NCBI GenBank assembly: GCA_964610875.1
Contig: CAZSWP010000001.1
Span: 32,001-96,000, forward strand
From: an uncultured archaeon
GTDB taxonomy: Archaea > Asgardarchaeota > Thorarchaeia > Thorarchaeales > Thorarchaeaceae
DNA: 64,000 nt
Direction of reading: 5' to 3'
Shown: one piece after another, positions 1 through 64,000 of the stretch
Layout: each line of letters begins with the position of its first letter
Position numbering within the stretch: the stretch's first letter is position 1
Position numbers and translations under genes: made by a program
The notes under the pieces: generated by a model
Database searches by the model: none
Told to the model about the DNA's origin: nothing
What the model saw: only the letters and a program-made list of their open reading frames with translations

Positions 1-1
1 A

Positions 2-550
2 GGTCTGTTCGAGGAATTTGATATTATGCGTGTAAAAATCTGGGATATCAATTCGGAAGCAGCTGAGAAATATGCATCTGAAATGACGAGAGATTATGGT
101 GTGGACATAGAAGTGGTTTCAAACCCGGAGCATGTCGTTCCTGGTTCAGATATTCTTGTCACAGCAACACCTTCTCGAAAACCATTGATTACTGCAAAAA
201 CAATCCATGAGGGTATGCACATCAACGCGATTGGAGCTGATGGTCCAGGAAAACAAGAACTAGAGCCCTCAGTCGCTACACTAGCTTCAAAGATTGTAGT
301 TGATAGTCTTGCTCAGTGTAAGAGGATTGGAGAGTTGCAGCATGCTTTCAATGCTGGATTAATAGATGATGCAAAAATCCACGCGGAGATTGGTCAGATT
401 CTGGTCGGAAAGAAAGATGGTAGGAATAACGAATCTGAAATTACTCTGTTCGATGCTACTGGTCTATCGGCACAGGATGTCGCAGCTGCTAAGATAGTAC
501 TTGATGCCGCTAAATCAAAGGGATTGGGTAAATCTGTAAGACTTCTGTGA
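2..550 (+). CDS. Ornithine cyclodeaminase/mu-crystallin family protein (alanine dehydrogenase-like), 5' truncated by the window edge
   Basis: DILVTATPS, HINAIGADGPGKQEL and ITLFDATGLSAQD motifs; frame is open back to the window start. Confidence 0.9.
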   Translation, partial: GLFEEFDIMRVKIWDINSEAAEKYASEMTRDYGVDIEVVSNPEHVVPGSDILVTATPSRKPLITAKTIHEGMHINAIGADGPGKQELEPSVATLASKIVVDSLAQCKRIGELQHAFNAGLIDDAKIHAEIGQILVGKKDGRNNESEITLFDATGLSAQDVAAAKIVLDAAKSKGLGKSVRLL

Positions 551-622
551 GTAACAAGCATTCACATATCCTAAGATGGATTGTGATCATGTTCCTCGTC
601 TACAGCTAATTCTGGTGTCAAA

Positions 623-1957
623 CTATCTATCTTCAATGATTTGCTCTTCTTTGATATATTCATCATCAATATATCGTTCTGTACCTAATTCTCTTGTATC
701 AGTGTCTTGCTCAAGTGGCTTCTCTTCAATATTCATTAGTGACGGCACGAAGAAAGCAATGAAGCTAAGAATTGTCGTAACTACTCCTGACAATATGAAC
801 CAAAAAGACACTCCTGTAACGTCTGCAATTGGTCCTGCTACAGCTAAACCTATAGGTGACATTGCAGATGCCCCAGCTACTAGAAGGGCCAGAACTCTTC
901 CTTGTTTTTCTGGAGGGATTGTTGCTTGAAAGATTGCTATCAATGCACCATTGACAATTGGATTGAGAAAATTGACGATTGTATAGAATGCAATTGCTAC
1001 ATAGAACGAGTCTGCTGGAACAAATCCAATTGCAGCCAAAGCTACTCCTTCAAACACGAGGGCTCCCAAAGCTGTCACTATCTTCTTCTCTGTGCCTCCC
1101 CATGCAGTCAATAATACTGCTCCTATCAGCATCCCCATTGCACCTACAGATTGCATAAGAGCTAGATCAAGTTCCGTACCAAGGAAATAGTTCTTCACAA
1201 GTATTGGTGACAATGACATCGCAGGTGCCGCTAAAAGATTCAATGCCATTGCAAAGAACATTAGGAGAAACCCTCCTCTCCAATCCTTGAGATATGTGAA
1301 TCCCTCTTTCATATCTCTGAGAACGGATGTTTCTTCAACAGCAAGAGCTCTTGCTGGTTGAGGTATTGCAATTGATGCAACCGCAATGATTGCAATCATT
1401 GCAGAGAACACATCGACAAGAAGGATGCTTTGCATTGGTAGCAATACATACAAGACTGCACCAATCGGAGGTGCTATGATTGTTGAAAACCCATTGAGTG
1501 ACTGATTTAGTCCTCCCGTACGTGCAAGATGTTTCTTTGGAACCATGAGGGTGGTAGAAGCCTGCATCGCTGGCCAGTGAAATGCCCCGAATGCTGAACC
1601 AACGAACATGATCAAAAATACATACCAGATGTTAGCTATACCAATGAAGAACAGATATGCTAGACACATAATTGACACTGCTATTAGGGCATCAGCTGCT
1701 ATCATCGTCCTACGACGATTCCATCTATCGACATATGATCCTGCAAAAGGAGCAATGAATACTTGTGGCAATAGTGCCATTATTGTTCCGATTGCCAACA
1801 TGGTAGCAGAACCAGTCAGGTCTGTAATCCACCATACCAACGCAAATCTCACTATTCTTGAACCAAAGAGTGAAACTGCTTGCCCACTCCACATGATACC
1901 AAAAGGTCGCAGTGATTCAGGTTCTGGATTGTCATTAGTTACCACGTACGACACCAC
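623..1957 (-). CDS. MFS transporter (DHA3/macrolide-efflux-like)
   Basis: About 12 TM segments, WSGQAVSLFGS, GSYVDRWNRRR (MFS motif A), QATIPPEKQGRV. Confidence 0.9.
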   Translation of the reverse strand: MVSYVVTNDNPEPESLRPFGIMWSGQAVSLFGSRIVRFALVWWITDLTGSATMLAIGTIMALLPQVFIAPFAGSYVDRWNRRRTMIAADALIAVSIMCLAYLFFIGIANIWYVFLIMFVGSAFGAFHWPAMQASTTLMVPKKHLARTGGLNQSLNGFSTIIAPPIGAVLYVLLPMQSILLVDVFSAMIAIIAVASIAIPQPARALAVEETSVLRDMKEGFTYLKDWRGGFLLMFFAMALNLLAAPAMSLSPILVKNYFLGTELDLALMQSVGAMGMLIGAVLLTAWGGTEKKIVTALGALVFEGVALAAIGFVPADSFYVAIAFYTIVNFLNPIVNGALIAIFQATIPPEKQGRVLALLVAGASAMSPIGLAVAGPIADVTGVSFWFILSGVVTTILSFIAFFVPSLMNIEEKPLEQDTDTRELGTERYIDDEYIKEEQIIEDR

Positions 1958-2092
1958 ACGAGTCTGGATATTATGTTCATATAATTGGATGTATCTCTGC
2001 TTTCATCAATAATCTTGTTATGATCATTTAGATTCATCACCTGTTTTGATCTCAATTTGTGGCTCGTCATTAAACATCAATACATACTTCCA

Positions 2093-2358
2093 CCAATCTC
2101 TGCGATACAAAAAGCAAAGACTCCAATGCTCGTGCAACATGGTGAAAAGGATGAACGAATCTCAGTTATTAGTACTCGAGAAATGTACAGGATACAAAGA
2201 GAAGGGAGTTGACACTGAACTGTCTGTCTATCCTTTCCGGTCTAAGTCATGGATATTTAACATCTCGGGAGAATTATGTGGTTATGCTTCATTCATACAG
2301 ATGGTTCTGTCATTATCTTCCTGGCGAAGAACTAGATTTGTTTGAGAATGATTTCTGA
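2093..2358 (+). pseudogene. Frameshifted C-terminal remnant of an S9 family (acylaminoacyl/dipeptidyl) peptidase
   Basis: Manual translation across frameshifts: PISAIQKAKTPMLVQHGEKDERI / KEKGVDTELSVYP / GLSHG...YRWFCHYL...*; contains the catalytic Asp and His regions, no N-terminal part. Confidence 0.75.
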
Positions 2359-2366
2359 ATATCAAA

Positions 2367-2408
2367 CAAAAGAAAAAAAGGAGGCGTGGAAGGTTACGCG
2401 CCTTCCAC
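2367..2408 (-). terminator. Hairpin plus U-rich tract downstream of the S8 peptidase
   Basis: GTGGAAGG (2386-2393) / CCTTCCAC (2401-2408) stem, followed on the minus strand by a T-rich run. Confidence 0.6.
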
Positions 2409-2420
2409 CATGCTAGGGAT

Positions 2421-4049
2421 TTAGGTTGTTGCTCCATCGGCTTGAACGAATCCTGCACCCTGTACAGTCACATCATAGCCTAAGTCAACAGCTGTTGACT
2501 GTAGATAGCCTTCAAGCCATGCTACACTCATTGTGCCATGTGCTTGAAACATCAAAGCATAGACACCTGATGTCTGTGGGCAGCTGAAACTGGTTCCGCT
2601 TATGTAGTAGTATCCACCATAGTATGGGAGAATGAGATTCTCACCAATTGCAGTGACATCTACTTTTCCTCTTGAAGAGAAGTCCGAAACAAAGACACCT
2701 GAGAAGTCTCCTTCTCCAATATCTGTCCAAATTCCTTCTAAACCATAGGAACCAGTAAGACCTTCATGACCTGCAGCTGCGACTGACGTCGTATCTGCTA
2801 AATTCGCTGGGTATGCTGTTGTATCAGCATCTGGGCCACTATTACCTGCAGAAGTAGATACGACAATCCCCTCGTTCTCAGCGTTTGCTATGGCTGTGTT
2901 CAGATTGTCATTGGTGTTATCGTAACCAAGTGACATTGACACAATCATATTGTAACCACTCAGTGCTCCACTCTTCAATGATCGTGCATAGTCAATACTA
3001 TCTGCCCAATTGTTGAGCATGGTGGTTTCAGTAACTCTATTCCTACCAAAACCTCCAATCCAATAGATACATCTTAGCATGACGATTTTAGCATCCTCTG
3101 CAACACCTTCAATCCAATAGTCAGTAGTGCTGTCCAGACGGTATCCAATCACAGTTCCGGTGACTGCAGTACCATGTCCTTCTGTGTCTTCGTTCCAATC
3201 AACATTGTCATAGCCTAGCTCTTTTGTATAGCTTCGGCTGTATGATGTAAGGATATTTTCTTGTGGGAAATAATCAAGATAGTTTGCAACCAAACCTGTA
3301 TCAATTATAACAACCACTGATCCTACACCCGTGTAGCTTGTCTGGTCTACATCGATGACATCGTTCCACCATGGCATCTTATGTATCAATGTATCTTTCG
3401 ACCAACCTTGACCGCTACCACCACTGTTGTCGACTGTCACGGATACTGTATCAGAATCCTGTAATCCTCCACTATCAGTTGCTTCTGCATAGATAGCATG
3501 AGATCCATCAGAGTATCCTGTTGTATCCCAATCGTAGGAATATGCAGTTGTGATGTACACATCATCAATGTAGATGTCTGGTACAAGACTGTCTTCATCC
3601 TCTACTGTAACTGAAATGGTAACTGTGTCTGCTACAGTTGCACCATTTGACGGACTGGTAATTGTAACAACTGGTGGATTGTTTGTACTACCGCCACCGT
3701 TACTAACAGTAACCGTAATTTTGTCAGTTGCACCTGGGACTTTGGCTTCAATAGTGTGAGTACCGTCACTATAGTATGTCGTATCCCAATTATATGTGCT
3801 ATATGTTCCAACTTGGCTCCCATCAATGTACAGTCTTGGGGTCTGAGAAGCGTCAACAGTTATTGTCACCACACCTGATACTGTTTCCCCATTTGTTGGG
3901 TTTGTTATAGTACAGTATCTCGGTGGGGGTGCCATCAACGCTGTTTGCATATCTCCTCCGCTTAGAGCAGCAACGCTTGTACCCATAAACATAGACATTG
4001 TGAAAACAAAGACGAAGATGAGTCCAAAGGACTTCTTGAATTTCATCAT
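2421..4049 (-). CDS. Secreted subtilisin-like (S8) serine peptidase with two N-terminal Ig-like repeats
   Basis: Signal peptide; triad IDTG, GHGT, SGTSFS; SAGNSG oxyanion motif; two TITxPxNGxTVxxxVTI...Y.WDTT.YSDG.H.I.A repeats. Confidence 0.92.
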   Translation of the reverse strand: MMKFKKSFGLIFVFVFTMSMFMGTSVAALSGGDMQTALMAPPPRYCTITNPTNGETVSGVVTITVDASQTPRLYIDGSQVGTYSTYNWDTTYYSDGTHTIEAKVPGATDKITVTVSNGGGSTNNPPVVTITSPSNGATVADTVTISVTVEDEDSLVPDIYIDDVYITTAYSYDWDTTGYSDGSHAIYAEATDSGGLQDSDTVSVTVDNSGGSGQGWSKDTLIHKMPWWNDVIDVDQTSYTGVGSVVVIIDTGLVANYLDYFPQENILTSYSRSYTKELGYDNVDWNEDTEGHGTAVTGTVIGYRLDSTTDYWIEGVAEDAKIVMLRCIYWIGGFGRNRVTETTMLNNWADSIDYARSLKSGALSGYNMIVSMSLGYDNTNDNLNTAIANAENEGIVVSTSAGNSGPDADTTAYPANLADTTSVAAAGHEGLTGSYGLEGIWTDIGEGDFSGVFVSDFSSRGKVDVTAIGENLILPYYGGYYYISGTSFSCPQTSGVYALMFQAHGTMSVAWLEGYLQSTAVDLGYDVTVQGAGFVQADGATT

Positions 4050-4188
4050 GTTTTACTCCATCTGTTTGTCAATCATTCATGAATGTCCATGAACAACTAA
4101 CTTATCCAGTAGTGTGGGAAAATGCAAACTAATATATAAGTGATATGCACATTTTCCCATGAGAATATTTCAGGTGGATATATAAGCC

Positions 4189-4683
4189 ATGATTGCATTT
4201 TCCAGCTTTATGACAAGAGAGAAGCGGATGGGCATCATAATCATTGTTTTCATGTCTGTGCTTCTTCTATCAACACCTCAAGGTGTGTCAGCAACCCACG
4301 ACAAGTTCGAAGTTGTTATTGAAGAAGCATCTTACGGAGACTTCGATAATGATACCTATGAAGATGACGTGGTTGTTATCTTCACCTGTAGAGTTCTCGA
4401 TGGAGCAAAGAGTCCTGCAAAGACCGATGTATATTTCACGCTTACATTGCCGTCTGGAAAACAACACTTTGCTCTAGTGACAATCGTTGGAAAGTACTCG
4501 GAAATAACTCTAGGAATGTATTGGTTCAATGTGGCTACCGAACCGGGATGGTACAACATTGCAGCTGATGCATATACTTATGGTGGTCCGGATGCTCGGA
4601 CATCAGACTCCGATGTACTCATCTTTGACCCTCCCACTGGGTCAGGCAATGGTGATCCAACAATCAAGTTGTTCACTTGCTAG
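4189..4683 (+). CDS. Secreted beta-rich hypothetical protein (start may be 4210 or 4228)
   Basis: Signal-like hydrophobic N-terminus; DFDNDTYEDD Ca-binding-like loop. Confidence 0.6.
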   Translation: MIAFSSFMTREKRMGIIIIVFMSVLLLSTPQGVSATHDKFEVVIEEASYGDFDNDTYEDDVVVIFTCRVLDGAKSPAKTDVYFTLTLPSGKQHFALVTIVGKYSEITLGMYWFNVATEPGWYNIAADAYTYGGPDARTSDSDVLIFDPPTGSGNGDPTIKLFTC

Positions 4684-4727
4684 AAGATAAAGCCATCATG
4701 CAAACAGCCAGAACTCGAGGTAATTGA

Positions 4728-5834
4728 TTGAGGGGACAACATCTTTCATCAAGACATCTACAACTACTCATTGCATTACAGGAAGGTCCGATGGACCGAC
4801 TGGAAGATATTGCAGAGAGAGTAAAGATATCTAGGACTACAGTTTCAAAGAATTTGAAGTGGTTATCAGGTGAGTCCAAATCTGGCAAAAAGAGATATTT
4901 CAGAGTTGTACCTGATCTAAATGAAGCACGCCTTGGTATGCATACCGTTGATGTCCTTTTTGACACCCCTACCTTTGCATCACTCAAAAAAGTAGAGGGG
5001 TTGTGTAACATCCACGCCTATACAAAATACAGAGCCAGATGCTATGGTGGCGAAAGTGGGGTATTCGCACAATTTCGAATACCGAATGATACCGCTGATT
5101 TGTTATACGCATTTCTAGAGGAATCCAAAGCTAATGGTAATTTCGAAGATTTCTGGGTACTTCCGACTCAAGATATTGATTCTATCTTCACAGTACCACG
5201 TCTGGAATATTGGAATAATGATTCATTCGCATGGGAGTTCAACTGGGATGAATGGTTTGATGCTCGCTATAAAATGAAACAAGTTCTAAAAAAGAAGAAG
5301 CAAGCGCCTATGCTTGATATTCTTACTAAAGATGATATTTGGATTATGAGCCTATTACCGAGGGGAATGCGTCGAAAACAGAAGGCACTCATTGAAGATC
5401 TAAAAAGAGAAGGCATAGAATTCACCTCTCAAGAGTTCTCTAGAAGATACAATCTTATCAAAGAGAACTTCATTACACGTTATCATGTTTATGTGGATGT
5501 TGATACGTTTGATCTTTATAGTAATGTCCTAATAACGGCGGATTCCAACACAAAATTCTCGTCCGAATTACGACAAAGGCTGCAATCAAATCCAATACCT
5601 TTCAGATCTACTGCAAAGATAAGTGATGATTTCCTCTTCTGGTATCTAAGAATGCCTTCAAGTCATCTCTCACGACTTCTGAATCATCTTCATCATGAGG
5701 TCACAGACCTCAAGCTCTCACTAGTTGATTATCAAAGAACAGAAGTATTTGGTCTCTGGTCTGAGGCGTTTGATGAAACCAATAGGGCTTGGCGAGTAGA
5801 ACCTGATTTCATGATGTGTCGTAATCTTGAATAG
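4728..5834 (+). CDS. Lrp/AsnC-like winged-helix regulator with duplicated architecture
   Basis: N-terminal HTH (EDIAERVKISRTTVSKNLKWL); second HTH-like segment in the C-terminal half; GAGGT upstream of TTG. Confidence 0.7.
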   Translation: MRGQHLSSRHLQLLIALQEGPMDRLEDIAERVKISRTTVSKNLKWLSGESKSGKKRYFRVVPDLNEARLGMHTVDVLFDTPTFASLKKVEGLCNIHAYTKYRARCYGGESGVFAQFRIPNDTADLLYAFLEESKANGNFEDFWVLPTQDIDSIFTVPRLEYWNNDSFAWEFNWDEWFDARYKMKQVLKKKKQAPMLDILTKDDIWIMSLLPRGMRRKQKALIEDLKREGIEFTSQEFSRRYNLIKENFITRYHVYVDVDTFDLYSNVLITADSNTKFSSELRQRLQSNPIPFRSTAKISDDFLFWYLRMPSSHLSRLLNHLHHEVTDLKLSLVDYQRTEVFGLWSEAFDETNRAWRVEPDFMMCRNLE

Positions 5835-5874
5835 ACATGAATTAAGAATTGGTGGAGCAAAGAACTAGGAAGGT

Positions 5875-6831
5875 TTGCCCTTGGTATCAATTGATGATAT
5901 TCTCATAGCACGAACACGTATAGCTCCATATGTCAAAGAAACCCCTCTGTATTTCTCACGATATCTCTCAGAACTAGTTGATGCTAAGGTGTATCTCAAA
6001 CTAGAGAATAAACAGCTCACTGGGTCCTTCAAGGTCAGAGGAGCTTTGAATAAGATGCTGAATCTGACTCCTGAAGAACTCTCTCTAGGTGTTATTACGG
6101 CATCAACTGGAAATCATGCTCAAGGATTTGGATTTGCTGCTCGAGAATTAAAGGTAGAAGCAAGTGTGGTTTTTCCTAAAGGTGCTTCCGAACATAAGAA
6201 ATCCAAGATTCAAGAATATGGTGTCAAGGTCATTCAAGATGTCGGCTATGATGAGATTGAACCATACGCGCGAAAACTTGCAAAAGAACTGGGTATGACA
6301 TATGTGAGTCCTTACAATGATCCTCTAATTGTTACAGGCGCTGGAACAACCGGTCTCGAGATACTTGAACAAACCGAGAATATAGATCAGGTCATTGTAC
6401 CTGTAGGTGGAGGCGGTTTAATCTCTGGAATTGCTATTGCTATCAAGAACAAATTGCCGGATGTGGAAATAATTGGAGTACAATCTGAAGCTTCTCCAGA
6501 AATCTACAAGTCGTGGCGTGCCGGACATTGGGTAGAAGCTCCAGAGAGTGACTCTCTGGCGCAAGGATTAATGGGTGGTGTTGAAGCAGATTCTATCACA
6601 TTAGATATTATCCAAGAGAAAGTCACGCGAATGACATTGGTCCGTGAGAGTTCCATTTTGAATGCGATGAAACTCTTGTACGAGAAGGACAATCTTGTCA
6701 TTGAAGGAGCTGGTGCAATCTCTACTGCTGAGTTAATTGAGCATAAAGAGGCCTATGAAGACAAGAATGTCGTAGTGGTTGTCAGTGGGGGAAATATCCA
6801 AACTGATGAACTCATATCACTCATTCAATAA
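5875..6831 (+). CDS. PLP-dependent threonine/serine dehydratase
   Basis: KLENKQLTGSFKVRGA, ASTGNHA, PVGGGGLISG and SGGN motifs. Confidence 0.92.
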   Translation: MPLVSIDDILIARTRIAPYVKETPLYFSRYLSELVDAKVYLKLENKQLTGSFKVRGALNKMLNLTPEELSLGVITASTGNHAQGFGFAARELKVEASVVFPKGASEHKKSKIQEYGVKVIQDVGYDEIEPYARKLAKELGMTYVSPYNDPLIVTGAGTTGLEILEQTENIDQVIVPVGGGGLISGIAIAIKNKLPDVEIIGVQSEASPEIYKSWRAGHWVEAPESDSLAQGLMGGVEADSITLDIIQEKVTRMTLVRESSILNAMKLLYEKDNLVIEGAGAISTAELIEHKEAYEDKNVVVVVSGGNIQTDELISLIQ

Positions 6832-6840
6832 GATGAATCC

Positions 6841-7365
6841 CTAATCACGAAATATCTCCATGTAATGTGTATCAACATACTCTCCATTAACATAGTATTT
6901 TCCATGTGCTGTACCATAGTGCTTGAATCCAATTTTCTCATACACATGCTTAGCTCTAGGATTTTGGTCATGTACACCCAGTTCGACACGTCGAAGATTC
7001 AGATGCTTCCATCCAAAATCTAGGATAAGTTCAATCGTTTCTGTTCCATAGCCTTTTCCCCAATTCCTTTCTTCATAGATGGCAATGCCAAGAACACAAG
7101 ACCTTGACAACCAATCTATATCATGAAGCGCGGTCGATCCTATCATATTGCCCTCTGGCATTGTTTCGATAGCAAAATGAAAATCAGTCCTTTTCTTCAA
7201 TGCCTCTTCAGCTGCTTGCAACCACTCCCTCTCAACATTTCTAGTGATTGGCATGTAGCCTCCTAAGTATACTCTCATCTCTGGGTCGTTAAAATGTTCC
7301 ATGATATAATCAAGATGCTTTTCTTCATCAAGAGGAACAAGTCTGACACTATCTCCAACTAACAA
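6841..7365 (-). CDS. GNAT acetyltransferase, RimJ/RimL type
   Basis: WGKGYGTE, LNLRRVELGV and NPRAKHVYEKIGF motifs. Confidence 0.9.
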   Translation of the reverse strand: MLVGDSVRLVPLDEEKHLDYIMEHFNDPEMRVYLGGYMPITRNVEREWLQAAEEALKKRTDFHFAIETMPEGNMIGSTALHDIDWLSRSCVLGIAIYEERNWGKGYGTETIELILDFGWKHLNLRRVELGVHDQNPRAKHVYEKIGFKHYGTAHGKYYVNGEYVDTHYMEIFRD

Positions 7366-7468
7366 TTTGAAAACCTGCGTCTGGCTTGTTTGATTTAGTT
7401 AAGAGTTTTGAGTACGATTTTAAATTGTTCTGTTTATGAAATTTGCACTTCCTAAAGATTGATTTTCC

Positions 7469-8188
7469 ATGATTAACCAGATTGACCTGATTGCTATGAC
7501 TATTCTTTCAGAAACACTACAAGAACTTCTGAATGATATGGGTCCATATCTTGATCTTCTCACCAGTCAGGCTGGGAAAATGAATGCTGGATTCGAACTG
7601 ACTGACACGGGAGAACAGGCAACACTCATCTTTGATGAAGGAATCACTATATGTGAAGGACTCGTAGATGTAGCTTTCAAAGTCACGCTGACTAGTGAAC
7701 TTCTAGAAATGGCAATGAATGGAGAAGTCGATTTGTTTGCTTTGGCTGGTCGAAGTCATATCTCAGAAAAAAAAGCAGTAGATTTCGAATTCTTCGATAG
7801 AAGTAGAATGAAAGAGATTTTTGATACAATCTACGTATTGGGAACACATTTCTTTGTCCCTGGAAAAATCAAATCCCGAGTGATGCGACCTGAATTAGCT
7901 GGAAGTGCACATGGTGCAAGACCAATTCCTCTTGTGTACTGGAAAGACTTGCGCACTGCTTGGTACTATATACCCGCAGGAGAGATTCTAAACGTTGCAG
8001 GCGAGAAGGACCCGTATCCACAGGCCTTCGTAGTTCTGAGTGGGAAAGGTCGTTTAATAATGGAAAATGGAGAAGTAGATATCGAACCGTCTTGTACTTA
8101 CTATATACCAAGGAATTTCACTCACCGAGTACATGCTGAAGAAGATACTACCTTGATATGGATCGCATATGATGCTCCAATGTTTTAG
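7469..8188 (+). CDS. Cupin-domain protein with an SCP2-like N-terminal domain
   Basis: C-terminal QAFVVLSGKG...YYIPRNFTHRV cupin motifs; N-terminal pattern resembles the SCP2 fold. Confidence 0.6.
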   Translation: MINQIDLIAMTILSETLQELLNDMGPYLDLLTSQAGKMNAGFELTDTGEQATLIFDEGITICEGLVDVAFKVTLTSELLEMAMNGEVDLFALAGRSHISEKKAVDFEFFDRSRMKEIFDTIYVLGTHFFVPGKIKSRVMRPELAGSAHGARPIPLVYWKDLRTAWYYIPAGEILNVAGEKDPYPQAFVVLSGKGRLIMENGEVDIEPSCTYYIPRNFTHRVHAEEDTTLIWIAYDAPMF

Positions 8189-8289
8189 TATTTGAATGAC
8201 TACAGTACTCAAAATACACTGTAACCTCCACTGACTTATGGACATATGGTGAAATACACGATAATCGTTACCGTGGTCATTTCTAAAAT

Positions 8290-8748
8290 CTAGAAGATTG
8301 ATACATCTTCTGGCTTGAAGTCCTCTTGAAGAACAATGTCTTTGCTGAACTCATGCTCTTCCTCAAGTCTAGGATAGAAGAATGCAAATAGTGCATCGAA
8401 TCCCCAACCTGTTTCAATGCTTGGGAATATTGCAAATTTTATATCCCCATCAACTTCTACTCCAGTTGTACTATGATACAAATGACGTAGAAATCTATCA
8501 GCTTGTTCTTTCTGAATCGATGTATCTATCAACATATCAAACAATTCTTCATAGATATCAATGAAATATGGTCTAAGTCCGAAATCATTCTCTGAAACCC
8601 ATCCTTCAAAATCAATCCAGCCCATTTCTTCGAAGCTATCAAATACTGTCTTCAAATCAAGCTTTATTCTATCATATTTTTCACTAACAGGACCATCTGT
8701 TAGACTTGTTACAATTACATAACCTTCAGGTCTCTCACTAATTTCCAT
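8290..8748 (-). CDS. Acidic hypothetical protein
   Basis: 152-aa ORF with no competing long ORF. Confidence 0.6.
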   Translation of the reverse strand: MEISERPEGYVIVTSLTDGPVSEKYDRIKLDLKTVFDSFEEMGWIDFEGWVSENDFGLRPYFIDIYEELFDMLIDTSIQKEQADRFLRHLYHSTTGVEVDGDIKFAIFPSIETGWGFDALFAFFYPRLEEEHEFSKDIVLQEDFKPEDVSIF

Positions 8749-8984
8749 TTCAATTTACCATACAGTTAGAATAGAACGATTTTCTAAAAATACATAATAA
8801 CCAAAAAAACCAAACACACATAATTACCTAATTGTCCAATCGAGTCGGATATCCCGTATTTGCTTATTTACCATTGTTAACCCTAACATCAGTAAAATAG
8901 ATAACAGTTCCTTATAAACCCTCTCTATTTAAAAGGAGTTTTTAAAACCCTCTTTTTGTTTTATTTCAGTGAATAAACCTTTCA

Positions 8985-9881
8985 TTATGCAAAAGCTGCC
9001 ACAATAAAGAAGATGTCCGCAATTGCATGGGCAATTATGGCTCCAGCTATACTCCCTGTTTTCCACATTATGTAACCACATAACGCACCAAGGATGATAG
9101 TGAAACAGAAGAATGCTATCATTAGGGGTATTCCCAAGAATTGTATTGAAATAGCGTGAAATATACCAAATATGAGTGCACTCAAGCCGATTGCCCATTT
9201 TGGTTCAAAATAGAAGTTGAAAGCTCGAAGGAATAACCCTCTGAACATTAGCTCTTCCATGATACTATTAGCAAAGGCAAAGGTCAGGAACCAAGGTGTC
9301 CAAGCTAGTAGTGTATTGATATCTGTACTGAATGACAACATTGTGACTGCTGCAAATTGAAGTAGGGCCATTGGTGCGTATATCAACCCCGTCATCAGAC
9401 TTAGTTTCAACTTGCCCTTTTGTAAGTACAAAAAGCCAACATCCATGCCGCGGAAACGAATACCAAGAAGAATGATCACTATTATAGGAACAGCTTCAAG
9501 TAATTTGTATACAGTCCATCCTTCGACCGAGTCTTTCACAATAATTGGGATTTCCACATTGAAAAACCATACAACAACAAAACTAAGTGAAACAAGGAAA
9601 AAAGCATCGATGAGATATTGATAAGATCCCAGCCCAACTACTTTTCTTGCTCCTAGAACAAGTGATAGTAGAAACAGACTTAGTATCAATCTCACTATTA
9701 ACTTCGTTTCAGAACTCATGAAATTATTGTACCCTGCGATATTAAACACAATAAAGCTTGCAATTATGATAACAAGAGAGAGTAGAATCCGTTTCTTTCT
9801 AATTTCATCCTTTGATGCATCAGACAGAAAAGGTCTTTCGTAATATGAACCAGGTGTCTTATTCTCATTCTCTCTACTCAA
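8985..9881 (-). CDS. CPBP/Abi (CAAX protease-like) intramembrane metalloprotease
   Basis: EELMFRG, FGIFH and AIIAHAIAD motifs; multi-TM. Confidence 0.9.
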   Translation of the reverse strand: MSRENENKTPGSYYERPFLSDASKDEIRKKRILLSLVIIIASFIVFNIAGYNNFMSSETKLIVRLILSLFLLSLVLGARKVVGLGSYQYLIDAFFLVSLSFVVVWFFNVEIPIIVKDSVEGWTVYKLLEAVPIIVIILLGIRFRGMDVGFLYLQKGKLKLSLMTGLIYAPMALLQFAAVTMLSFSTDINTLLAWTPWFLTFAFANSIMEELMFRGLFLRAFNFYFEPKWAIGLSALIFGIFHAISIQFLGIPLMIAFFCFTIILGALCGYIMWKTGSIAGAIIAHAIADIFFIVAAFA

Positions 9882-9967
9882 ACTTTATTCCCCAAGATTT
9901 TGTTAGATATTTTACTTTGGAATGTTCCATTGTAAAACCATTAGATACGGTTTTCTATTAATGCCAA

Positions 9968-10285
9968 TTAATCATTCTCTGAAAAGGAACGTGCTGTGAA
10001 CTTGGTACAATCGGTACATACAATCTCGTAGTCCCAGTATGCATCTCCACTTGCTGTACTCACACACCACTTTGCATAGATGACCAGAACATTGTCACTA
10101 CTACAATTAGCACATCCATGCATATTGAGTCGTTCTCTGAGTGGATGTTCTGCAATCTCAATACCTCTCCCTGTGTATTCCATCCATGTCCATTCGTTGT
10201 CTTCATTTGGGGTAATGGCATCACTCAATTCGATATAATTCTTAGATGCAATATTCGGACTGTCACTCACTCTTTCGTAAAACAC
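9968..10285 (-). CDS. Small zinc-ribbon hypothetical protein
   Basis: CANC...CTDC pairs. Confidence 0.6.
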   Translation of the reverse strand: MFYERVSDSPNIASKNYIELSDAITPNEDNEWTWMEYTGRGIEIAEHPLRERLNMHGCANCSSDNVLVIYAKWCVSTASGDAYWDYEIVCTDCTKFTARSFSEND

Positions 10286-10336
10286 AATTAGTCACAGTTA
10301 GTGGTCCGTCATTTGCTTATACTACTTGTGCAGATT

Positions 10337-10561
10337 CTATCTGATTTCTACTGTATCTTGTTTTTCTCTATAGCTCTCATATTTCCTGCTCATTGTTCTC
10401 ATGTAAAACAACTGATATAGAACTGACATGAATCCAAACAGCAGACCAACCGTAGCAGCATATGTTGGATTAACTGGAATCCACCCTATCACAGAAAGAA
10501 GGTATGCTGTTATACCAGAGCTCACGGTAATTATTGCAATCATAAAGAACCTAGGATACAA
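10337..10561 (-). CDS. Small two-TM membrane protein (5' end uncertain)
   Basis: Two hydrophobic helices and a basic tail. Confidence 0.45.
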   Translation of the reverse strand: MYPRFFMIAIITVSSGITAYLLSVIGWIPVNPTYAATVGLLFGFMSVLYQLFYMRTMSRKYESYREKQDTVEIR

Positions 10562-10587
10562 CTTTTTTCTTTAACTTTTTTTTTCCT

Positions 10588-11040
10588 CTTTACGCCTATT
10601 TTACTGACCATATTTTCGATGAAGACTATTTTGGCGAAGTGCGTATGATGGAGGAATGCAAGAATTGCAGCATATGTCTGAATTCCTGTCCGACTGGTGC
10701 TATTCGCAAGGAGAATTTTGTCATAGATGTTGGAAAATGTATTTCACTGTACAATGAAATGGACTCTGATTTTCCTGATTGGATTCCCATAGATGCTCAT
10801 AATGCATTAACAGGTTGCATGAAGTGTCAATTTAGTTGTCCGGGTAACAAAGATGTAATCAATAAGACCCTACAACTGGGTACGGTTACAGAGAACGAAA
10901 CTAAAGCTATTCTGAATGGAACTCCTTCAGTAGAGCTCCTTGAAAACCTGACAGAGAAACTCAATGGATTCATTCCAGTAACCTCGGAAGAGCATTTCCA
11001 TATGTTCACAAGAAACCTTAGCGTCCTGTTAGAAACCTAA
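10588..11040 (+). pseudogene. 5'-truncated QueG-like (epoxyqueuosine reductase family) 2x[4Fe-4S] protein
   Basis: CKNCSICLNSCPTGAI...KCIS...GCMKCQFSCP; frame extends upstream (LYAYFTDHIFDED) into a poly-T tract, with a stop at 10552; N-terminal half absent. Confidence 0.65.
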
Positions 11041-11107
11041 GATTTTGCGGTCCTAGTTTTTCTCGACAAGAGAAGGTGTCATATAGTTGAGAGTTTACTG
11101 AAAGTCC

Positions 11108-12256
11108 ATGGATGTAATACCTGACTATGCTGGTCATTCGCTGGTTAATTTGATGAGTTCAATTGCTTCATCTCTTGAATTGAATTCTCCGTATCCAGAA
11201 CTCATGGAATTGAATTCTATTGAAATTCAACAGACAGAAAAAGTTGTGCTGATTGTTGTTGATGGATTGGGATATAATTACTTGAAGAAGAAATTGAGAA
11301 GTAGTAATCTTCAGAGAAATCTTCATGGAAAAATGACCTCTGTCTATCCTGCAACCACAGCAACAGCGGTCTCAACATTCTTCAGTGGTCTTCCAGCACA
11401 ACAACATGCTGTTACTGGATGGTGGGTATATCTCAAGGAGTGGGGTATCGTCACTGTAATTCTGCCATTCATGAGTATATTGGGAGGTACGGTTCTTAAT
11501 GCTGAGATCTCCGAAGTCATTGACGTTGACCGTATCTTCACAAAGTGTTCCTACAAGTATTCTGTAATCTTAGGTACATCTATTGTTCATTCAACATTTT
11601 CAAGGCATATGACTGGTGGAGCTAAAAGGAAAGGATATAGGAACATCGATGAATTCTTTGAATCAATTCAATCATGTGTACAAGAAAATGGACACAGCTA
11701 TACCTATGCATACTGGCCTAAACTGGATGACATTGGCCATCGAATTGGTATCATGTCTAATGATGCCATTGCTCATTTAGAGGAGTTCGATGCACGATTT
11801 GGTGAAATGATTGATTCAATTGATGGTACAAATACCACAGTCATTTTGACAAGCGACCATGGTCTGACTGATTCTACTTCTGATTCTAAGCATTATACAG
11901 GTGACCATCCAGTTCTTTATGACACACTGGCATTACCTCTCTGCGGTGATGCACGGTCTGCATATTGTTATATCCGTCCATCGAAAGTAGAGGTCTTTGA
12001 AAGATACATTGAACGAAATCTCAGCGAGTCCTTTGATCTTCACAAGAGTATAGATTTGATAGAAGACAACTGGTTTGGATTGTACGAACCACATCCAAAA
12101 CTGAAGGATCGGATTGGTGATTATACCCTCATTGCAAGAAACAACAATGTCTTGTTACATTCATATCAGGGATTGCCCAAGACTGATTTAGTTGGTTTTC
12201 ATGGTGGAACTACTGAAGATGAGATGTATGTCCCGTTAATAGTAAAGCAGTGTTAA
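11108..12256 (+). CDS. Alkaline phosphatase superfamily (nucleotide pyrophosphatase/phosphodiesterase-like) protein
   Basis: VDGLG, SVYPATT, LDDIGH, TSDHG and GFHGG metal-binding motifs. Confidence 0.88.
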   Translation: MDVIPDYAGHSLVNLMSSIASSLELNSPYPELMELNSIEIQQTEKVVLIVVDGLGYNYLKKKLRSSNLQRNLHGKMTSVYPATTATAVSTFFSGLPAQQHAVTGWWVYLKEWGIVTVILPFMSILGGTVLNAEISEVIDVDRIFTKCSYKYSVILGTSIVHSTFSRHMTGGAKRKGYRNIDEFFESIQSCVQENGHSYTYAYWPKLDDIGHRIGIMSNDAIAHLEEFDARFGEMIDSIDGTNTTVILTSDHGLTDSTSDSKHYTGDHPVLYDTLALPLCGDARSAYCYIRPSKVEVFERYIERNLSESFDLHKSIDLIEDNWFGLYEPHPKLKDRIGDYTLIARNNNVLLHSYQGLPKTDLVGFHGGTTEDEMYVPLIVKQC

Positions 12257-12310
12257 CAAATAGCAATCATCAGTGATTTTATTTTGAATGAGTAAATCCT
12301 AATTTTCATA

Positions 12311-13030
12311 ATGACTCATAATCGACAACTCGTCTATCTGCTGTGTATACTCTTTGTAATAGTTTCATCTCGATCTGTTGATGCACAGACGACATATACC
12401 ACAGTTCGAGTTGGCTATAGAGAATTACAGCTCTCTCCAGAGGACTTTTCATCTGTTCTAACGGACTATGAGCCATTTCGAACCGATACCAGTATTGATT
12501 CCCTATTAGCTTCAAATGATACACTTTTCTGGGAACCCTTAGGACATATTGATCCGAACTATGATTATAATGCTAGTATCAACACAGTAGGTTTTATTCA
12601 AATCAATACAACCGGTTTTTATCAAACACTTATCGGACTCGATTCATTGAACTCTAGCATTTTATGGATATCTCTTCTAGACAATACTGTATCATCAAAT
12701 TTCACTTACATTGTTGAAGCCGCTACGGATTTCTTTGCTAACGATAATCGATATTGGGGGGTATGTGAAGAGATTGTGGTAGTACCAGGTAGTCTTATTC
12801 AAGAAGAAATCCATTATGTTTGGAGATTCACATTCAGGCTTATTGCTGAGGGTGAAAGGTGGACATTACTTTTTGACTCATCAGGTAACTTACTGAACCA
12901 AGCATTAGAAGACATCCCTTGCTCAAGTTGTAATCAGACAACACCGTTTGTTATTCTTGGCGTAACCGGAGCTATTGTTACAATAGTCATGGTATTGTAT
13001 ACTGTAAACAAGAAACGAGCAACTCAATGA
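12311..13030 (+). CDS. Secreted protein with a C-terminal membrane anchor
   Basis: Signal peptide; C-terminal TM followed by KKR. Confidence 0.7.
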   Translation: MTHNRQLVYLLCILFVIVSSRSVDAQTTYTTVRVGYRELQLSPEDFSSVLTDYEPFRTDTSIDSLLASNDTLFWEPLGHIDPNYDYNASINTVGFIQINTTGFYQTLIGLDSLNSSILWISLLDNTVSSNFTYIVEAATDFFANDNRYWGVCEEIVVVPGSLIQEEIHYVWRFTFRLIAEGERWTLLFDSSGNLLNQALEDIPCSSCNQTTPFVILGVTGAIVTIVMVLYTVNKKRATQ

Positions 13031-13452
13031 TGATGTTCAAATCCTTCATCACTAGGCAAGTTAAAACGAAATAGATGGGCATATTCTATTCCTGAGAGCC
13101 CTTTGATTTTGTTTGCTAGTTTCTCTATGCCGTATTTCTTTCCTTTGATGGTAAGAACCTCAAAGCAATGCCTCTTTGTGAGATGTACATGTACTGTTGA
13201 AAGAACGTTGGCTTCAGCACCATGTTGTGCTTCCAAAAGAGCTGTCATTAGAGCTGGTTTATGATGGTAGACAATATTTAGGGATGCAAAAGACCCCTCT
13301 TGATTCGATTCCCATTTTGCTTCAGAAATGAACATCCTCATCGCATCTCGTATAGCTTCCGATCTTCCCATGTATCCTCTTTCTGCTATCAATTTATCAA
13401 ATTGTTCCAGCAGGTCATCGGGAATTGACACACCAAAGCGTTTCATTTCCAT
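13024..13452 (-). CDS. nikR: Nickel-responsive regulator NikR (start reassigned to 13452)
   Basis: RHH KRFGVSIPDDLLEQFD...RSEAIRDA; Ni site QH...HVHL...HC; His-rich tail; divergent from nikM. Confidence 0.93.
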   Translation of the reverse strand: MEMKRFGVSIPDDLLEQFDKLIAERGYMGRSEAIRDAMRMFISEAKWESNQEGSFASLNIVYHHKPALMTALLEAQHGAEANVLSTVHVHLTKRHCFEVLTIKGKKYGIEKLANKIKGLSGIEYAHLFRFNLPSDEGFEHHH

Positions 13453-13470
13453 TCTATCCACCTTATATTG

Positions 13471-13524
13471 AATAACACAATTGCACACATTTAGTAACAC
13501 AATCTCCAGATAAGTAACACATTT
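13471..13524. promoter_or_regulatory. Candidate NikR operator half-sites
   Basis: TAACACA three times (13473, 13495, 13515) at 22- and 20-bp spacing between divergent nikR and nikM. Confidence 0.5.
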
Positions 13525-13578
13525 AAGGTAATCCCTTCCTTCTCGAATAACTTTTGGATATTCTATGAGTGATGTAGT

Positions 13579-14289
13579 ATGCACGTGCCAGATGGACCTG
13601 TACCAATATGGTTGCTCGCGATTCTTTGGGTTGTTAGTATTCTCTTTCTTTTTGTATCTGGAAAGATGGTGAATAAGAAATTTGATGACAAACTCGTTCC
13701 ATATATAGGTGTATTAGCAGCTGTGATCTTTGCTGCGCAGTTTGTCAATTTTCCAGTTCCTCCAGCTTCAAGTGGTCATCTTGTTGGCACAACCCTCTTG
13801 GCGGTGCTGCTGGGTCCATGGGCCGCAATGCTAATTATGGGCCTAGTACTCTTTGTACAGGCTCTCTATGGTGATGGCGGAATCCTTGCTTATGGTTTAA
13901 ACTTTTTCAACATGGGTGTCGTGGGAAGTTTTGTTGGTTGGACTATCGCTTTGATACTATTCAAGGGACTCTCTCGTTTCACTGATGAGAAGAAAGCTGT
14001 AATTCCTGCTACAGCAATTGCTGCTTTTGTAACAATCATTGTATCAGCGTTCGTACTTGGTCTACAACTTCTTTCTGTACCTGGTTTCACATGGGATGCC
14101 GTCATGGTCCTTACCGGTGTTCATGTGATTATAGCAATTGGAGAAGCAATTCTAACATCAGTAATACTTCTTTATTTTGTAAAGGCCAAACCAAGTGTGA
14201 TTTCATTTCTCAAAGACAGCGAAACTAAAGAAATGTCTTGGATAGAAGAGTTCCCATTGGAAAAACCTGTTGCTAAGGAGGTTGATTAA
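13579..14289 (+). CDS. nikM: ECF Ni/Co transporter substrate component NikM/CbiM
   Basis: N-terminal MHVPDG, SSGHLVG and GDGGILAYGLN motifs. Confidence 0.93.
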   Translation: MHVPDGPVPIWLLAILWVVSILFLFVSGKMVNKKFDDKLVPYIGVLAAVIFAAQFVNFPVPPASSGHLVGTTLLAVLLGPWAAMLIMGLVLFVQALYGDGGILAYGLNFFNMGVVGSFVGWTIALILFKGLSRFTDEKKAVIPATAIAAFVTIIVSAFVLGLQLLSVPGFTWDAVMVLTGVHVIIAIGEAILTSVILLYFVKAKPSVISFLKDSETKEMSWIEEFPLEKPVAKEVD

Positions 14290-14574
14290 GTGGAGCGAGA
14301 TACACTGACCAAATTTGTACTACCTGCGATTATTGTGGTATCAGTAATAATATCTATTCTAATCCTATGTGGTCTTGCATCTGAGAATCCCGATGGATTT
14401 GAGTGGACCTTCTTCGATTTTGCTGGCATATCGGAACCAGAAGGTGGCTTTGAAGGAATTTGGAGTTTCCTCGGTGAGGGTCCTTTTGTGGATGTTATAT
14501 CTGGAGTTCTAGGAATCGTCATTGTCCTTATTCTAGGCTACCTAGTCTTCTGGTTCACCTCAAGAAAGTCCTAG
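14290..14574 (+). CDS. nikN: NikN/PDGLE-domain accessory subunit
   Basis: ASENPDGFE motif, two TMs, GGAGGT upstream. Confidence 0.82.
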   Translation: MERDTLTKFVLPAIIVVSVIISILILCGLASENPDGFEWTFFDFAGISEPEGGFEGIWSFLGEGPFVDVISGVLGIVIVLILGYLVFWFTSRKS

Positions 14575-14641
14575 ACCTTAGTAGACTACTCTTTCAAAAG
14601 GAAGTCTTTGTATAGAAGAGAATATAGTATGTGTATTCACT

Positions 14642-15427
14642 ATGAGCAAGTTCCTATTACCATTTAGAGAGGGACAAAATACCCTGAACAGATTCTCTCC
14701 TACTGGTCTCTTCCTTAGTGCGATTGCTAGTGCAGTGGTGATTGCTATTCTGATCAACCCGTTGTTTGTTCTCATTGGATTCCTCTTGGCTATTACCGTT
14801 GGTTCAATTGCAAGAACAAGATGGCGTGTTGTACTGTCCCTGGTGGCAAAATTTGAATTGATTATAATGTTCTGGGTTTTGCTTGAACCATTCATGTATG
14901 GAACTACTATTTTGTACACTTTTACTACTCCATTTGGTCCGTTAAATGTCTATGAAGAAGGACTAATCTTTGGGATATTGCTAGGTCTTCGAATGATCAC
15001 AATTCTCACTATATTCTCCATGACTCTCTCACATATGACACTGACAGAATTTATTAGTGCACTCAGAACACTAAGGGTGCCACCATCAATTCTGGGCTCT
15101 CTTTTGATCATGCTACGCTATGTTCCACTTTTTATGACTGAGAGAAGGCGAATGCAGGAGGCTCAGTCTCTCAGAGGCTTTGAACTAGGTGAGAGATGGG
15201 ACCGCATCAAATCATTGGGTTACTTGGTAGGTACGACAATTGATAGGGCAATGGAACGAAGTGTATCTGTATATGAAGCCATGAAGCTGAGAGGCTATGG
15301 CAGTGGCATGAAAATAAGTGGTGCTGGATTCAAGCGAAGTGACAGCATTCTTGCATTTGCTGTCTTACTCTTTGTACTCTCTTCTTTCTTCTTATTCCCA
15401 TACTTATTGGAGGTTGTTTTACTGTGA
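14642..15427 (+). CDS. nikQ: ECF transmembrane component NikQ/CbiQ
   Basis: LRYVPL, AQSLRG and AMKLRGY (X-R-X) motifs. Confidence 0.9.
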   Translation: MSKFLLPFREGQNTLNRFSPTGLFLSAIASAVVIAILINPLFVLIGFLLAITVGSIARTRWRVVLSLVAKFELIIMFWVLLEPFMYGTTILYTFTTPFGPLNVYEEGLIFGILLGLRMITILTIFSMTLSHMTLTEFISALRTLRVPPSILGSLLIMLRYVPLFMTERRRMQEAQSLRGFELGERWDRIKSLGYLVGTTIDRAMERSVSVYEAMKLRGYGSGMKISGAGFKRSDSILAFAVLLFVLSSFFLFPYLLEVVLL

Positions 15428-16161
15428 CATGTGCAATTGAAGTCCACAATGTCTACTTCAGATATGATGAATTTGCACTCAGAGATATCAATATGGAACT
15501 ACATCTAGCCGAACACAAAGCCATGGTGGGTCAAAATGGGTCTGGGAAGACCACCCTGTTCAAAATCATGTTAGGTCTCTTGGAGCCACATGCAGGGGAA
15601 ATATACATCTTCGAACGCAAAGTCAGTCCTGAGAATTTGTGGGCTATTCGAAAAGATGTCGGATTTCTATTTCAAAATCCTGACGACCAGTTATTTGCTC
15701 CGACAGTTTGGGAAGATGTTGCATTTGGTCCAACGAATCTGGGCCTTCCTGAAGATGAGGTTGAGAAGCGAGTAGAAGAATCATTACGATTTGTTGACAT
15801 GCTTGATTTCATTGAACGTCCCGTGAACCAGATGAGTCATGGCCAAGCAAAACGTGTGGCATTGGCTGGTATTCTAGCAATGCGTCCGAAGATATTGTTT
15901 CTTGATGAACCATTTGCAGGACTGGATTTCAAGATGGTTCGGAAGATGGCTGGCATGATCAAGACACTGAGGAATGATGGAATCAGTATTCTCTTCACCA
16001 CACATAATAGATTCTTCCTTGAGCACTGGGCTGATTCAGTAGTAGCCCTAAGGGATGGCAGAGTTATTTTTGATGGGCTAGCATCGGAAGCTCTTCAAAA
16101 TGAAGAGGTATTAGAACAGATTGGAGACTGGTCCCAGCTTCGTAGAGATCTTTCAATATAG
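15424..16161 (+). CDS. nikO: ECF ATPase NikO/CbiO
   Basis: GQNGSGKT, FQNPDDQLFAPTV, SHGQAKR and LDEP motifs. Confidence 0.92.
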   Translation: MTCAIEVHNVYFRYDEFALRDINMELHLAEHKAMVGQNGSGKTTLFKIMLGLLEPHAGEIYIFERKVSPENLWAIRKDVGFLFQNPDDQLFAPTVWEDVAFGPTNLGLPEDEVEKRVEESLRFVDMLDFIERPVNQMSHGQAKRVALAGILAMRPKILFLDEPFAGLDFKMVRKMAGMIKTLRNDGISILFTTHNRFFLEHWADSVVALRDGRVIFDGLASEALQNEEVLEQIGDWSQLRRDLSI

Positions 16162-16248
16162 TACAATCTCTATTTGGATTTAATATATGTGGATCACCAC
16201 ACAATAGCATTCTAATAATCTCGCTTCGTTATAGAAGAGTGGTAGGCA

Positions 16249-16809
16249 GTGTTATACTTGAAAAAATCGGAGTATTTGCTCTTTACTTTGGTTGGACTAC
16301 TTTTTATTACGCCAACAATTACTCCGGCAAATGCGAATATTCCCAGTTTGGATAACTATCGATTAGGTCCTTTTGTTGAGAAGGTAGTTTTTAACTTCTT
16401 CCAAAACGAAACAGAGATGGTTGCTGGACTTTACAATAATGAAATTGATCTGATTCCAGGCATATCTCCACTGATGTATTCAATTGATACAATGATTGGA
16501 CCGGAAGATGTGGAAATGGATTTCGTCCCATCAAATAGTTATTAAGCATTGACAATAAATTGTCAGAAATACCTCTACAATATAACCGCATTCCGACAAG
16601 CGATTGCTTTTGCTATTGATAAGATACAACTCATTGATGATATTTTCAACGGATTGATGTATCCTCTTGATGGTATCATCTCTTTATCAAATCGCTTCCC
16701 TATAGAAGAGGCTTGGAACAACACACTCACGACTATACTGACAATCAGTGCCATTATTGGATTATGCGGCATTGCGATTGTCTTGATAGTATGTCATGTA
16801 AAAAAGTGA
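16249..16809 (+). pseudogene. Decayed peptide/nickel ABC substrate-binding protein (family 5)
   Basis: Two ORFs in the same frame separated by TAA (16543-16545); GPFVEKVVF and YNITAFRQAIAFAIDK motifs; jumps directly to the C-terminal TM anchor, implying an internal deletion. Confidence 0.7.
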
Positions 16810-16860
16810 AAGAGAATCTTGTCATATGGCGTTCACATCTTATCGAAAACTAGTATTAGA

Positions 16861-16875
16861 CAAAAGCATTATATC
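16861..16875 (+). promoter_or_regulatory. BRE/TATA-like promoter of tRNA-Leu
   Basis: CAAAAGCATTATAT ending about 30 nt upstream of the tRNA 5' end. Confidence 0.55.
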
Positions 16876-16904
16876 AAGACAGAGGTCCAAACAGATTCGC
16901 ACAT

Positions 16905-17024
16905 GCGGAGGTTGCCAAGCCAGGTCAAAGGCGTAGGGTTCAGATCCCTATCCCGTAGGGGTTCGCGAGACTTCCTGTAACTTGTAGACAGGAAGCGCGT
17001 ATTCGAATCTCGCCCTCCGCACCA
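16905..17024 (+). tRNA. tRNA-Leu(CAG) with a 32-nt intron (16970-17001) at position 53/54; CCA encoded
   Basis: Acceptor GCGGAGG/CCTCCGC plus A-CCA; anticodon stem TAGGG/CCCTA with loop TTCAGAT; long variable arm; T arm GCGAG|TTCGAAT CTCGC restored on removing the intron. Confidence 0.92.
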
Positions 17025-17026
17025 CT

Positions 17027-17500
17027 TTACTTTCTCTCAACCTTATAGACGAATATCACTTGGTCATTATTCCAACTGAGATAATGTGATGCATCGCAGC
17101 TTTTCTCAAATCCACACGAGAGATAGAAGTCCTGTGCGTAGGTCATAAAATCTCCCGTATCAACACGGATTACATTCACCAGAGGACTACTCTCTGCAAT
17201 CTCTTTGATTTTGTCGATGAGAGCTTTCCCAACTCCTTTTCGTAGATACTGGTGGTGAGTAATGATTGATACGATTACAAGTGCCCTCCACTCGAACTGG
17301 ATTGCGGAATATCCGATTATTTTTCCAGAATCACCATCTTCAGCAACGAGGATTTTACCGAAGTCCTTGAATGCTTCAAAGACCTCAATTCTAAGCAATT
17401 CATGTTCCAAAAATGGTTCCCCAAAATTTTCAGCATTGAGAATGAGATTCTGCACACTACTCAAATCTTGGGGGTGATATTCTCGTACTCGTACTTGCAT
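17027..17500 (-). CDS. GNAT acetyltransferase (start reassigned to 17500)
   Basis: YLRKGVGKAL acetyl-CoA motif; AQDFYLSCGF. Confidence 0.85.
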   Translation of the reverse strand: MQVRVREYHPQDLSSVQNLILNAENFGEPFLEHELLRIEVFEAFKDFGKILVAEDGDSGKIIGYSAIQFEWRALVIVSIITHHQYLRKGVGKALIDKIKEIAESSPLVNVIRVDTGDFMTYAQDFYLSCGFEKSCDASHYLSWNNDQVIFVYKVERK

Positions 17501-17552
17501 GTTAGATTCTCTTCTCCTTTTTGACTTGAGTTGTTCTTGAAACCCAGACCTA

Positions 17553-17999
17553 CTACTTATCGTCGGGATTTGGCATAAGAAACATGGTTTCGAGACGTTC
17601 CACACCATTGAGTTTCTCAAGCTTACCGGTCATGAAAGAAGAGAGTTCAGCCATGTCCCGTAGTCGAACAATACAGATGAAATTCGCAGGACCTGATGTC
17701 CAGAATATCTTGCCTACCTCTTCAAAACTCTTTAATGATGTATAGATATCTTGTGAGAGACCAGGCTTACATGTAACTAAAATAATGACCTGAATCTCAT
17801 AACCAAGTTTTCGATAATCGATATCAACTGTATATCTCTTTACAAACCCAGCTTCACAGAGTCGTTCCATACGGTTTCTCACAGAACTGGGACTCATCTT
17901 GACTTTTCTAGCAATCTCTCTGAGTGAGCATCTAGCGTTCTTACTCAACATATCGATAATGATTTCGTCTCTCCCGTCTATTCTCTCCACTGAACCCAT
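17553..17999 (-). CDS. Lrp/AsnC family regulator (start reassigned to 17999)
   Basis: NARCSLREIARKVKMSPSSVRNRMERL...DYRKLG. Confidence 0.92.
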   Translation of the reverse strand: MGSVERIDGRDEIIIDMLSKNARCSLREIARKVKMSPSSVRNRMERLCEAGFVKRYTVDIDYRKLGYEIQVIILVTCKPGLSQDIYTSLKSFEEVGKIFWTSGPANFICIVRLRDMAELSSFMTGKLEKLNGVERLETMFLMPNPDDK

Positions 18000-18078
18000 A
18001 CAATCAACCCTATTCTGAAAATGTATCATCCACAACCAAGTGATAAATGGTTGGGAGATATTTACTAAAACCCGCGCT

Positions 18079-18474
18079 TCATTTGACGCGTGTGATGACC
18101 TTCTTGCCCATGATATCCCATATCTCAACTTCTGCATTGAGTTCGATTTTTCTACCAATCTCGTCATCTGTGGGTTTGACAATCTCGTAACTCTCGTATG
18201 TTTCGGAATCCATAACACTCCAGCTCTCGCCCATATCCGCAATTATTGTTCCGCTTCGCTTGTCAATTAAAGGGACATCGACCATACGATCAGCTGGCAT
18301 AATCACATTACGTTTTCTTCCGTCAAAAAATCCTACAGCAGTGATGTTGGCTTTCGCAGAACCATGTTTGCCAGGTTTTGATTTTTCTATGCTTATCACC
18401 CTACATGGTTCATCATCGATGTTTAAGTAACTACCCGGTTTCAGGCTCTTTACAATAGTCTTCTTAATACTCAC
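18079..18474 (-). CDS. eif5a: Translation factor aIF5A
   Basis: SKPGKHGSAK hypusine-site motif. Confidence 0.97.
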   Translation of the reverse strand: MSIKKTIVKSLKPGSYLNIDDEPCRVISIEKSKPGKHGSAKANITAVGFFDGRKRNVIMPADRMVDVPLIDKRSGTIIADMGESWSVMDSETYESYEIVKPTDDEIGRKIELNAEVEIWDIMGKKVITRVK

Positions 18475-18633
18475 TTGAATACACCAGCTCTGCTTCTTTC
18501 TTGCAGTGAATTAAGAATCACTCCTAAGGATTCCAATTATACTTTTCCTTATGAAGGGGTGCCAACTATTTCTACAATAATCGACAAGAGTAAAAGGGAA
18601 TTCGTATGTCCAGACGACGGACGTGACGGCCAT

Positions 18634-19506
18634 ATGATTGAGCACAACCCGAAAATTCTCTCGGAGAAGAGAGCGGTTGGCCTAATTTGTAAACCTGGCA
18701 GACCTGCGATGGAAAAGACCGCAAGTGTGCTGGTCGACATACTGACTGCTAGAAATATTGATGTTCAGGTCGATAAAGGGTCTTGTCTCATAACCCATAA
18801 GCGAACTAATCCAACTGAAATCTCTAAGATGGATGTTGACTTCGCTATCACCATAGGCGGTGATGGAACTATCCTCTACACTCTTTCACAATTGAAGAAC
18901 CGAGAGACCCCGCTCTTCTGCATCAATCGTGGCACTGTTGGTTTTATGACTGAAGCGAGCACAATGCAAGCTGTTTCAACCTTGAAGAAGATACTAGAGA
19001 ATAAATGTATCATAGAGAGTTGTGTGAATCTAACATCTGGTGTTCGGGACAGAGTATTTGAAGAGGCTCTAAATGAGGTATATGTTGTTTCCAGAATTCC
19101 AGGAAGGCTTCTGACGTTCGAAGTAAGGATCAACGGGAACAAGATAGATTATGGAAGAGCTGACGGTGCAATGTTATCTACTCCCTCAGGGTCAACTGCA
19201 TATGCACTAGCTGCAGGTGGCTCGATACTCTCCCCAGGTGTTCAAGGACTCATCTTTGTCCCAGTCTGTCCCCCTCGATTCGAATTGAAGTCACTTGTTA
19301 TTCCTGACTCGTCAAAACTTGAACTCGAACTAGTGAAGAAAGGTGCTCCTGGTTTGGCTGTTATTGATGGACAAGTACAATACGATGTAGAACCATTTGA
19401 AACCGTTTGGATAAAGAAGTCCAAACTTATGTCAAGATTCATCCGTCTTGAAGAAAATTACTACACTCGTCTCAATACTCGCTTGGTGCCTAGAGCCCCA
19501 GAATAG
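18634..19506 (+). CDS. nadK: NAD kinase (start reassigned to 18634)
   Basis: GGDGT, ALNE and DG..STPSGSTAYALAAGG motifs. Confidence 0.93.
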   Translation: MIEHNPKILSEKRAVGLICKPGRPAMEKTASVLVDILTARNIDVQVDKGSCLITHKRTNPTEISKMDVDFAITIGGDGTILYTLSQLKNRETPLFCINRGTVGFMTEASTMQAVSTLKKILENKCIIESCVNLTSGVRDRVFEEALNEVYVVSRIPGRLLTFEVRINGNKIDYGRADGAMLSTPSGSTAYALAAGGSILSPGVQGLIFVPVCPPRFELKSLVIPDSSKLELELVKKGAPGLAVIDGQVQYDVEPFETVWIKKSKLMSRFIRLEENYYTRLNTRLVPRAPE

Positions 19507-20025
19507 GTGAAACAAATGACTGATGTGTACCTGCTTGATGCAGGAGCACTACTGACAAACTGGGTGGACAAACATCCAAAAGAACGATTTATGACAACTA
19601 AATCTGTGGTTGATGAGCTTAGGAATAGACCCAGTCGTCAGAGAATTGAATTTCTATTATCTACGAATCGAATTGAAATCGGCACACCAACACCCTCCTT
19701 TCTTGAGAAAGCAAGGGCATTAGCTAAGCGTAGTGGTGATGAGAAAGTTCTCTCGGATACAGATATAGAGCTCCTCGCACTGGCTTTGGAACAGAGCTCT
19801 GATAGTTCCATAACTTTGGTTTCAACAGATCTTGCGGTTCTTAATGTGGGGGCACATACAGGTCTTATTGTAATGGATCCTGCTGGGCGAATGCGTCATG
19901 TTATCATATGGGGAAACAAATGTCCAGCATGTGGTCATGTGGAGTCTGGAGAAGTCTTGAACAACGAGTGTCCGATTTGTGGCACACAAATGCGCAGAGT
20001 CCGTGTGAAGTCAAACAAGAGATAG
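19507..20025 (+). CDS. nob1: NOB1-like rRNA processing endonuclease (PIN plus Zn ribbon); start may be 19516
   Basis: LLDAGA, LSDTDIELLALA, STD, CPAC...CPICG. Confidence 0.85.
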   Translation: MKQMTDVYLLDAGALLTNWVDKHPKERFMTTKSVVDELRNRPSRQRIEFLLSTNRIEIGTPTPSFLEKARALAKRSGDEKVLSDTDIELLALALEQSSDSSITLVSTDLAVLNVGAHTGLIVMDPAGRMRHVIIWGNKCPACGHVESGEVLNNECPICGTQMRRVRVKSNKR

Positions 20026-20104
20026 TAAAACCCTTCGCAAGTGAGTATTACATAGGTCATACTCCAGATTATGTGAGCTCACATTCTACTCGTATGATAG
20101 GTGC

Positions 20105-20380
20105 TTGGTAATGCGACAAAAGAAACCCCTTACTATTGATAGAGATATTGAAGATGTGAAAGCACAGGTCAAAAAGGAACTTGATACTATTCGTAGTCTA
20201 ATGGACAGTTATTCATACAGAAATACCCCCCCAGGTTGGACAATGCCATTCCAGTTGCATCGACTTAGACGTGCATTGAGAATCCACTATTTGGCTCTAA
20301 AGATACGTGAAACAACACCCGTTCCTGATAGTGTTAGAGAGCTTGTTTGGGATTTAGATGGTGACCAAATCACATTCTGA
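20105..20380 (+). CDS. Small hypothetical protein
   Basis: 91-aa ORF filling the intergenic gap. Confidence 0.55.
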   Translation: MVMRQKKPLTIDRDIEDVKAQVKKELDTIRSLMDSYSYRNTPPGWTMPFQLHRLRRALRIHYLALKIRETTPVPDSVRELVWDLDGDQITF

Positions 20381-20800
20381 TCATTCACCAATCATTACAA
20401 TCTCCACATTCCTACTTCGAGGCCTGTTATCGAAATCAACAAATGTAACCTGTTGCCAAGTACCTAGTTTCAATTTTCCATCGATAATAGGGATTGTCAT
20501 GTCTGGACCAATGATAGATGCACGTATATGTGAGTGTCCATTTCCATCACCCCACCGCAGATGATGCTCATAGACTGCATCCTTAGGTGCAAACCTTTCC
20601 ATTGCTTCTGGGAAATCTTTTAGCAATCCTCCTTCATATTCTATCGTAATTAGAGAAGCAGTCGAACCAGGAACAAACGCTGTACAAATTCCAGTATTCA
20701 GACCACTCTTTTGCACAACTTCTTCCAGGTCCTTGGTGATGTCAATCATATCACAATCACCCCTCGTCTTGAATGATAGAGTTGTAGTATATGTCGCCAT
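20381..20800 (-). CDS. yjbQ: YjbQ/UPF0047 family protein
   Basis: DGNGHSHIRAS, LGTWQQ and DFDNRPR motifs. Confidence 0.92.
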   Translation of the reverse strand: MATYTTTLSFKTRGDCDMIDITKDLEEVVQKSGLNTGICTAFVPGSTASLITIEYEGGLLKDFPEAMERFAPKDAVYEHHLRWGDGNGHSHIRASIIGPDMTIPIIDGKLKLGTWQQVTFVDFDNRPRSRNVEIVMIGE

Positions 20801-20861
20801 TTTAACTAAACCAACATAAGTAAGAGTTCAAACCATCCTAATCTCTTTTTTGAAGAACGAC

Positions 20862-22649
20862 CTATTCTTTGAGAAAATCTATTATCTTTCTAAGACGGTT
20901 TCTTTTGTCTGGTAGTTCTTCTTCATGCTCTTGCAAACTGAGTATAGATGCAGTATAGTTTCCTTTGACGAGAGGCCTTAGAACTGACATTACAGCAGTG
21001 CTTGCAGTAGTTGGACTTATCTTCGCGATCTCCTCCATCTTTTTCAAGGTAGAATTCATAGCACGTTTTTTTGAATTTGGATGAAACACTAAGGCTTCAA
21101 AGATGGAAAACAAATCTTCAAAGGATTCTTGATACTCCTTTGCTTCTTCAAATCCATCAGCTGCTCTTCCTAGAAGGTCGATTCCTCTATCAAGCAAGTC
21201 CCTATCACTTGTCTTTAGTGCTTCAAGTCCTGCAGTTCTAAACCAGAGTGTTGCAAGTTCCGGAATTTCCATATTCATATAATCGTCAGCCGCGGCTTCT
21301 GCTTTCTTACTCGCAGTCCCGTAGAATGCCTCCATTCGCTTTTCATCACCAAGCTTTTCTGCACAAACTGCTGCTCTGCTATAAAATCGTGAAGCATCCT
21401 CTAGAGCTCCAGATTCTGATGCCGCTTCTGCTAGTTGCACATACACCTCTATTGCTCTCTCAAGATGCTCTGTTGCTTCCATGGAATGACCTGCTTCATA
21501 AAGTACATCCGCAGCTTCCTCAAGCGCAAGAGCATGTGCTTCTTTGTTATCTTTGTCCTTTTCCTTCTTTGCTTGTGAAAGGTAGTACGTGATCACTTCT
21601 TTGAATATATCATTTGATTCGGGAATCATTCCTGATTTCTTCAAACTGATCGCTTGATGTCTGAGGTAGGTCTTTTCGGATGTATTATCATTTTCTCGTT
21701 TGGCAATAGTCGCTAGTTCAGCAAAAAGATCTCCTGCATTTTTGTATGCCCATTTTGCTTTCATTGGGCGTCCTATTTCAGTGAACATTTCTCCTGCCTT
21801 AAAAAGCAAAGGTGCTATAACTTCTGGTCTTCCCTGCATTTTCAGATAGGCTTCAGCAGCTCTAAACATGGCCTGTTTTCTTGCATTGCTCAATCTCTGA
21901 AGTTTGTATGCTTCTTGTGCTGCGTCGTAGATATTACCTGCTTTTTCAAACAGCTCTACTGATTCATACAATTCCCCAGCATCCATCATAACACGAATAG
22001 ATTCAATAGTGTCCCCAACATCCTGCATTAATTGTGCTGCTTCTGCTAGTGCATTTCCCGCAGAAAGAAAATCTCCGGAAAGGCGACTCTCTTCTGCCCA
22101 TCTATTTGCAATTTTTATGGCTCTATTGAATATCCTACTGCCTAATTCCGAGTCTCCTGCTGAATAATACAAGCTCCCAACGCGCTTGAGAATGCCCACT
22201 GCATCTTCTAGTGATCCTTCTTCCTCCTTTATATCAGCTAGTATCTCTAAAGCATCTGCAGCTTTAATCATGAGTTCGTCTTTTTCTTCATCACTAGCAG
22301 CAAAATCTGTAGCACGCATGTAAAAGTCTGCGGCCATCCTATATTCTGTAGCATTCTCTGCGATTTTTCCTGAATCGATGTTCAATCTAACTATCTCAGG
22401 ATGCACTTCAAGATCGCTCATCCTTAGAAGCATCACAGTAGCACTCTCCATTAATCCAAAGCATTCATCGGCTCTGTAGAGGTCTTTAGCTAAAACACCT
22501 GCCTTTTCGTACAAGTTGGCTGCTTGTCTATATAGTCCTCTGGATGCAAAACTATCAGCTACCTCAGTAAGAAGAATTCTTGCTTGATTCTTCTCATCTG
22601 CCTTCAGAAGTTCTGCAATTTCATTCAGTTTTTCTTTGTCAGAGGACAA
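20862..22649 (-). CDS. Alpha-solenoid protein with alpha-SNAP/TPR-like repeats
   Basis: Repeated A/E-rich helical units such as GLYRQAANLYEKAG, GDFLSAGNALAEAA and LFEKAGNIYDAA. Confidence 0.7.
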   Translation of the reverse strand: MSSDKEKLNEIAELLKADEKNQARILLTEVADSFASRGLYRQAANLYEKAGVLAKDLYRADECFGLMESATVMLLRMSDLEVHPEIVRLNIDSGKIAENATEYRMAADFYMRATDFAASDEEKDELMIKAADALEILADIKEEEGSLEDAVGILKRVGSLYYSAGDSELGSRIFNRAIKIANRWAEESRLSGDFLSAGNALAEAAQLMQDVGDTIESIRVMMDAGELYESVELFEKAGNIYDAAQEAYKLQRLSNARKQAMFRAAEAYLKMQGRPEVIAPLLFKAGEMFTEIGRPMKAKWAYKNAGDLFAELATIAKRENDNTSEKTYLRHQAISLKKSGMIPESNDIFKEVITYYLSQAKKEKDKDNKEAHALALEEAADVLYEAGHSMEATEHLERAIEVYVQLAEAASESGALEDASRFYSRAAVCAEKLGDEKRMEAFYGTASKKAEAAADDYMNMEIPELATLWFRTAGLEALKTSDRDLLDRGIDLLGRAADGFEEAKEYQESFEDLFSIFEALVFHPNSKKRAMNSTLKKMEEIAKISPTTASTAVMSVLRPLVKGNYTASILSLQEHEEELPDKRNRLRKIIDFLKE

Positions 22650-22805
22650 TGTGGTTCACCTGCTGAACGGTATATTCTGACTTATACATCTTTCATCGAT
22701 GGCTTTTGATACATATTGATTTTGATTACGCAGTAACATGCCCATCAGAAGATTTCATATATTAGGGAAGAGATGATAGACATGTTATCTAGGTAAGGGA
22801 GACCT

Positions 22806-23912
22806 TTGAGCGATACAAAAAAGCTTGGCCTGGGTTTGATTGGTGTCGGGAATATTGGTAGGATACATCTCATTGCAATAGCTGCTCTGATTGAATCAAA
22901 CCTGATTGACATGCGACTTGAAGCTCTTTGTGATATTGATTCAGAACAATTACAGTCTTCATCAGAATTATTTGAAATTAAGAAGACCTACGAGGATTAC
23001 AAAGAGTTAGTTAAGGACCCTCATGTGGATATTGTCTATGTATGTACTCCCACGAATCTCCATATTGATATGGTGAGAGCCGCAGCAAAAGCGGGAAAAA
23101 ATGTATTCTGCGAAAAACCTCTGGCACATAGTAGTCCTCAGGCTAGTGATCTGGTTGCTACTATAAGAGCTGCAGGTGTTAAGGCAGGGATCGGTCTTGT
23201 CCTTAGATACAATCAATTTCTCTTGTACGCGAAAAGGATACTCGAAGAAAAGGACTTTGGAAAACCTATTGTAGCGCACATTCGGGACGACCAGCACTTT
23301 CCCGTCAATTATGAATATTATAGTTACTGGCGAGGTGAGAAATCTATTGCCGGTGGAGGCACTCTCATTGAACATAGTATTCATGATGTTGATGTTCTTA
23401 GGTGGTTCTTCGGGGACATCAAGAGCGTCTTCGCAAAAGTGAGATTTGTATCAGAACGCGAGGTAGAAGACCACGCCTCTCTAGTAATGACCCATGTCGA
23501 CGGTACTATCAGTACACTTGATTCGGTGTGGCATTCTGTTGACAGACCAAATGAACGGTATATGGAATTCTTTTTTGAAAATGGTTACATCGGTATAAGA
23601 TTAGAATCCGATAAATGTCACTTGGATTATCACCTAAACGATGAATGCCCTGTAAGGATATGGGAAGAAACTGCAAATGATGCCCTATTGAATGATTTGG
23701 GTTTGAACATGAACGGGCTATCTGAGAGTGCTATAGAAGCGATTACATCTCTTGGTACACATCGTTATGGGGCTTTGAATTATGCATTTCTTAAAGCAAT
23801 AGAAGGGAACGAGATTCCATCACCAAACTTTCTTGATGCAGTTGCTGCACACAAGATTGTTGATGCTGCTTACGAATCATCCAATAAAGGACGGTCCGTA
23901 GACCCATTGTGA
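22806..23912 (+). CDS. Gfo/Idh/MocA family oxidoreductase
   Basis: GVGNIG, VFCEKPLA and GGGTLIEHSIHDVD motifs. Confidence 0.93.
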   Translation: MSDTKKLGLGLIGVGNIGRIHLIAIAALIESNLIDMRLEALCDIDSEQLQSSSELFEIKKTYEDYKELVKDPHVDIVYVCTPTNLHIDMVRAAAKAGKNVFCEKPLAHSSPQASDLVATIRAAGVKAGIGLVLRYNQFLLYAKRILEEKDFGKPIVAHIRDDQHFPVNYEYYSYWRGEKSIAGGGTLIEHSIHDVDVLRWFFGDIKSVFAKVRFVSEREVEDHASLVMTHVDGTISTLDSVWHSVDRPNERYMEFFFENGYIGIRLESDKCHLDYHLNDECPVRIWEETANDALLNDLGLNMNGLSESAIEAITSLGTHRYGALNYAFLKAIEGNEIPSPNFLDAVAAHKIVDAAYESSNKGRSVDPL

Positions 23913-23967
23913 TTCATAATAGGTCATGCTTAAGTACCCTCATAGAAAAAACCGGACCGAATGAACC

Positions 23968-25344
23968 ATGCAAGAAAAGATGATCGATCAAGTTCAACCT
24001 GATGATTATGACTGTATAATCACGGGTGCGGGAGCAGGAGGGCTGCTTACAGGTCTTGCAATGACTGCACAGGATAAGCGAGTCCTCATGATTGAGAAAT
24101 CAGACCGCCTCGGTGGCGTCTGGCATGGTTATTGGGTCGATGGCTATAGAGTAGATCAAGGTTTACACGTCATCACTAGAGTCAAACGTGGAGCTTTTGC
24201 GAAATTCTTGAGAAATCACATATCGCCTCCTCCTGAATTCATTCTTCATGAGGGATGGTATTTCCGAGTTCATGACAAAGTGGGTACAATTCCTGGGAGT
24301 ATAGGACAGACGCTTAGATGGCCTCTGACAGGACTTCGTGGAAGATTGGGCATGGCCAAGATTGGAGCCAAGATTAAGACTATGAAACTTGATGAGATGA
24401 AGAAATACAAAGACATCTCTTTTGAGGAATTCATGCATTCCAAAGGTGCTACGAATCAGGTCATGCTTGATGTCATGCAAAGCGCGATATACATGGCTGC
24501 AGGTGTTCCAATCGACCAAGCGTCAGCATACGAAGCTCTGTGTACCTTGAAAGACACAGATAAGGAATCATCAAAACTCCGTTCTGTAAAGAAACTGCTC
24601 TTTGGAATGGGTGAAGAATATGATGAAGGGTACATCATTGGAGGCATGCTATCTTTAGTTGAGAGAGTCGCTGAATCAATTAAGGGAGATTACGTTCTAA
24701 ACACTCCTGTTGATCGTTTTCTAGTCCATGACTCAATGATAAAGGGAATCCAGACATCAGGAAAAACACTGGAGCATGAACTGATAGTTAGCAACATTCC
24801 TCTTTGGGAAATGCCAAAGCTCACTCGGTCATTTCTGCCGGTTGGTAAAGATTTCTTCTCGAAATGGGGAGATATGCAAATAACAAAGGGTGTCACACTT
24901 TGGCTAGGTCTCGACAAAATAGTCTTAGGCGATAGAAAATCACGAGTCTTAGTTCATCCTAATCCCAACCGATGGATTATATCCCTGTCAAGTTTTGATC
25001 CCTCCTGTGCTCCTGAAGAAAAGGAACTGATTGCCATTGCGACGATGCGTGATGAAACAAAGACTGTAGAAGAGCAAGTTGCTATTATGAAATCAAATGG
25101 AATGGAGAAATACTATCCTGAGATATTGGAACACATTGAGATGGAGCATGTGCAGACATCATATGCTACACGAGCTGCTCTAATTCCCGGACAGACGGAC
25201 TTAGACCGTCCTGGTCCTCATACCCCCATCAAAGGACTCTATATTGTCGGTACTGATACTGCTGGTGCTGGAGTTGGTCTTCAGCAGGCAGCCAACTCAG
25301 CAGAGGGAGCAATCGCCGCCATCAAACATGACTACAACTGGTAA
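23968..25344 (+). CDS. FAD-dependent oxidoreductase, phytoene desaturase-like
   Basis: GAGAGGL...EKSDRLGG; TPIKGLYIVG. Confidence 0.82.
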   Translation: MQEKMIDQVQPDDYDCIITGAGAGGLLTGLAMTAQDKRVLMIEKSDRLGGVWHGYWVDGYRVDQGLHVITRVKRGAFAKFLRNHISPPPEFILHEGWYFRVHDKVGTIPGSIGQTLRWPLTGLRGRLGMAKIGAKIKTMKLDEMKKYKDISFEEFMHSKGATNQVMLDVMQSAIYMAAGVPIDQASAYEALCTLKDTDKESSKLRSVKKLLFGMGEEYDEGYIIGGMLSLVERVAESIKGDYVLNTPVDRFLVHDSMIKGIQTSGKTLEHELIVSNIPLWEMPKLTRSFLPVGKDFFSKWGDMQITKGVTLWLGLDKIVLGDRKSRVLVHPNPNRWIISLSSFDPSCAPEEKELIAIATMRDETKTVEEQVAIMKSNGMEKYYPEILEHIEMEHVQTSYATRAALIPGQTDLDRPGPHTPIKGLYIVGTDTAGAGVGLQQAANSAEGAIAAIKHDYNW

Positions 25345-25434
25345 GCGGGTTGTTTCCTTATGCGAAGCATTTTTACATAGGCAATGTTCGAGTTGTCTTG
25401 GCTTCCAACTAGATTTGGATAGGAGTCCACAAAG

Positions 25435-25992
25435 ATGCCGATGATTGAGATTAGATGGCATGGTCGAGGCGGCCAGGGTGGCGTGACCTCAGCCGAGCTA
25501 CTTGCAAAAGCTGCGTATCTTGATGGTTATAAAGGCGTACAAGCCTTTCCATATTTTGGAGCTGAACGTCGAGGTGCTCCTGTAAAAGCATTCACACGAA
25601 TTTCTGACAAAGAGATTAACGTAAGGAGTCAGATTTACACTCCGGATATTGTCGCTGTCCTCGATCCCGGAATTCTTGATTCAGCTGATATCAGCGAGGG
25701 ACTTGTTGAAGGCGGCAAAATAATCATAAATTCACAGAAACCATCTTCAGAGTATGATTATGGTGATGCCCATGTGTATACTTACGATGGCACTGGTATC
25801 GCATTGAAATACGGACTACTTGTTGCCGGTCTGCCTGTGGTCAATACAACTATGCTTGGTGCTTTTGCCAAGGCAACAGGACTTGTCAAACTCGAAACTG
25901 TACAAAAAGTCATCAAAGAGAAATGGCCTGGAAAGGTTGGAGAACGCAACGCTGAAGGTGCAAAAGAAGCATATGCGGACTGTAGCGATTGA
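25435..25992 (+). CDS. porC: 2-oxoacid:ferredoxin oxidoreductase gamma subunit (orphan)
   Basis: EIRWHGRGGQG, FGAERRGAPV and NTTMLGA motifs. Confidence 0.93.
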   Translation: MPMIEIRWHGRGGQGGVTSAELLAKAAYLDGYKGVQAFPYFGAERRGAPVKAFTRISDKEINVRSQIYTPDIVAVLDPGILDSADISEGLVEGGKIIINSQKPSSEYDYGDAHVYTYDGTGIALKYGLLVAGLPVVNTTMLGAFAKATGLVKLETVQKVIKEKWPGKVGERNAEGAKEAYADCSD

Positions 25993-26029
25993 AACACTCC
26001 AGCCCACAATTTTCTAAATGCTGAATTTC

Positions 26030-26812
26030 TTACCAGTCTAAATGCACATCACTGGATAACCATGCTCCTACTTGTGGCATTTGTGCTCTGAAGAAGATGA
26101 CAGCTAGCAAGAAACGCGCAAATGCTGCGATTAAGTTGAAATAGAATATTGACACAATCGAGATTAGGAAAACCAATCCGGTTATCTGAGTCAGTTCTTT
26201 ATATCCTGTGTAATCTCTGGCTTGATACACCGTGACCCCTATTACTAATCCATTAATTGCACCTATCAAACTCACTGCGAAAAGCAAGGAAATGTTTTCA
26301 GATGGTAATGAACCCGAGCTAAGAACAAGATTCATAATACCTGATGCAATCATGCTGGAAATTTGTGTAATTACCGCAAAGAGGGCAATAGTCAGTTCAT
26401 AATATCTATAGAGGCCAAATAGTCCAAAAACAGCCAGAATCCCTCCAACAGGACTTGTTGCTGAAGCGACAATATTAATCAATGCAATTAGAATCACAGA
26501 AACTCCAGACGAGGATAATTGAATTGCGATAAAACTGAACACCACAACGACCACGAGAATAAGGTTACCAATACCCCCCATTAGGAATAGGTTTCTGTTC
26601 CCGGTATCTATTGGAGTATCAATAGTTGCATAAGTTCTGCTAGTTGACTCATTTGTTGTTTCTTGCTTAGTTCCATCAACCCATGCAGAGTCAACACACA
26701 TTCTGCATGTGAGTCTTCCCTGAATAGTTTCAGCACACAAAGAACAAACTACTTTTCCACAATTAATACAAGTACCTATCGCGTCTCTATCTTCATGAAA
26801 ATAGCACTTCAT
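26030..26812 (-). CDS. Membrane protein with an N-terminal B-box-like zinc finger
   Basis: CYFH...CINC...CSLC...CRMC followed by about 5-6 TMs. Confidence 0.75.
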   Translation of the reverse strand: MKCYFHEDRDAIGTCINCGKVVCSLCAETIQGRLTCRMCVDSAWVDGTKQETTNESTSRTYATIDTPIDTGNRNLFLMGGIGNLILVVVVVFSFIAIQLSSSGVSVILIALINIVASATSPVGGILAVFGLFGLYRYYELTIALFAVITQISSMIASGIMNLVLSSGSLPSENISLLFAVSLIGAINGLVIGVTVYQARDYTGYKELTQITGLVFLISIVSIFYFNLIAAFARFLLAVIFFRAQMPQVGAWLSSDVHLDW

Positions 26813-26910
26813 TTATTTCCGTCCAATATCTATGAGTATATGGAATGAAACTCCTCTCTAAATTCCACAAGATTTTCTCTACTTGAAGGGATAAAAGGAT
26901 TTAGTGCTGT

Positions 26911-27690
26911 CTACGCGTAGATACGCTCATATCCGCGTCCTGTACCTTTCTGACCGCCCTGTCGCATTCCTTCAACTTGTTTTGCCACGCCCTCCATCTT
27001 CTCTCTTATCTTATCGCCGCTCTCTTGAAGTTCGGTCACATCCACTCCAACTTCATACATTCTGTTCAAAGCATTAAGAAGTTGTACTGCTCCTTCTGGG
27101 TCAGGAATTATAGCTACAGCTGGTGTAAGTAATGCAAACCCAATCATTGAACGACAAAGGGTTTCAGACAAGATTGAGCCTGAAATTCCTGTGATGATAC
27201 CTTTTTCTAAAATCTCCATAGTCTCATGTTCTTCAAGGTCTGCAATCTTCTCTTCTTCAGCGGCATAGAGTACTTTCCTTTTTGATGGCAGTCCCTGTAC
27301 AGGAATGCCGTCCAGTATAACGGTTTCTTTAACTCCAACTGAAGCCGCCCAGTCCAGCAAAGCTGAGCTTACTTCATACAAACCATCCTCAGCAATTGGT
27401 AGTTCAGTTGTAACAACAAGTAAATTCTTGTTACTTGACCCATAGATTCTGAATGGGTGTCGCAATCGACCATCTAAGAACACAGCTGCCGATGGTAAAT
27501 GCTTTGACCGCATATGGGCGATTTCCTCCATATTGAATTGTTCTATAATGGTATTTGCTGCGATAGTACCAACAACTCCTGCTGATGGGAAACCACACAC
27601 TAGTAACGGCTTCTTCATGTCAATTTCTTTCGTTTGTCTGATCTGAGCATCTGGTGCTCCTAGTACTTTTGCCTTGCATTCGTCTGACAT
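26911..27690 (-). CDS. PAC2 family proteasome assembly chaperone (PbaA/PbaB-like)
   Basis: GFPSAGVVGTIA and PDPEGA motifs; C-terminal HbYX-type tail I-Y-A. Confidence 0.9.
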   Translation of the reverse strand: MSDECKAKVLGAPDAQIRQTKEIDMKKPLLVCGFPSAGVVGTIAANTIIEQFNMEEIAHMRSKHLPSAAVFLDGRLRHPFRIYGSSNKNLLVVTTELPIAEDGLYEVSSALLDWAASVGVKETVILDGIPVQGLPSKRKVLYAAEEEKIADLEEHETMEILEKGIITGISGSILSETLCRSMIGFALLTPAVAIIPDPEGAVQLLNALNRMYEVGVDVTELQESGDKIREKMEGVAKQVEGMRQGGQKGTGRGYERIYA

Positions 27691-27825
27691 CTACATCATC
27701 TCTTACTATAAAGAAAGGACTAGTAGATATTAACTTTGACCAAATACTCTTTTTGAGGAGTAAATCAGATAATCCATACCATTCATAACCAGATAATGGT
27801 CTAAATTCTCTAAGGGACGATTAGA

Positions 27826-28983
27826 GTGAGATTTCGCACAAAAGACATCAGACCGCCACCTATTGTCAAGCTTGCTGAGGCTGCAAAGAGGTTCATTGGT
27901 TCTCAAGATTTCATGGACCTCGGACAAGGGGTTCCGGGTCACATTCCACCAGCCAAGGTTCTTGCATCACTGAATGAGAGAATTAAGCATCCTGTTACTC
28001 ACAGATATACCTCTGATCAAGGCCACATAGAACTACGTGAAGAGCTCTCTTTGTATCTTCGTAGAACATCAGGAATCGATGTTGACCCTCAGAAAGAATT
28101 AGCTATTACAGCCGGGGGAAATCAAGGATTTGCTGGAACAATATTGACCCTGATTGAACCGACTGCGAATATCATCATCCTTTCGCCGTATTATTTCAAT
28201 TCTGTTATGGCTGTACAGTTAGCTGGTGGTGATGTAAAAGTTGTACCTGTATCACCGACATTTCAACCTGATATAGATGTAATATCCTCAGCAGTAGATG
28301 AGAAGACAAGAGCCATTCTCATTGTGTCTCCTAATAACCCCACAGGTAGTGTATATTCAAAAGAGGTTGTTAACGCGATTGTTGATTTATGTTTGCAACA
28401 TAATCTGATGCTAATATCTGATGAAGCTTATTCAAGAATGGTCTTCAATGGTGCAATTCATTATTCCCCTAGGTCACGACGTGATGCTATTGATAATGTT
28501 GTATCAATAGGCAGTTTTTCCAAGGATTTTGGCATAAGCGGTTGGAGAGTAGGTTATGTCATCGGCAATCCAGACTTCATCAATGAGTTTCTCAAGGTCC
28601 AAGATACTGTGACCATATGCGCACCCACAGCAGGACAATTACTTGCTCTAGAGATGCTTAAGAAAGGACTTGACGCAGTTGATGATGAACTGGAGCGTCT
28701 CAGTTTACTTAGGAAACTTGCGTATCTCAGAATTAACGAGATTGATGAATTAGAAACTGTTGAAACATCGGGGACCTTCTATCTCTTTCCAAAAGTGAAA
28801 GGATGCACCGATTCAAGAAAGCTAGCTCTCGACCTTCTTGAAACTGCTAAAATACTCGTTCTTCCGGGTAGTATTTTTGGAGAGGCAGGGGAAGGACATA
28901 TTCGCCTTTCTATAGGACCCCTAACTCCAGATGCTGTGGATAAAGCATTTGATAGGCTTGAGCGATATTTCAATACATCATAG
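27826..28983 (+). CDS. Class I/II PLP aminotransferase
   Basis: PNNPTG, SDEAY and SFSKDFGISGWRVG motifs. Confidence 0.93.
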   Translation: MRFRTKDIRPPPIVKLAEAAKRFIGSQDFMDLGQGVPGHIPPAKVLASLNERIKHPVTHRYTSDQGHIELREELSLYLRRTSGIDVDPQKELAITAGGNQGFAGTILTLIEPTANIIILSPYYFNSVMAVQLAGGDVKVVPVSPTFQPDIDVISSAVDEKTRAILIVSPNNPTGSVYSKEVVNAIVDLCLQHNLMLISDEAYSRMVFNGAIHYSPRSRRDAIDNVVSIGSFSKDFGISGWRVGYVIGNPDFINEFLKVQDTVTICAPTAGQLLALEMLKKGLDAVDDELERLSLLRKLAYLRINEIDELETVETSGTFYLFPKVKGCTDSRKLALDLLETAKILVLPGSIFGEAGEGHIRLSIGPLTPDAVDKAFDRLERYFNTS

Positions 28984-30315
28984 GTCAGAATATACTATCC
29001 ATTCCCAATCAGTGACTGACTCATTCATGTATTTAGTCCATTCGTCCCCTTTTATTCTGATAAACTCATCAAGTGTTTCTTTTCCTATTGCATCTGCTAT
29101 CACTCGATCCTCTTCAAGGTGAGTGAGTGCTTCTCCAAGGTTAGCTGGGAGATTCTTTATGCCCTTCTTCTTTCTTTCTTCATCGGAAAGTCGAAATACA
29201 TCTCCATTGACAGGTTCAATAGGTGTGAGAGCTCTCTTTATTCCGTCCATTCCAGCAGCCAGTATTGCTGCAAATAACAGATAGGGATTAGCTAGGGGGT
29301 CTGGAGATCTTAACTCAATAGCTGCCTTCTGACTTGTCGTAAATAATGGGACTCGAATCAATGTGGTCCTGTTCATAAGTCCCCATGAGATGTATACAGG
29401 GGCTTCATGATGCGGTACCAACCGTTTGTAAGAGTTTACTGTTGGATTTGCAAGTGCCGTTAGTGCTGGGGCATGGTCTAGTAAACCAGCAATGAACATC
29501 TTGGCAGTGTCTGATATTCCATTTGCATCACCAAAGAGATTCTTTCCATCTTTCCAGAGTTGTAAATGACAATGCAAACCGCTCCCTGCGAGATCTACGA
29601 AGGGTTTTGGCATGAAGGTGATACCAATCTCTGCTTCTTGAGCGATTGCTTTTGCGGTATGCTTGAAGAGTAGTATCATGTCTGCCATTTTCCGGATATC
29701 CACATAATCTATCTCGATTTCCTGTTGTGCTTCACCTACTTCATGATGGACTACCCTAACTTCCATTCCCATCTCTTGGATTGCTGAAGCAATTTCAAGA
29801 AGAACCTCCATACCTGAGCTTACTGGATATGTATCTGCATATTGTGCATAGTCAAATGGTTCGCCATCTTCATCAATGAAATAGAACTCTGGTTCAACTT
29901 TTGCTCGAAGCTCCATACCTTTCTCCAGAATAGTTTCACATGCATTGTGTAGTATGCCACGGGTATCTTTGGGATAGTATGAAGTCCCGGTTTCCGACTT
30001 TTCACGAATGAAGCACATTGCTGCAGCGGTTCTTTGTAATCTATAGGGAAGTTCCACAAGGGTTGATGGATCTGGATCTAGACGTAAGTCTGATGATTCA
30101 ACTCTCGCCAAACCTAAGATTGAGCTTCCATCAATGCTAGTCCCACTCCGCATAACTGGGCTGTCAATAAGATCCTTAATGTCATCGACCGGTTTGCAGG
30201 GTACTATCATCGCTTTCAATCGGCCAAGAATATCAGTTAGTCTGAATTCGATATACCGTATACCTTCTGACACGTGCATCAACTCTACAGGGGTAAGCAA
30301 ACTGAAACATCTCAT
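28978..30315 (-). CDS. glnA: Glutamine synthetase family protein (start may be 30279)
   Basis: IDGSS, EPEF, HHEV, FMPKP, GSGLHCH, NSYKRL, NRT..IRVP and ELRSPDP motifs; a GS-like glutamylation enzyme is not excluded. Confidence 0.85.
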   Translation of the reverse strand: MRCFSLLTPVELMHVSEGIRYIEFRLTDILGRLKAMIVPCKPVDDIKDLIDSPVMRSGTSIDGSSILGLARVESSDLRLDPDPSTLVELPYRLQRTAAAMCFIREKSETGTSYYPKDTRGILHNACETILEKGMELRAKVEPEFYFIDEDGEPFDYAQYADTYPVSSGMEVLLEIASAIQEMGMEVRVVHHEVGEAQQEIEIDYVDIRKMADMILLFKHTAKAIAQEAEIGITFMPKPFVDLAGSGLHCHLQLWKDGKNLFGDANGISDTAKMFIAGLLDHAPALTALANPTVNSYKRLVPHHEAPVYISWGLMNRTTLIRVPLFTTSQKAAIELRSPDPLANPYLLFAAILAAGMDGIKRALTPIEPVNGDVFRLSDEERKKKGIKNLPANLGEALTHLEEDRVIADAIGKETLDEFIRIKGDEWTKYMNESVTDWEWIVYSDL

Positions 30316-30348
30316 CTCATATTAAAAAGCTACTCTGTTATGCAAAAA

Positions 30349-30660
30349 CTAGCCCCATAGATCCTTATACCAGTCTTCGGCTTCATCGCCGAGTTCCAGT
30401 CGTATCGATCCAGTAGCAACACTAATTTCATCATCCTCTTTTATCTCAAAATTCATCGCTGCAATTCGAATCGCTCTCTTTTCAAGGTGTACATTATTGA
30501 TATTCCTTGAATGGAGTCTGGCTACTGTTTTTCCTCCATCCATTGTGAGCATCATATCTTCATAGGAAACATCACATTTCATCTTGAACTTAGTCTTACC
30601 AAATCCGCCCATATGTATCTCGAGGTTTTCGAATTGGGCTTTTGCTTTCTCTACCTTCAT
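30349..30660 (-). CDS. Small hypothetical protein, possible PH-like fold (start reassigned to 30660)
   Basis: Beta-strand pattern ending in helix DEAEDWYKDLW. Confidence 0.55.
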   Translation of the reverse strand: MKVEKAKAQFENLEIHMGGFGKTKFKMKCDVSYEDMMLTMDGGKTVARLHSRNINNVHLEKRAIRIAAMNFEIKEDDEISVATGSIRLELGDEAEDWYKDLWG

Positions 30661-30764
30661 GTAACTCACGAGAATGAAATATCTCAATTGCCTTTTGAAT
30701 CTCATCTTTTACGAAGTAATTGATGGAAAGAGTCAATTTGATGTATGGCATATGGATTGCTGTC

Positions 30765-31580
30765 ATGAAAAAAGGACTGTTTATAGGAACAAGTGGTTGG
30801 TCTTACAAAGATGATTGGCGTGATGTATTTTATCACTCTCTATCATCTCTGCTAGAACAATACTTGACCTATTTTGATACAGTTGAGATTAACTCTACAT
30901 TCTATGCTCTTCCCCGCAAATCGTTTATCAATCATTTAGTAGAATTACCATATTCCGAGAAATTTTTCTCCGCCAAACTTCCAAAGGTTGTAACACATGA
31001 TAATAGACTAAGGCTCGATGGTGAGGGTGGAACCATATTGGAAACCTACTTCTCTCTTATGAAACCGCTCAAGGAAAAAACTGAGGCGTTACTGATCCAA
31101 CTACCTCCATGGGCTATTTCGACGATGGGTGACTTGGAAAATTTCTTCTCGAACCTGGACTTAAGCTTTAGATATGCCATCGAGTTCAGACACAAAAGTT
31201 GGTTGACAGAAAGAGTCTGGAATCTATTAGAGGACTATGGAATTGCTCATGTGATTGTAGATGAACCAAAATTACCAATTAATACGCGAATAACTACTGA
31301 TTTTGTATACATTCGGTGGCATGGTCATGGTACCAAACCATGGTACAAATACAGATACTCCGAAGAAGAGCTTTTAGAGTGGAAACCGATTCTTGAAGAT
31401 TTAGAAACTAGAAGTGAAACTGTCCTCGGGTATTTCAATAATCACTTCTATGGTTATGCACCATTAAATGGACTTCAAATGTTACAATATATGGGGAAAA
31501 TCAATTCCCATCAGAAAAACAAACTTGAGAGAATGACCGAGTATTTTTCTGTTGAACAGACTACACTATTCGATTTTTAA
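30765..31580 (+). CDS. DUF72 (YecE-like) protein with a C-terminal PIP-box-like motif
   Basis: IGTSGWSY, VEINSTFY, QLPP, EFRH, YIRWHG and YFNNH motifs; ends QTTLFDF. Confidence 0.92.
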   Translation: MKKGLFIGTSGWSYKDDWRDVFYHSLSSLLEQYLTYFDTVEINSTFYALPRKSFINHLVELPYSEKFFSAKLPKVVTHDNRLRLDGEGGTILETYFSLMKPLKEKTEALLIQLPPWAISTMGDLENFFSNLDLSFRYAIEFRHKSWLTERVWNLLEDYGIAHVIVDEPKLPINTRITTDFVYIRWHGHGTKPWYKYRYSEEELLEWKPILEDLETRSETVLGYFNNHFYGYAPLNGLQMLQYMGKINSHQKNKLERMTEYFSVEQTTLFDF

Positions 31581-31733
31581 ATTAGGGAAATGAAAAAGAA
31601 GTTACATGAATCAAATCTGAGGTTGTATTCATTTACGTTCGAGGTAGAATAACGCAATCCCATCTAGAAAATACAGAAAGAAAGCCTAATAAGTAATCTA
31701 AAGTCAGCGTGCCGAAGAAGGTGGAAGGTCACT

Positions 31734-32180
31734 ATGAGCTTCGATATCATTGCAGAACCTGTTGTTAAATCTCCAAAGGATGGTAAACCACGACGCGGAA
31801 GAGGATTTACTAGAAAAGAATTAGAAAATGCAGGACTTACGGTAGAAGATGCCAGAAATATGGGTCTAATTGTTGACCTTCGTCGCAGAACCACGTATGA
31901 GCAGAATGTTGAGATCCTTAAAGAATACATCCAAGATATGGAAGACATTGTGTCTGCTCTTGCAGCTGAAGAAACCTCCACTGTCGATGTTTCATTAGCA
32001 ATAGATGAGCTTTCATCCCTTAAAGCGGTGAGTGTTGAAAATGCCAAGTTATTGGTAGAAGCTGGAATCCTAAGTGTATCCGATTTGGCTTATTGCGAAA
32101 TCGATAAGGTAGCTAACAAAACAGGTATTGATGAAGAGAAACTAACCAAAATGGTGAAAGCCGCTCTAAATAAGGTATAA
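31734..32180 (+). CDS. rpl13e: Ribosomal protein eL13 fused to a C-terminal helix-hairpin-helix domain
   Basis: RGRGFTRKELENAGL...VDLRRRT...NVEIL; tail AKLLVEAGILSVSDLA...KTGI. Confidence 0.9.
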   Translation: MSFDIIAEPVVKSPKDGKPRRGRGFTRKELENAGLTVEDARNMGLIVDLRRRTTYEQNVEILKEYIQDMEDIVSALAAEETSTVDVSLAIDELSSLKAVSVENAKLLVEAGILSVSDLAYCEIDKVANKTGIDEEKLTKMVKAALNKV

Positions 32181-32185
32181 ATCAA

Positions 32186-33307
32186 ATGTTCATGGGAGTT
32201 ATTCCCATGGACTATTCAAGTTTAATACAAGAACTGAAAAAGACACCAGTTCTAGACACACCGGTTATTCTTCCAGACTTCTTTCTAGATCATTTTGTAA
32301 TAGCCGGAGAGTTTAATGAATTCATTCAGGGGCTCAAAGAACTTGCAGAACAGGGTGGGGGTAATCTTCTTGGCAATACACAACTAGTGCGTCGTGGTGG
32401 CAACTCGGTTAATACGGCCTGTGCTCTAAAGGCTCTAGATGCTAATCCTTGTATTATTATCACAACAGACGAACAAGGTCTAGCTTTGATGAAAGGTCTA
32501 GCACCTGAATTGGACTTCTCTTATGTTCATCTTGAAGGAAATCTCTCCGCAACTGTTTCAATTGAAGTGACGTATGATGGACGTAGAGTGAACTTGATGA
32601 TCAGTGATAGCGGTTCTGCATCTGATTTTGGATTTAATGATTTAACTAAAAGTGACCTAGAATTGATAAAACAAAGTGGACTTGTTTCATTATTGAATTT
32701 GAATCATAATAGGCGCGCAGTGGAACTATCAAGTGAATTGTTCTCTTTTGTCAAAAGCGAAACCTCCGCAATTACCTTCACAGATATTGGTGACCCATCA
32801 AATAACCCTGAAATCATTGAACCATTAGCAAAAAAAGTAGTATCAGAAGGTCTTGTTGACTATCTTGGTGTGAATGAGAACGAGGCTGCATGGTTCGCAT
32901 GGGCTTTGGATGGAAGAAACGGGAAGTGGCGTGAAGCACTAAAAGACCCTACTAAATGGCTGTCTGCAGCTAGATATCTTGCTAAAGAAACGGGTGTGTC
33001 TGTGCAACTGCATACACAATACTACACAGGAGTTGTAGAAACCGATGATGTGTTGTGTGTTCCTACATTCGATGTGCCATCTGATTTATTGTGTGGTGCA
33101 GGTGATGCATGGAATGCAGGGGCGATTTACGGAATCCTATCAGATTTCACAAAACATGAACGGTTAGTTCTTTCAAATGCAATATCTGCACTTTATGTTT
33201 CATCAAAGGATGCAACACATCCCACTAAATCTCAGATTATTGAGTTTTTGGAATCCAATCCTTTACTTTCAGAAGAAGGCAAAAAGTTACTTAAGCCTGA
33301 ATGTTGA
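32186..33307 (+). CDS. PfkB/ribokinase family kinase
   Basis: GGNSVNTA, NENEA and CGAGDAWNAG motifs. Confidence 0.85.
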   Translation: MFMGVIPMDYSSLIQELKKTPVLDTPVILPDFFLDHFVIAGEFNEFIQGLKELAEQGGGNLLGNTQLVRRGGNSVNTACALKALDANPCIIITTDEQGLALMKGLAPELDFSYVHLEGNLSATVSIEVTYDGRRVNLMISDSGSASDFGFNDLTKSDLELIKQSGLVSLLNLNHNRRAVELSSELFSFVKSETSAITFTDIGDPSNNPEIIEPLAKKVVSEGLVDYLGVNENEAAWFAWALDGRNGKWREALKDPTKWLSAARYLAKETGVSVQLHTQYYTGVVETDDVLCVPTFDVPSDLLCGAGDAWNAGAIYGILSDFTKHERLVLSNAISALYVSSKDATHPTKSQIIEFLESNPLLSEEGKKLLKPEC

Positions 33308-33347
33308 TTCAAAGTTGGTATTCGCTTCTTAAAGTAGGGGAAAGTGA

Positions 33348-34256
33348 ATGGAACTAGAGCGCGTCTTGACAAAATTACGGTATGATGAAAAAGTCATAGG
33401 TTATGCTCTCGTAACGAATCAAGGCATTCCCTTCCTATCATTTTCACTACCTGATGAAACACTCCCTGCAATTCAGGGGACATTATTTGTTTACAAAGAC
33501 TCGCTAAAACTCATGAATGTGATGACTGGCTCAGGTACAGTGATTCTGGCACGGATTGATCCCAACTGGGTTCTTTCTGTCCTTTTTCATTCTGATGAAT
33601 CATTAGGTTCTGCTCTTCAAAAGACTCAGGATGTAATTGACTTACTCGAAGGGACAGAATTACCTCCTCCGCCAAGTACAAAGCTTGAAACTATGGAATC
33701 GCCTGAAATTCCAGAAGCAACAACTGAATCTATTGAAACTACCGAATCTTCATTGATTCCGATTGCTATTTCTGAGATTGATGTGCGACATGGTTGTATC
33801 GTCCATAAGGGACCATTTTTTTCAGAAACAGGAAAAATTGATTCAACCCTCTACAAAATGCTTGTAGATCAATTCGGGAATGTCGCACTTGATATTCTAA
33901 TGATGGTCGATGATAAGAAAACAGTCTTCAAGCTTGCTGAAACACTTGGAAAACGTGTTGAAATAGCAATTGAAGTAGTCAAATGGAGTGTTTCTCAACA
34001 CATAGTCACAATTGAGTGTCCTGAAGAACAAACACATGGTGCAACTGAAATCGTAGAACTACCCATCTTTGAGGGTGACTTGAAGAAGGCAAAGAAGGAA
34101 CACAGGCTGATCCTTAGTCACTGTGATGGAACAAAGACACTACAAGAGATAGCTGAAGAACTGGGAATCCCGTATTTCAACGCACTGCAGAGTGTGGTAT
34201 CTTACAGAGGAAAGACTCTGAAGTTCATCAAGAAGTCGAAAAAAGTAATGAAATAG
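33348..34256 (+). CDS. Roadblock/longin-like N-domain plus two winged-helix domains (paralog A)
   Basis: VIGYALVTNQGIP roadblock-like start; ELPPPP linker; ILMMVDDKKTVFKLAE and ILSHCDGTKTLQEIAEELG wHTH segments. Confidence 0.65.
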   Translation: MELERVLTKLRYDEKVIGYALVTNQGIPFLSFSLPDETLPAIQGTLFVYKDSLKLMNVMTGSGTVILARIDPNWVLSVLFHSDESLGSALQKTQDVIDLLEGTELPPPPSTKLETMESPEIPEATTESIETTESSLIPIAISEIDVRHGCIVHKGPFFSETGKIDSTLYKMLVDQFGNVALDILMMVDDKKTVFKLAETLGKRVEIAIEVVKWSVSQHIVTIECPEEQTHGATEIVELPIFEGDLKKAKKEHRLILSHCDGTKTLQEIAEELGIPYFNALQSVVSYRGKTLKFIKKSKKVMK

Positions 34257-34267
34257 GTGAAATAAGC

Positions 34268-34774
34268 ATGGGTGTAAAAGGAAAACTAGCTTGGAGTCTA
34301 AAGATCGACAAAGTATCTAAAACTTTATTTCAAGCTACATATCGCGAGCTACAGAATATATTGATGGCCACAAATGACAATGTTGACGAAATAAACCATC
34401 AAATGCAAACGATTGGGTTCAAAGTTGGAGAAACTCTTTTGATGGATTATGCTGACCGCATTAGTCAACATGCTGGTACATTCCAAGAATTCGCAAAAAC
34501 TCTTCAATTAGCATACAAAGTAAATTCTGGTCAAGACTTCACAGATGTATGGATTAGTGACGATGGACAAACTATCAAGTTTACCGACGCAAATTGTGCC
34601 ATTTGTGAGGGTGTGGTTATTACCGATATGCCGGGATTACAATACTGCAACCTCATCAGTGGGGTATTCGATGCTGTAATGAAGCTGAGGGGTTTCAAAG
34701 CTGAAACATACCAAGAATCATGTAAAGCTCTTGGGGACAGCGTTTGTACATGGACTTTACGACAAACAGTATGA
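34268..34774 (+). CDS. Bet3/TRAPPC3-like V4R-fold protein
   Basis: KVSKTLFQATYREL...NHQMQTIGFKVGETLLMDY and LQYCNLISGV match the Bet3 pattern as recalled; ESCKALGDSVC V4R tail. Confidence 0.8.
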   Translation: MGVKGKLAWSLKIDKVSKTLFQATYRELQNILMATNDNVDEINHQMQTIGFKVGETLLMDYADRISQHAGTFQEFAKTLQLAYKVNSGQDFTDVWISDDGQTIKFTDANCAICEGVVITDMPGLQYCNLISGVFDAVMKLRGFKAETYQESCKALGDSVCTWTLRQTV

Positions 34775-34788
34775 AGTAACGATTTGAG

Positions 34789-34808
34789 ATGCCTTACCTG
34801 TAAGGCAT
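34789..34808. repeat. Inverted repeat just downstream of the Bet3-like gene
   Basis: ATGCCTTAC-CT-GTAAGGCAT. Confidence 0.6.
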
Positions 34809-34872
34809 AACCATAAAAACGCTCATTCCTAGTTCAGAGTCAGAAGACATTATTCGTTAAGGATGCGATAAA

Positions 34873-35388
34873 ATGGGTCAGATTCTAGGCACTTTCGTTG
34901 GACTCATCACATCTTTTGTAATCACTTTCATTGTCCTCACATTTGGTCTATCAATTCCAGAAGATGTAATTAGTGGTACAGTTGTGAATGATTTTTTGTC
35001 CCGTTCGGATTTGGAATTGAAACTGACTGTAGTTGGAACCGTCCTCTATGCATCCAGTCTGACTGGCATTAATTTAGGCACTTTTGTGGGATATGGCGCT
35101 AGTGGTAGTACAGTATTGATGTTTCTTGCATGGGGGACTGGTGGTTTAATTGCAGGGTTACTTGCTGGTGATTTCGTAGAGGGTATCTTTGCAGCAGTGT
35201 TTGCAGTAATAGTTGGAGCATTTCTAACATGGTTATTGGTTTTCTTTGTCCAAACAACGGATTTCACAGCAATTCTCGGTACCCAATCTATACTAATTCT
35301 GCAGGTTGTTTTAGAAGGCGCACTCTATCCCGGAATAGCCGCAGTGGTGGGTGGATTACTGGGTGGTGGAATTTCAAGAGACCGTTAG
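34873..35388 (+). CDS. Gly-rich four-TM membrane protein
   Basis: Hydrophobic helices with GxxxG patterns. Confidence 0.7.
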   Translation: MGQILGTFVGLITSFVITFIVLTFGLSIPEDVISGTVVNDFLSRSDLELKLTVVGTVLYASSLTGINLGTFVGYGASGSTVLMFLAWGTGGLIAGLLAGDFVEGIFAAVFAVIVGAFLTWLLVFFVQTTDFTAILGTQSILILQVVLEGALYPGIAAVVGGLLGGGISRDR

Positions 35389-35391
35389 ACT

Positions 35392-35955
35392 TCACGTTTG
35401 ATTGTCTAGAACTCTTCCACACTCAGAACATAATATCGGATTTGATTTGAAAACCGCACCACACTCACATCTAGTTTCAATTTTAGTAATTGTGATAGGT
35501 TCTCCTCGTTCTCTCATCGTTTCAATTAATTTTATTACCGGAGCAGTTGTTATAATTGAGGTTACACTCAGTAGGAGTGACTGAATGAAGATACTTAGAA
35601 GTATCACATTTCGGTCAGCACTGTACCAAAATTGACTGTCTTTCAGCAATAATGATGAAGTTGAAAGAATCGCTAATATTACGCCCGTCCATAAAACCGT
35701 TCTAAAGATATTCCAGAATGACCTTGAAAAGACTCCTAGTATCGGTCCAGCAATTAATAGCGCAAAAATGACTGATATTAGATAGGGGCCATTTGTTAAG
35801 TTAGAAACAGTTTCTGATAGCTTCTCTGCACCATCAAGAATAAACCAAATTGAATCAAAAGGTAGGGGATAAGGAACAATCACCGATTGTAGAAACAGTG
35901 TGATTAGAGAAGCGATAATAAGGGCTCCTAGTAATCCTCCAATTAGATTTCGCAT
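35392..35955 (-). CDS. Four-TM membrane protein with a C-terminal zinc ribbon
   Basis: TM helices followed by CECG...CSECG. Confidence 0.72.
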   Translation of the reverse strand: MRNLIGGLLGALIIASLITLFLQSVIVPYPLPFDSIWFILDGAEKLSETVSNLTNGPYLISVIFALLIAGPILGVFSRSFWNIFRTVLWTGVILAILSTSSLLLKDSQFWYSADRNVILLSIFIQSLLLSVTSIITTAPVIKLIETMRERGEPITITKIETRCECGAVFKSNPILCSECGRVLDNQT

Positions 35956-36184
35956 TATGATGGCTCCTTTTCAGCTATGCATCCGTACTACAAGCACTCT
36001 TAACAGTTATTGATGAAACTAAACATACCCCTTCAGATGTGATCTGTTCAGCATAAGTACCATACGCTCTGAAATTTGCTTCCAAATTTATTGGTGTCAC
36101 CGCAATGCTTTTCAGAATGGCATCGGAAGAAAACATATACGTGTGAGTCTAGTCCGCCGTTTAATGCCGAGAGGTTAATACAAG

Positions 36185-37165
36185 ATGTCCAGTGATTTGG
36201 AACGAGCACTGTCAAAGCTTAGATTTGATGACCAAGTCTTAGGATACTCCCTTATGACAAAAGTTGGTCGTCCGTTTGTGAGTTTCGCATTTCCAGATGC
36301 ACTCTTTCCCCGCGTGAAAGATAGCATCAATTTGTACAAAACGGATTTACGTCTTATGACAATCGATACTGAGAAAGGTCTTGTTGTTCTCTCACCAGTG
36401 GATGATAATTGGATTCTCACGGTTCTTTACGTTCCCGAACTCCAACTTGGTTTGGCAATTGCAAAAACAAAGAATGTACTTCGGCTATTGGAAGGCATCG
36501 AATTACCTCCACCTCCAGATGATTTTGAAGAATCATCTGAAGATAATCTACAGGTCTTGGAGAGTATAGCAATAAAGGCAGCGTCAACATTGGCTGAAGA
36601 GGCTGCAGTAACACCACCACCAGAAGAAGTTAAAGAAGTCACACTGGAAGAAGAAGAAAGGGATCTGTCTCCTGATGATTTTGCAATAGCTCCTTCAACA
36701 GTACCCAAACGTGGCGATACTTACTCTACTGCACTCTCATTGGATTCCGATCTCTATAATCAAATGAAATTGCAGTATCGTAATTTCGGATTTGATGTAT
36801 TGATGCTTGTGAATGGCACATTGGATATCACCAAGATAGCTGATTCTATGTTCCAACCCACAGAACGTGTGATTGAATGTTTGAAATGGGCGGCATCTAA
36901 AGGAATTGTCAGTGTTCCTGTTGCGAAAAAGAGCGAAACTGGTGAAGCTATCGAAGAAAAGGGTATGGGACGTTATGTGAAATGTCCCAAATATGAAGGC
37001 GATTATTCGAAGATTCCTGAGAATGAGGCCAAGATTCTTCGTTTCTGTGATGGCTCTCGTAGTACTAATGAAGTAGCTGAATCTGGTGGCGTTCCAAAAC
37101 CAACTGTGATTAAAATTCTGGCTAAATACCGCAAAGATGTAAAAATGATTGGTAAGACAGTATAA
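36185..37165 (+). CDS. Roadblock/longin-like N-domain plus two winged-helix domains (paralog B)
   Basis: Gap-free manual alignment to 33348..34256 over the first ~109 aa, about 52 identities; VLMLVNGTLDITKIAD and ILRFCDGSRSTNEVAE. Confidence 0.65.
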   Translation: MSSDLERALSKLRFDDQVLGYSLMTKVGRPFVSFAFPDALFPRVKDSINLYKTDLRLMTIDTEKGLVVLSPVDDNWILTVLYVPELQLGLAIAKTKNVLRLLEGIELPPPPDDFEESSEDNLQVLESIAIKAASTLAEEAAVTPPPEEVKEVTLEEEERDLSPDDFAIAPSTVPKRGDTYSTALSLDSDLYNQMKLQYRNFGFDVLMLVNGTLDITKIADSMFQPTERVIECLKWAASKGIVSVPVAKKSETGEAIEEKGMGRYVKCPKYEGDYSKIPENEAKILRFCDGSRSTNEVAESGGVPKPTVIKILAKYRKDVKMIGKTV

Positions 37166-37190
37166 ACAACTATACGGAGTTTCGAAGCAT

Positions 37191-37664
37191 ATGGCAAAAA
37201 CAGAGAATCCCCTACTACTAGCAATTTATTCCTATATTGTCGATGGAGTTCTTGATGAAACTTCCAATGTTGAAGAAGCAAATGAACGATTACGGGACAT
37301 TGGGCGACTATTGGGATCGCAATTATACCTAAATACAGAGATAGCGGATAAGACTAAAGATACTATAACCACTCGTGAGGATGTTTCAAAGCTGGTCGAT
37401 GTGATTTTCAGAGTTCTTCATGATAAACGACCTAGCGATGTTGATATGGACTCTGCACGCGGTTCAATAAGAGTTAGTGATAAGGAATGTGTCTGGTGTC
37501 AAGAAGTATCACTTGAAGGCATGCGTGGTTTCGGATATTGTGAGATATTCAGTGGCATATTGGAATCTATTTTGGAATTCAAGGATGTAGATGCCAAAGT
37601 CTTCCAAGAAATGTCAAAAGCTACTGGTGCAGAAGCATGTATTTGGAACATCAGATTGGGCTAG
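37191..37664 (+). CDS. Second Bet3/TRAPPC3-like V4R-fold protein (start reassigned to 37191)
   Basis: LLLAIYSYIV...NVEEANERLRDIGRLLG; ECVWC, GYCEIFSG and GAEACIW motifs. Confidence 0.75.
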   Translation: MAKTENPLLLAIYSYIVDGVLDETSNVEEANERLRDIGRLLGSQLYLNTEIADKTKDTITTREDVSKLVDVIFRVLHDKRPSDVDMDSARGSIRVSDKECVWCQEVSLEGMRGFGYCEIFSGILESILEFKDVDAKVFQEMSKATGAEACIWNIRLG

Positions 37665-37738
37665 ACAAGTCTTGAGTCTATCAGCACAAAGAACATATCC
37701 TCTTCTGTAGACACGTTCTATTGTTGGAGCGACTCAAC

Positions 37739-38284
37739 ATGTCAAAAGAGGAAGTAATAGAATGGTGGCAAGGAAGGCTCAAAGAACGTCAATTGATGCG
37801 AGCCTTTTTCTCAAAGACTTGGAATAAAATTGGCAGTCGTATTGCTGTTATGTTTCCTGATCGTGTAAGAGACCTCTACTACTCTGCAGGTAGACTTGCT
37901 GGACTTGAAGCGCAAAGAGAGTACTTCAAGATTGGAAAACAAAAACCACCTGGTGATTTCAAAGGTATTATTGAATTCATAAAGATGGCTCTTGAAACGC
38001 TTATCGTACCTTTTGGTGACATAAAGATAGCAAAACTATACAAATTATGGTTAGACGAAGAAGCCATTATAGAAATCCGTGATAATCCGTATGCTTCTGG
38101 GTATGAAGGTGATGATCCTTCGTGCTTCTTCTTGAAAGGTTTTATTGAGTCTGTGCTTGAATATCTTACAGACTTCAACAGAATTGAATATGAGAAATTA
38201 CTTGTAGAAGAAGAAAGCTGTATGTCGACTGGTGCAGAATTTTGTGCTTTCCATATCAAACTTAGCTATCCTCCCAAAGGGTAA
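37739..38284 (+). CDS. V4R domain protein
   Basis: LYYSAGRLAG, NPYASG, SCFFLKG and EESCMSTGAEFCAF motifs. Confidence 0.85.
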   Translation: MSKEEVIEWWQGRLKERQLMRAFFSKTWNKIGSRIAVMFPDRVRDLYYSAGRLAGLEAQREYFKIGKQKPPGDFKGIIEFIKMALETLIVPFGDIKIAKLYKLWLDEEAIIEIRDNPYASGYEGDDPSCFFLKGFIESVLEYLTDFNRIEYEKLLVEEESCMSTGAEFCAFHIKLSYPPKG

Positions 38285-38356
38285 ATCATAGTACAAAATT
38301 ACATCAAACCAAGCGTCTATATATATAGAAGTGTTTCAACAGTACAGTGAAGTGCA

Positions 38357-39106
38357 ATGGGAAGAGTGAGTAAGAGGTTAGTAATGACAGGATTGCTGGC
38401 CCTGATGTTCTCAGGTTTAGTCAGTTATTTCTTAGTTAGTAATGGTTATTCCTCTTCAGAACTCATTATCCCTGACTTATCTGGTGATACAACCTCCATA
38501 AACGGTGCATTGAATGTCACATTATGTTCTTCACCCATGAGTATCGGCACTTCGGTCATTACAATCGCTTGGAATGACCATTGGCTTCCTAGTGGCATAT
38601 TCACTATGGCAATTGGCACTGTGGTTGCTGACCGGAGAAGTGAACAACAACCACTGAAGCTAAAAGAACGAATTTTGATTGCGATTGAAGACAATCCTGG
38701 TGTCCATCTGCGAGAACTTCAAAGAACAGTTGAGTGTGCCATGGGTGCACTCCAGTATCATATAAGGAATCTTGAGAAGAGTGGCATCATCGAAGCCATA
38801 AAAGTTGGCAATTCAAAGCATTTCTTCCTTTCAGGGTTTTCAGATGATGAGAAAGTTCTAGTCCTCAGTGCAGTTGGACGCAATCCAACTGTACAATCAA
38901 TTTTAAGCGAGGTCCTCTCAAAGAATCGAGTGACTCAGGCTGAATTGAGTAGGACACTCTCTTTAGATAAGAGTCTAATTTCCTATTACACAAGTACGCT
39001 CCTTAAGGCTGACATTCTGCGGACCATCAAGGTCTTCGGTCGTGAGCGTCCAATCATGTTGAATGAATGGGCACACAGTGCTATCCTTGAGATGGCAATT
39101 GTGTAG
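38357..39106 (+). CDS. Membrane-anchored double winged-helix (ArsR/MarR-like) regulator
   Basis: N-terminal TM; IEDNPGVHLRELQR...LQYHIRNLEK; TQAELSRTLSLDKSLISYY. Confidence 0.8.
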   Translation: MGRVSKRLVMTGLLALMFSGLVSYFLVSNGYSSSELIIPDLSGDTTSINGALNVTLCSSPMSIGTSVITIAWNDHWLPSGIFTMAIGTVVADRRSEQQPLKLKERILIAIEDNPGVHLRELQRTVECAMGALQYHIRNLEKSGIIEAIKVGNSKHFFLSGFSDDEKVLVLSAVGRNPTVQSILSEVLSKNRVTQAELSRTLSLDKSLISYYTSTLLKADILRTIKVFGRERPIMLNEWAHSAILEMAIV

Positions 39107-39220
39107 GAATTAGTTGAGGTGTCGTACCCCTATCCTTATCTTTTATTCTGGTTGCTTTGATTATCCAAGAGCCAATAGGATGTCCGACACCTCGTATAGT
39201 GATATTGAAAAATTTGGGGT

Positions 39221-39985
39221 TTGAATAATATGAGTGATGAACCACTACTAGGATCTGAAGAATTCACAGATGAATTTGATCTTGATATCGAAGGATTAGA
39301 CCAAGTGCGATATGCGGTGAAGCTTGATAATATGTCCAAGACTTATGAGTTGGGTAAAACCACGATAAAAGCACTTGACAAAATCTCTCTAACAGTAGGC
39401 CCTGGCGAAATCATTGTGGTGTCGGGACCTTCTGGATCAGGGAAAACAACTCTCCTCAACATAATTGGGGCAATAGACCATGCAACTGAAGGTAGAGTAT
39501 ATGTGATGGATGTTCCAATTGGAGATTATGATGAAGCCTTTCGAGCTACTTTCAGGTTATACAATACTGGATATATTTTCCAAAGCTATAATCTCATTTC
39601 CACATTGACTGCTATCGAGAATGTTATGTTCCCGATGCAATTGACTGAAAAGAGCGAGAAGGAACTACGTGGAGATGCAAAAATACTACTGGAGCGTGTT
39701 GGGATGCATGAACGGTTGGAACATCTACCATGGCAACTCAGTTCTGGGGAACAACAACGTGTGGCAATTGCACGTGCAATGGCTAATGATCCAGCCTTAA
39801 TTCTTGCAGATGAGCCAACTGCAAATCTTGATGCTGACACGGGACAGAGTATCATCTTGCTGCTTCAAGAGCTGAATAAGGCAGGCAAAACACTTGTTGT
39901 GATGACCCATGATGAGAGGATTCTATCTCTACCGTCTGTGCGTCATTTGCGTATACAAAATGGGGTGATGCAAGAAGATGTCTGA
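39221..39985 (+). CDS. ABC ATPase, LolD/MacB type
   Basis: GPSGSGKT, LSSGEQQR and ADEPTANLD motifs. Confidence 0.92.
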   Translation: MNNMSDEPLLGSEEFTDEFDLDIEGLDQVRYAVKLDNMSKTYELGKTTIKALDKISLTVGPGEIIVVSGPSGSGKTTLLNIIGAIDHATEGRVYVMDVPIGDYDEAFRATFRLYNTGYIFQSYNLISTLTAIENVMFPMQLTEKSEKELRGDAKILLERVGMHERLEHLPWQLSSGEQQRVAIARAMANDPALILADEPTANLDADTGQSIILLLQELNKAGKTLVVMTHDERILSLPSVRHLRIQNGVMQEDV

Positions 39986-41828
39986 ACAAGACTATGCATC
40001 CAAAGATCTCAAGCGCAGGCCATTCAGAACAACAATAATACTTCTCTCTCTTGTATCAGTTATAGCCGCAACAACATTTCTATTTCTCTTCTCTAGTATA
40101 TTATTAGATGTAACATCCTCTTTGACATCAACGGGAATCGCATCCGTTCTAGGTGTATTCTACGAAACATTCATGCTTGCCACTGTGCTGTTAGTTTTCA
40201 TTTTGGGAATCACAGTTGTGTCAAGCAATATCTCTCTTGAGATGGTGAGTAGACGAAAAGACATCGGTCTTATGAAATCAATAGGTACCCTCACAGATAC
40301 TATATTCGACCATTTCATGGCACAAGCTGTGATACTTATTCTAACAGGGATTGTTCTTGGTATTGCAATAGGAATAGTATTGTATTTTGTAGGATTGATA
40401 TGGCTTGCTTTCAGCATAACTGGAATCGAGTTTATCTTTAATTTTCCATGGATTCAGATTACTGTTCTAGCGATAATTCTTCTCATTGTCGGATACTTTG
40501 CGGCACAGAAGCCTATCTATGATGCGGTAAACGAATCCCCATCATCTTCCTTGAACCCTGATGTTGGAATGCGTATACAGAGATTTGGTTATCTTGATTC
40601 TTTCGGTCTGCCATTTCGTATTGCATCTAAATCAACAGGACGAAGAATAAAAGGAACACGGCGTACCCTCCTGACTCTATTTCTCAGTTTTGCCCTCGCT
40701 TCAACATTATGGATTGGTGGAGGAATAGTAGAATCAACAATGGATGGGTATGTTATCCGTTCTATGGGCTACAATGTTGTAGCAATAGGCCATCCGACAA
40801 TGCTTGAAGACTATTATGAAGCGTACAGTCTAACAGGAGAACGATTGAATGATTCATTCAGATATCTCGATAGCGAATATATGATTCCTAATACCCTTAT
40901 TGAAGAACTTGCTGGAGTTTCTGGAATAGATACAGTTGAATCACGATTAGTGGATTATACTACGGTTTCTGAAGGGGCAGCAATAATCTGGAATCCCACA
41001 CTTGAACAATATGAGAGAATAGGTGGGGATAGAGCAGATTCAGCGGCAGTTGTAGGTATCGACTTCGAACTGACCTTCTCTGATTGGTACTATGATGGAA
41101 GTGATGTCAATGATTCTCGAAGTGCTTGGATTGGTGGTAAGATGGCGAATGATTTGTATATCGATCCACTAATACAATCTGTAGGCGTACGTGGTACGAA
41201 CTTTGAGATTCGAGGTATTGCTTTTGAGGTTCTGAATGCAGGCATGATAACAATGCTGCCATTAAAGGCTATGCAAGATCTATATGAAATAGACGGAGTG
41301 AATTTAGTTCTAGTGCAGTTGGATTCATACTCCGAAAGTGTAATTTCAGCTATAGAAGAGCTTGCTGAAAACTACGGCTTTGGAATATATCGTCAACAGT
41401 CACTATTAGAATACAATTTGTCCATCATTTCTGCATATTGGAATCTGATACAACCAATACCAATTATGGCATTGATTAGTGCATTTCTTAGTTTGATGTA
41501 TTATCTTCTGATATCCGTCTTTGGAAGATTTAGAGATTACGTGATCATGAGATCTATAGGTGCAAAACCAATATTCATAGCAAAAACAATGGTTGCTGAA
41601 GGATTGGACATTGGGTTGAAAGCAGGTATTCCTGCAGTATTGTTTTCAGTTGTTTTCAGTGTGTACTTCTTAGTTCCAGAGGCTTCTGTATTATCACTAC
41701 TTTACCTGCCATTGTCTATAATCTCGATACTTGGTATTCTTGTCCTTGTGCTTGTACTCTCAGCCATACCTGTATACATGATATTTGCAAGTAGAAGTGA
41801 TCTACGAGTATCAGAATTTGCGGTCTAG
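39978..41828 (+). CDS. FtsX/MacB-like ABC permease
   Basis: RRKDIGLMKSIG and RDYVIMRSIGA FtsX motifs; large extracellular domain. Confidence 0.88.
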   Translation: MSEQDYASKDLKRRPFRTTIILLSLVSVIAATTFLFLFSSILLDVTSSLTSTGIASVLGVFYETFMLATVLLVFILGITVVSSNISLEMVSRRKDIGLMKSIGTLTDTIFDHFMAQAVILILTGIVLGIAIGIVLYFVGLIWLAFSITGIEFIFNFPWIQITVLAIILLIVGYFAAQKPIYDAVNESPSSSLNPDVGMRIQRFGYLDSFGLPFRIASKSTGRRIKGTRRTLLTLFLSFALASTLWIGGGIVESTMDGYVIRSMGYNVVAIGHPTMLEDYYEAYSLTGERLNDSFRYLDSEYMIPNTLIEELAGVSGIDTVESRLVDYTTVSEGAAIIWNPTLEQYERIGGDRADSAAVVGIDFELTFSDWYYDGSDVNDSRSAWIGGKMANDLYIDPLIQSVGVRGTNFEIRGIAFEVLNAGMITMLPLKAMQDLYEIDGVNLVLVQLDSYSESVISAIEELAENYGFGIYRQQSLLEYNLSIISAYWNLIQPIPIMALISAFLSLMYYLLISVFGRFRDYVIMRSIGAKPIFIAKTMVAEGLDIGLKAGIPAVLFSVVFSVYFLVPEASVLSLLYLPLSIISILGILVLVLVLSAIPVYMIFASRSDLRVSEFAV

Positions 41829-41878
41829 GGGAATATTCTTTAGAATTCCCCTCCGCGAATCATCATGGATGATTCCCC

Positions 41879-43546
41879 ATGACAGAAGATATACATGAAG
41901 AAGAATTCTCAATACACTGGATTGAGGACGTTGTTCAGAGCGTACTGGAAAGAGACGAAGACGAATACTTGATATCAACTGGTAAGAGTCCGAGTGGAAG
42001 TATTCACATAGGCATCATGAGAGAGATAATCATCTCTGATGTAATCAAACGTAAGATTCTGAAGATGGGGAAAAAGGCACGCACAATGTTCGTTGTTGAT
42101 GACTATGATCCTTTGAGGTCTCTACCTCCTTCTGTAAATCTCGATTTGAATGAATGGGCGGGTATTCCCTACTCTGATGTTCCTGATCCCTTTGGATGTT
42201 GTGAGAGTTTTGGAGCTCACTGGGCAAATGAACTTGTAGCGTCTTTCAACGAGTTTGGTGTAAATCCTGAGGTTGTGTATACCAGTATAATCTACACAAC
42301 TTCGGAGATGCAGAAAGCAGTGCGAATTTGCTTACAACACACTGAAACAATACGTGAAATAATGATCGAATATGTTGCAAAGGATTTCAACGAGAAACAG
42401 AAAGCAATGTATATTGAAACAATGAAAACATGGTACCCTGCATCAGTAGTGTGTCCCAAATGCGGCCGACTGCAATCTGGCGTGAAAGGAGAGATCAGAC
42501 CAAATCGTATCACAGATTACGATTCAGAAAAGGATTTGATAACATTTGAATGCCATGCATGTGGTCATAGTGATACTCTTCCTCTAGACCAGGTCAGAGT
42601 GAAGCTCACATGGCGCATTGATTGGCCTGCAAAATGGTATGTGTATCATGTTTCATGTGAACCCGCTGGAAAAGACCACTCAGTAAAAGGTGGTTCTTAT
42701 GATACGGGATTGGAAGTTTCCAGACGTGTCTTTGATTGGCCAGGCCCAGTAAAGGTGCCCTATGAGTGGGTACGAATTGGTGGGCGTGATATGAGTACTT
42801 CAGAAGGAATCGTTTTCATTCCCAAAACATGGCTTTTGATAGCTCCCCCTGAGCTATACAGATTCCTCATGTTGAAAACAGACCTTGCACGAGCAATCAA
42901 TATTCAACCAGATAGGATTCCAGACATGATCGATGAATATGAACGATTTGAAAGAACCTACTATGGTCTAGAGGATGTGGATGATGAAAGACTTATGCTT
43001 TCAAAGACACTCTATCCTCTGTGTGTACAGAATGAGGTTTCTGAGGAATACATACCAAAGCTTTCCTTCAAATTCGCAGTAGTTCTAGGACAACTTAAAG
43101 ATGTATTAGGATTAGATGTTGTTATCGAAAAATGTAAAGAAGTCATGCGTAAGCAATACAACATTAGTGAAATCCCTAAAGCTTCTATGGACCTCATTCC
43201 AATTCGATTGGAGAGAGCAAGAAACTGGGTCAAGATGTTTGGCTCTACTCGTGATCAAATAGAAGTCCACGAAGAGATTCCTGACACGATTCTTTCCACT
43301 TTCAAAGAGGAGGATAAGACATTCCTTAGAGATTTTGCAAATGCATTGAAAAATGGACCCCTTGATGATGAAGAGATACAAGCTCAAATATTTGAAACTG
43401 CAAGAAATGCCGGGATAAAAGACAGACGGGCTTTTATTGCATTGTATCGTCTTCTCATTTCAAGTAAGAGTGGTCCTCGTCTTGGACCATTTCTAAATCT
43501 ATTGGGACTCGATTGGGTCATAAAGAGAATCGAAAGGGTCCTCTGA
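41879..43546 (+). CDS. lysS: Class I lysyl-tRNA synthetase
   Basis: PSGSIHIG, KLTWRIDWP, EPAGKDH, MSTSEG and SGPRLG motifs. Confidence 0.97.
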   Translation: MTEDIHEEEFSIHWIEDVVQSVLERDEDEYLISTGKSPSGSIHIGIMREIIISDVIKRKILKMGKKARTMFVVDDYDPLRSLPPSVNLDLNEWAGIPYSDVPDPFGCCESFGAHWANELVASFNEFGVNPEVVYTSIIYTTSEMQKAVRICLQHTETIREIMIEYVAKDFNEKQKAMYIETMKTWYPASVVCPKCGRLQSGVKGEIRPNRITDYDSEKDLITFECHACGHSDTLPLDQVRVKLTWRIDWPAKWYVYHVSCEPAGKDHSVKGGSYDTGLEVSRRVFDWPGPVKVPYEWVRIGGRDMSTSEGIVFIPKTWLLIAPPELYRFLMLKTDLARAINIQPDRIPDMIDEYERFERTYYGLEDVDDERLMLSKTLYPLCVQNEVSEEYIPKLSFKFAVVLGQLKDVLGLDVVIEKCKEVMRKQYNISEIPKASMDLIPIRLERARNWVKMFGSTRDQIEVHEEIPDTILSTFKEEDKTFLRDFANALKNGPLDDEEIQAQIFETARNAGIKDRRAFIALYRLLISSKSGPRLGPFLNLLGLDWVIKRIERVL

Positions 43547-43571
43547 TTGAGGAGGTATATACCTCCCTCAA
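43547..43571. repeat. Palindrome immediately after the lysS stop
   Basis: GGAGGTATATACCTCC (43551-43566), extendable by TTGA/TCAA with one bulge. Confidence 0.6.
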
Positions 43572-43630
43572 CAGCTTTATTAACACTCCAAAGATGCCGA
43601 CGGCTAAGTCTATAGGTTTGAGTGAATTAG

Positions 43631-44362
43631 ATGTTAGGTGCTTTACGAGAAAGATACCAGAAAATTATGAACCCTGTTGGGAGAATATTAGCCAAGACTG
43701 GCATCACTCCCAACATGATTACAGGTTTAACCGTCATGGTGGCAATAGTAAGCACCTATTTCTTCTATTTAGGTGACCTTCTAATTGGACTTGGATTCAT
43801 GATTTTGACAGTCGTTATGGACATGTTTGATGGTGCTGTAGCGAGAGCCTCTAATCTTGCATCTCCCTTTGGTGCAACTTTCGATCACACACTAGATCGA
43901 TATGCTGAATATTTCTTCATGCTTGGTCTAATGTCAGGACCAACAGTAATCGTTACTATCTCTTGGTGGCCATATTCTGTTGGTGATAGCTTTGTCCCGT
44001 GGTTCTGGGGATTCTTTACTCTCTTTGGCATGATAATGGCAAGTTTCTCAAGAGCAAAGGCTGAATCTGTAGGAGGGATGGATGATTGTGCTGTTGGCAT
44101 TGCTGAAAGGCAAGAGAAGTTAATACTAACTATTGCTGGAATCCTCTTGCTGGCGATTCCTGAAACAAACATTTGGGTCGACTTTTTACAATTAATCTCG
44201 ACCTCTATTGTTGACTTCTTTGTTCTAATTGATATCACCAACATTCTGACCGTATGCATTGTAATAGCTGGTATATTATCTCACATCACTGTTGCTCAAA
44301 GACTATTGTATGCTCGGAAGATGATTGTTGGTTCGGAGAGTGATTCACCCTCAGATGTATGA
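43631..44362 (+). CDS. CDP-alcohol phosphatidyltransferase (archaetidylinositol-phosphate synthase-like)
   Basis: DMFDGAVAR...FGATFDHTLDR, SFSRAKAES and GIAERQE motifs. Confidence 0.88.
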   Translation: MLGALRERYQKIMNPVGRILAKTGITPNMITGLTVMVAIVSTYFFYLGDLLIGLGFMILTVVMDMFDGAVARASNLASPFGATFDHTLDRYAEYFFMLGLMSGPTVIVTISWWPYSVGDSFVPWFWGFFTLFGMIMASFSRAKAESVGGMDDCAVGIAERQEKLILTIAGILLLAIPETNIWVDFLQLISTSIVDFFVLIDITNILTVCIVIAGILSHITVAQRLLYARKMIVGSESDSPSDV

Positions 44363-45266
44363 TGTAACAGTAATTGGGAACCCGCTCTATAGTACAATTC
44401 GTACTCCCACCTTTAGCTCTCAAGGTCGTATTCTTAGTGGCTCTAGTCCTATGATTTCAAGAATACTCGTAGAGATTGGCGTAGAGCAATTTGTGATGGC
44501 TGGCTCAATATCCAATCAATTCCGTGATAATCTAGCTAATGACCTCTACTCATGGAATATACCCGAATTTCTGGCTATTGAAAATGACAACACTGCAGGA
44601 TTTGACATAGTTTGCAAAAACGGTGTTGAGGAAAAAATCGCTCTTATAGATCCAGGAAAAAAACTCGGCATCAAAGAGATTCCTGATGAATTTCTTGATA
44701 CCAAATATATTGTAATAGTGCCCGAGTTTCAAGAGATTGACTATGAATTCGTGAAGTGGGTTTCAAACACGACTAGTGGAAAAATAGTGCTTGATCCATT
44801 AGGAATGATGCGCAAAGCGGGCTCTGATGGGCTAGTTAGTACAAAAATTGATGAAAGCTTGTTGGAGAAGTTGGCGCGGCGCGTGGATACAATGTACCTG
44901 CGATATTCATTCTGGAACGCAATCGATGATGATCCTCTTCTTGTTGCAGAAAGAATTGTTGAATGTGGTTCACAATTATCAATAGTTGGCATTCCAAGAG
45001 AAGGAAATGTTGTATACGATGGGAGTGATTTTATAGTTTCTCCTCTTTCAGCAGAGTCAGTCAATAATGGTCTCTACACAGATAGTGCTTTTTTGGGCAC
45101 ATTTGTTGCTGCATCTTTGAGAAGCAATGACCTAATTGATAATGTGGCTCTGTCATCTAGTGTTTCCAGTCTTATATCTGAACAAGAATGTAATTCATTT
45201 AAAATTGATACTGAAAGCGCACAGAGAAGAAAAGCACAAGTCATCAATGAGTTAGTCATCAAGTGA
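44355..45266 (+). CDS. Divergent PfkB/ribokinase-like protein with a degenerate GAGD motif
   Basis: DVTVIGN, LDPLGMMR, GNVVYDG; GLYTDSAF where GAGDAF is expected. Confidence 0.6.
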   Translation: MYDVTVIGNPLYSTIRTPTFSSQGRILSGSSPMISRILVEIGVEQFVMAGSISNQFRDNLANDLYSWNIPEFLAIENDNTAGFDIVCKNGVEEKIALIDPGKKLGIKEIPDEFLDTKYIVIVPEFQEIDYEFVKWVSNTTSGKIVLDPLGMMRKAGSDGLVSTKIDESLLEKLARRVDTMYLRYSFWNAIDDDPLLVAERIVECGSQLSIVGIPREGNVVYDGSDFIVSPLSAESVNNGLYTDSAFLGTFVAASLRSNDLIDNVALSSSVSSLISEQECNSFKIDTESAQRRKAQVINELVIK

Positions 45267-45272
45267 GTATAA

Positions 45273-45635
45273 TTAATCAGTCAGGTCAAATACACTTTTC
45301 ATAGTGTGTGTTAGGAATCTTTTAGCTTCTTTCATAGCTTCTTTTCCCCTTTCGGTTATCTCATAGTATTTTCGTGTTGATTCTGCCTGTTCTTGTTCTT
45401 GAATCAATCCATCTTTTTGTAAGCGGTATATTATAGCATAGCCACTTACTGTTGCTGGTGAAAACCCGAAACGTGCAGTAACTAGCTCTTTAATCTCATA
45501 TCCATAATGAGGCCTTTCTTGGAGCAATCTTAGTATGTAAATCCAAAGCATCTCCTTTGTTAATTTATTCACCAGTCTATGCATTGCTTTGGCCTGGTCA
45601 TCAGGTTCCACACTTAATTTATCGCTCATCTTCAA
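45273..45635 (-). CDS. PadR family regulator
   Basis: PHYGYEI and RKYYEITERG motifs. Confidence 0.92.
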   Translation of the reverse strand: MKMSDKLSVEPDDQAKAMHRLVNKLTKEMLWIYILRLLQERPHYGYEIKELVTARFGFSPATVSGYAIIYRLQKDGLIQEQEQAESTRKYYEITERGKEAMKEAKRFLTHTMKSVFDLTD

Positions 45636-46221
45636 TTAACCTCTCAATTCTTGCTACCATCGTTGCAATACAATGACTCCCAAGATATTTCATTGACCCC
45701 AGTGAAATTCTCTCAATCTCAAATGAATCAAAGATCTCTTCAGTCTTAGAATCGAAGCCACGATGGTCTCCAAGCATAAAACTGTTCTGTGAAGCGATAT
45801 CAATGATGTCAGAGTAAAAAGGTTGTCCTTCTTCATGAAGAATATACAAATTCCCTGTTTCCTGAAGGAACCTAATTAGAGTGATTAGATCCATTCTCTT
45901 AACAGACATGAATTCCCTATCATTGCCATCAAGTACATCCTTGATATAAGCTGCCCAGTCCCTTTCCCCAATTATTTCTTCAGTAGGATGCCTGAATGTC
46001 AGCAGCAATTCATTCTGTATTAAAGCCATGACTTCGATTTTCTGTTGACTGTAGAAGCATCTTCCCCAAGAAAAACCCGCAGCAAGACAGCGACATAACA
46101 CATCAATTCGTTTCCCTGAACCTGGAAGGTCCTTTAAAGAAAAATTACCATCTGTTCCCATTTCAGGAAATACTATGATAAACCGCAATACACCGGATGG
46201 AACTGTCATTTGGCCTACCAT
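45619..46221 (-). CDS. trmY: tRNA pseudouridine-54 N1-methyltransferase (SPOUT)
   Basis: FSLKDLPGSGKRIDVLCR, LHEEG, FMLGDHRG, ISLG and SHCI motifs. Confidence 0.85.
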   Translation of the reverse strand: MVGQMTVPSGVLRFIIVFPEMGTDGNFSLKDLPGSGKRIDVLCRCLAAGFSWGRCFYSQQKIEVMALIQNELLLTFRHPTEEIIGERDWAAYIKDVLDGNDREFMSVKRMDLITLIRFLQETGNLYILHEEGQPFYSDIIDIASQNSFMLGDHRGFDSKTEEIFDSFEIERISLGSMKYLGSHCIATMVARIERLIEDER

Positions 46222-46295
46222 CTAAAGGTTTAGTTCAAGTGGAAATGAGCATTTACAAACGTATTGATAGACATCGTGAAGCGTAATCGGGAGTG

Positions 46296-46571
46296 TTACT
46301 CGTCTCTTCTATCGGAAGCCTGACGAATCTGTACTTTTCCAGTATGCACTGCACAACTAATGCAATATGTCTGTGTGATTATTTTTGTAGGTATAAATGC
46401 ACCATCTTTTCGAAGTTCTCTTGCAAGCTGTGGGTCCACTGCCGAAATACGTCTAGTTCTGCGCTTTGCTTTGTCTGCAGGGATAATTCGTCCACATTTT
46501 GAACATTGAACTGTTTTCGATTTTCCTTTTCGGCCTTTGCTACGGCCACCAGATTTTCTTTTTTTTGCCAC
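46296..46571 (-). CDS. rps26e: Ribosomal protein eS26 (GTG start at 46571)
   Basis: KKRKSGGRSKG, VQCSKCGR.IP.DKA and YCISCAVH motifs. Confidence 0.95.
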   Translation of the reverse strand: MAKKRKSGGRSKGRKGKSKTVQCSKCGRIIPADKAKRRTRRISAVDPQLARELRKDGAFIPTKIITQTYCISCAVHTGKVQIRQASDRRDE

Positions 46572-46644
46572 TTGTTTTCTCCACCGGATTATGGGTTTCA
46601 ACCGCGCCTGACAGGGTGACCTTAAAATCTTGTTCCTAACGTTG

Positions 46645-47715
46645 TTATTTCCAGTAGCTAGACACGAGTTCTAGCACTTTGTTGATTATTTCTGAGTTCG
46701 CCTGCCGCAAGTGTTCAAAAATATCTCTTTCAATCTGATCTTCGAATTTTGGTTTCTTTTCATCCAAGAGACCCATCATATACGCTGCAATACTTGGTCC
46801 TAATGCTAATGGATTGTATCCCCCTTCAAGTACTGAGAAGGAACCTATAGCAGAGACTCTCTCTGTTAAATTGTTGACTGTTTTGCCAAGCAGCCAAAAT
46901 GTACGACTATCCACATTCATGTTTCCAATCGGGTCTGAATAGTGTGGATCAAAACCAGCTGATACACCAATAAGATCCGGTTGAAAAGATATTACTGCTG
47001 GTACAATTATTCTCTCAATTGCTTCTTTGTAGGAAACATCATGTGTGTCATCAATCATTGGTATGTTTATGTTAGTACCCTTGGCTTGTCCAAATCCAAT
47101 CTCTTCATAGTGCCCGGTCCCAAAATTCTCATAATCGTATTCGTGGATGCTGATATATTGGACATTTGGATTGGCATAGAAAATTTCTGCTGTTCCATTT
47201 CCGAAATGGTCATCAAAATCAATAATAGATACTTTATTCACACGTTTGTCTTCTAATATTGAATTTGTTGCAATTGCTATATTGTTGAAATAACAGAGCC
47301 CTGCAGGGGTTGAGGTTGTTGCATGATGCCCTGGTGGTCGCAATAAAGAGAATGAATGCTTTGCAGATTCTTTAGTAACAACATTTGCCGCGTCAATAGC
47401 ACCACCCGCTGAGATGATTGCTGATCTATATAGGTCCGGACTAGCAAACGCTGATTCCCCTACTTGCCCGCTGCCTATACTTGACATAAGACGAATTGAA
47501 TCTAGGAGGTATTCAGAATGAACTTTTAGAATGTCCTCCTTTTTTGCTCGGGTTGCTTTTTTCATCTGTACCTTCACTAGAACTTCCACTCGTTCAAGAA
47601 ACCGTTCTACCATTTGAATTCTCAATGGATTCTCAAACGACTCAAGATGAGGTCTAGGAAACGGTGTGGTATGCAAGAGCGATTTTGGATGATGTAGAAC
47701 AACGAGTTTCTGCAA
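46645..47715 (-). CDS. Histone deacetylase family (Zn-dependent deacylase); start approximate
   Basis: RPPGHHA, GLCYFNN, DFDDHFGNG, SAGFD and LEGGY motifs. Confidence 0.92.
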   Translation of the reverse strand: MQKLVVLHHPKSLLHTTPFPRPHLESFENPLRIQMVERFLERVEVLVKVQMKKATRAKKEDILKVHSEYLLDSIRLMSSIGSGQVGESAFASPDLYRSAIISAGGAIDAANVVTKESAKHSFSLLRPPGHHATTSTPAGLCYFNNIAIATNSILEDKRVNKVSIIDFDDHFGNGTAEIFYANPNVQYISIHEYDYENFGTGHYEEIGFGQAKGTNINIPMIDDTHDVSYKEAIERIIVPAVISFQPDLIGVSAGFDPHYSDPIGNMNVDSRTFWLLGKTVNNLTERVSAIGSFSVLEGGYNPLALGPSIAAYMMGLLDEKKPKFEDQIERDIFEHLRQANSEIINKVLELVSSYWK

Positions 47716-47725
47716 CCTGACACAC

Positions 47726-49207
47726 TCAAGTTTTCTGATGACTTGATACTTTATCACTCCTTCCTTTAAAGGAGAACTCAGGTTCAATTTGAAGAATATA
47801 TAGACTCAATGTATTCAGTACACGTGCAGAAACATCGCTATGTGTTGTCAATTCAAGTCCGCTTATTTTGTCAGCTGAAATAACATGATTAGTGAAATGC
47901 CATGCATTGGTCCATTCCCTGTCTTGGACCGACCAGAGATGCCCTTCCTTCTCGAACACATTTTGGTGTGCTTCTCTGAATCTTTTCTCACCCTCACCAA
48001 TTCCAATGGGTGGTCCCCTACGTTTGAATGTCTTTTCAATATCGGGTGTTTCCACCATAAGTCCTAGGGCAAACCGATTTCTCTCAAAATATAATTCAAA
48101 CAATGCTTTACCAAATCGTGTTTCGCCAGTGTTTTCTTTTTCTAATGAAGACACTATTTTGTTCCCAAGACTGTAGAGTTTGTCTCTAATAACAGTATAG
48201 TGATAGGACCCATCTGAAAGGAATTCATATGCCTTGGAATGCTTAGCAGTAAGTCCTTTTAGTGGTGTTTTCGGGACCGGTCTTTCGATGACCATATTTA
48301 TGACATCGTCCCATTTTTTTCTGTTTATGGATTCAATTAGTAAAGATGTTCTAATCTTTAGCCATGAATAACATCGTGGGTCAAAACTTGATGCAGCATT
48401 TCTGTTTGGATCTGTGGGGTCGATAATAAATAGATGGTCGTCTTTGAATGCATCAATTGTTCTTAATAATGAAATATCTCTCTCTAGAGGATCGATTGGA
48501 TTGTTGTACAGAGATGATAATCTGTGGAGGGCAGGCATAATTTCTCTCTCATTGATGATCAGCATCTCTAGAGTGTATCCAGTGAATCCCATTCTACCTA
48601 TGGCGCATGCATCACCATAGACATGTGATGCACGTACAAATGACTTTAAGATTCTCACATCATTTCTTTGTCTTTCAGATATCCTCTCTACTACCCATCT
48701 AGTGTGGTGAATTGTTCTATCAACTGCAGTAATTGGGCCATTCCGCAACAGGTCTTCAGGTGATATAGAGAAACATAGAACGATGTCAACATCGATCTCG
48801 TTTAGTACCAGTGTAAGATACGGATGTTGTGAATATGTCTTTCTTACCAGTGTAGGATTGAGTTTATCAATCGCAGGTTTTATCCAATTCTCAATATGTC
48901 CATCTAGTAATGTACTGATTTCTTGGTTTTCTAGAAGAGTTTTCCCGTCATTTACAACTCCATATTCTTCCGGTGAGAGGGCAATGAAAAGATCAATGTC
49001 TCCAGCGTTTCTTAGCTGTGTCTGCTTTTTTCCCGTTGATCCCTGTGGCTCAATGAATTGATATGATATTCCCTTTTCTAGAGCTTCTGTTTCTAGTACT
49101 TCTACAAGACTATTGATAGTCTCCTTTTGCAATTCTATCTCTTGAGGAGTAGGAATTATTTGTAATAGGATGTTTTCCCGTATTTCTATTTCCAAAGCTC
49201 TGTCCAA
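47726..49207 (-). CDS. cca: Archaeal CCA-adding enzyme
   Basis: GSTGKKQTQL...DIDLF, QHPY, DIV, TAVDRT, GFTGY and DPTDPNRNAA motifs. Confidence 0.9.
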   Translation of the reverse strand: MDRALEIEIRENILLQIIPTPQEIELQKETINSLVEVLETEALEKGISYQFIEPQGSTGKKQTQLRNAGDIDLFIALSPEEYGVVNDGKTLLENQEISTLLDGHIENWIKPAIDKLNPTLVRKTYSQHPYLTLVLNEIDVDIVLCFSISPEDLLRNGPITAVDRTIHHTRWVVERISERQRNDVRILKSFVRASHVYGDACAIGRMGFTGYTLEMLIINEREIMPALHRLSSLYNNPIDPLERDISLLRTIDAFKDDHLFIIDPTDPNRNAASSFDPRCYSWLKIRTSLLIESINRKKWDDVINMVIERPVPKTPLKGLTAKHSKAYEFLSDGSYHYTVIRDKLYSLGNKIVSSLEKENTGETRFGKALFELYFERNRFALGLMVETPDIEKTFKRRGPPIGIGEGEKRFREAHQNVFEKEGHLWSVQDREWTNAWHFTNHVISADKISGLELTTHSDVSARVLNTLSLYILQIEPEFSFKGRSDKVSSHQKT

Positions 49208-49346
49208 AGTATACGCCTATAGAACATGAACCGCACAGGGCTATGAACTTTGGCGTTGCTAGAGGTAAAGGACACCATCTTTAAGGGAATGAGAAGAAAC
49301 AACTAACCTAGTCGATTTGTAGAACATTAGATGGAAAGTATCGAGC

Positions 49347-49844
49347 ATGTCAAAAATAATCACTATCGCTATTACTATCCTAAGACACAAAGGATGTTAT
49401 CTCTTTCTGAAGAGGAGAAATGCACCTTATGAAAATCTATGGAGCCTTGTGGGAGGGAAAGTAAATCTTGGGGAGCATCTATCCTTCGCAGCGGTACGTG
49501 AGATAAAGGAAGAAACTGGAGCTAAGCATGTGGAAGATTACAGGTTGCAATCTATAATTTCTGAAAGGCTCGTTGATCCAAAAGGAGAATTAGAAGCTCA
49601 TTTCATAATATTCTTGGGCAGTGCAACCATCTCTAATTTTTCCGAGGAACACAGAGAAGGAGATTTAGAAACATTTACCAAACAAGGTATCGTGGATAAC
49701 TCAGATGATTTTCTACCTTCGGATCTTGAGATGTTTTTGCGCTTTGTTGATAATACACATCATTGTATTGCATATCACGAAGCCGAATTACTCAGAAACG
49801 GGAGTGAGTACAGATTACAGTACTATAGAGAGGGACACATTTGA
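49347..49844 (+). CDS. NUDIX hydrolase
   Basis: GGKVNLGE...AAVREIKEETG Nudix box. Confidence 0.92.
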   Translation: MSKIITIAITILRHKGCYLFLKRRNAPYENLWSLVGGKVNLGEHLSFAAVREIKEETGAKHVEDYRLQSIISERLVDPKGELEAHFIIFLGSATISNFSEEHREGDLETFTKQGIVDNSDDFLPSDLEMFLRFVDNTHHCIAYHEAELLRNGSEYRLQYYREGHI

Positions 49845-50815
49845 GAATCGGCGATATTGAGATAACTCCACTAGCATCTGAAAGCATGGGTGTAAGATCC
49901 TTTGCAATCTCAATAATAACACCTCATACTAAAATTGTTCTTGACCCGTCAGCAGCTCTTGGAATCAGGTCTTCACTAGATCCTCATCCACAGGAATATA
50001 GAGCCTTAGAAAGCGCTCTTGAGAGAATCTATGCCTATGTATCTGATGCTGATATTCTAACTGTATCACACTATCATTTCGACCATGTACGTCCTGGTTT
50101 TGAGAACTGGCATCTAAATTTTAGTACACGATATGAACGACAAGAGCTCTATCAAGGAAAGAAATTATTGGTTAAAGATAACCGTGAGAACATCAACCCT
50201 TCTCAGAGAAGAAGAGGCTTCTTTTTCGAGCGAGATTTAGAGAAATGCAATTGTGAAATCACATTTGTGGATGGAATGACACTTGAGTTTGGGGACACAT
50301 CAATCATGTTCTCTAAACCACTTCATCACGGTCCTGATGATTCTAGACTTGGGTATGTTTTAGCGTGTGTAATCTCACATAATGATTATTCTGTCCTTTT
50401 TGCCCCTGATGTTCAAGGCCCTTGTAGTGAAGACACCTTACGTTACCTCTTGTCAATTGACACCGATTTGCTCATTGTTGGAGGACCTCCTATATATTTG
50501 GACAAATTCGAGCAAAAATACAGGGATAAAGCGTTGTATTCACTCTGCTTATTGGGCAGTTCCATCTCTCATGTCATTGTCGATCATCATCTTCATCGTT
50601 CTTTGGAATGGTCGGATTGGCTAAATCCAGCTTTAGCTGCGGCAAAGAAAGCTAACAATCAGATGGTTTCTGCAGCTGAATTCCTGGGGCTAAAAAACAA
50701 TCTCTTAGAAGCCAGACGAGGAGAATTGTACTCTAAAGACCCTCCTGATGATGATTTCATCCATTGGACAGAAGCAACTAGAGAATACAAACAAAAAAAC
50801 AAGCCACCAATATAG
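49841..50815 (+). CDS. MBL-fold metallo-hydrolase (UPF0282-like)
   Basis: ESMGVRS, SHYHFDH, DVQGP and DHHLHR motifs. Confidence 0.88.
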   Translation: MRIGDIEITPLASESMGVRSFAISIITPHTKIVLDPSAALGIRSSLDPHPQEYRALESALERIYAYVSDADILTVSHYHFDHVRPGFENWHLNFSTRYERQELYQGKKLLVKDNRENINPSQRRRGFFFERDLEKCNCEITFVDGMTLEFGDTSIMFSKPLHHGPDDSRLGYVLACVISHNDYSVLFAPDVQGPCSEDTLRYLLSIDTDLLIVGGPPIYLDKFEQKYRDKALYSLCLLGSSISHVIVDHHLHRSLEWSDWLNPALAAAKKANNQMVSAAEFLGLKNNLLEARRGELYSKDPPDDDFIHWTEATREYKQKNKPPI

Positions 50816-50864
50816 ATGAATCAAAATTCAAGGGAGGACATCATAGGTTAGTTTTAGGGCAGAA

Positions 50865-51161
50865 GTGTACATCAATAATTTGGAAATGAGATCTAAGAAA
50901 CTGGTAGACTCACTCAAAGTTGATATTGACACAACAAAATATCTCCTCGGTGAGTTAGGAATAGCAACACTTGCTCTAGTCAGAAGTGGATGCACAAATG
51001 ATTGCGAGATAATGAAATTGAGTTCAATCTCTGAGAACTGCCTTGATGTCAAAATCCCGCTTCTGAACACACTTGGCTTAATTGAAATCACTAAAGGTGA
51101 GTATCATATCACTCCTACAGGTGAGGTCTTCATTGATGAGGTGTCCGGATGGGAGAATTAG
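50865..51161 (+). CDS. Small winged-helix protein
   Basis: LNTLGLIE...YHITPTGE wing motif. Confidence 0.65.
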   Translation: MYINNLEMRSKKLVDSLKVDIDTTKYLLGELGIATLALVRSGCTNDCEIMKLSSISENCLDVKIPLLNTLGLIEITKGEYHITPTGEVFIDEVSGWEN

Positions 51162-51562
51162 AGGAATTAACAAAAGCATCAGTGACTCCTCTTAAAGAGA
51201 ATGGGATTTCCATTGCTGGTCATGTCAAAGCAATTGGCCTTGAGGAAGGTATGGATGTCCTGATAATTAGTTCAAAGAGCAATTTTCTTCGGGTGATTCC
51301 ACTTCCTGAAGGTAGAGTTTACCAAATCCGGGTTGCCATGGACCTTGATTCCTTTACACTTACTGCTAGAAACCTATACGGAAAACTGAAGTTGCTAGAA
51401 TTACAAATAATGCATTCAACTGGATTTTGTCCACTCTCTGATGTTTGTTTATGGGAAGGGTATTTCTTAGTTACTGAAACGGATAAGATAGATAAGTTCA
51501 TTGAATGGCTTCGTTCAACAAGTTCTGTGCGTGATGTTGAAACCATAATACTGAAAGAATGA
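51149..51562 (+). CDS. AbrB-like plus ACT-like domain protein
   Basis: IGLEEGMDVLII swapped-hairpin-like segment; C-terminal beta-alpha-beta-beta-alpha-beta pattern. Confidence 0.5.
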   Translation: MGELEELTKASVTPLKENGISIAGHVKAIGLEEGMDVLIISSKSNFLRVIPLPEGRVYQIRVAMDLDSFTLTARNLYGKLKLLELQIMHSTGFCPLSDVCLWEGYFLVTETDKIDKFIEWLRSTSSVRDVETIILKE

Positions 51563-52146
51563 TCTCAGATTCAGAATCGAGGTGTGAAAACAGCGTGACT
51601 GAGGGTAACACAAACTCCACGAGAATCCTCATAGAGCGATTCAGAAACGCTGCTCGGGAAGCTGAGGAACACCTAATGAATGAAGAGTATCAGCAGGCTA
51701 TGGCACTCTATTATGACGCAAGCCAATCCGCTGATGAGATGACGGAACGTTTCCTTACACTACTAATGAAAACAGCTCCTAGTAATGCTCATCGTGTACT
51801 AATGGTGGAATTTTTGAGTTGGCGTCTGAGATATTTCACCGCTCAGCATGACTATCACTTTGCAGTTGCTCAAACACTAACTGGTCTCCCTCGTGAGGAG
51901 TGGATAGCTCGACTGGAAACGATACTAGTTTCGTCACAGAGTCTAGTGGGAAAATTGATTCCACTACTGGAAGAAGTTGAGGATAATGGGATAGAACGAA
52001 GGATTCGTGAGTTACTCAACGACTGGGTCAAAGGAATTCGGGAACTCGTTCAAAATCTTCAGAGTTGGGGTATGGCTAGTGCTCAAGCTGCTCAGATATT
52101 AGAGTGGGCTTTGGATAATGGATTGGAATCAAGAGGAGTACTATAA
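51559..52146 (+). CDS. Alpha-helical hypothetical protein
   Basis: 195-aa ORF overlapping the upstream stop (ATGA). Confidence 0.65.
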   Translation: MISDSESRCENSVTEGNTNSTRILIERFRNAAREAEEHLMNEEYQQAMALYYDASQSADEMTERFLTLLMKTAPSNAHRVLMVEFLSWRLRYFTAQHDYHFAVAQTLTGLPREEWIARLETILVSSQSLVGKLIPLLEEVEDNGIERRIRELLNDWVKGIRELVQNLQSWGMASAQAAQILEWALDNGLESRGVL

Positions 52147-52160
52147 TCTGAGTTGGTTGA

Positions 52161-52388
52161 CTAATCTTTTGATGTGCCTTCAACAAAACCAACTGCAACT
52201 TCTGTATCTGCTAATTGCAAATGACTATCTACGTAACATATCAAATAATGGTCCTTGTGTTTGATGACAATTGGTGCCGGAAATCGTTTTACATCTTTTA
52301 TTGCATCTGCAGGAATTTCCCAATACAATGTCGCCTTACAAACGGGGCACTGCAACCATTTTAGCCCTTTATCTGTCATCAATACCAC
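52161..52388 (-). CDS. Small putative Zn-binding protein
   Basis: CPVC...HKDH pattern. Confidence 0.6.
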   Translation of the reverse strand: MVLMTDKGLKWLQCPVCKATLYWEIPADAIKDVKRFPAPIVIKHKDHYLICYVDSHLQLADTEVAVGFVEGTSKD

Positions 52389-52492
52389 CTAGTTCGTGGA
52401 ATAACCGGCAAGTGTCAGTTTCAGCAATCGTACTAAAAACGCTTTCTACTGTGTTTACCTATTAACGTATGTGTGATTAAGTAAGAGAAAAA

Positions 52493-53323
52493 TCATTCAT
52501 CTAGGTCCATATCCCATGCCCCTGGGTCCTCAAGATCTCTACTTAAGATAGGACCTTTGCGTCTAGTCAAACCCGAAATATCAACTCTCTCACTATCTAT
52601 AATCAATTCTTCTGTTTCTCTATCCAAGAAAGCGGGAATCTCTCCCCGTTCTATACCTCTTTCAACAAGGTCTCGAGTGCGATTAAGATCCATACCTGTA
52701 CTCTCTGCAATACTACTGATAGTCACTACAGTTTCCGATTCCAATAGGGACCGAACAAACCCAGTAAAGGCAAGGCTGAAAATCTCCTTTTTTTTCCGCA
52801 TTTCAATTTTGTCAACCACTCTCGATAACGCTGCATCAATATACATGTCTGCGTCACCATATTGGAATTCGGCCAACATCAATGCAAGATTGACTAATTC
52901 TTTCATTCTGCCTTGAGTAGTTTCGGCAGCTGCATGTATCAAATGGCGTGCAATATCTGTGTCACCACCGAGGATTGCACAAAAAGCACCTTCTATGAAG
53001 AGGTCAGGATTTTTTTCTTCTTCAGCACCATAAATATACGCTTCAGCAGCGATTTGAAAATCAATTTCAAACTTCTCATGCTCTCCTTGTTTTAGCCATA
53101 CTCTACCAGCCCTTTTCATTAAATCTGCAGCTAGACAGAACTGGTGTGAGAGCATTGCATGCTCATATGCTCTTTCAAATGATTTGGCAGCATTGGGGAA
53201 CGATTCCCAGCGCTCCCAGCACTCACCTGCAAAGGTGAATAATTCTGTTGCATCTTCATTTTTTCCCTTTTTTGCACGTTCCTCTGCAACTTCCATGAAG
53301 CTTTGACATTTGGACCGCGACAT
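52493..53323 (-). CDS. SNAP/TPR-like solenoid with a C-terminal PCI-like winged helix
   Basis: Helical repeats followed by VTISSIAESTGM...DLVERGIERGEIPAFLDRETEELII. Confidence 0.65.
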   Translation of the reverse strand: MSRSKCQSFMEVAEERAKKGKNEDATELFTFAGECWERWESFPNAAKSFERAYEHAMLSHQFCLAADLMKRAGRVWLKQGEHEKFEIDFQIAAEAYIYGAEEEKNPDLFIEGAFCAILGGDTDIARHLIHAAAETTQGRMKELVNLALMLAEFQYGDADMYIDAALSRVVDKIEMRKKKEIFSLAFTGFVRSLLESETVVTISSIAESTGMDLNRTRDLVERGIERGEIPAFLDRETEELIIDSERVDISGLTRRKGPILSRDLEDPGAWDMDLDE

Positions 53324-53384
53324 ATTACAGGGCACTCTCATCGAATAGAAATTATTACACCATCTAAAACTTTGTCTAAGATGA

Positions 53385-53422
53385 AATAGAAAGACGAGCC
53401 GGATGGTTCCGGCTCAAAAAAA
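53385..53422 (-). terminator. GC-rich hairpin downstream of the ABC ATPase
   Basis: GAGCCGGA-TGGT-TCCGGCTC (53396-53415), T-rich on both sides on the minus strand. Confidence 0.65.
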
Positions 53423-53428
53423 TCGTTA

Positions 53429-54115
53429 TTACTTGTCAGAAGTGATTGCGCCATCGTGCATTCTGAGAACACGTTTTGCGTACTTTGTCAACGATTCGTT
53501 GTGTGTAACTAGAACAACAGTCATCTTTCTCTCCTTATTCAACTGGGCGATTATTTTCATAATACCATCTCCAGTCTTGGAGTCCAGATTTCCAGTTGGC
53601 TCATCACAAAACAGAATTGGTGGGCTGTTCACCAATGCTCTAGCAATTGCCGTTCTTTGTTGTTCTCCGCCACTCAACTGCATAGGTCGGTGATCTTTGC
53701 GTTCAAGCATGTCTACCTCTCGAAGAACTTTGAGTGCCATAGCTTCTTGCTTTTCTTTCTTGAGTTCTTCATTAGGCCATAAGACGGCTTCAACATTCTC
53801 TACTACAGTTAGATCATCAATAAGCAGGAATGATTGGAAAACAAAACCAATTTTCTCTGCTCTTACCTTGGGTAGGTCTCTCTCACTTATGAGAGTCACA
53901 TCTACCCCATCCAAGAGAATTCGACCATTCGTGGGTTGTTCTAAACCCGCCATGACATGAAGTAATGTCGATTTTCCGCATCCAGACGGTCCCAATACAG
54001 CGGTAAATTCTCCTGGCATTATCTCAAGATTAATGTTCTTTAGCGCGGCAACAGTATTCCTTCCACGACCGTATTCCTTATTGACACCTTCCACTCTAAT
54101 GATTGGGTTTGTCAT
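53429..54115 (-). CDS. ABC ATPase, LolD/MacB type
   Basis: GPSGCGKS, LSGGEQQR and DEPTGNLD motifs. Confidence 0.93.
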   Translation of the reverse strand: MTNPIIRVEGVNKEYGRGRNTVAALKNINLEIMPGEFTAVLGPSGCGKSTLLHVMAGLEQPTNGRILLDGVDVTLISERDLPKVRAEKIGFVFQSFLLIDDLTVVENVEAVLWPNEELKKEKQEAMALKVLREVDMLERKDHRPMQLSGGEQQRTAIARALVNSPPILFCDEPTGNLDSKTGDGIMKIIAQLNKERKMTVVLVTHNESLTKYAKRVLRMHDGAITSDK

Positions 54116-54119
54116 GATT

Positions 54120-54629
54120 TTATTCCTCCCTCAATGCTTGCATTGGTGGTATTCTCATCGCTCGCAGCTGTGCCAAGATAAGACCTGGTATCTGCAAAAT
54201 GACAATATAGAGAAGAGTTGTTGCCATCGAGGCTGCATCAATCACCAGTATGTCTATGAGGTCTTGGAAAAGAGCTGACTGAAAATAAGCTGCAAGTCCA
54301 ATAATCTCTACACTTACTTGAAATACAATCAGAAAAGCAGAGAATGCAACTAACACAACCTCTCCAATAAGAAGCAGTAGTATCTCCGAGTTGCTCCAAG
54401 ATACGCACTTGAGTATTGCAATATCCCTTCTTCTAAACTGAGATATCAGAATGGCGTATATAGTCGCTACAACAAATGCCATCAAGAGTGCAGGTATTTC
54501 AAAACCTGGAATTGTAACCTCCTTTGCTACAACAATGTAAAGAATCGCATATATTATCATAAATGCGAAAACTCTCTTTCTGGCACGAAATGCGAATTTT
54601 ATGCTCTTGAATAGAATCCTTAGATTCAA
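54120..54629 (-). CDS. Minimal FtsX-like permease lacking an extracellular domain
   Basis: RRRDIAILKCVSW and RAMRIPPMQALREE motifs. Confidence 0.8.
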   Translation of the reverse strand: MNLRILFKSIKFAFRARKRVFAFMIIYAILYIVVAKEVTIPGFEIPALLMAFVVATIYAILISQFRRRDIAILKCVSWSNSEILLLLIGEVVLVAFSAFLIVFQVSVEIIGLAAYFQSALFQDLIDILVIDAASMATTLLYIVILQIPGLILAQLRAMRIPPMQALREE

Positions 54630-54707
54630 TGAATAAGTCCTCCAATATGCGTGCTTAGAGAAATGTGAACTAACTATGCTTAATCTGTGTTTCGGATGAA
54701 TATTATA

Positions 54708-54914
54708 TTAGTCAACCGCTTCCGTTTTTGCACGGATTTGACCGGGCATTCCTTCTTTTGGCCATAACTCCTTCATTAACAGGTCACGGATTGCCACTCT
54801 GATTGCTTCACTTCTTGAAGGATACATTCCTAATTCCACAAGTCTGTCAAGGCCATCTACGTAAATATCGCTCATTTTCACTGTAATAAGATCCAATGCG
54901 TGTCCTCCCGGCAT
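54708..54914 (-). CDS. Ribbon-helix-helix (CopG/Arc) regulator
   Basis: ITVKM...LDRLVELGMYPSRSEAIRVAIRDLL. Confidence 0.9.
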   Translation of the reverse strand: MPGGHALDLITVKMSDIYVDGLDRLVELGMYPSRSEAIRVAIRDLLMKELWPKEGMPGQIRAKTEAVD

Positions 54915-55197
54915 GCAAGATTTTCCCTATTTATGATATAATCCCTTCGTGTGTTAGTAATTCCAAGAAAAATACCGCGCCATCTGTGCCGAAAAAGGCT
55001 AAATAATGTAGTTAACTGCCACCGAGATAGTGAAAGACCAGAAACGAATATACCTGAGGAAACATGTACGTGTGAACCGAGAGTATCTATGATGTTGATA
55101 CTTTTGCTTCCCTATCGTTTCTTTGGACAACGTATTCGCATAACAAGGAAAAGAAATCATTTCGGAGGAATTCGTAATTTCAGAATCGTTTGACTAT

Positions 55198-55719
55198 ATG
55201 CGAAAGGTCTGCATGATTGGTGCAGGTGGAAGTGGAAAAACCGCGATTGTGAATAGATTCCTTACACAGAAGTTCTCAGAACAATATATTGTTACAATTG
55301 GAAGTCAGTTTGCTGTGAAGACAGTCACTGTGAATACTAAAGATGGTAGCCCTGTAATTGTAAAACTCCTTGTCTGGGATCTGGCTGGACAACAAAGATT
55401 TGATTTTATAAGATCAAGTTACTATAAAGGGTCGAAAGGAGCTCTTCTTGTTTTTGATGTGACCCGGAAAAGCACCTGGAAAGAACTTCCTCGATGGATT
55501 GAAGAAACAGAAAATGCTCTGGGACACAGAATCCCAATTGTACTCCTTGCTAACAAAATCGATCTTGAGGAAGAACGGGTAATTACTCTAGAAATGGCAC
55601 AAGAATTTGTCAAGGAACACGGATTGAGTGGGTTACTCGAAACAAGTGCTCTAACAGGACAGAATATTGAAGAAGCATTCAGGATTTTGGCGCAAACAAC
55701 AATTGAAGAATTAGGTTAA
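55198..55719 (+). CDS. Rab-like small GTPase (true start possibly ATT at 55177)
   Basis: G1 GAGGSGKT, TIGSQF, G3 WDLAGQ, YYKGS, LVFDVT, G4 NKID, G5 ETSA; no prenylation tail. Confidence 0.93.
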   Translation: MRKVCMIGAGGSGKTAIVNRFLTQKFSEQYIVTIGSQFAVKTVTVNTKDGSPVIVKLLVWDLAGQQRFDFIRSSYYKGSKGALLVFDVTRKSTWKELPRWIEETENALGHRIPIVLLANKIDLEEERVITLEMAQEFVKEHGLSGLLETSALTGQNIEEAFRILAQTTIEELG

Positions 55720-55795
55720 AAACTCCCAAACCGAAAATGACTATAGTACCGATATTTCGATTTTCATAACAAGGTTACATTTTGGAGTCATCATT

Positions 55796-56926
55796 ATGTC
55801 AAAGAAAGATATGGATCTGAAGCTTCTAGAAGACCTCTGTAATGCATTTGGTCCTAGCGGCCATGAAGACGAGGTTCAAAAGATTGTCCATGATTACGGA
55901 AAGAAATTTGCCGATAAGGTATTATTCGATAGACTTGGCTCGGTAGTATTCCAAAAGGGGAACTCTGGTCCAAAGATCATGCTTGCCGGCCATGTTGATG
56001 AAATAGGGTTTGTAATTTCAGAAATCACCAAAGAAGGATATTTGAAATTCGCACAACTAGGAGGATGGTGGGATCAAACACTCTTGACTCAGGAGGTTGT
56101 TATTCGACCATTCAAAAACGGTGAGAAGGTAATTGGCGTCATCGGCGCACCACCTCCACATATACTGAAACCAGAGCAAAGAACAAAGGTGGTTTCTAAA
56201 GATGATATGTTCATTGATATTGGTGCATCTTCTAAGGAAGAAGTTGAAGAGATGGGTATTCGTGTAGGAGACCCCGTCGTTCCCTTAGCCACATTTAGAA
56301 CTATGAAGAGAAAGAAGACTGAGAAAAAGGACGATAAAAAAGAAACTAGGGAAGTTCTTCTTGGAGTAGCAAAGGCATTTGACGATAGAATTGGAGTGTT
56401 CATAGCCCTTGAAGTTCTAAGAAGGCTCAAAGAAGAAAATATTACACATGAAAATATAGTATATGCAGTTTCTACGGTTCAAGAAGAAGTCGGTCTTAGA
56501 GGAGCACGTACTGCATCACAAATGTTGATGCCTGATATTGGGTTTGCACTTGATGTAGACATCTCCGGAGATTCTCCTGGAGCTAAGGGGCTCGTTCAAA
56601 AAATGAGCAATGGGGTTGCCATATCAGCTGGAGATGGTTCAATGATACCCAATCCCAAACTTAGAAAATTCGTCTTAGAACTTGCTGAAGAATTGGATAT
56701 CCGACATCAAGCAGCGTTCTTGAAGTCTGGCGGTACTGATGCTGGTGCAATTCATCTAGCAGGAATGGGCGCTCCATCACTCTTTCTAGGTATACCAACG
56801 AGATATATCCATTCCCACCATGGTATCTTGGACCTTGGTGATGTCGAGAGTGCAATTCAACTCCTTATAGAAGTCATTAAGAAACTTGATGCTAAGACGG
56901 TAGAGGGTTTCACTAAAATCGGATAA
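55796..56926 (+). CDS. M42 (TET-type) aminopeptidase
   Basis: GPSGHE, AGHVDEIG, KAFDDR, QEEVGLRGA, GGTDAG and RYIHS motifs. Confidence 0.93.
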   Translation: MSKKDMDLKLLEDLCNAFGPSGHEDEVQKIVHDYGKKFADKVLFDRLGSVVFQKGNSGPKIMLAGHVDEIGFVISEITKEGYLKFAQLGGWWDQTLLTQEVVIRPFKNGEKVIGVIGAPPPHILKPEQRTKVVSKDDMFIDIGASSKEEVEEMGIRVGDPVVPLATFRTMKRKKTEKKDDKKETREVLLGVAKAFDDRIGVFIALEVLRRLKEENITHENIVYAVSTVQEEVGLRGARTASQMLMPDIGFALDVDISGDSPGAKGLVQKMSNGVAISAGDGSMIPNPKLRKFVLELAEELDIRHQAAFLKSGGTDAGAIHLAGMGAPSLFLGIPTRYIHSHHGILDLGDVESAIQLLIEVIKKLDAKTVEGFTKIG

Positions 56927-56935
56927 AGAAAGAGT

Positions 56936-56980
56936 AGAAAAGTCAGTGCAGAAGATTCTGACTGACTTTCTTTCTGTTTT
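56936..56980. terminator. Possible bidirectional hairpin terminator between convergent genes
   Basis: AAAGTCAGT(G)CAGAA / TTCTGACTGACTTT stem with an A-rich left and T-rich right flank. Confidence 0.65.
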
Positions 56981-58067
56981 AACGTTCTCGTTTTCCTTCA
57001 ATGAACTCATCGACGCGTTTTCTTGCTTCAAAGTCATCGATTTGATATCTTGGATGCTTGAATGAGTAAGAACTGATACTTGAGAGTTCTCCACCAATAC
57101 CTCTATCCAATGCTAGTTTAACGGCACGGATAACATCGATTATTACTCCAGCACTGTTTGGTGAGTCCTGTACTGAAAGTTTTAGATCTAGGTCAAGAGG
57201 TAGGTCACCAAAAGCCTTCGACCTCATACTGATGTAACAAACTTTATTGTCCTCAAGGAAGGGAACATAGTCACTAGGCCCAATCTTTGTGGGTAGTTCA
57301 TATTCAACACAACTGGTAACAGCTTCAGTCTTGCTGACCCTCTTAGATTTTAGTCTGTCTTCCACCTGCATGTTTTCAAAGTCCGTATTTCCACCGATAT
57401 TGAGTTGGTATGTATTTTGAAGAATTAGCCCTCGTTTATCAAAGAGCTGTGCCAATACTCTATGGAGTATTGTTGCTCCTAACTGACTTTTGATATCATC
57501 ACCTGCTGCAGGAATATTCGCCTTCTCAAATTCTTGGGCAATTGGATTATTGGGGTCAGATACAATGAATTCAGGAAATGCATTGATGAACCCAACACCC
57601 GCCTCGAGTGCAGCTCTCGCATATAGTATTGCACCTTCTTCGCTACCAACTGGCAAATATGCCACAAGAACATCCGCTTTTACTTTCTTTAGTTCTTCTG
57701 CTACATCTACAGCATCCATTTCATTTTCATCATAACAGAAGAATGATTCTCTCATGTGAGGTGCAACACCATCAGAGATTGGTCCTGGAAGTACTTTCAC
57801 TCCAGTTTTTGGCAAATCTGGTGCAAATCTGACACAACAATTTGGTTCAACCCAAATGGCATCTGATATGTCCTTGCCAATCTTATTTTTGTTGACTTCA
57901 AAAGCTGCAACAAATTTCAGGTCCTTAGGGAAATATCCTCCAAAATCGACGTGCATAAGGCCTGGGACCTCATCAGTTTCCTTTGCATCCCTATAGTAGT
58001 GAACACCTTGAATTAAGGCTGAAGCGCAGTTACCTAATCCTGCAATAGCAACACGAATGTCGCCCAT
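56979..58067 (-). CDS. ino1: myo-inositol-1-phosphate synthase
   Basis: GLGNCASALIQG, YLPVGS, GDDIKSQ, QLNIGGNTDF and DSPNSAG motifs. Confidence 0.96.
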   Translation of the reverse strand: MGDIRVAIAGLGNCASALIQGVHYYRDAKETDEVPGLMHVDFGGYFPKDLKFVAAFEVNKNKIGKDISDAIWVEPNCCVRFAPDLPKTGVKVLPGPISDGVAPHMRESFFCYDENEMDAVDVAEELKKVKADVLVAYLPVGSEEGAILYARAALEAGVGFINAFPEFIVSDPNNPIAQEFEKANIPAAGDDIKSQLGATILHRVLAQLFDKRGLILQNTYQLNIGGNTDFENMQVEDRLKSKRVSKTEAVTSCVEYELPTKIGPSDYVPFLEDNKVCYISMRSKAFGDLPLDLDLKLSVQDSPNSAGVIIDVIRAVKLALDRGIGGELSSISSYSFKHPRYQIDDFEARKRVDEFIEGKRER

Positions 58068-58135
58068 TATATCATCTCCTGGTATTATATGGTCATAAAA
58101 TAGTTGGGCTCTTTTAAAACTATCGAGATGACCCT

Positions 58136-58957
58136 TTAAGACTCTTCCTCATTCTCTTCGGTTTCATCAACAATATACTTCGAGTATATCATCTTTTTTG
58201 CGGTAGCAGTGATTTTTGGTCCTATACCTGAAATCTCTTGCCAATCATCCAATCTTGAAATGACTTCCATTGGAGATTGATACTTTTCTAAAAGACTCTT
58301 CGCTCTAATGACATTGATTCCTGGAATTCCTGCAATGAAAAACTCTTGCTCATCATTCATGGTTTCTAGACCTTTCCTGGTTCTTATGATTGGTAATTTC
58401 TGACCAGATGATTTCTTCTCATAATTATCATCGTCCATTAAAATGCCATAAAGAAGCCCTGCAGAATGAAGTGCATTGAATCCCTCAACGACCTCTATCC
58501 CTTTCTCCCTGATGCTCTCTATGAGTGCATCCAGAGCATTTGGGTGGATGAAGCTTGCACGCTCCATTGTCACAAAGAAAGGCTTTCCTTTTGTTCGTTT
58601 TGATTTGAATGGGATATAGACGCATTTCTTCAAAGGATCCCTGCGAATTGCGAGTATATTTTCAATGAGCAAGTATGGCTTTTCATATTCCAACAAGGCA
58701 TCCATCTGCTTGGTCAATCTTGGTACGCCTGAAGCACTACCTTTCAGAGTATTTACTAGATCGTTGACTGTCTTTCTCTCAACAGCAATTCCATTCAATC
58801 CAAGTACGTCGCCTATTGGTATTTTCTGAATACTGTACCGAATATTCTCTTTATCCAGCATTGAAATCAAATGCTTTACAGCATTCTGCCCTCTCCCTTT
58901 TATTTCATGAACATCAATAACTATCTCAGGGACATTGCCAAACAAATCCATCTGCAT
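58136..58957 (-). CDS. xpf: Short XPF/ERCC4 structure-specific nuclease with (HhH)2
   Basis: IDVHE, GD...VERKT..DL, IPGIN and ISGIGPK motifs. Confidence 0.85.
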   Translation of the reverse strand: MQMDLFGNVPEIVIDVHEIKGRGQNAVKHLISMLDKENIRYSIQKIPIGDVLGLNGIAVERKTVNDLVNTLKGSASGVPRLTKQMDALLEYEKPYLLIENILAIRRDPLKKCVYIPFKSKRTKGKPFFVTMERASFIHPNALDALIESIREKGIEVVEGFNALHSAGLLYGILMDDDNYEKKSSGQKLPIIRTRKGLETMNDEQEFFIAGIPGINVIRAKSLLEKYQSPMEVISRLDDWQEISGIGPKITATAKKMIYSKYIVDETEENEEES

Positions 58958-58959
58958 AA

Positions 58960-59598
58960 TTAGTCCTCTTCAAATAGAGTAAGTACAGCCGCCATTGAAA
59001 CTTCTCGTGCTAAATTTTGATTAATTGCAGAACCAATAACAATTACATCTCCGTTCTCCGCCCTTAGTGACTCGGTGATTAACATAGCCTCCTCTTCATA
59101 TTCTAATAGAATATTGTAGTCATCTGGGGGCATTACGAGAAGACCGCTTTTCTGAACTAGGGTGGTAGATCCAGAGATTCCATGACCTCCTTGGATTATT
59201 GCTTCATCTCTCTGTCTAATTCCATCAGTCACTTTCTCATCTCTTCCTTTTACAAGATTGGCATATGCAAAATCATAGACCACAAGGTCTCCTACATTCA
59301 GGGATAGTCCAAGAGGAACATCGTTTGTAATGTCTGTGTAAAGCTCCTTCCCCTCCCCAGTGAGAATCTGTCCCTGTTTTCCTTCAGCAATGATGTATCC
59401 CGCTTCGGAGAGCCTCTTCAATAACGTTCGAGCACTGCCCTCTCCAATGGTCATTCTATCACACAGTTCATAGCGTCCTATGGGTTCTTCTCTACCAATC
59501 ATTACAAGTGCGACAGCAGCATGATGTGGCTTAAAAACTGGGGACACTCTTCCATTTGCAGCTTGAGAAAGACGGATGAATTCATCCTTCCATGTCAT
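58960..59598 (-). CDS. DUF4443-like winged-helix protein
   Basis: PIGRYEL...IGEGSARTLLKRL, GIRQRDEAI and GDVIVIGSA motifs. Confidence 0.75.
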   Translation of the reverse strand: MTWKDEFIRLSQAANGRVSPVFKPHHAAVALVMIGREEPIGRYELCDRMTIGEGSARTLLKRLSEAGYIIAEGKQGQILTGEGKELYTDITNDVPLGLSLNVGDLVVYDFAYANLVKGRDEKVTDGIRQRDEAIIQGGHGISGSTTLVQKSGLLVMPPDDYNILLEYEEEAMLITESLRAENGDVIVIGSAINQNLAREVSMAAVLTLFEED

Positions 59599-59639
59599 TA
59601 TCAGAATATCTCCATATTTCGTATTAGGAACCTGCTTTT

Positions 59640-60227
59640 TTATTCTTCTCCAAGTTCAATGATCGATGGTTGCCAAATCATATGTCCTAAATCTTGGTGG
59701 ATAATTCGTTGGAGGTCAGGCACAACCAATGCAAATAGGACTGCGTTGGAAAAGGTATGAACTATTAGAAACAAACTTCCTGTCACGAGAACAAACCAAT
59801 ATGGATTGCCCGTCACCCAGGCAACACCAAGATTTGTTACTAGATCGTAGAATAGAGTGACCAAGAATCCGATGAAAGCAAGCATTCCACGATAATGGGG
59901 ATCTTTGAATTCTTTGTATCCGCTTCGTCTGATAGTTCCTCCTGCCAAGACGACAAAGAGCCATCCTATGACCTGAGTAATCCAAATTTGGGGGATGAAT
60001 GGACCCCATGGATTGAAAAGGCCAAAAATGAGGGACATGATGATGGTGACCCAAAAACCCATGTGGATGCCAAAAGTGAACGCAGTAACAAATAGGACTG
60101 TTGTTCCAAATTCTACATTTGGTATGGCAATTAGTACATAGTTGCCTACTAATGCCAAAGCAGTCATGACGGAAGTAATTGAAACTCGTCTACTTTTTGA
60201 CATTTCTCCTCTTCCATCAGTCACCAT
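59640..60227 (-). CDS. ECF transporter S component (CbrT-like, cobalamin candidate)
   Basis: About 6 TMs; IPNVE, TLFYDLVTN and HTFSNAV motifs; in an operon with DUF4430. Confidence 0.72.
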   Translation of the reverse strand: MVTDGRGEMSKSRRVSITSVMTALALVGNYVLIAIPNVEFGTTVLFVTAFTFGIHMGFWVTIIMSLIFGLFNPWGPFIPQIWITQVIGWLFVVLAGGTIRRSGYKEFKDPHYRGMLAFIGFLVTLFYDLVTNLGVAWVTGNPYWFVLVTGSLFLIVHTFSNAVLFALVVPDLQRIIHQDLGHMIWQPSIIELGEE

Positions 60228-60241
60228 CTCTTTTCTACCTC

Positions 60242-60973
60242 TTATCTACGATATGTGACTATCACTACACCTGCAACAGCTATGATTCCGATAATTGCGA
60301 TAACTTCCCAACCTATTGGGAATGGAGGTGTGATTGAATCTAGTTCAAGTTCTAATACATATGGCACACCAAATGAATAGGTGGTCCGGCACTTCACCAA
60401 TACTCCATTGGAAATATCGTAATAGAGTTCAGTAGTCTGAGGTTCTCCAAAACTTGTATCATCTTGTACATATGAGAATACTATAGTTTGATAAGCAACC
60501 CCATTTATTGTGCTATTCTCAAAGTATGACTCCATTGTTCCATTGAGATAATTACCTAGAACCCTCTCGGCAGAACTGAATGCTGTTTCATTCAGTGATT
60601 CGATATTTTCCTCTCCAACCTCGATAAAGAACCCTGGAAGGAATGGTGTTAAGCCCCAAATTCCAATCGTCAGATCCATAGCTAGAGTTGTATCATTTGC
60701 CACCCATGTCATATTGCCAAGAGTGATTTGACCTGTGATGTCTTCATCTATTGTTTGGATGGTGAATATGAGTTGTGATTCATCTTCGGCCAGCCATTTG
60801 TTCGTACCTGAAATATACAATGCAAATGCCTGTTCTGGTGCATCAATCACGTTCCATGTGATTTGTGTATTTGCTGTTAGATTTGTATCAAAGGTTGTCT
60901 GTGCATGTACTGAATTGACAGAAAGTAAAGTTGCTAGTACTAGAAATAGAAAAGCTTCACTTGTTCGTTTCAT
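60242..60973 (-). CDS. Secreted protein with a C-terminal TM anchor
   Basis: Signal peptide; YYDISNGVLVK; C-terminal TM plus RR. Confidence 0.7.
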   Translation of the reverse strand: MKRTSEAFLFLVLATLLSVNSVHAQTTFDTNLTANTQITWNVIDAPEQAFALYISGTNKWLAEDESQLIFTIQTIDEDITGQITLGNMTWVANDTTLAMDLTIGIWGLTPFLPGFFIEVGEENIESLNETAFSSAERVLGNYLNGTMESYFENSTINGVAYQTIVFSYVQDDTSFGEPQTTELYYDISNGVLVKCRTTYSFGVPYVLELELDSITPPFPIGWEVIAIIGIIAVAGVVIVTYRR

Positions 60974-61469
60974 GTTGCTTTTTCCTCCTATGTCCTAACC
61001 AATAGAGAACTGAAAGAATGACAATGCCCAATACACTTACACCTAATATGCCTAGGAAGAGTGTTTCATCCAGATTAGTTGTTGTAGGTGTTATTATAGA
61101 AGACGTCAGTTTCCACTCGATGGTTTCGTTTCCATCAAGCATAAACAAATTGGCGGCTAAAGTTGCATAATTGCCATCGACCCAATATTGCCAATAATAA
61201 CCTTCATTCGTATCTTCTTCAACACCATTTATAGAATAAACGTAAGCCAAGTTACCGAACCACCGGGCTTTGATTTCCACAACACTCTCAGTGGCATTAT
61301 ATACAGTTTCACCAATTGCATTATCAAAATCTTGAACTGTCCCATTTCTATATTCAATAACCACGCTGACTGAATCTACTTGTGAGGTGGAACTAACATT
61401 GGCCATAGTACTTGTAGCACTCAGTGATAAAATGACTATTAGTAATATTATCACGGAACCGGGTTTCAT
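60957..61469 (-). CDS. DUF4430 (transcobalamin beta-domain-like) membrane-anchored protein
   Basis: YVYSINGV...YYWQYWVDG.YA..AA...L...ETIEW motif. Confidence 0.82.
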   Translation of the reverse strand: MKPGSVIILLIVILSLSATSTMANVSSTSQVDSVSVVIEYRNGTVQDFDNAIGETVYNATESVVEIKARWFGNLAYVYSINGVEEDTNEGYYWQYWVDGNYATLAANLFMLDGNETIEWKLTSSIITPTTTNLDETLFLGILGVSVLGIVILSVLYWLGHRRKKQHETNK

Positions 61470-61479
61470 TCTTCTCCCT

Positions 61480-61500
61480 CATAGGATAGGTTATCCTATG
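61480..61500. promoter_or_regulatory. Perfect inverted repeat abutting the RBS of the DUF4430 operon
   Basis: CATAGGATA-GGT-TATCCTATG. Confidence 0.5.
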
Positions 61501-61590
61501 GCGAATGAAACCTCATAATAAGGATTCCTGTTCATGATTACCAAAATCTGTCAGGAAATATGCATCGACTGAACATGAGAACTCTGCAAG

Positions 61591-61914
61591 GGGACCTTAG
61601 ACCCTTAGGAGGGTCCTAAGAACGAACGCGGTTACGCTTTCTGCGCGGTTGGACGCAAGTCGTTATCGCAGCCTACAAGCAGTTGGTTAATGAGTATCAG
61701 TCCGGTCCTGAGGAATGGAAGAAGCAGTGTCAGTACGGACAGAGGAATCTTGTGGAGACCGTGTTCAGCATGCTGAAGCTACGGTTCACCGGGAGCCTGA
61801 GTTCGAGAAGAGCTAGACAACGTCGGAGAGAGATCTTGATCAAGGTGGTCCTGCACAACATCCATCGACTCAACCAACTGGAGTGTGCTGGGAGATAATT
61901 TATTTTACAGGGCC
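61591..61914 (+). mobile_element. IS5-family (DDE) transposase 3' remnant
   Basis: WKKQCQYGQRNLVETVFSMLK (Y-R-E-K motif) in 61683..61898; frameshifted upstream part; GC-richer than flanks; ends ...TTTTACAGGGCC. Confidence 0.78.
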
Positions 61915-61968
61915 CATATTTGCGGAAAAATTATTTACTAAAAATGTAATAATCATTTGGGGTTTGTA

Positions 61969-62835
61969 ATGAAATCTGTTAGAAGGAAAACAATTTTAGC
62001 AGTGGTAGTATCAATTATTTTTCTTGCTTATGTATCTCCAATTCCCGAAGCAAGAATATCTGAACAATTAGACATGGCTAATGATATAAGAATGCAAAAA
62101 TTCCAATTGAACACGGGAGAATTCTCATATAGTGAATCGTTTACGTTCAATGGGACTGATTTTACTTTGTCAATAGTTGGCGAGGTTATAGAGAACTCAG
62201 ATTCAAATGTGGCTCAATATAGTGTAGTAGCAACTAGCCAAGATAAGGCAGGTAGAATCACATTAATTTTGGATAACAATTTTACTCAAGAACTTCCATC
62301 AGATATTTGTTTTATCGATGATAGACCTCTTAGAAACAATATTCTTGCATTAGATGATTATGGAACATTTCAGTATTACTACTGGTATACTGCAAAGATG
62401 GTTAAGGTTCCAGGTAGCACAATCCAAGAGGTTAAGTATGATCACCCAGATAATTACTACTATCGCTACTATCATCCACAAGAGTGGAATCTGAATTGGA
62501 AAAGAGCAATGCAAACCAATTATGGTATGATTCATCTCTCTCAGAGTGAAATTAGTAATGCAATAATGCAGGCAGGTATTGTCAATGTTGCTTTAGTAAT
62601 TGCTGATGCAGCTATTGGATTGTATTTTCTAAGCATTTCATCCATGACTTTAGCATTATGGATCATTGCAGGAATTATGGCATTCTTAGCAGTATTTAGT
62701 ATCGCCCTAACAGTCTGGTTGGAATATGTTCTTAAAGCTGAACAAGGAGATGGTTGGGCATATACATATTGGAATGGGGCATACTTACAGGCATCGTATG
62801 GTGGTTGGAAGGATTACTGGATAATATCATGGTGA
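61969..62835 (+). CDS. Secreted hypothetical protein with a C-terminal hydrophobic hairpin
   Basis: Signal peptide, Tyr-rich middle, two long hydrophobic helices; AT-rich DNA. Confidence 0.65.
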   Translation: MKSVRRKTILAVVVSIIFLAYVSPIPEARISEQLDMANDIRMQKFQLNTGEFSYSESFTFNGTDFTLSIVGEVIENSDSNVAQYSVVATSQDKAGRITLILDNNFTQELPSDICFIDDRPLRNNILALDDYGTFQYYYWYTAKMVKVPGSTIQEVKYDHPDNYYYRYYHPQEWNLNWKRAMQTNYGMIHLSQSEISNAIMQAGIVNVALVIADAAIGLYFLSISSMTLALWIIAGIMAFLAVFSIALTVWLEYVLKAEQGDGWAYTYWNGAYLQASYGGWKDYWIISW

Positions 62836-63386
62836 AGGTGAGTAATTTGGAAATCGAGAAAGATAGCAATAGAAGCTTTGAGAATTATCTGATATCAGGA
62901 AGATTCGCTTTAATCTTAGCAGTTGAGATTGGTGTCACTATCATCAGTCTGTTTACTGTGTTATATTTCGCATTAACTAATCCTTATGGATTCGATTGGG
63001 GTATTCCGTTGTCTAACTCAATTGTTTTAATTCTCTTTTTTATTGGTAGTACACTAGGTTTGGTAGTGAGTCTATTGCCATTGTTTAAATTAAAAACAGA
63101 TCTCAAAGTAATGGAATCAAAAACACTATCACTTAGCTCGATAGTATTAATCCTCAATCCACCATATTCACTGGTTGCTATTATTGGAGGCTTTCTTTTT
63201 AACATATTCATAGTTGAAATATCTTTTATTCAGTTCGTTTCATTATTCTATAGTTTTGGATTAGGACTCCTGTTTGCACACCTATTGTTCTTTGTCTTTG
63301 AATCACGGTATTGGTCATTTACACCAAATAAAAACGAAGATATCGAAAGTAAAATTCGCATAATCTCATATACATTGAAACGCTGA
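62829..63386 (+). CDS. Four-TM hypothetical membrane protein (start reassigned to 62829)
   Basis: ATG overlaps the upstream stop (ATGGTGA); hydrophobic helices. Confidence 0.62.
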   Translation: MVKVSNLEIEKDSNRSFENYLISGRFALILAVEIGVTIISLFTVLYFALTNPYGFDWGIPLSNSIVLILFFIGSTLGLVVSLLPLFKLKTDLKVMESKTLSLSSIVLILNPPYSLVAIIGGFLFNIFIVEISFIQFVSLFYSFGLGLLFAHLLFFVFESRYWSFTPNKNEDIESKIRIISYTLKR

Positions 63387-63732
63387 TATAATGATGAACA
63401 TAATTCAAATCAAGGATTCAAGCTTTCTTCAAATCAACTTTATAGAACGCGTTCGTTACCTAGTTCTAGCTAAAGGATTTACTAAGGACAGTTCATCTAT
63501 CATTCATACTTTTCATTAGTTCCGCCCCTATTTGTTTTACAGCATCCATGCTGTGCCATTTTCTAGTTTCGCACATGCAACTCACAGTTATACCGTTTTT
63601 CAGCATGCAATTGGAGAAAATCTGAACTAATATTACGCGAACTGTCTAGTGACAAGCTTTTTTAGTCACACAACAATTTCCATCATAAGTTGCGCTTTTG
63701 AAATAGAATAGCGGGACTGGAGACGGGAAACT

Positions 63733-64000
63733 ATGCCTGTTGCGATGCTCCTAATTGACTGGGACTCCAAAGTTGGAGCAGTATTGAAAGCCAAAGTTCC
63801 GAATGATTTTGCGGACTATTACCGTGAGGACTTGAATACTGAAATTATGCGTATTTTCACCTCTCATGCCATGGGTGATGCAGCTGCTGGATTCGCATCT
63901 CTGAGTATTAGAATTGGAGGTGAAGAATACAATGTTGCATCATATTATACTGGCATTGTACGTGAAGAGGAACAATATTGTGTTTCATTATTGCTTACAC
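63733..64000 (+). CDS. uDENN/longin-like domain protein, truncated by the window end (not in the ORF track)
   Basis: Manual translation MPVAMLLIDWDSKVGAVLKAKVPND...IFTSHAMG...GFASLSI...NVASYYTG...QYCVSLLLT; open to the end. Confidence 0.65.
   Translation, partial: MPVAMLLIDWDSKVGAVLKAKVPNDFADYYREDLNTEIMRIFTSHAMGDAAAGFASLSIRIGGEEYNVASYYTGIVREEEQYCVSLLLT

Follow-up and report, generated by a model that had tools for sequence, protein, structure and literature searches.

Bet3-like and V4R-like paralogues in a conserved Thorarchaeota locus

Genes of the locus

The stretch of DNA analysed here (the window, 64,000 nucleotides from an uncultured Thorarchaeales archaeon) belongs to a 3.75 Mb assembly rated 95% complete. 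Three genes on its forward strand were of interest: P1 (34268..34774) encodes a 168-residue Bet3/TRAPPC3-like protein that represents a second Thorarchaeota paralogue, P2 (37191..37664) encodes a 157-residue orthologue of the crystallised Thor-TRAPPC3, and P3 (37739..38284) encodes a V4R-domain protein of 181 residues. The start of P2 was placed at the ATG at 37191 and not at the TTG at 37149, since 20/20 orthologues begin at the matching M-[A/P/V/G]-x; the start of P3 at 37739 was fixed by orthologues in 20 other genomes. A search of the whole assembly with the Pfam TRAPP model recovered P1 and P2 and no others, and the V4R model recovered P3 and one further gene, located on another contig.

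Each of the two Bet3-like genes follows a gene for a putative roadblock-plus-winged-helix protein. RB1 (33348..34256, forward strand, 302 residues) would consist of a roadblock-like N-terminal domain, a variable proline-rich linker and a C-terminal winged helix, as suggested by a weak Pfam HTH_47 match (E 6e-4), by alignment and by its position, which is directly 5′ of P1 both in the window and in 20/20 fetched loci. Its paralogue RB2 (36185..37165, forward strand, 326 residues) gave weak matches to Robl_LC7 (E 0.14) and HTH_47, was 63-72% identical over 20 loci and lay 5′ of P2 in every one of them. The roadblock and winged-helix labels of both proteins come from sub-threshold Pfam matches, and a comparison of the RB1 profile with the PDB returned no roadblock, longin or NPRL match. 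The gaps are 11 nucleotides between RB1 and P1, 25 between RB2 and P2, and 74 between P2 and P3.

Between both modules lies TM1 (34873..35388, forward strand), which encodes a 171-residue hydrophobic protein matching no Pfam family and was present in 20/20 loci as well as in L046 and L047. TM2 (35392..35955, reverse strand) encodes a hydrophobic protein of 187 residues with a C-terminal CxxC...CxxC tail and a weak zinc-ribbon match (E 0.19), also present in 20/20 loci. The gene following P3 (38357..39106, forward strand) encodes 249 residues with two predicted winged-helix DNA-binding domains (HTH_HVO_0163_N at E 2.7e-15, HTH_24 and MarR_2), and was found 3′ of P3 in 20/20 loci. The gene order L13e-PfkB-RB1-P1-TM1-TM2-RB2-P2-P3-HTH was identical in all 20 fetched loci, which had been chosen for carrying both TRAPP matches on one contig.

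Similarity to TRAPPC3 and V4R proteins, and candidate metal sites

The homology between V4R and Bet3 has been in print since Podar et al. 2008 (PMC2253512), and so have the TRAPPC3 homologues of Thorarchaeota, their structure and their zinc site (Tran, Akil, Senju and Robinson 2024, PMC10933270). According to the text of the latter study, Thor-TRAPPC3 (7YH2 from Thorarchaeota AB25, 7YH3 from SMTZ1-45) forms a homodimer via two N-terminal helices, holds zinc with four cysteines, encloses an internal cavity and is structurally closest to eukaryotic TRAPPC3. P2 matched both structures (7YH2, E 1.6e-77; 7YH3, E 3.8e-74) and is assigned by its sequence to the Thor-TRAPPC3 orthogroup, with the same four cysteines predicted to bind zinc. 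P1 has the predicted fold and those four cysteines as well; it differs from Thor-TRAPPC3 in a conserved N-terminal extension of 14 residues, in an invariant fifth cysteine, in occurring outside Thorarchaeota and in giving a far better match to eukaryotic TRAPPC3. Because P1 is 25% identical to P2 (E 3e-23) and falls in a separate starred clade, we assign it to a paralogue group outside the Thor-TRAPPC3 orthogroup. P2 and P3 could be aligned across 83 residues (E 1e-4), and pairwise alignment of P1 with P3 gave nothing significant (E 0.11).

The initial annotation had ordered the three proteins P1, P2, P3 by decreasing resemblance to TRAPPC3. In single-sequence searches of the PDB, P1 matched eukaryotic TRAPPC3 at E 8.5e-8 (and 7YH3 at E 2.6e-21), P2 at E 0.25 and P3 not at all. 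The P1 profile matched TRAPPC3 at E 1.3e-10 (44.3 bits), yeast Bet3 at 2.9e-8, TRAPPC6 at 0.014 and TRAPPC5 at 0.023; the corresponding values for the P2 profile were 0.0012 (21.9 bits), 0.0047, 0.0013 and 0.0024, and the P3 profile matched none of these four, its match being the V4R protein MJ1460 at 0.013. The order held in both kinds of PDB search but not on the Pfam TRAPP model (PF04051, gathering cut-off 27 bits), where P2 scored 27.8 bits, P1 scored 24.9 bits, below the cut-off, and P3 gave no match. P1-type orthologues elsewhere reached up to 38.5 bits on this model, and 40 of its best 41 rows were P2-type, as judged by matching coordinates to profile hits; in most genomes it favoured the P2 type over the P1 type. 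The Pfam V4R model (PF02830, cut-off 31 bits) was passed by P3 with 41.6 bits and by neither P1 (13.2 bits) nor P2 (no match). The three proteins do not, then, all fall among generic V4R proteins lacking any match to TRAPP. Since P1 and P2 match TRAPP or TRAPPC3 while P3 is V4R, the locus holds, on these matches, both Bet3-like and V4R-like versions of one fold. All 120 database matches listed for P1, each at least 67% identical, were unnamed or 'hypothetical' and labelled Thorarchaeota; the 99 relatives of P3 were nearly all Thorarchaeota-labelled, and several were named V4R or 4-vinyl reductase.

Structure prediction gave a similar picture. The P1 model (pLDDT 80.8) superposed on mouse Bet3 (1WC8) with a Z-score of 20.6 and an rmsd of 2.0 Å over 157 residues, and on 7YH3 with a Z-score of 21.0 and an rmsd of 2.4 Å over 152 residues; the eukaryotic Bet3 set as a whole (Z 20.0-20.8, rmsd 1.8-2.1 Å, 152-158 residues) tied with 7YH3. 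Lower down came TPC6 (Z 17.0), a Trs31-type chain (15.1) and V4R sensors (12-12.8), and a Foldseek search with the P1 model agreed with the Z-scores. AlphaFold training included Bet3 structures and not 7YH3, so the match between P1 and Bet3 may be flattered. For the P3 model (pLDDT 82.8), MopR (Z 15.2) and mouse Bet3 (Z 15.0, rmsd 3.2 Å, 149 residues) were tied. Both P1 and P3 are predicted to adopt the Bet3 two-layer alpha/beta fold. Collectively, sequence and predicted fold place P1 nearer to eukaryotic TRAPPC3 than either P2 or P3, and we take the ranking P1 > P2 > P3 to be real as a ranking of sequence similarity.

The cysteine motifs that the initial annotation had listed for the three genes were all present, and the sets proved to be conserved across Thorarchaeota. 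P1 carries C110-A-I-C113, Y-C127, E-S-C152 and V-C160 (codons within 34595..34747, forward strand); P2 carries C100-V-W-C103, Y-C117 and A-C150 (37488..37640, forward strand), with Ser142 (E-M-S-K) at the fifth site, where P1 and P3 carry Cys; P3, without a CxxC, carries S-C129, E-S-C161 and F-C169, which together with Glu158 form its candidate metal ligands (38123..38245, forward strand). Conservation was assessed over 21 sequences per orthogroup, that is, the window and 20 genomes of 15 genera. The five cysteines of P1 were each found in 21/21 sequences, and were also invariant in 33 database orthologues; in P2, C100, C103 and C150 were found in 21/21 and C117 in 20/21; in P3, the three cysteines were found in 21/21 and Glu158 was invariant. 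Because of this conservation, the cysteine pattern goes beyond chance. Replacement of the E-S-C motif by M-S-K in P2, part of the same annotation, describes the window correctly and does not extend to the orthogroup, in which position 142 is Cys in 12/21 sequences and Ser in 9/21. Loss of the fifth cysteine as a P2-type trait was ruled out on this count.

In an alignment with other archaeal and eukaryotic rows, the CxxC pair was found in 5/5 Thorarchaeota P1 rows, 6/6 P2 rows and 21-23/26 other archaeal rows; it was absent from P3, and the first position was Asn in 17/18 eukaryotic rows. The cysteine of the 'YC' motif was present in P1, P3, 5/6 P2 rows and 21/26 other archaeal rows, and in 4/18 eukaryotic rows. 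At the 'ESC' position, Cys was present in P1, P3 and 23/26 other archaeal rows and variable in P2, while eukaryotes had Asp in 12/18. The last cysteine was present in P1, P2, P3 and 25/26 other archaeal rows, and in 1/18 eukaryotic rows. The five cysteines of P1 are thus the union of the four of P2 and the three of V4R type, and the same five occur in many other Asgard homologues. The position of Glu158 in P3 is occupied by Gln in P1 and P2. The candidate site of P3 (C129, E158, C161, C169) follows the pattern Cys...Glu-x-x-Cys...Cys, which we take to be the zinc site of MopR and PoxR, and its spacing agrees with that presumed Cys/Glu/Cys/Cys pattern of the phenol sensors. The CxxC pair seems to be an archaeal trait, missing from P3 as well as from eukaryotes. 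Since the most TRAPPC3-like paralogue, P1, has the most cysteines, and P3 and eukaryotes both lack the CxxC, the putative metal sites form no series running to the zinc-free eukaryotic state.

The palmitoylated-cysteine column of Bet3 was Cys in 16/18 eukaryotic rows, Ala in P1, Ile in P2 and Pro in P3, and Cys was found there in no archaeal row of the alignment. The Bet3 family is characterised by a glycine pair (GxxxG) in each of helices 2 and 5 (Podar et al. 2008, PMC2253512). All three proteins have the helix-2 GxxxG; in helix 5, P1 has GxxxA, and P2 and P3 have GxxxS, vs GxxxG in the eukaryotic rows displayed. P1 resembles eukaryotic TRAPPC3/Bet3 (PF04051; 1WC8, 1SZ7, 6AQ3, 3CUE) in its predicted fold, its helix-2 glycines and its profile match, whereas P1, P2 and P3 all lack the palmitoylated cysteine and the second glycine of helix 5, and the eukaryotic proteins lack the zinc ligands. 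Bet3 is moreover a subunit of the TRAPP complex, which includes longin subunits and acts on a Rab GTPase; P1, P2 and P3 are not known to be linked to a TRAPP complex or a Rab. P3 resembles V4R proteins (PF02830; the PoxR, MopR and DmpR sensors; the stand-alone MJ1460, 2OSO) in passing the Pfam cut-off and in having MopR as its top fold match. Unlike the sensor domains, it is a stand-alone protein of 181 residues, its orthogroup occurs in a single archaeal order and its model is equally near Bet3.

Phylogeny and distribution of the three types

A profile search with P1 orthologues among 1.84 billion representatives retrieved 65 proteins. The top matches were archaeal and scored weakly on both the TRAPP and the V4R models, and the archaeal clusters among the matches were labelled Odin, Promethearchaeota or Jord/Frey. 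Eukaryotic matches appeared from E 6e-9 and scored 78-148 bits on TRAPP; four of the ten looked up were named, all of them TRAPP or TRAPPC3. The maximum-likelihood tree comprised 62 rows and 177 columns and left out 20 of the 65 matches (13 fragments of <140 residues and 7 eukaryotic sequences with aberrant ends or inserts); its eukaryotic rows are all of TRAPPC3 type, without Trs31 or Trs33, and their retrieval by the P1 profile introduces a bias.

In this tree, eukaryotic TRAPPC3 was monophyletic (100/100), P1 fell within a starred Asgard clade of 13 rows (96/82), P2 sat on a long stem (1.1), and P3 together with a MarR-V4R fusion was separated from all Bet3-like rows by a starred branch (97/91). 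Relationships among eukaryotes, the P1 clade, P2 and one further archaeal clade collapsed into an open polytomy, in which P1 and P2 joined the other archaeal rows, apart from eukaryotes, weakly (84/79). AU tests on clades named after inspection of the tree rejected neither a grouping of eukaryotes with the P1 clade (at a cost of 2.9 log-likelihood units; p-AU 0.388) nor one of eukaryotes with P2 (at a cost of 6.15 units; p-AU 0.356). The initial annotation had read the locus as holding intermediates between V4R and Bet3: the co-occurrence of Bet3-like and V4R-like forms stands, but an evolutionary series does not follow from a polytomy in which both groupings pass.

The distribution of the three types was counted over 400 Asgard genomes. 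Full-length P1-type genes were found in 70/85 genomes of the window's family, in families f4 (3/3), f14 (19/19), f15 (5/5) and f30 (2/5), and in others, whereas f22 (0/135), f8 (0/31) and f11 (0/22) yielded no P1-type gene; the profile search also placed the type in database clusters with Odin and Jord/Frey labels. The P2 type was present in 77/85 family genomes and the P3 type in 78/85; each was present in the single genome of the sister family (1/1) and in 0/313 elsewhere. The P1 clade is slowly evolving and present in several Asgard families, and P3 is a V4R limited to the Thorarchaeota order. A related pairing is described for the lokiarchaeial MK-D1, whose genome, according to the text of Tran et al. 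2024 (PMC10933270), encodes one TRAPPC3-like and one PoxR-like V4R protein with incompletely conserved zinc-ligand positions. MK-D1 and the Thorarchaeota are alike in combining Bet3-like and V4R-like versions of the fold in one Asgard genome; they are unlike in that Thorarchaeota have three versions in one conserved locus, each Bet3-like gene following a roadblock-plus-winged-helix gene.

Gene losses took two forms. Genome G318 (97% complete) is missing RB1 and P1 and nothing else of the locus. P1 is decaying in one genus: G391 retains a 32-residue remnant beside an intact RB1, and G392 has a stop at codon 22. The sister-family genome, G311, has a single module made of an RB gene, a Bet3-like gene and P3, and this Bet3-like gene scored alike on the P1 (111 bits) and P2 (120 bits) profiles. 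P2 and P3 were adjacent in 23/23 Thorarchaeota loci, as were their counterparts in G311, and share one phyletic pattern, so P2 and P3 may be in contact. An obligate P1-P2 heterodimer is unlikely, because P2 persists without P1, P1-type genes are single in other families, and the P2 type is a homodimer in the crystal described in the text of PMC10933270.

The explanation that we favour, and hold as a whole to be probable, is that P1, P2 and P3 are real, old V4R/Bet3-fold paralogues in a fixed Thorarchaeota locus of ~8 kb, and that the annotated 'gradient' is a similarity ranking among variants of a known fold, not a demonstrated evolutionary ladder. The ladder itself would have the three genes as surviving steps that lead from prokaryotic V4R (P3) by way of P2 to P1 as a near-eukaryotic Bet3, with their products acting as heterodimers like those of Bet3 with Trs31 or Trs33. 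The ranking by similarity to TRAPPC3, the fold scores against mouse Bet3 (Z 20.6 for P1, 15.0 for P3), the starred branch (97/91) that sets P3 apart, the retention of all three genes in one locus and the unrejected grouping of eukaryotes with the P1 clade (p-AU 0.388) are all consistent with it. However, eukaryotes with P2 went equally unrejected (p-AU 0.356), and the tree is a polytomy with P1 and P2 placed, weakly (84/79), with other archaea apart from eukaryotes. The number of cysteines also climbs towards the most Bet3-like paralogue, although eukaryotic TRAPPC3 has almost none, and it is P3 and eukaryotes that share the absence of the CxxC. P2 and P3 are restricted to one order and thus poor candidates for pre-eukaryotic stages; P1 is lost where P2 persists and occurs alone in other families, and the P2 type crystallises as a homodimer (PMC10933270, text). 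We consider such a ladder quite improbable. We give still less credence to a split between P1 and P2 that predates eukaryotes, with the P1 type as living sister of Bet3/TRAPPC3, the P2 lineage related to Trs31/Trs33, and Thorarchaeota keeping both, together with partners of roadblock or longin type, as a hetero-oligomeric precursor of the TRAPP core. A hint in its direction comes from the profiles, that of P1 matching TRAPPC3 at 44 bits vs ~18 for C5 and C6, and that of P2 matching C3, C5 and C6 alike at 21-22 bits. Such a split is compatible with both AU tests.

Partner proteins and a proposed working

Since the RB and Bet3-like gene pairs are tight, duplicated and lost together, we infer that their products are paired. 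Outside the family, in f4, f14 and f30, a gene with a similar C-terminal winged helix immediately preceded the P1-type gene, and a recognisable partner was absent from 3/8 loci. One locus outside the family encodes a fusion in which a different N-terminal domain of ~130 residues precedes a P1-type domain; the N-terminal domain of this protein (P0127) showed no relation to the RB1 profile (probability 0.2). No fused P1 form of >306 residues was found in the search, which is weak evidence. The partner in G308 gave a Sybindin hint (E 0.028) that found no backing in a search of the PDB. Prediction of an RB1-P1 complex gave scores of 0.10 and 0.27 (mark 0.32) and carries no weight either way.

In the working that we propose, zinc would tie the beta-sheet to a helix and so give a hydrophobic cavity, and two N-terminal helices would dimerise, as others have shown for the P2 type (text of PMC10933270) and as would presumably hold for P1 and P3. 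As gene order suggests, each Bet3-like protein would act as a subunit of the roadblock-plus-winged-helix protein whose gene precedes its own, either binding a ligand or providing a scaffold. Two assemblies would exist side by side, one of RB1 and P1 and the other of RB2 and P2, possibly joined by P3; an obligate P1-P2 heterodimer would not be among them. Their output could be a protein platform of the GTPase-regulator type, which we regard as possible though somewhat short of probable; no small GTPase gene was found within ~15 kb of the locus. Control of DNA binding is a more doubtful output.

The proteins might instead be split ligand-sensing transcription regulators, in which the Bet3/V4R proteins would be sensors of a small hydrophobic molecule and would govern whether the winged-helix partner binds DNA. 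Such a pair would be a two-gene counterpart of fused V4R regulators and would have nothing to do with membrane traffic. The bacterial V4R domains of PoxR, MopR and DmpR, the top fold matches of P3, are the phenol sensors of transcription activators. V4R has been characterised as a signalling domain that binds hydrocarbons and is frequently fused to domains with a regulatory role (PMC2253512). In agreement with such a role, P0183 is a natural fusion of a MarR-type HTH with V4R, P0172 has a winged-helix-like S10_plectin match, the RB partners end in a winged helix, a two-winged-helix protein is encoded 3′ of P3 in every fetched locus (20/20), and a GTPase gene is absent nearby. However, the winged-helix matches of the partners lie under the Pfam cut-offs, winged helices can also mediate protein contacts, and the N-terminal domain of the partners gives weak roadblock matches. 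The natural fusion of another ~130-residue N-domain to a P1-type domain, together with the longin-TRAPPC3 fusion that the text of Tran et al. (PMC10933270) describes in Heimdall, also argues against it. On balance, we judge split regulators unlikely, and retain the parallel assemblies of RB and Bet3-like proteins as the proposed working.

The 2017 Asgard study of Zaremba-Niedzwiedzka et al. is said to have been the first to report TRAPP-domain proteins in Thorarchaeota. A literature search, with that study and the 2024 supplementary figures outside its scope, turned up no paper that distinguishes the second Thorarchaeota paralogue or describes how it is distributed over Asgard families, or the three-gene locus; the text and peer-review file of Tran et al. 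2024 (PMC10933270) contain no mention of a second Thorarchaeota paralogue or of the locus. Bench work has dealt with just one archaeal Bet3-like type, which is fast-evolving and limited to the Thorarchaeota order. P1 would be the better protein for asking what role the Bet3 fold had before eukaryotes, because its sequence is nearer to that of eukaryotic TRAPPC3 and several Asgard families possess it. With three variants of the putative zinc site, a single genome would offer a ready-made series in which to test how eukaryotes came to replace the zinc clamp, and the patterns of gene loss supply hypotheses on the binding partners of these proteins.

N-terminal segment of P1 and conserved residues of RB1

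Inspection of the Bet3/TRAPPC3-like protein P1 indicated that residues 1-15 (window 34268-34312) form an invariant M-G-x-K-G...W...K segment, a start also found in P1-type proteins from other Asgard lineages. Its paralogue P2 is without such a segment. In the predicted structure of P1, residues 1-15 were poorly modelled (pLDDT 48-60).

Of the paralogous roadblock-like and winged-helix partners RB1 (33348-34256) and RB2 (36185-37165), RB1 contains an invariant trio of cysteines, Cys150 (H-G-C), Cys224 (E-C-P) and Cys259 (L-C-D-G), accompanied by His148, which is conserved almost without exception. These four residues are placed after the linker and before the winged helix; they may constitute a separate metal site of the partner.

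Other genes of the window

The conserved gene order begins with a ribosomal protein L13e homologue (31734-32180, forward strand), which has a helix-hairpin-helix tail. On the reverse strand, positions 20862-22649 encode a 595-aa protein with a match to SNAP (soluble NSF attachment protein) and TPR (E 1.7e-10); it may be merely a TPR protein.

Additional V4R genes and loss of P1

Comparison of Asgard genomes (G numbers; G000 is the window's own) revealed that precisely RB1 and P1 are gone from the interval between PfkB and the hydrophobic-protein gene TM1 in G318 (97% complete), leaving approximately 190 bases (locus L046, G318:C16, 4750-4938), with all remaining genes of the locus intact. P1 is decaying in one genus, represented by G391 and G392, with RB1 and P2 retained: a 32-residue remnant was found in G391 (L047, G391:C66, 7699-7794) and a P1 gene with a stop at codon 22 in G392 (L025, G392:C45, 6492-6995). 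P1 of G322 and G349 was also flagged for in-frame stops.

Several relatives have a second gene resembling the V4R-domain gene P3 outside the locus (262-317 bits; G370:C11, G371:C19, G372:C17, G373:C116, G375:C3, G377:C21, G381:C59, G340:C242 and G392:C33). The window's own genome has an additional V4R-domain gene on another contig, the match (49.7 bits; L003, G000:C9:7657-7815) lying inside a 299-aa open frame.

Possible partners of P1-type genes elsewhere and the single module of the sister family

Directly upstream of a P1-type gene of G308 lies a 209-aa gene (L039, G308:C4, 3573-4199). Its product gave a weak, almost full-length match (E 0.028; 14.9 bits against a cut-off of 25) to Sybindin, to which the TRAPP longin subunits belong. 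This protein carries a winged helix too, and a PDB sequence search with it returned no matches. In a natural fusion of 296 aa (protein P0127; L044, G310:C200, 3321-4208), a P1-type domain is preceded by an unrelated N-domain, roughly 130 residues long, which matched no Pfam family and did not match RB1.

The sister family, represented by G311, has one module only, made of roadblock-like (RB), Bet3-like and V4R genes (L038, G311:C48, 3502-5627). Its Bet3-like gene gave near-equal profile scores, 111 bits for P1 versus 120 bits for P2. This single module may represent the state before duplication, or one module may have been lost afterwards.
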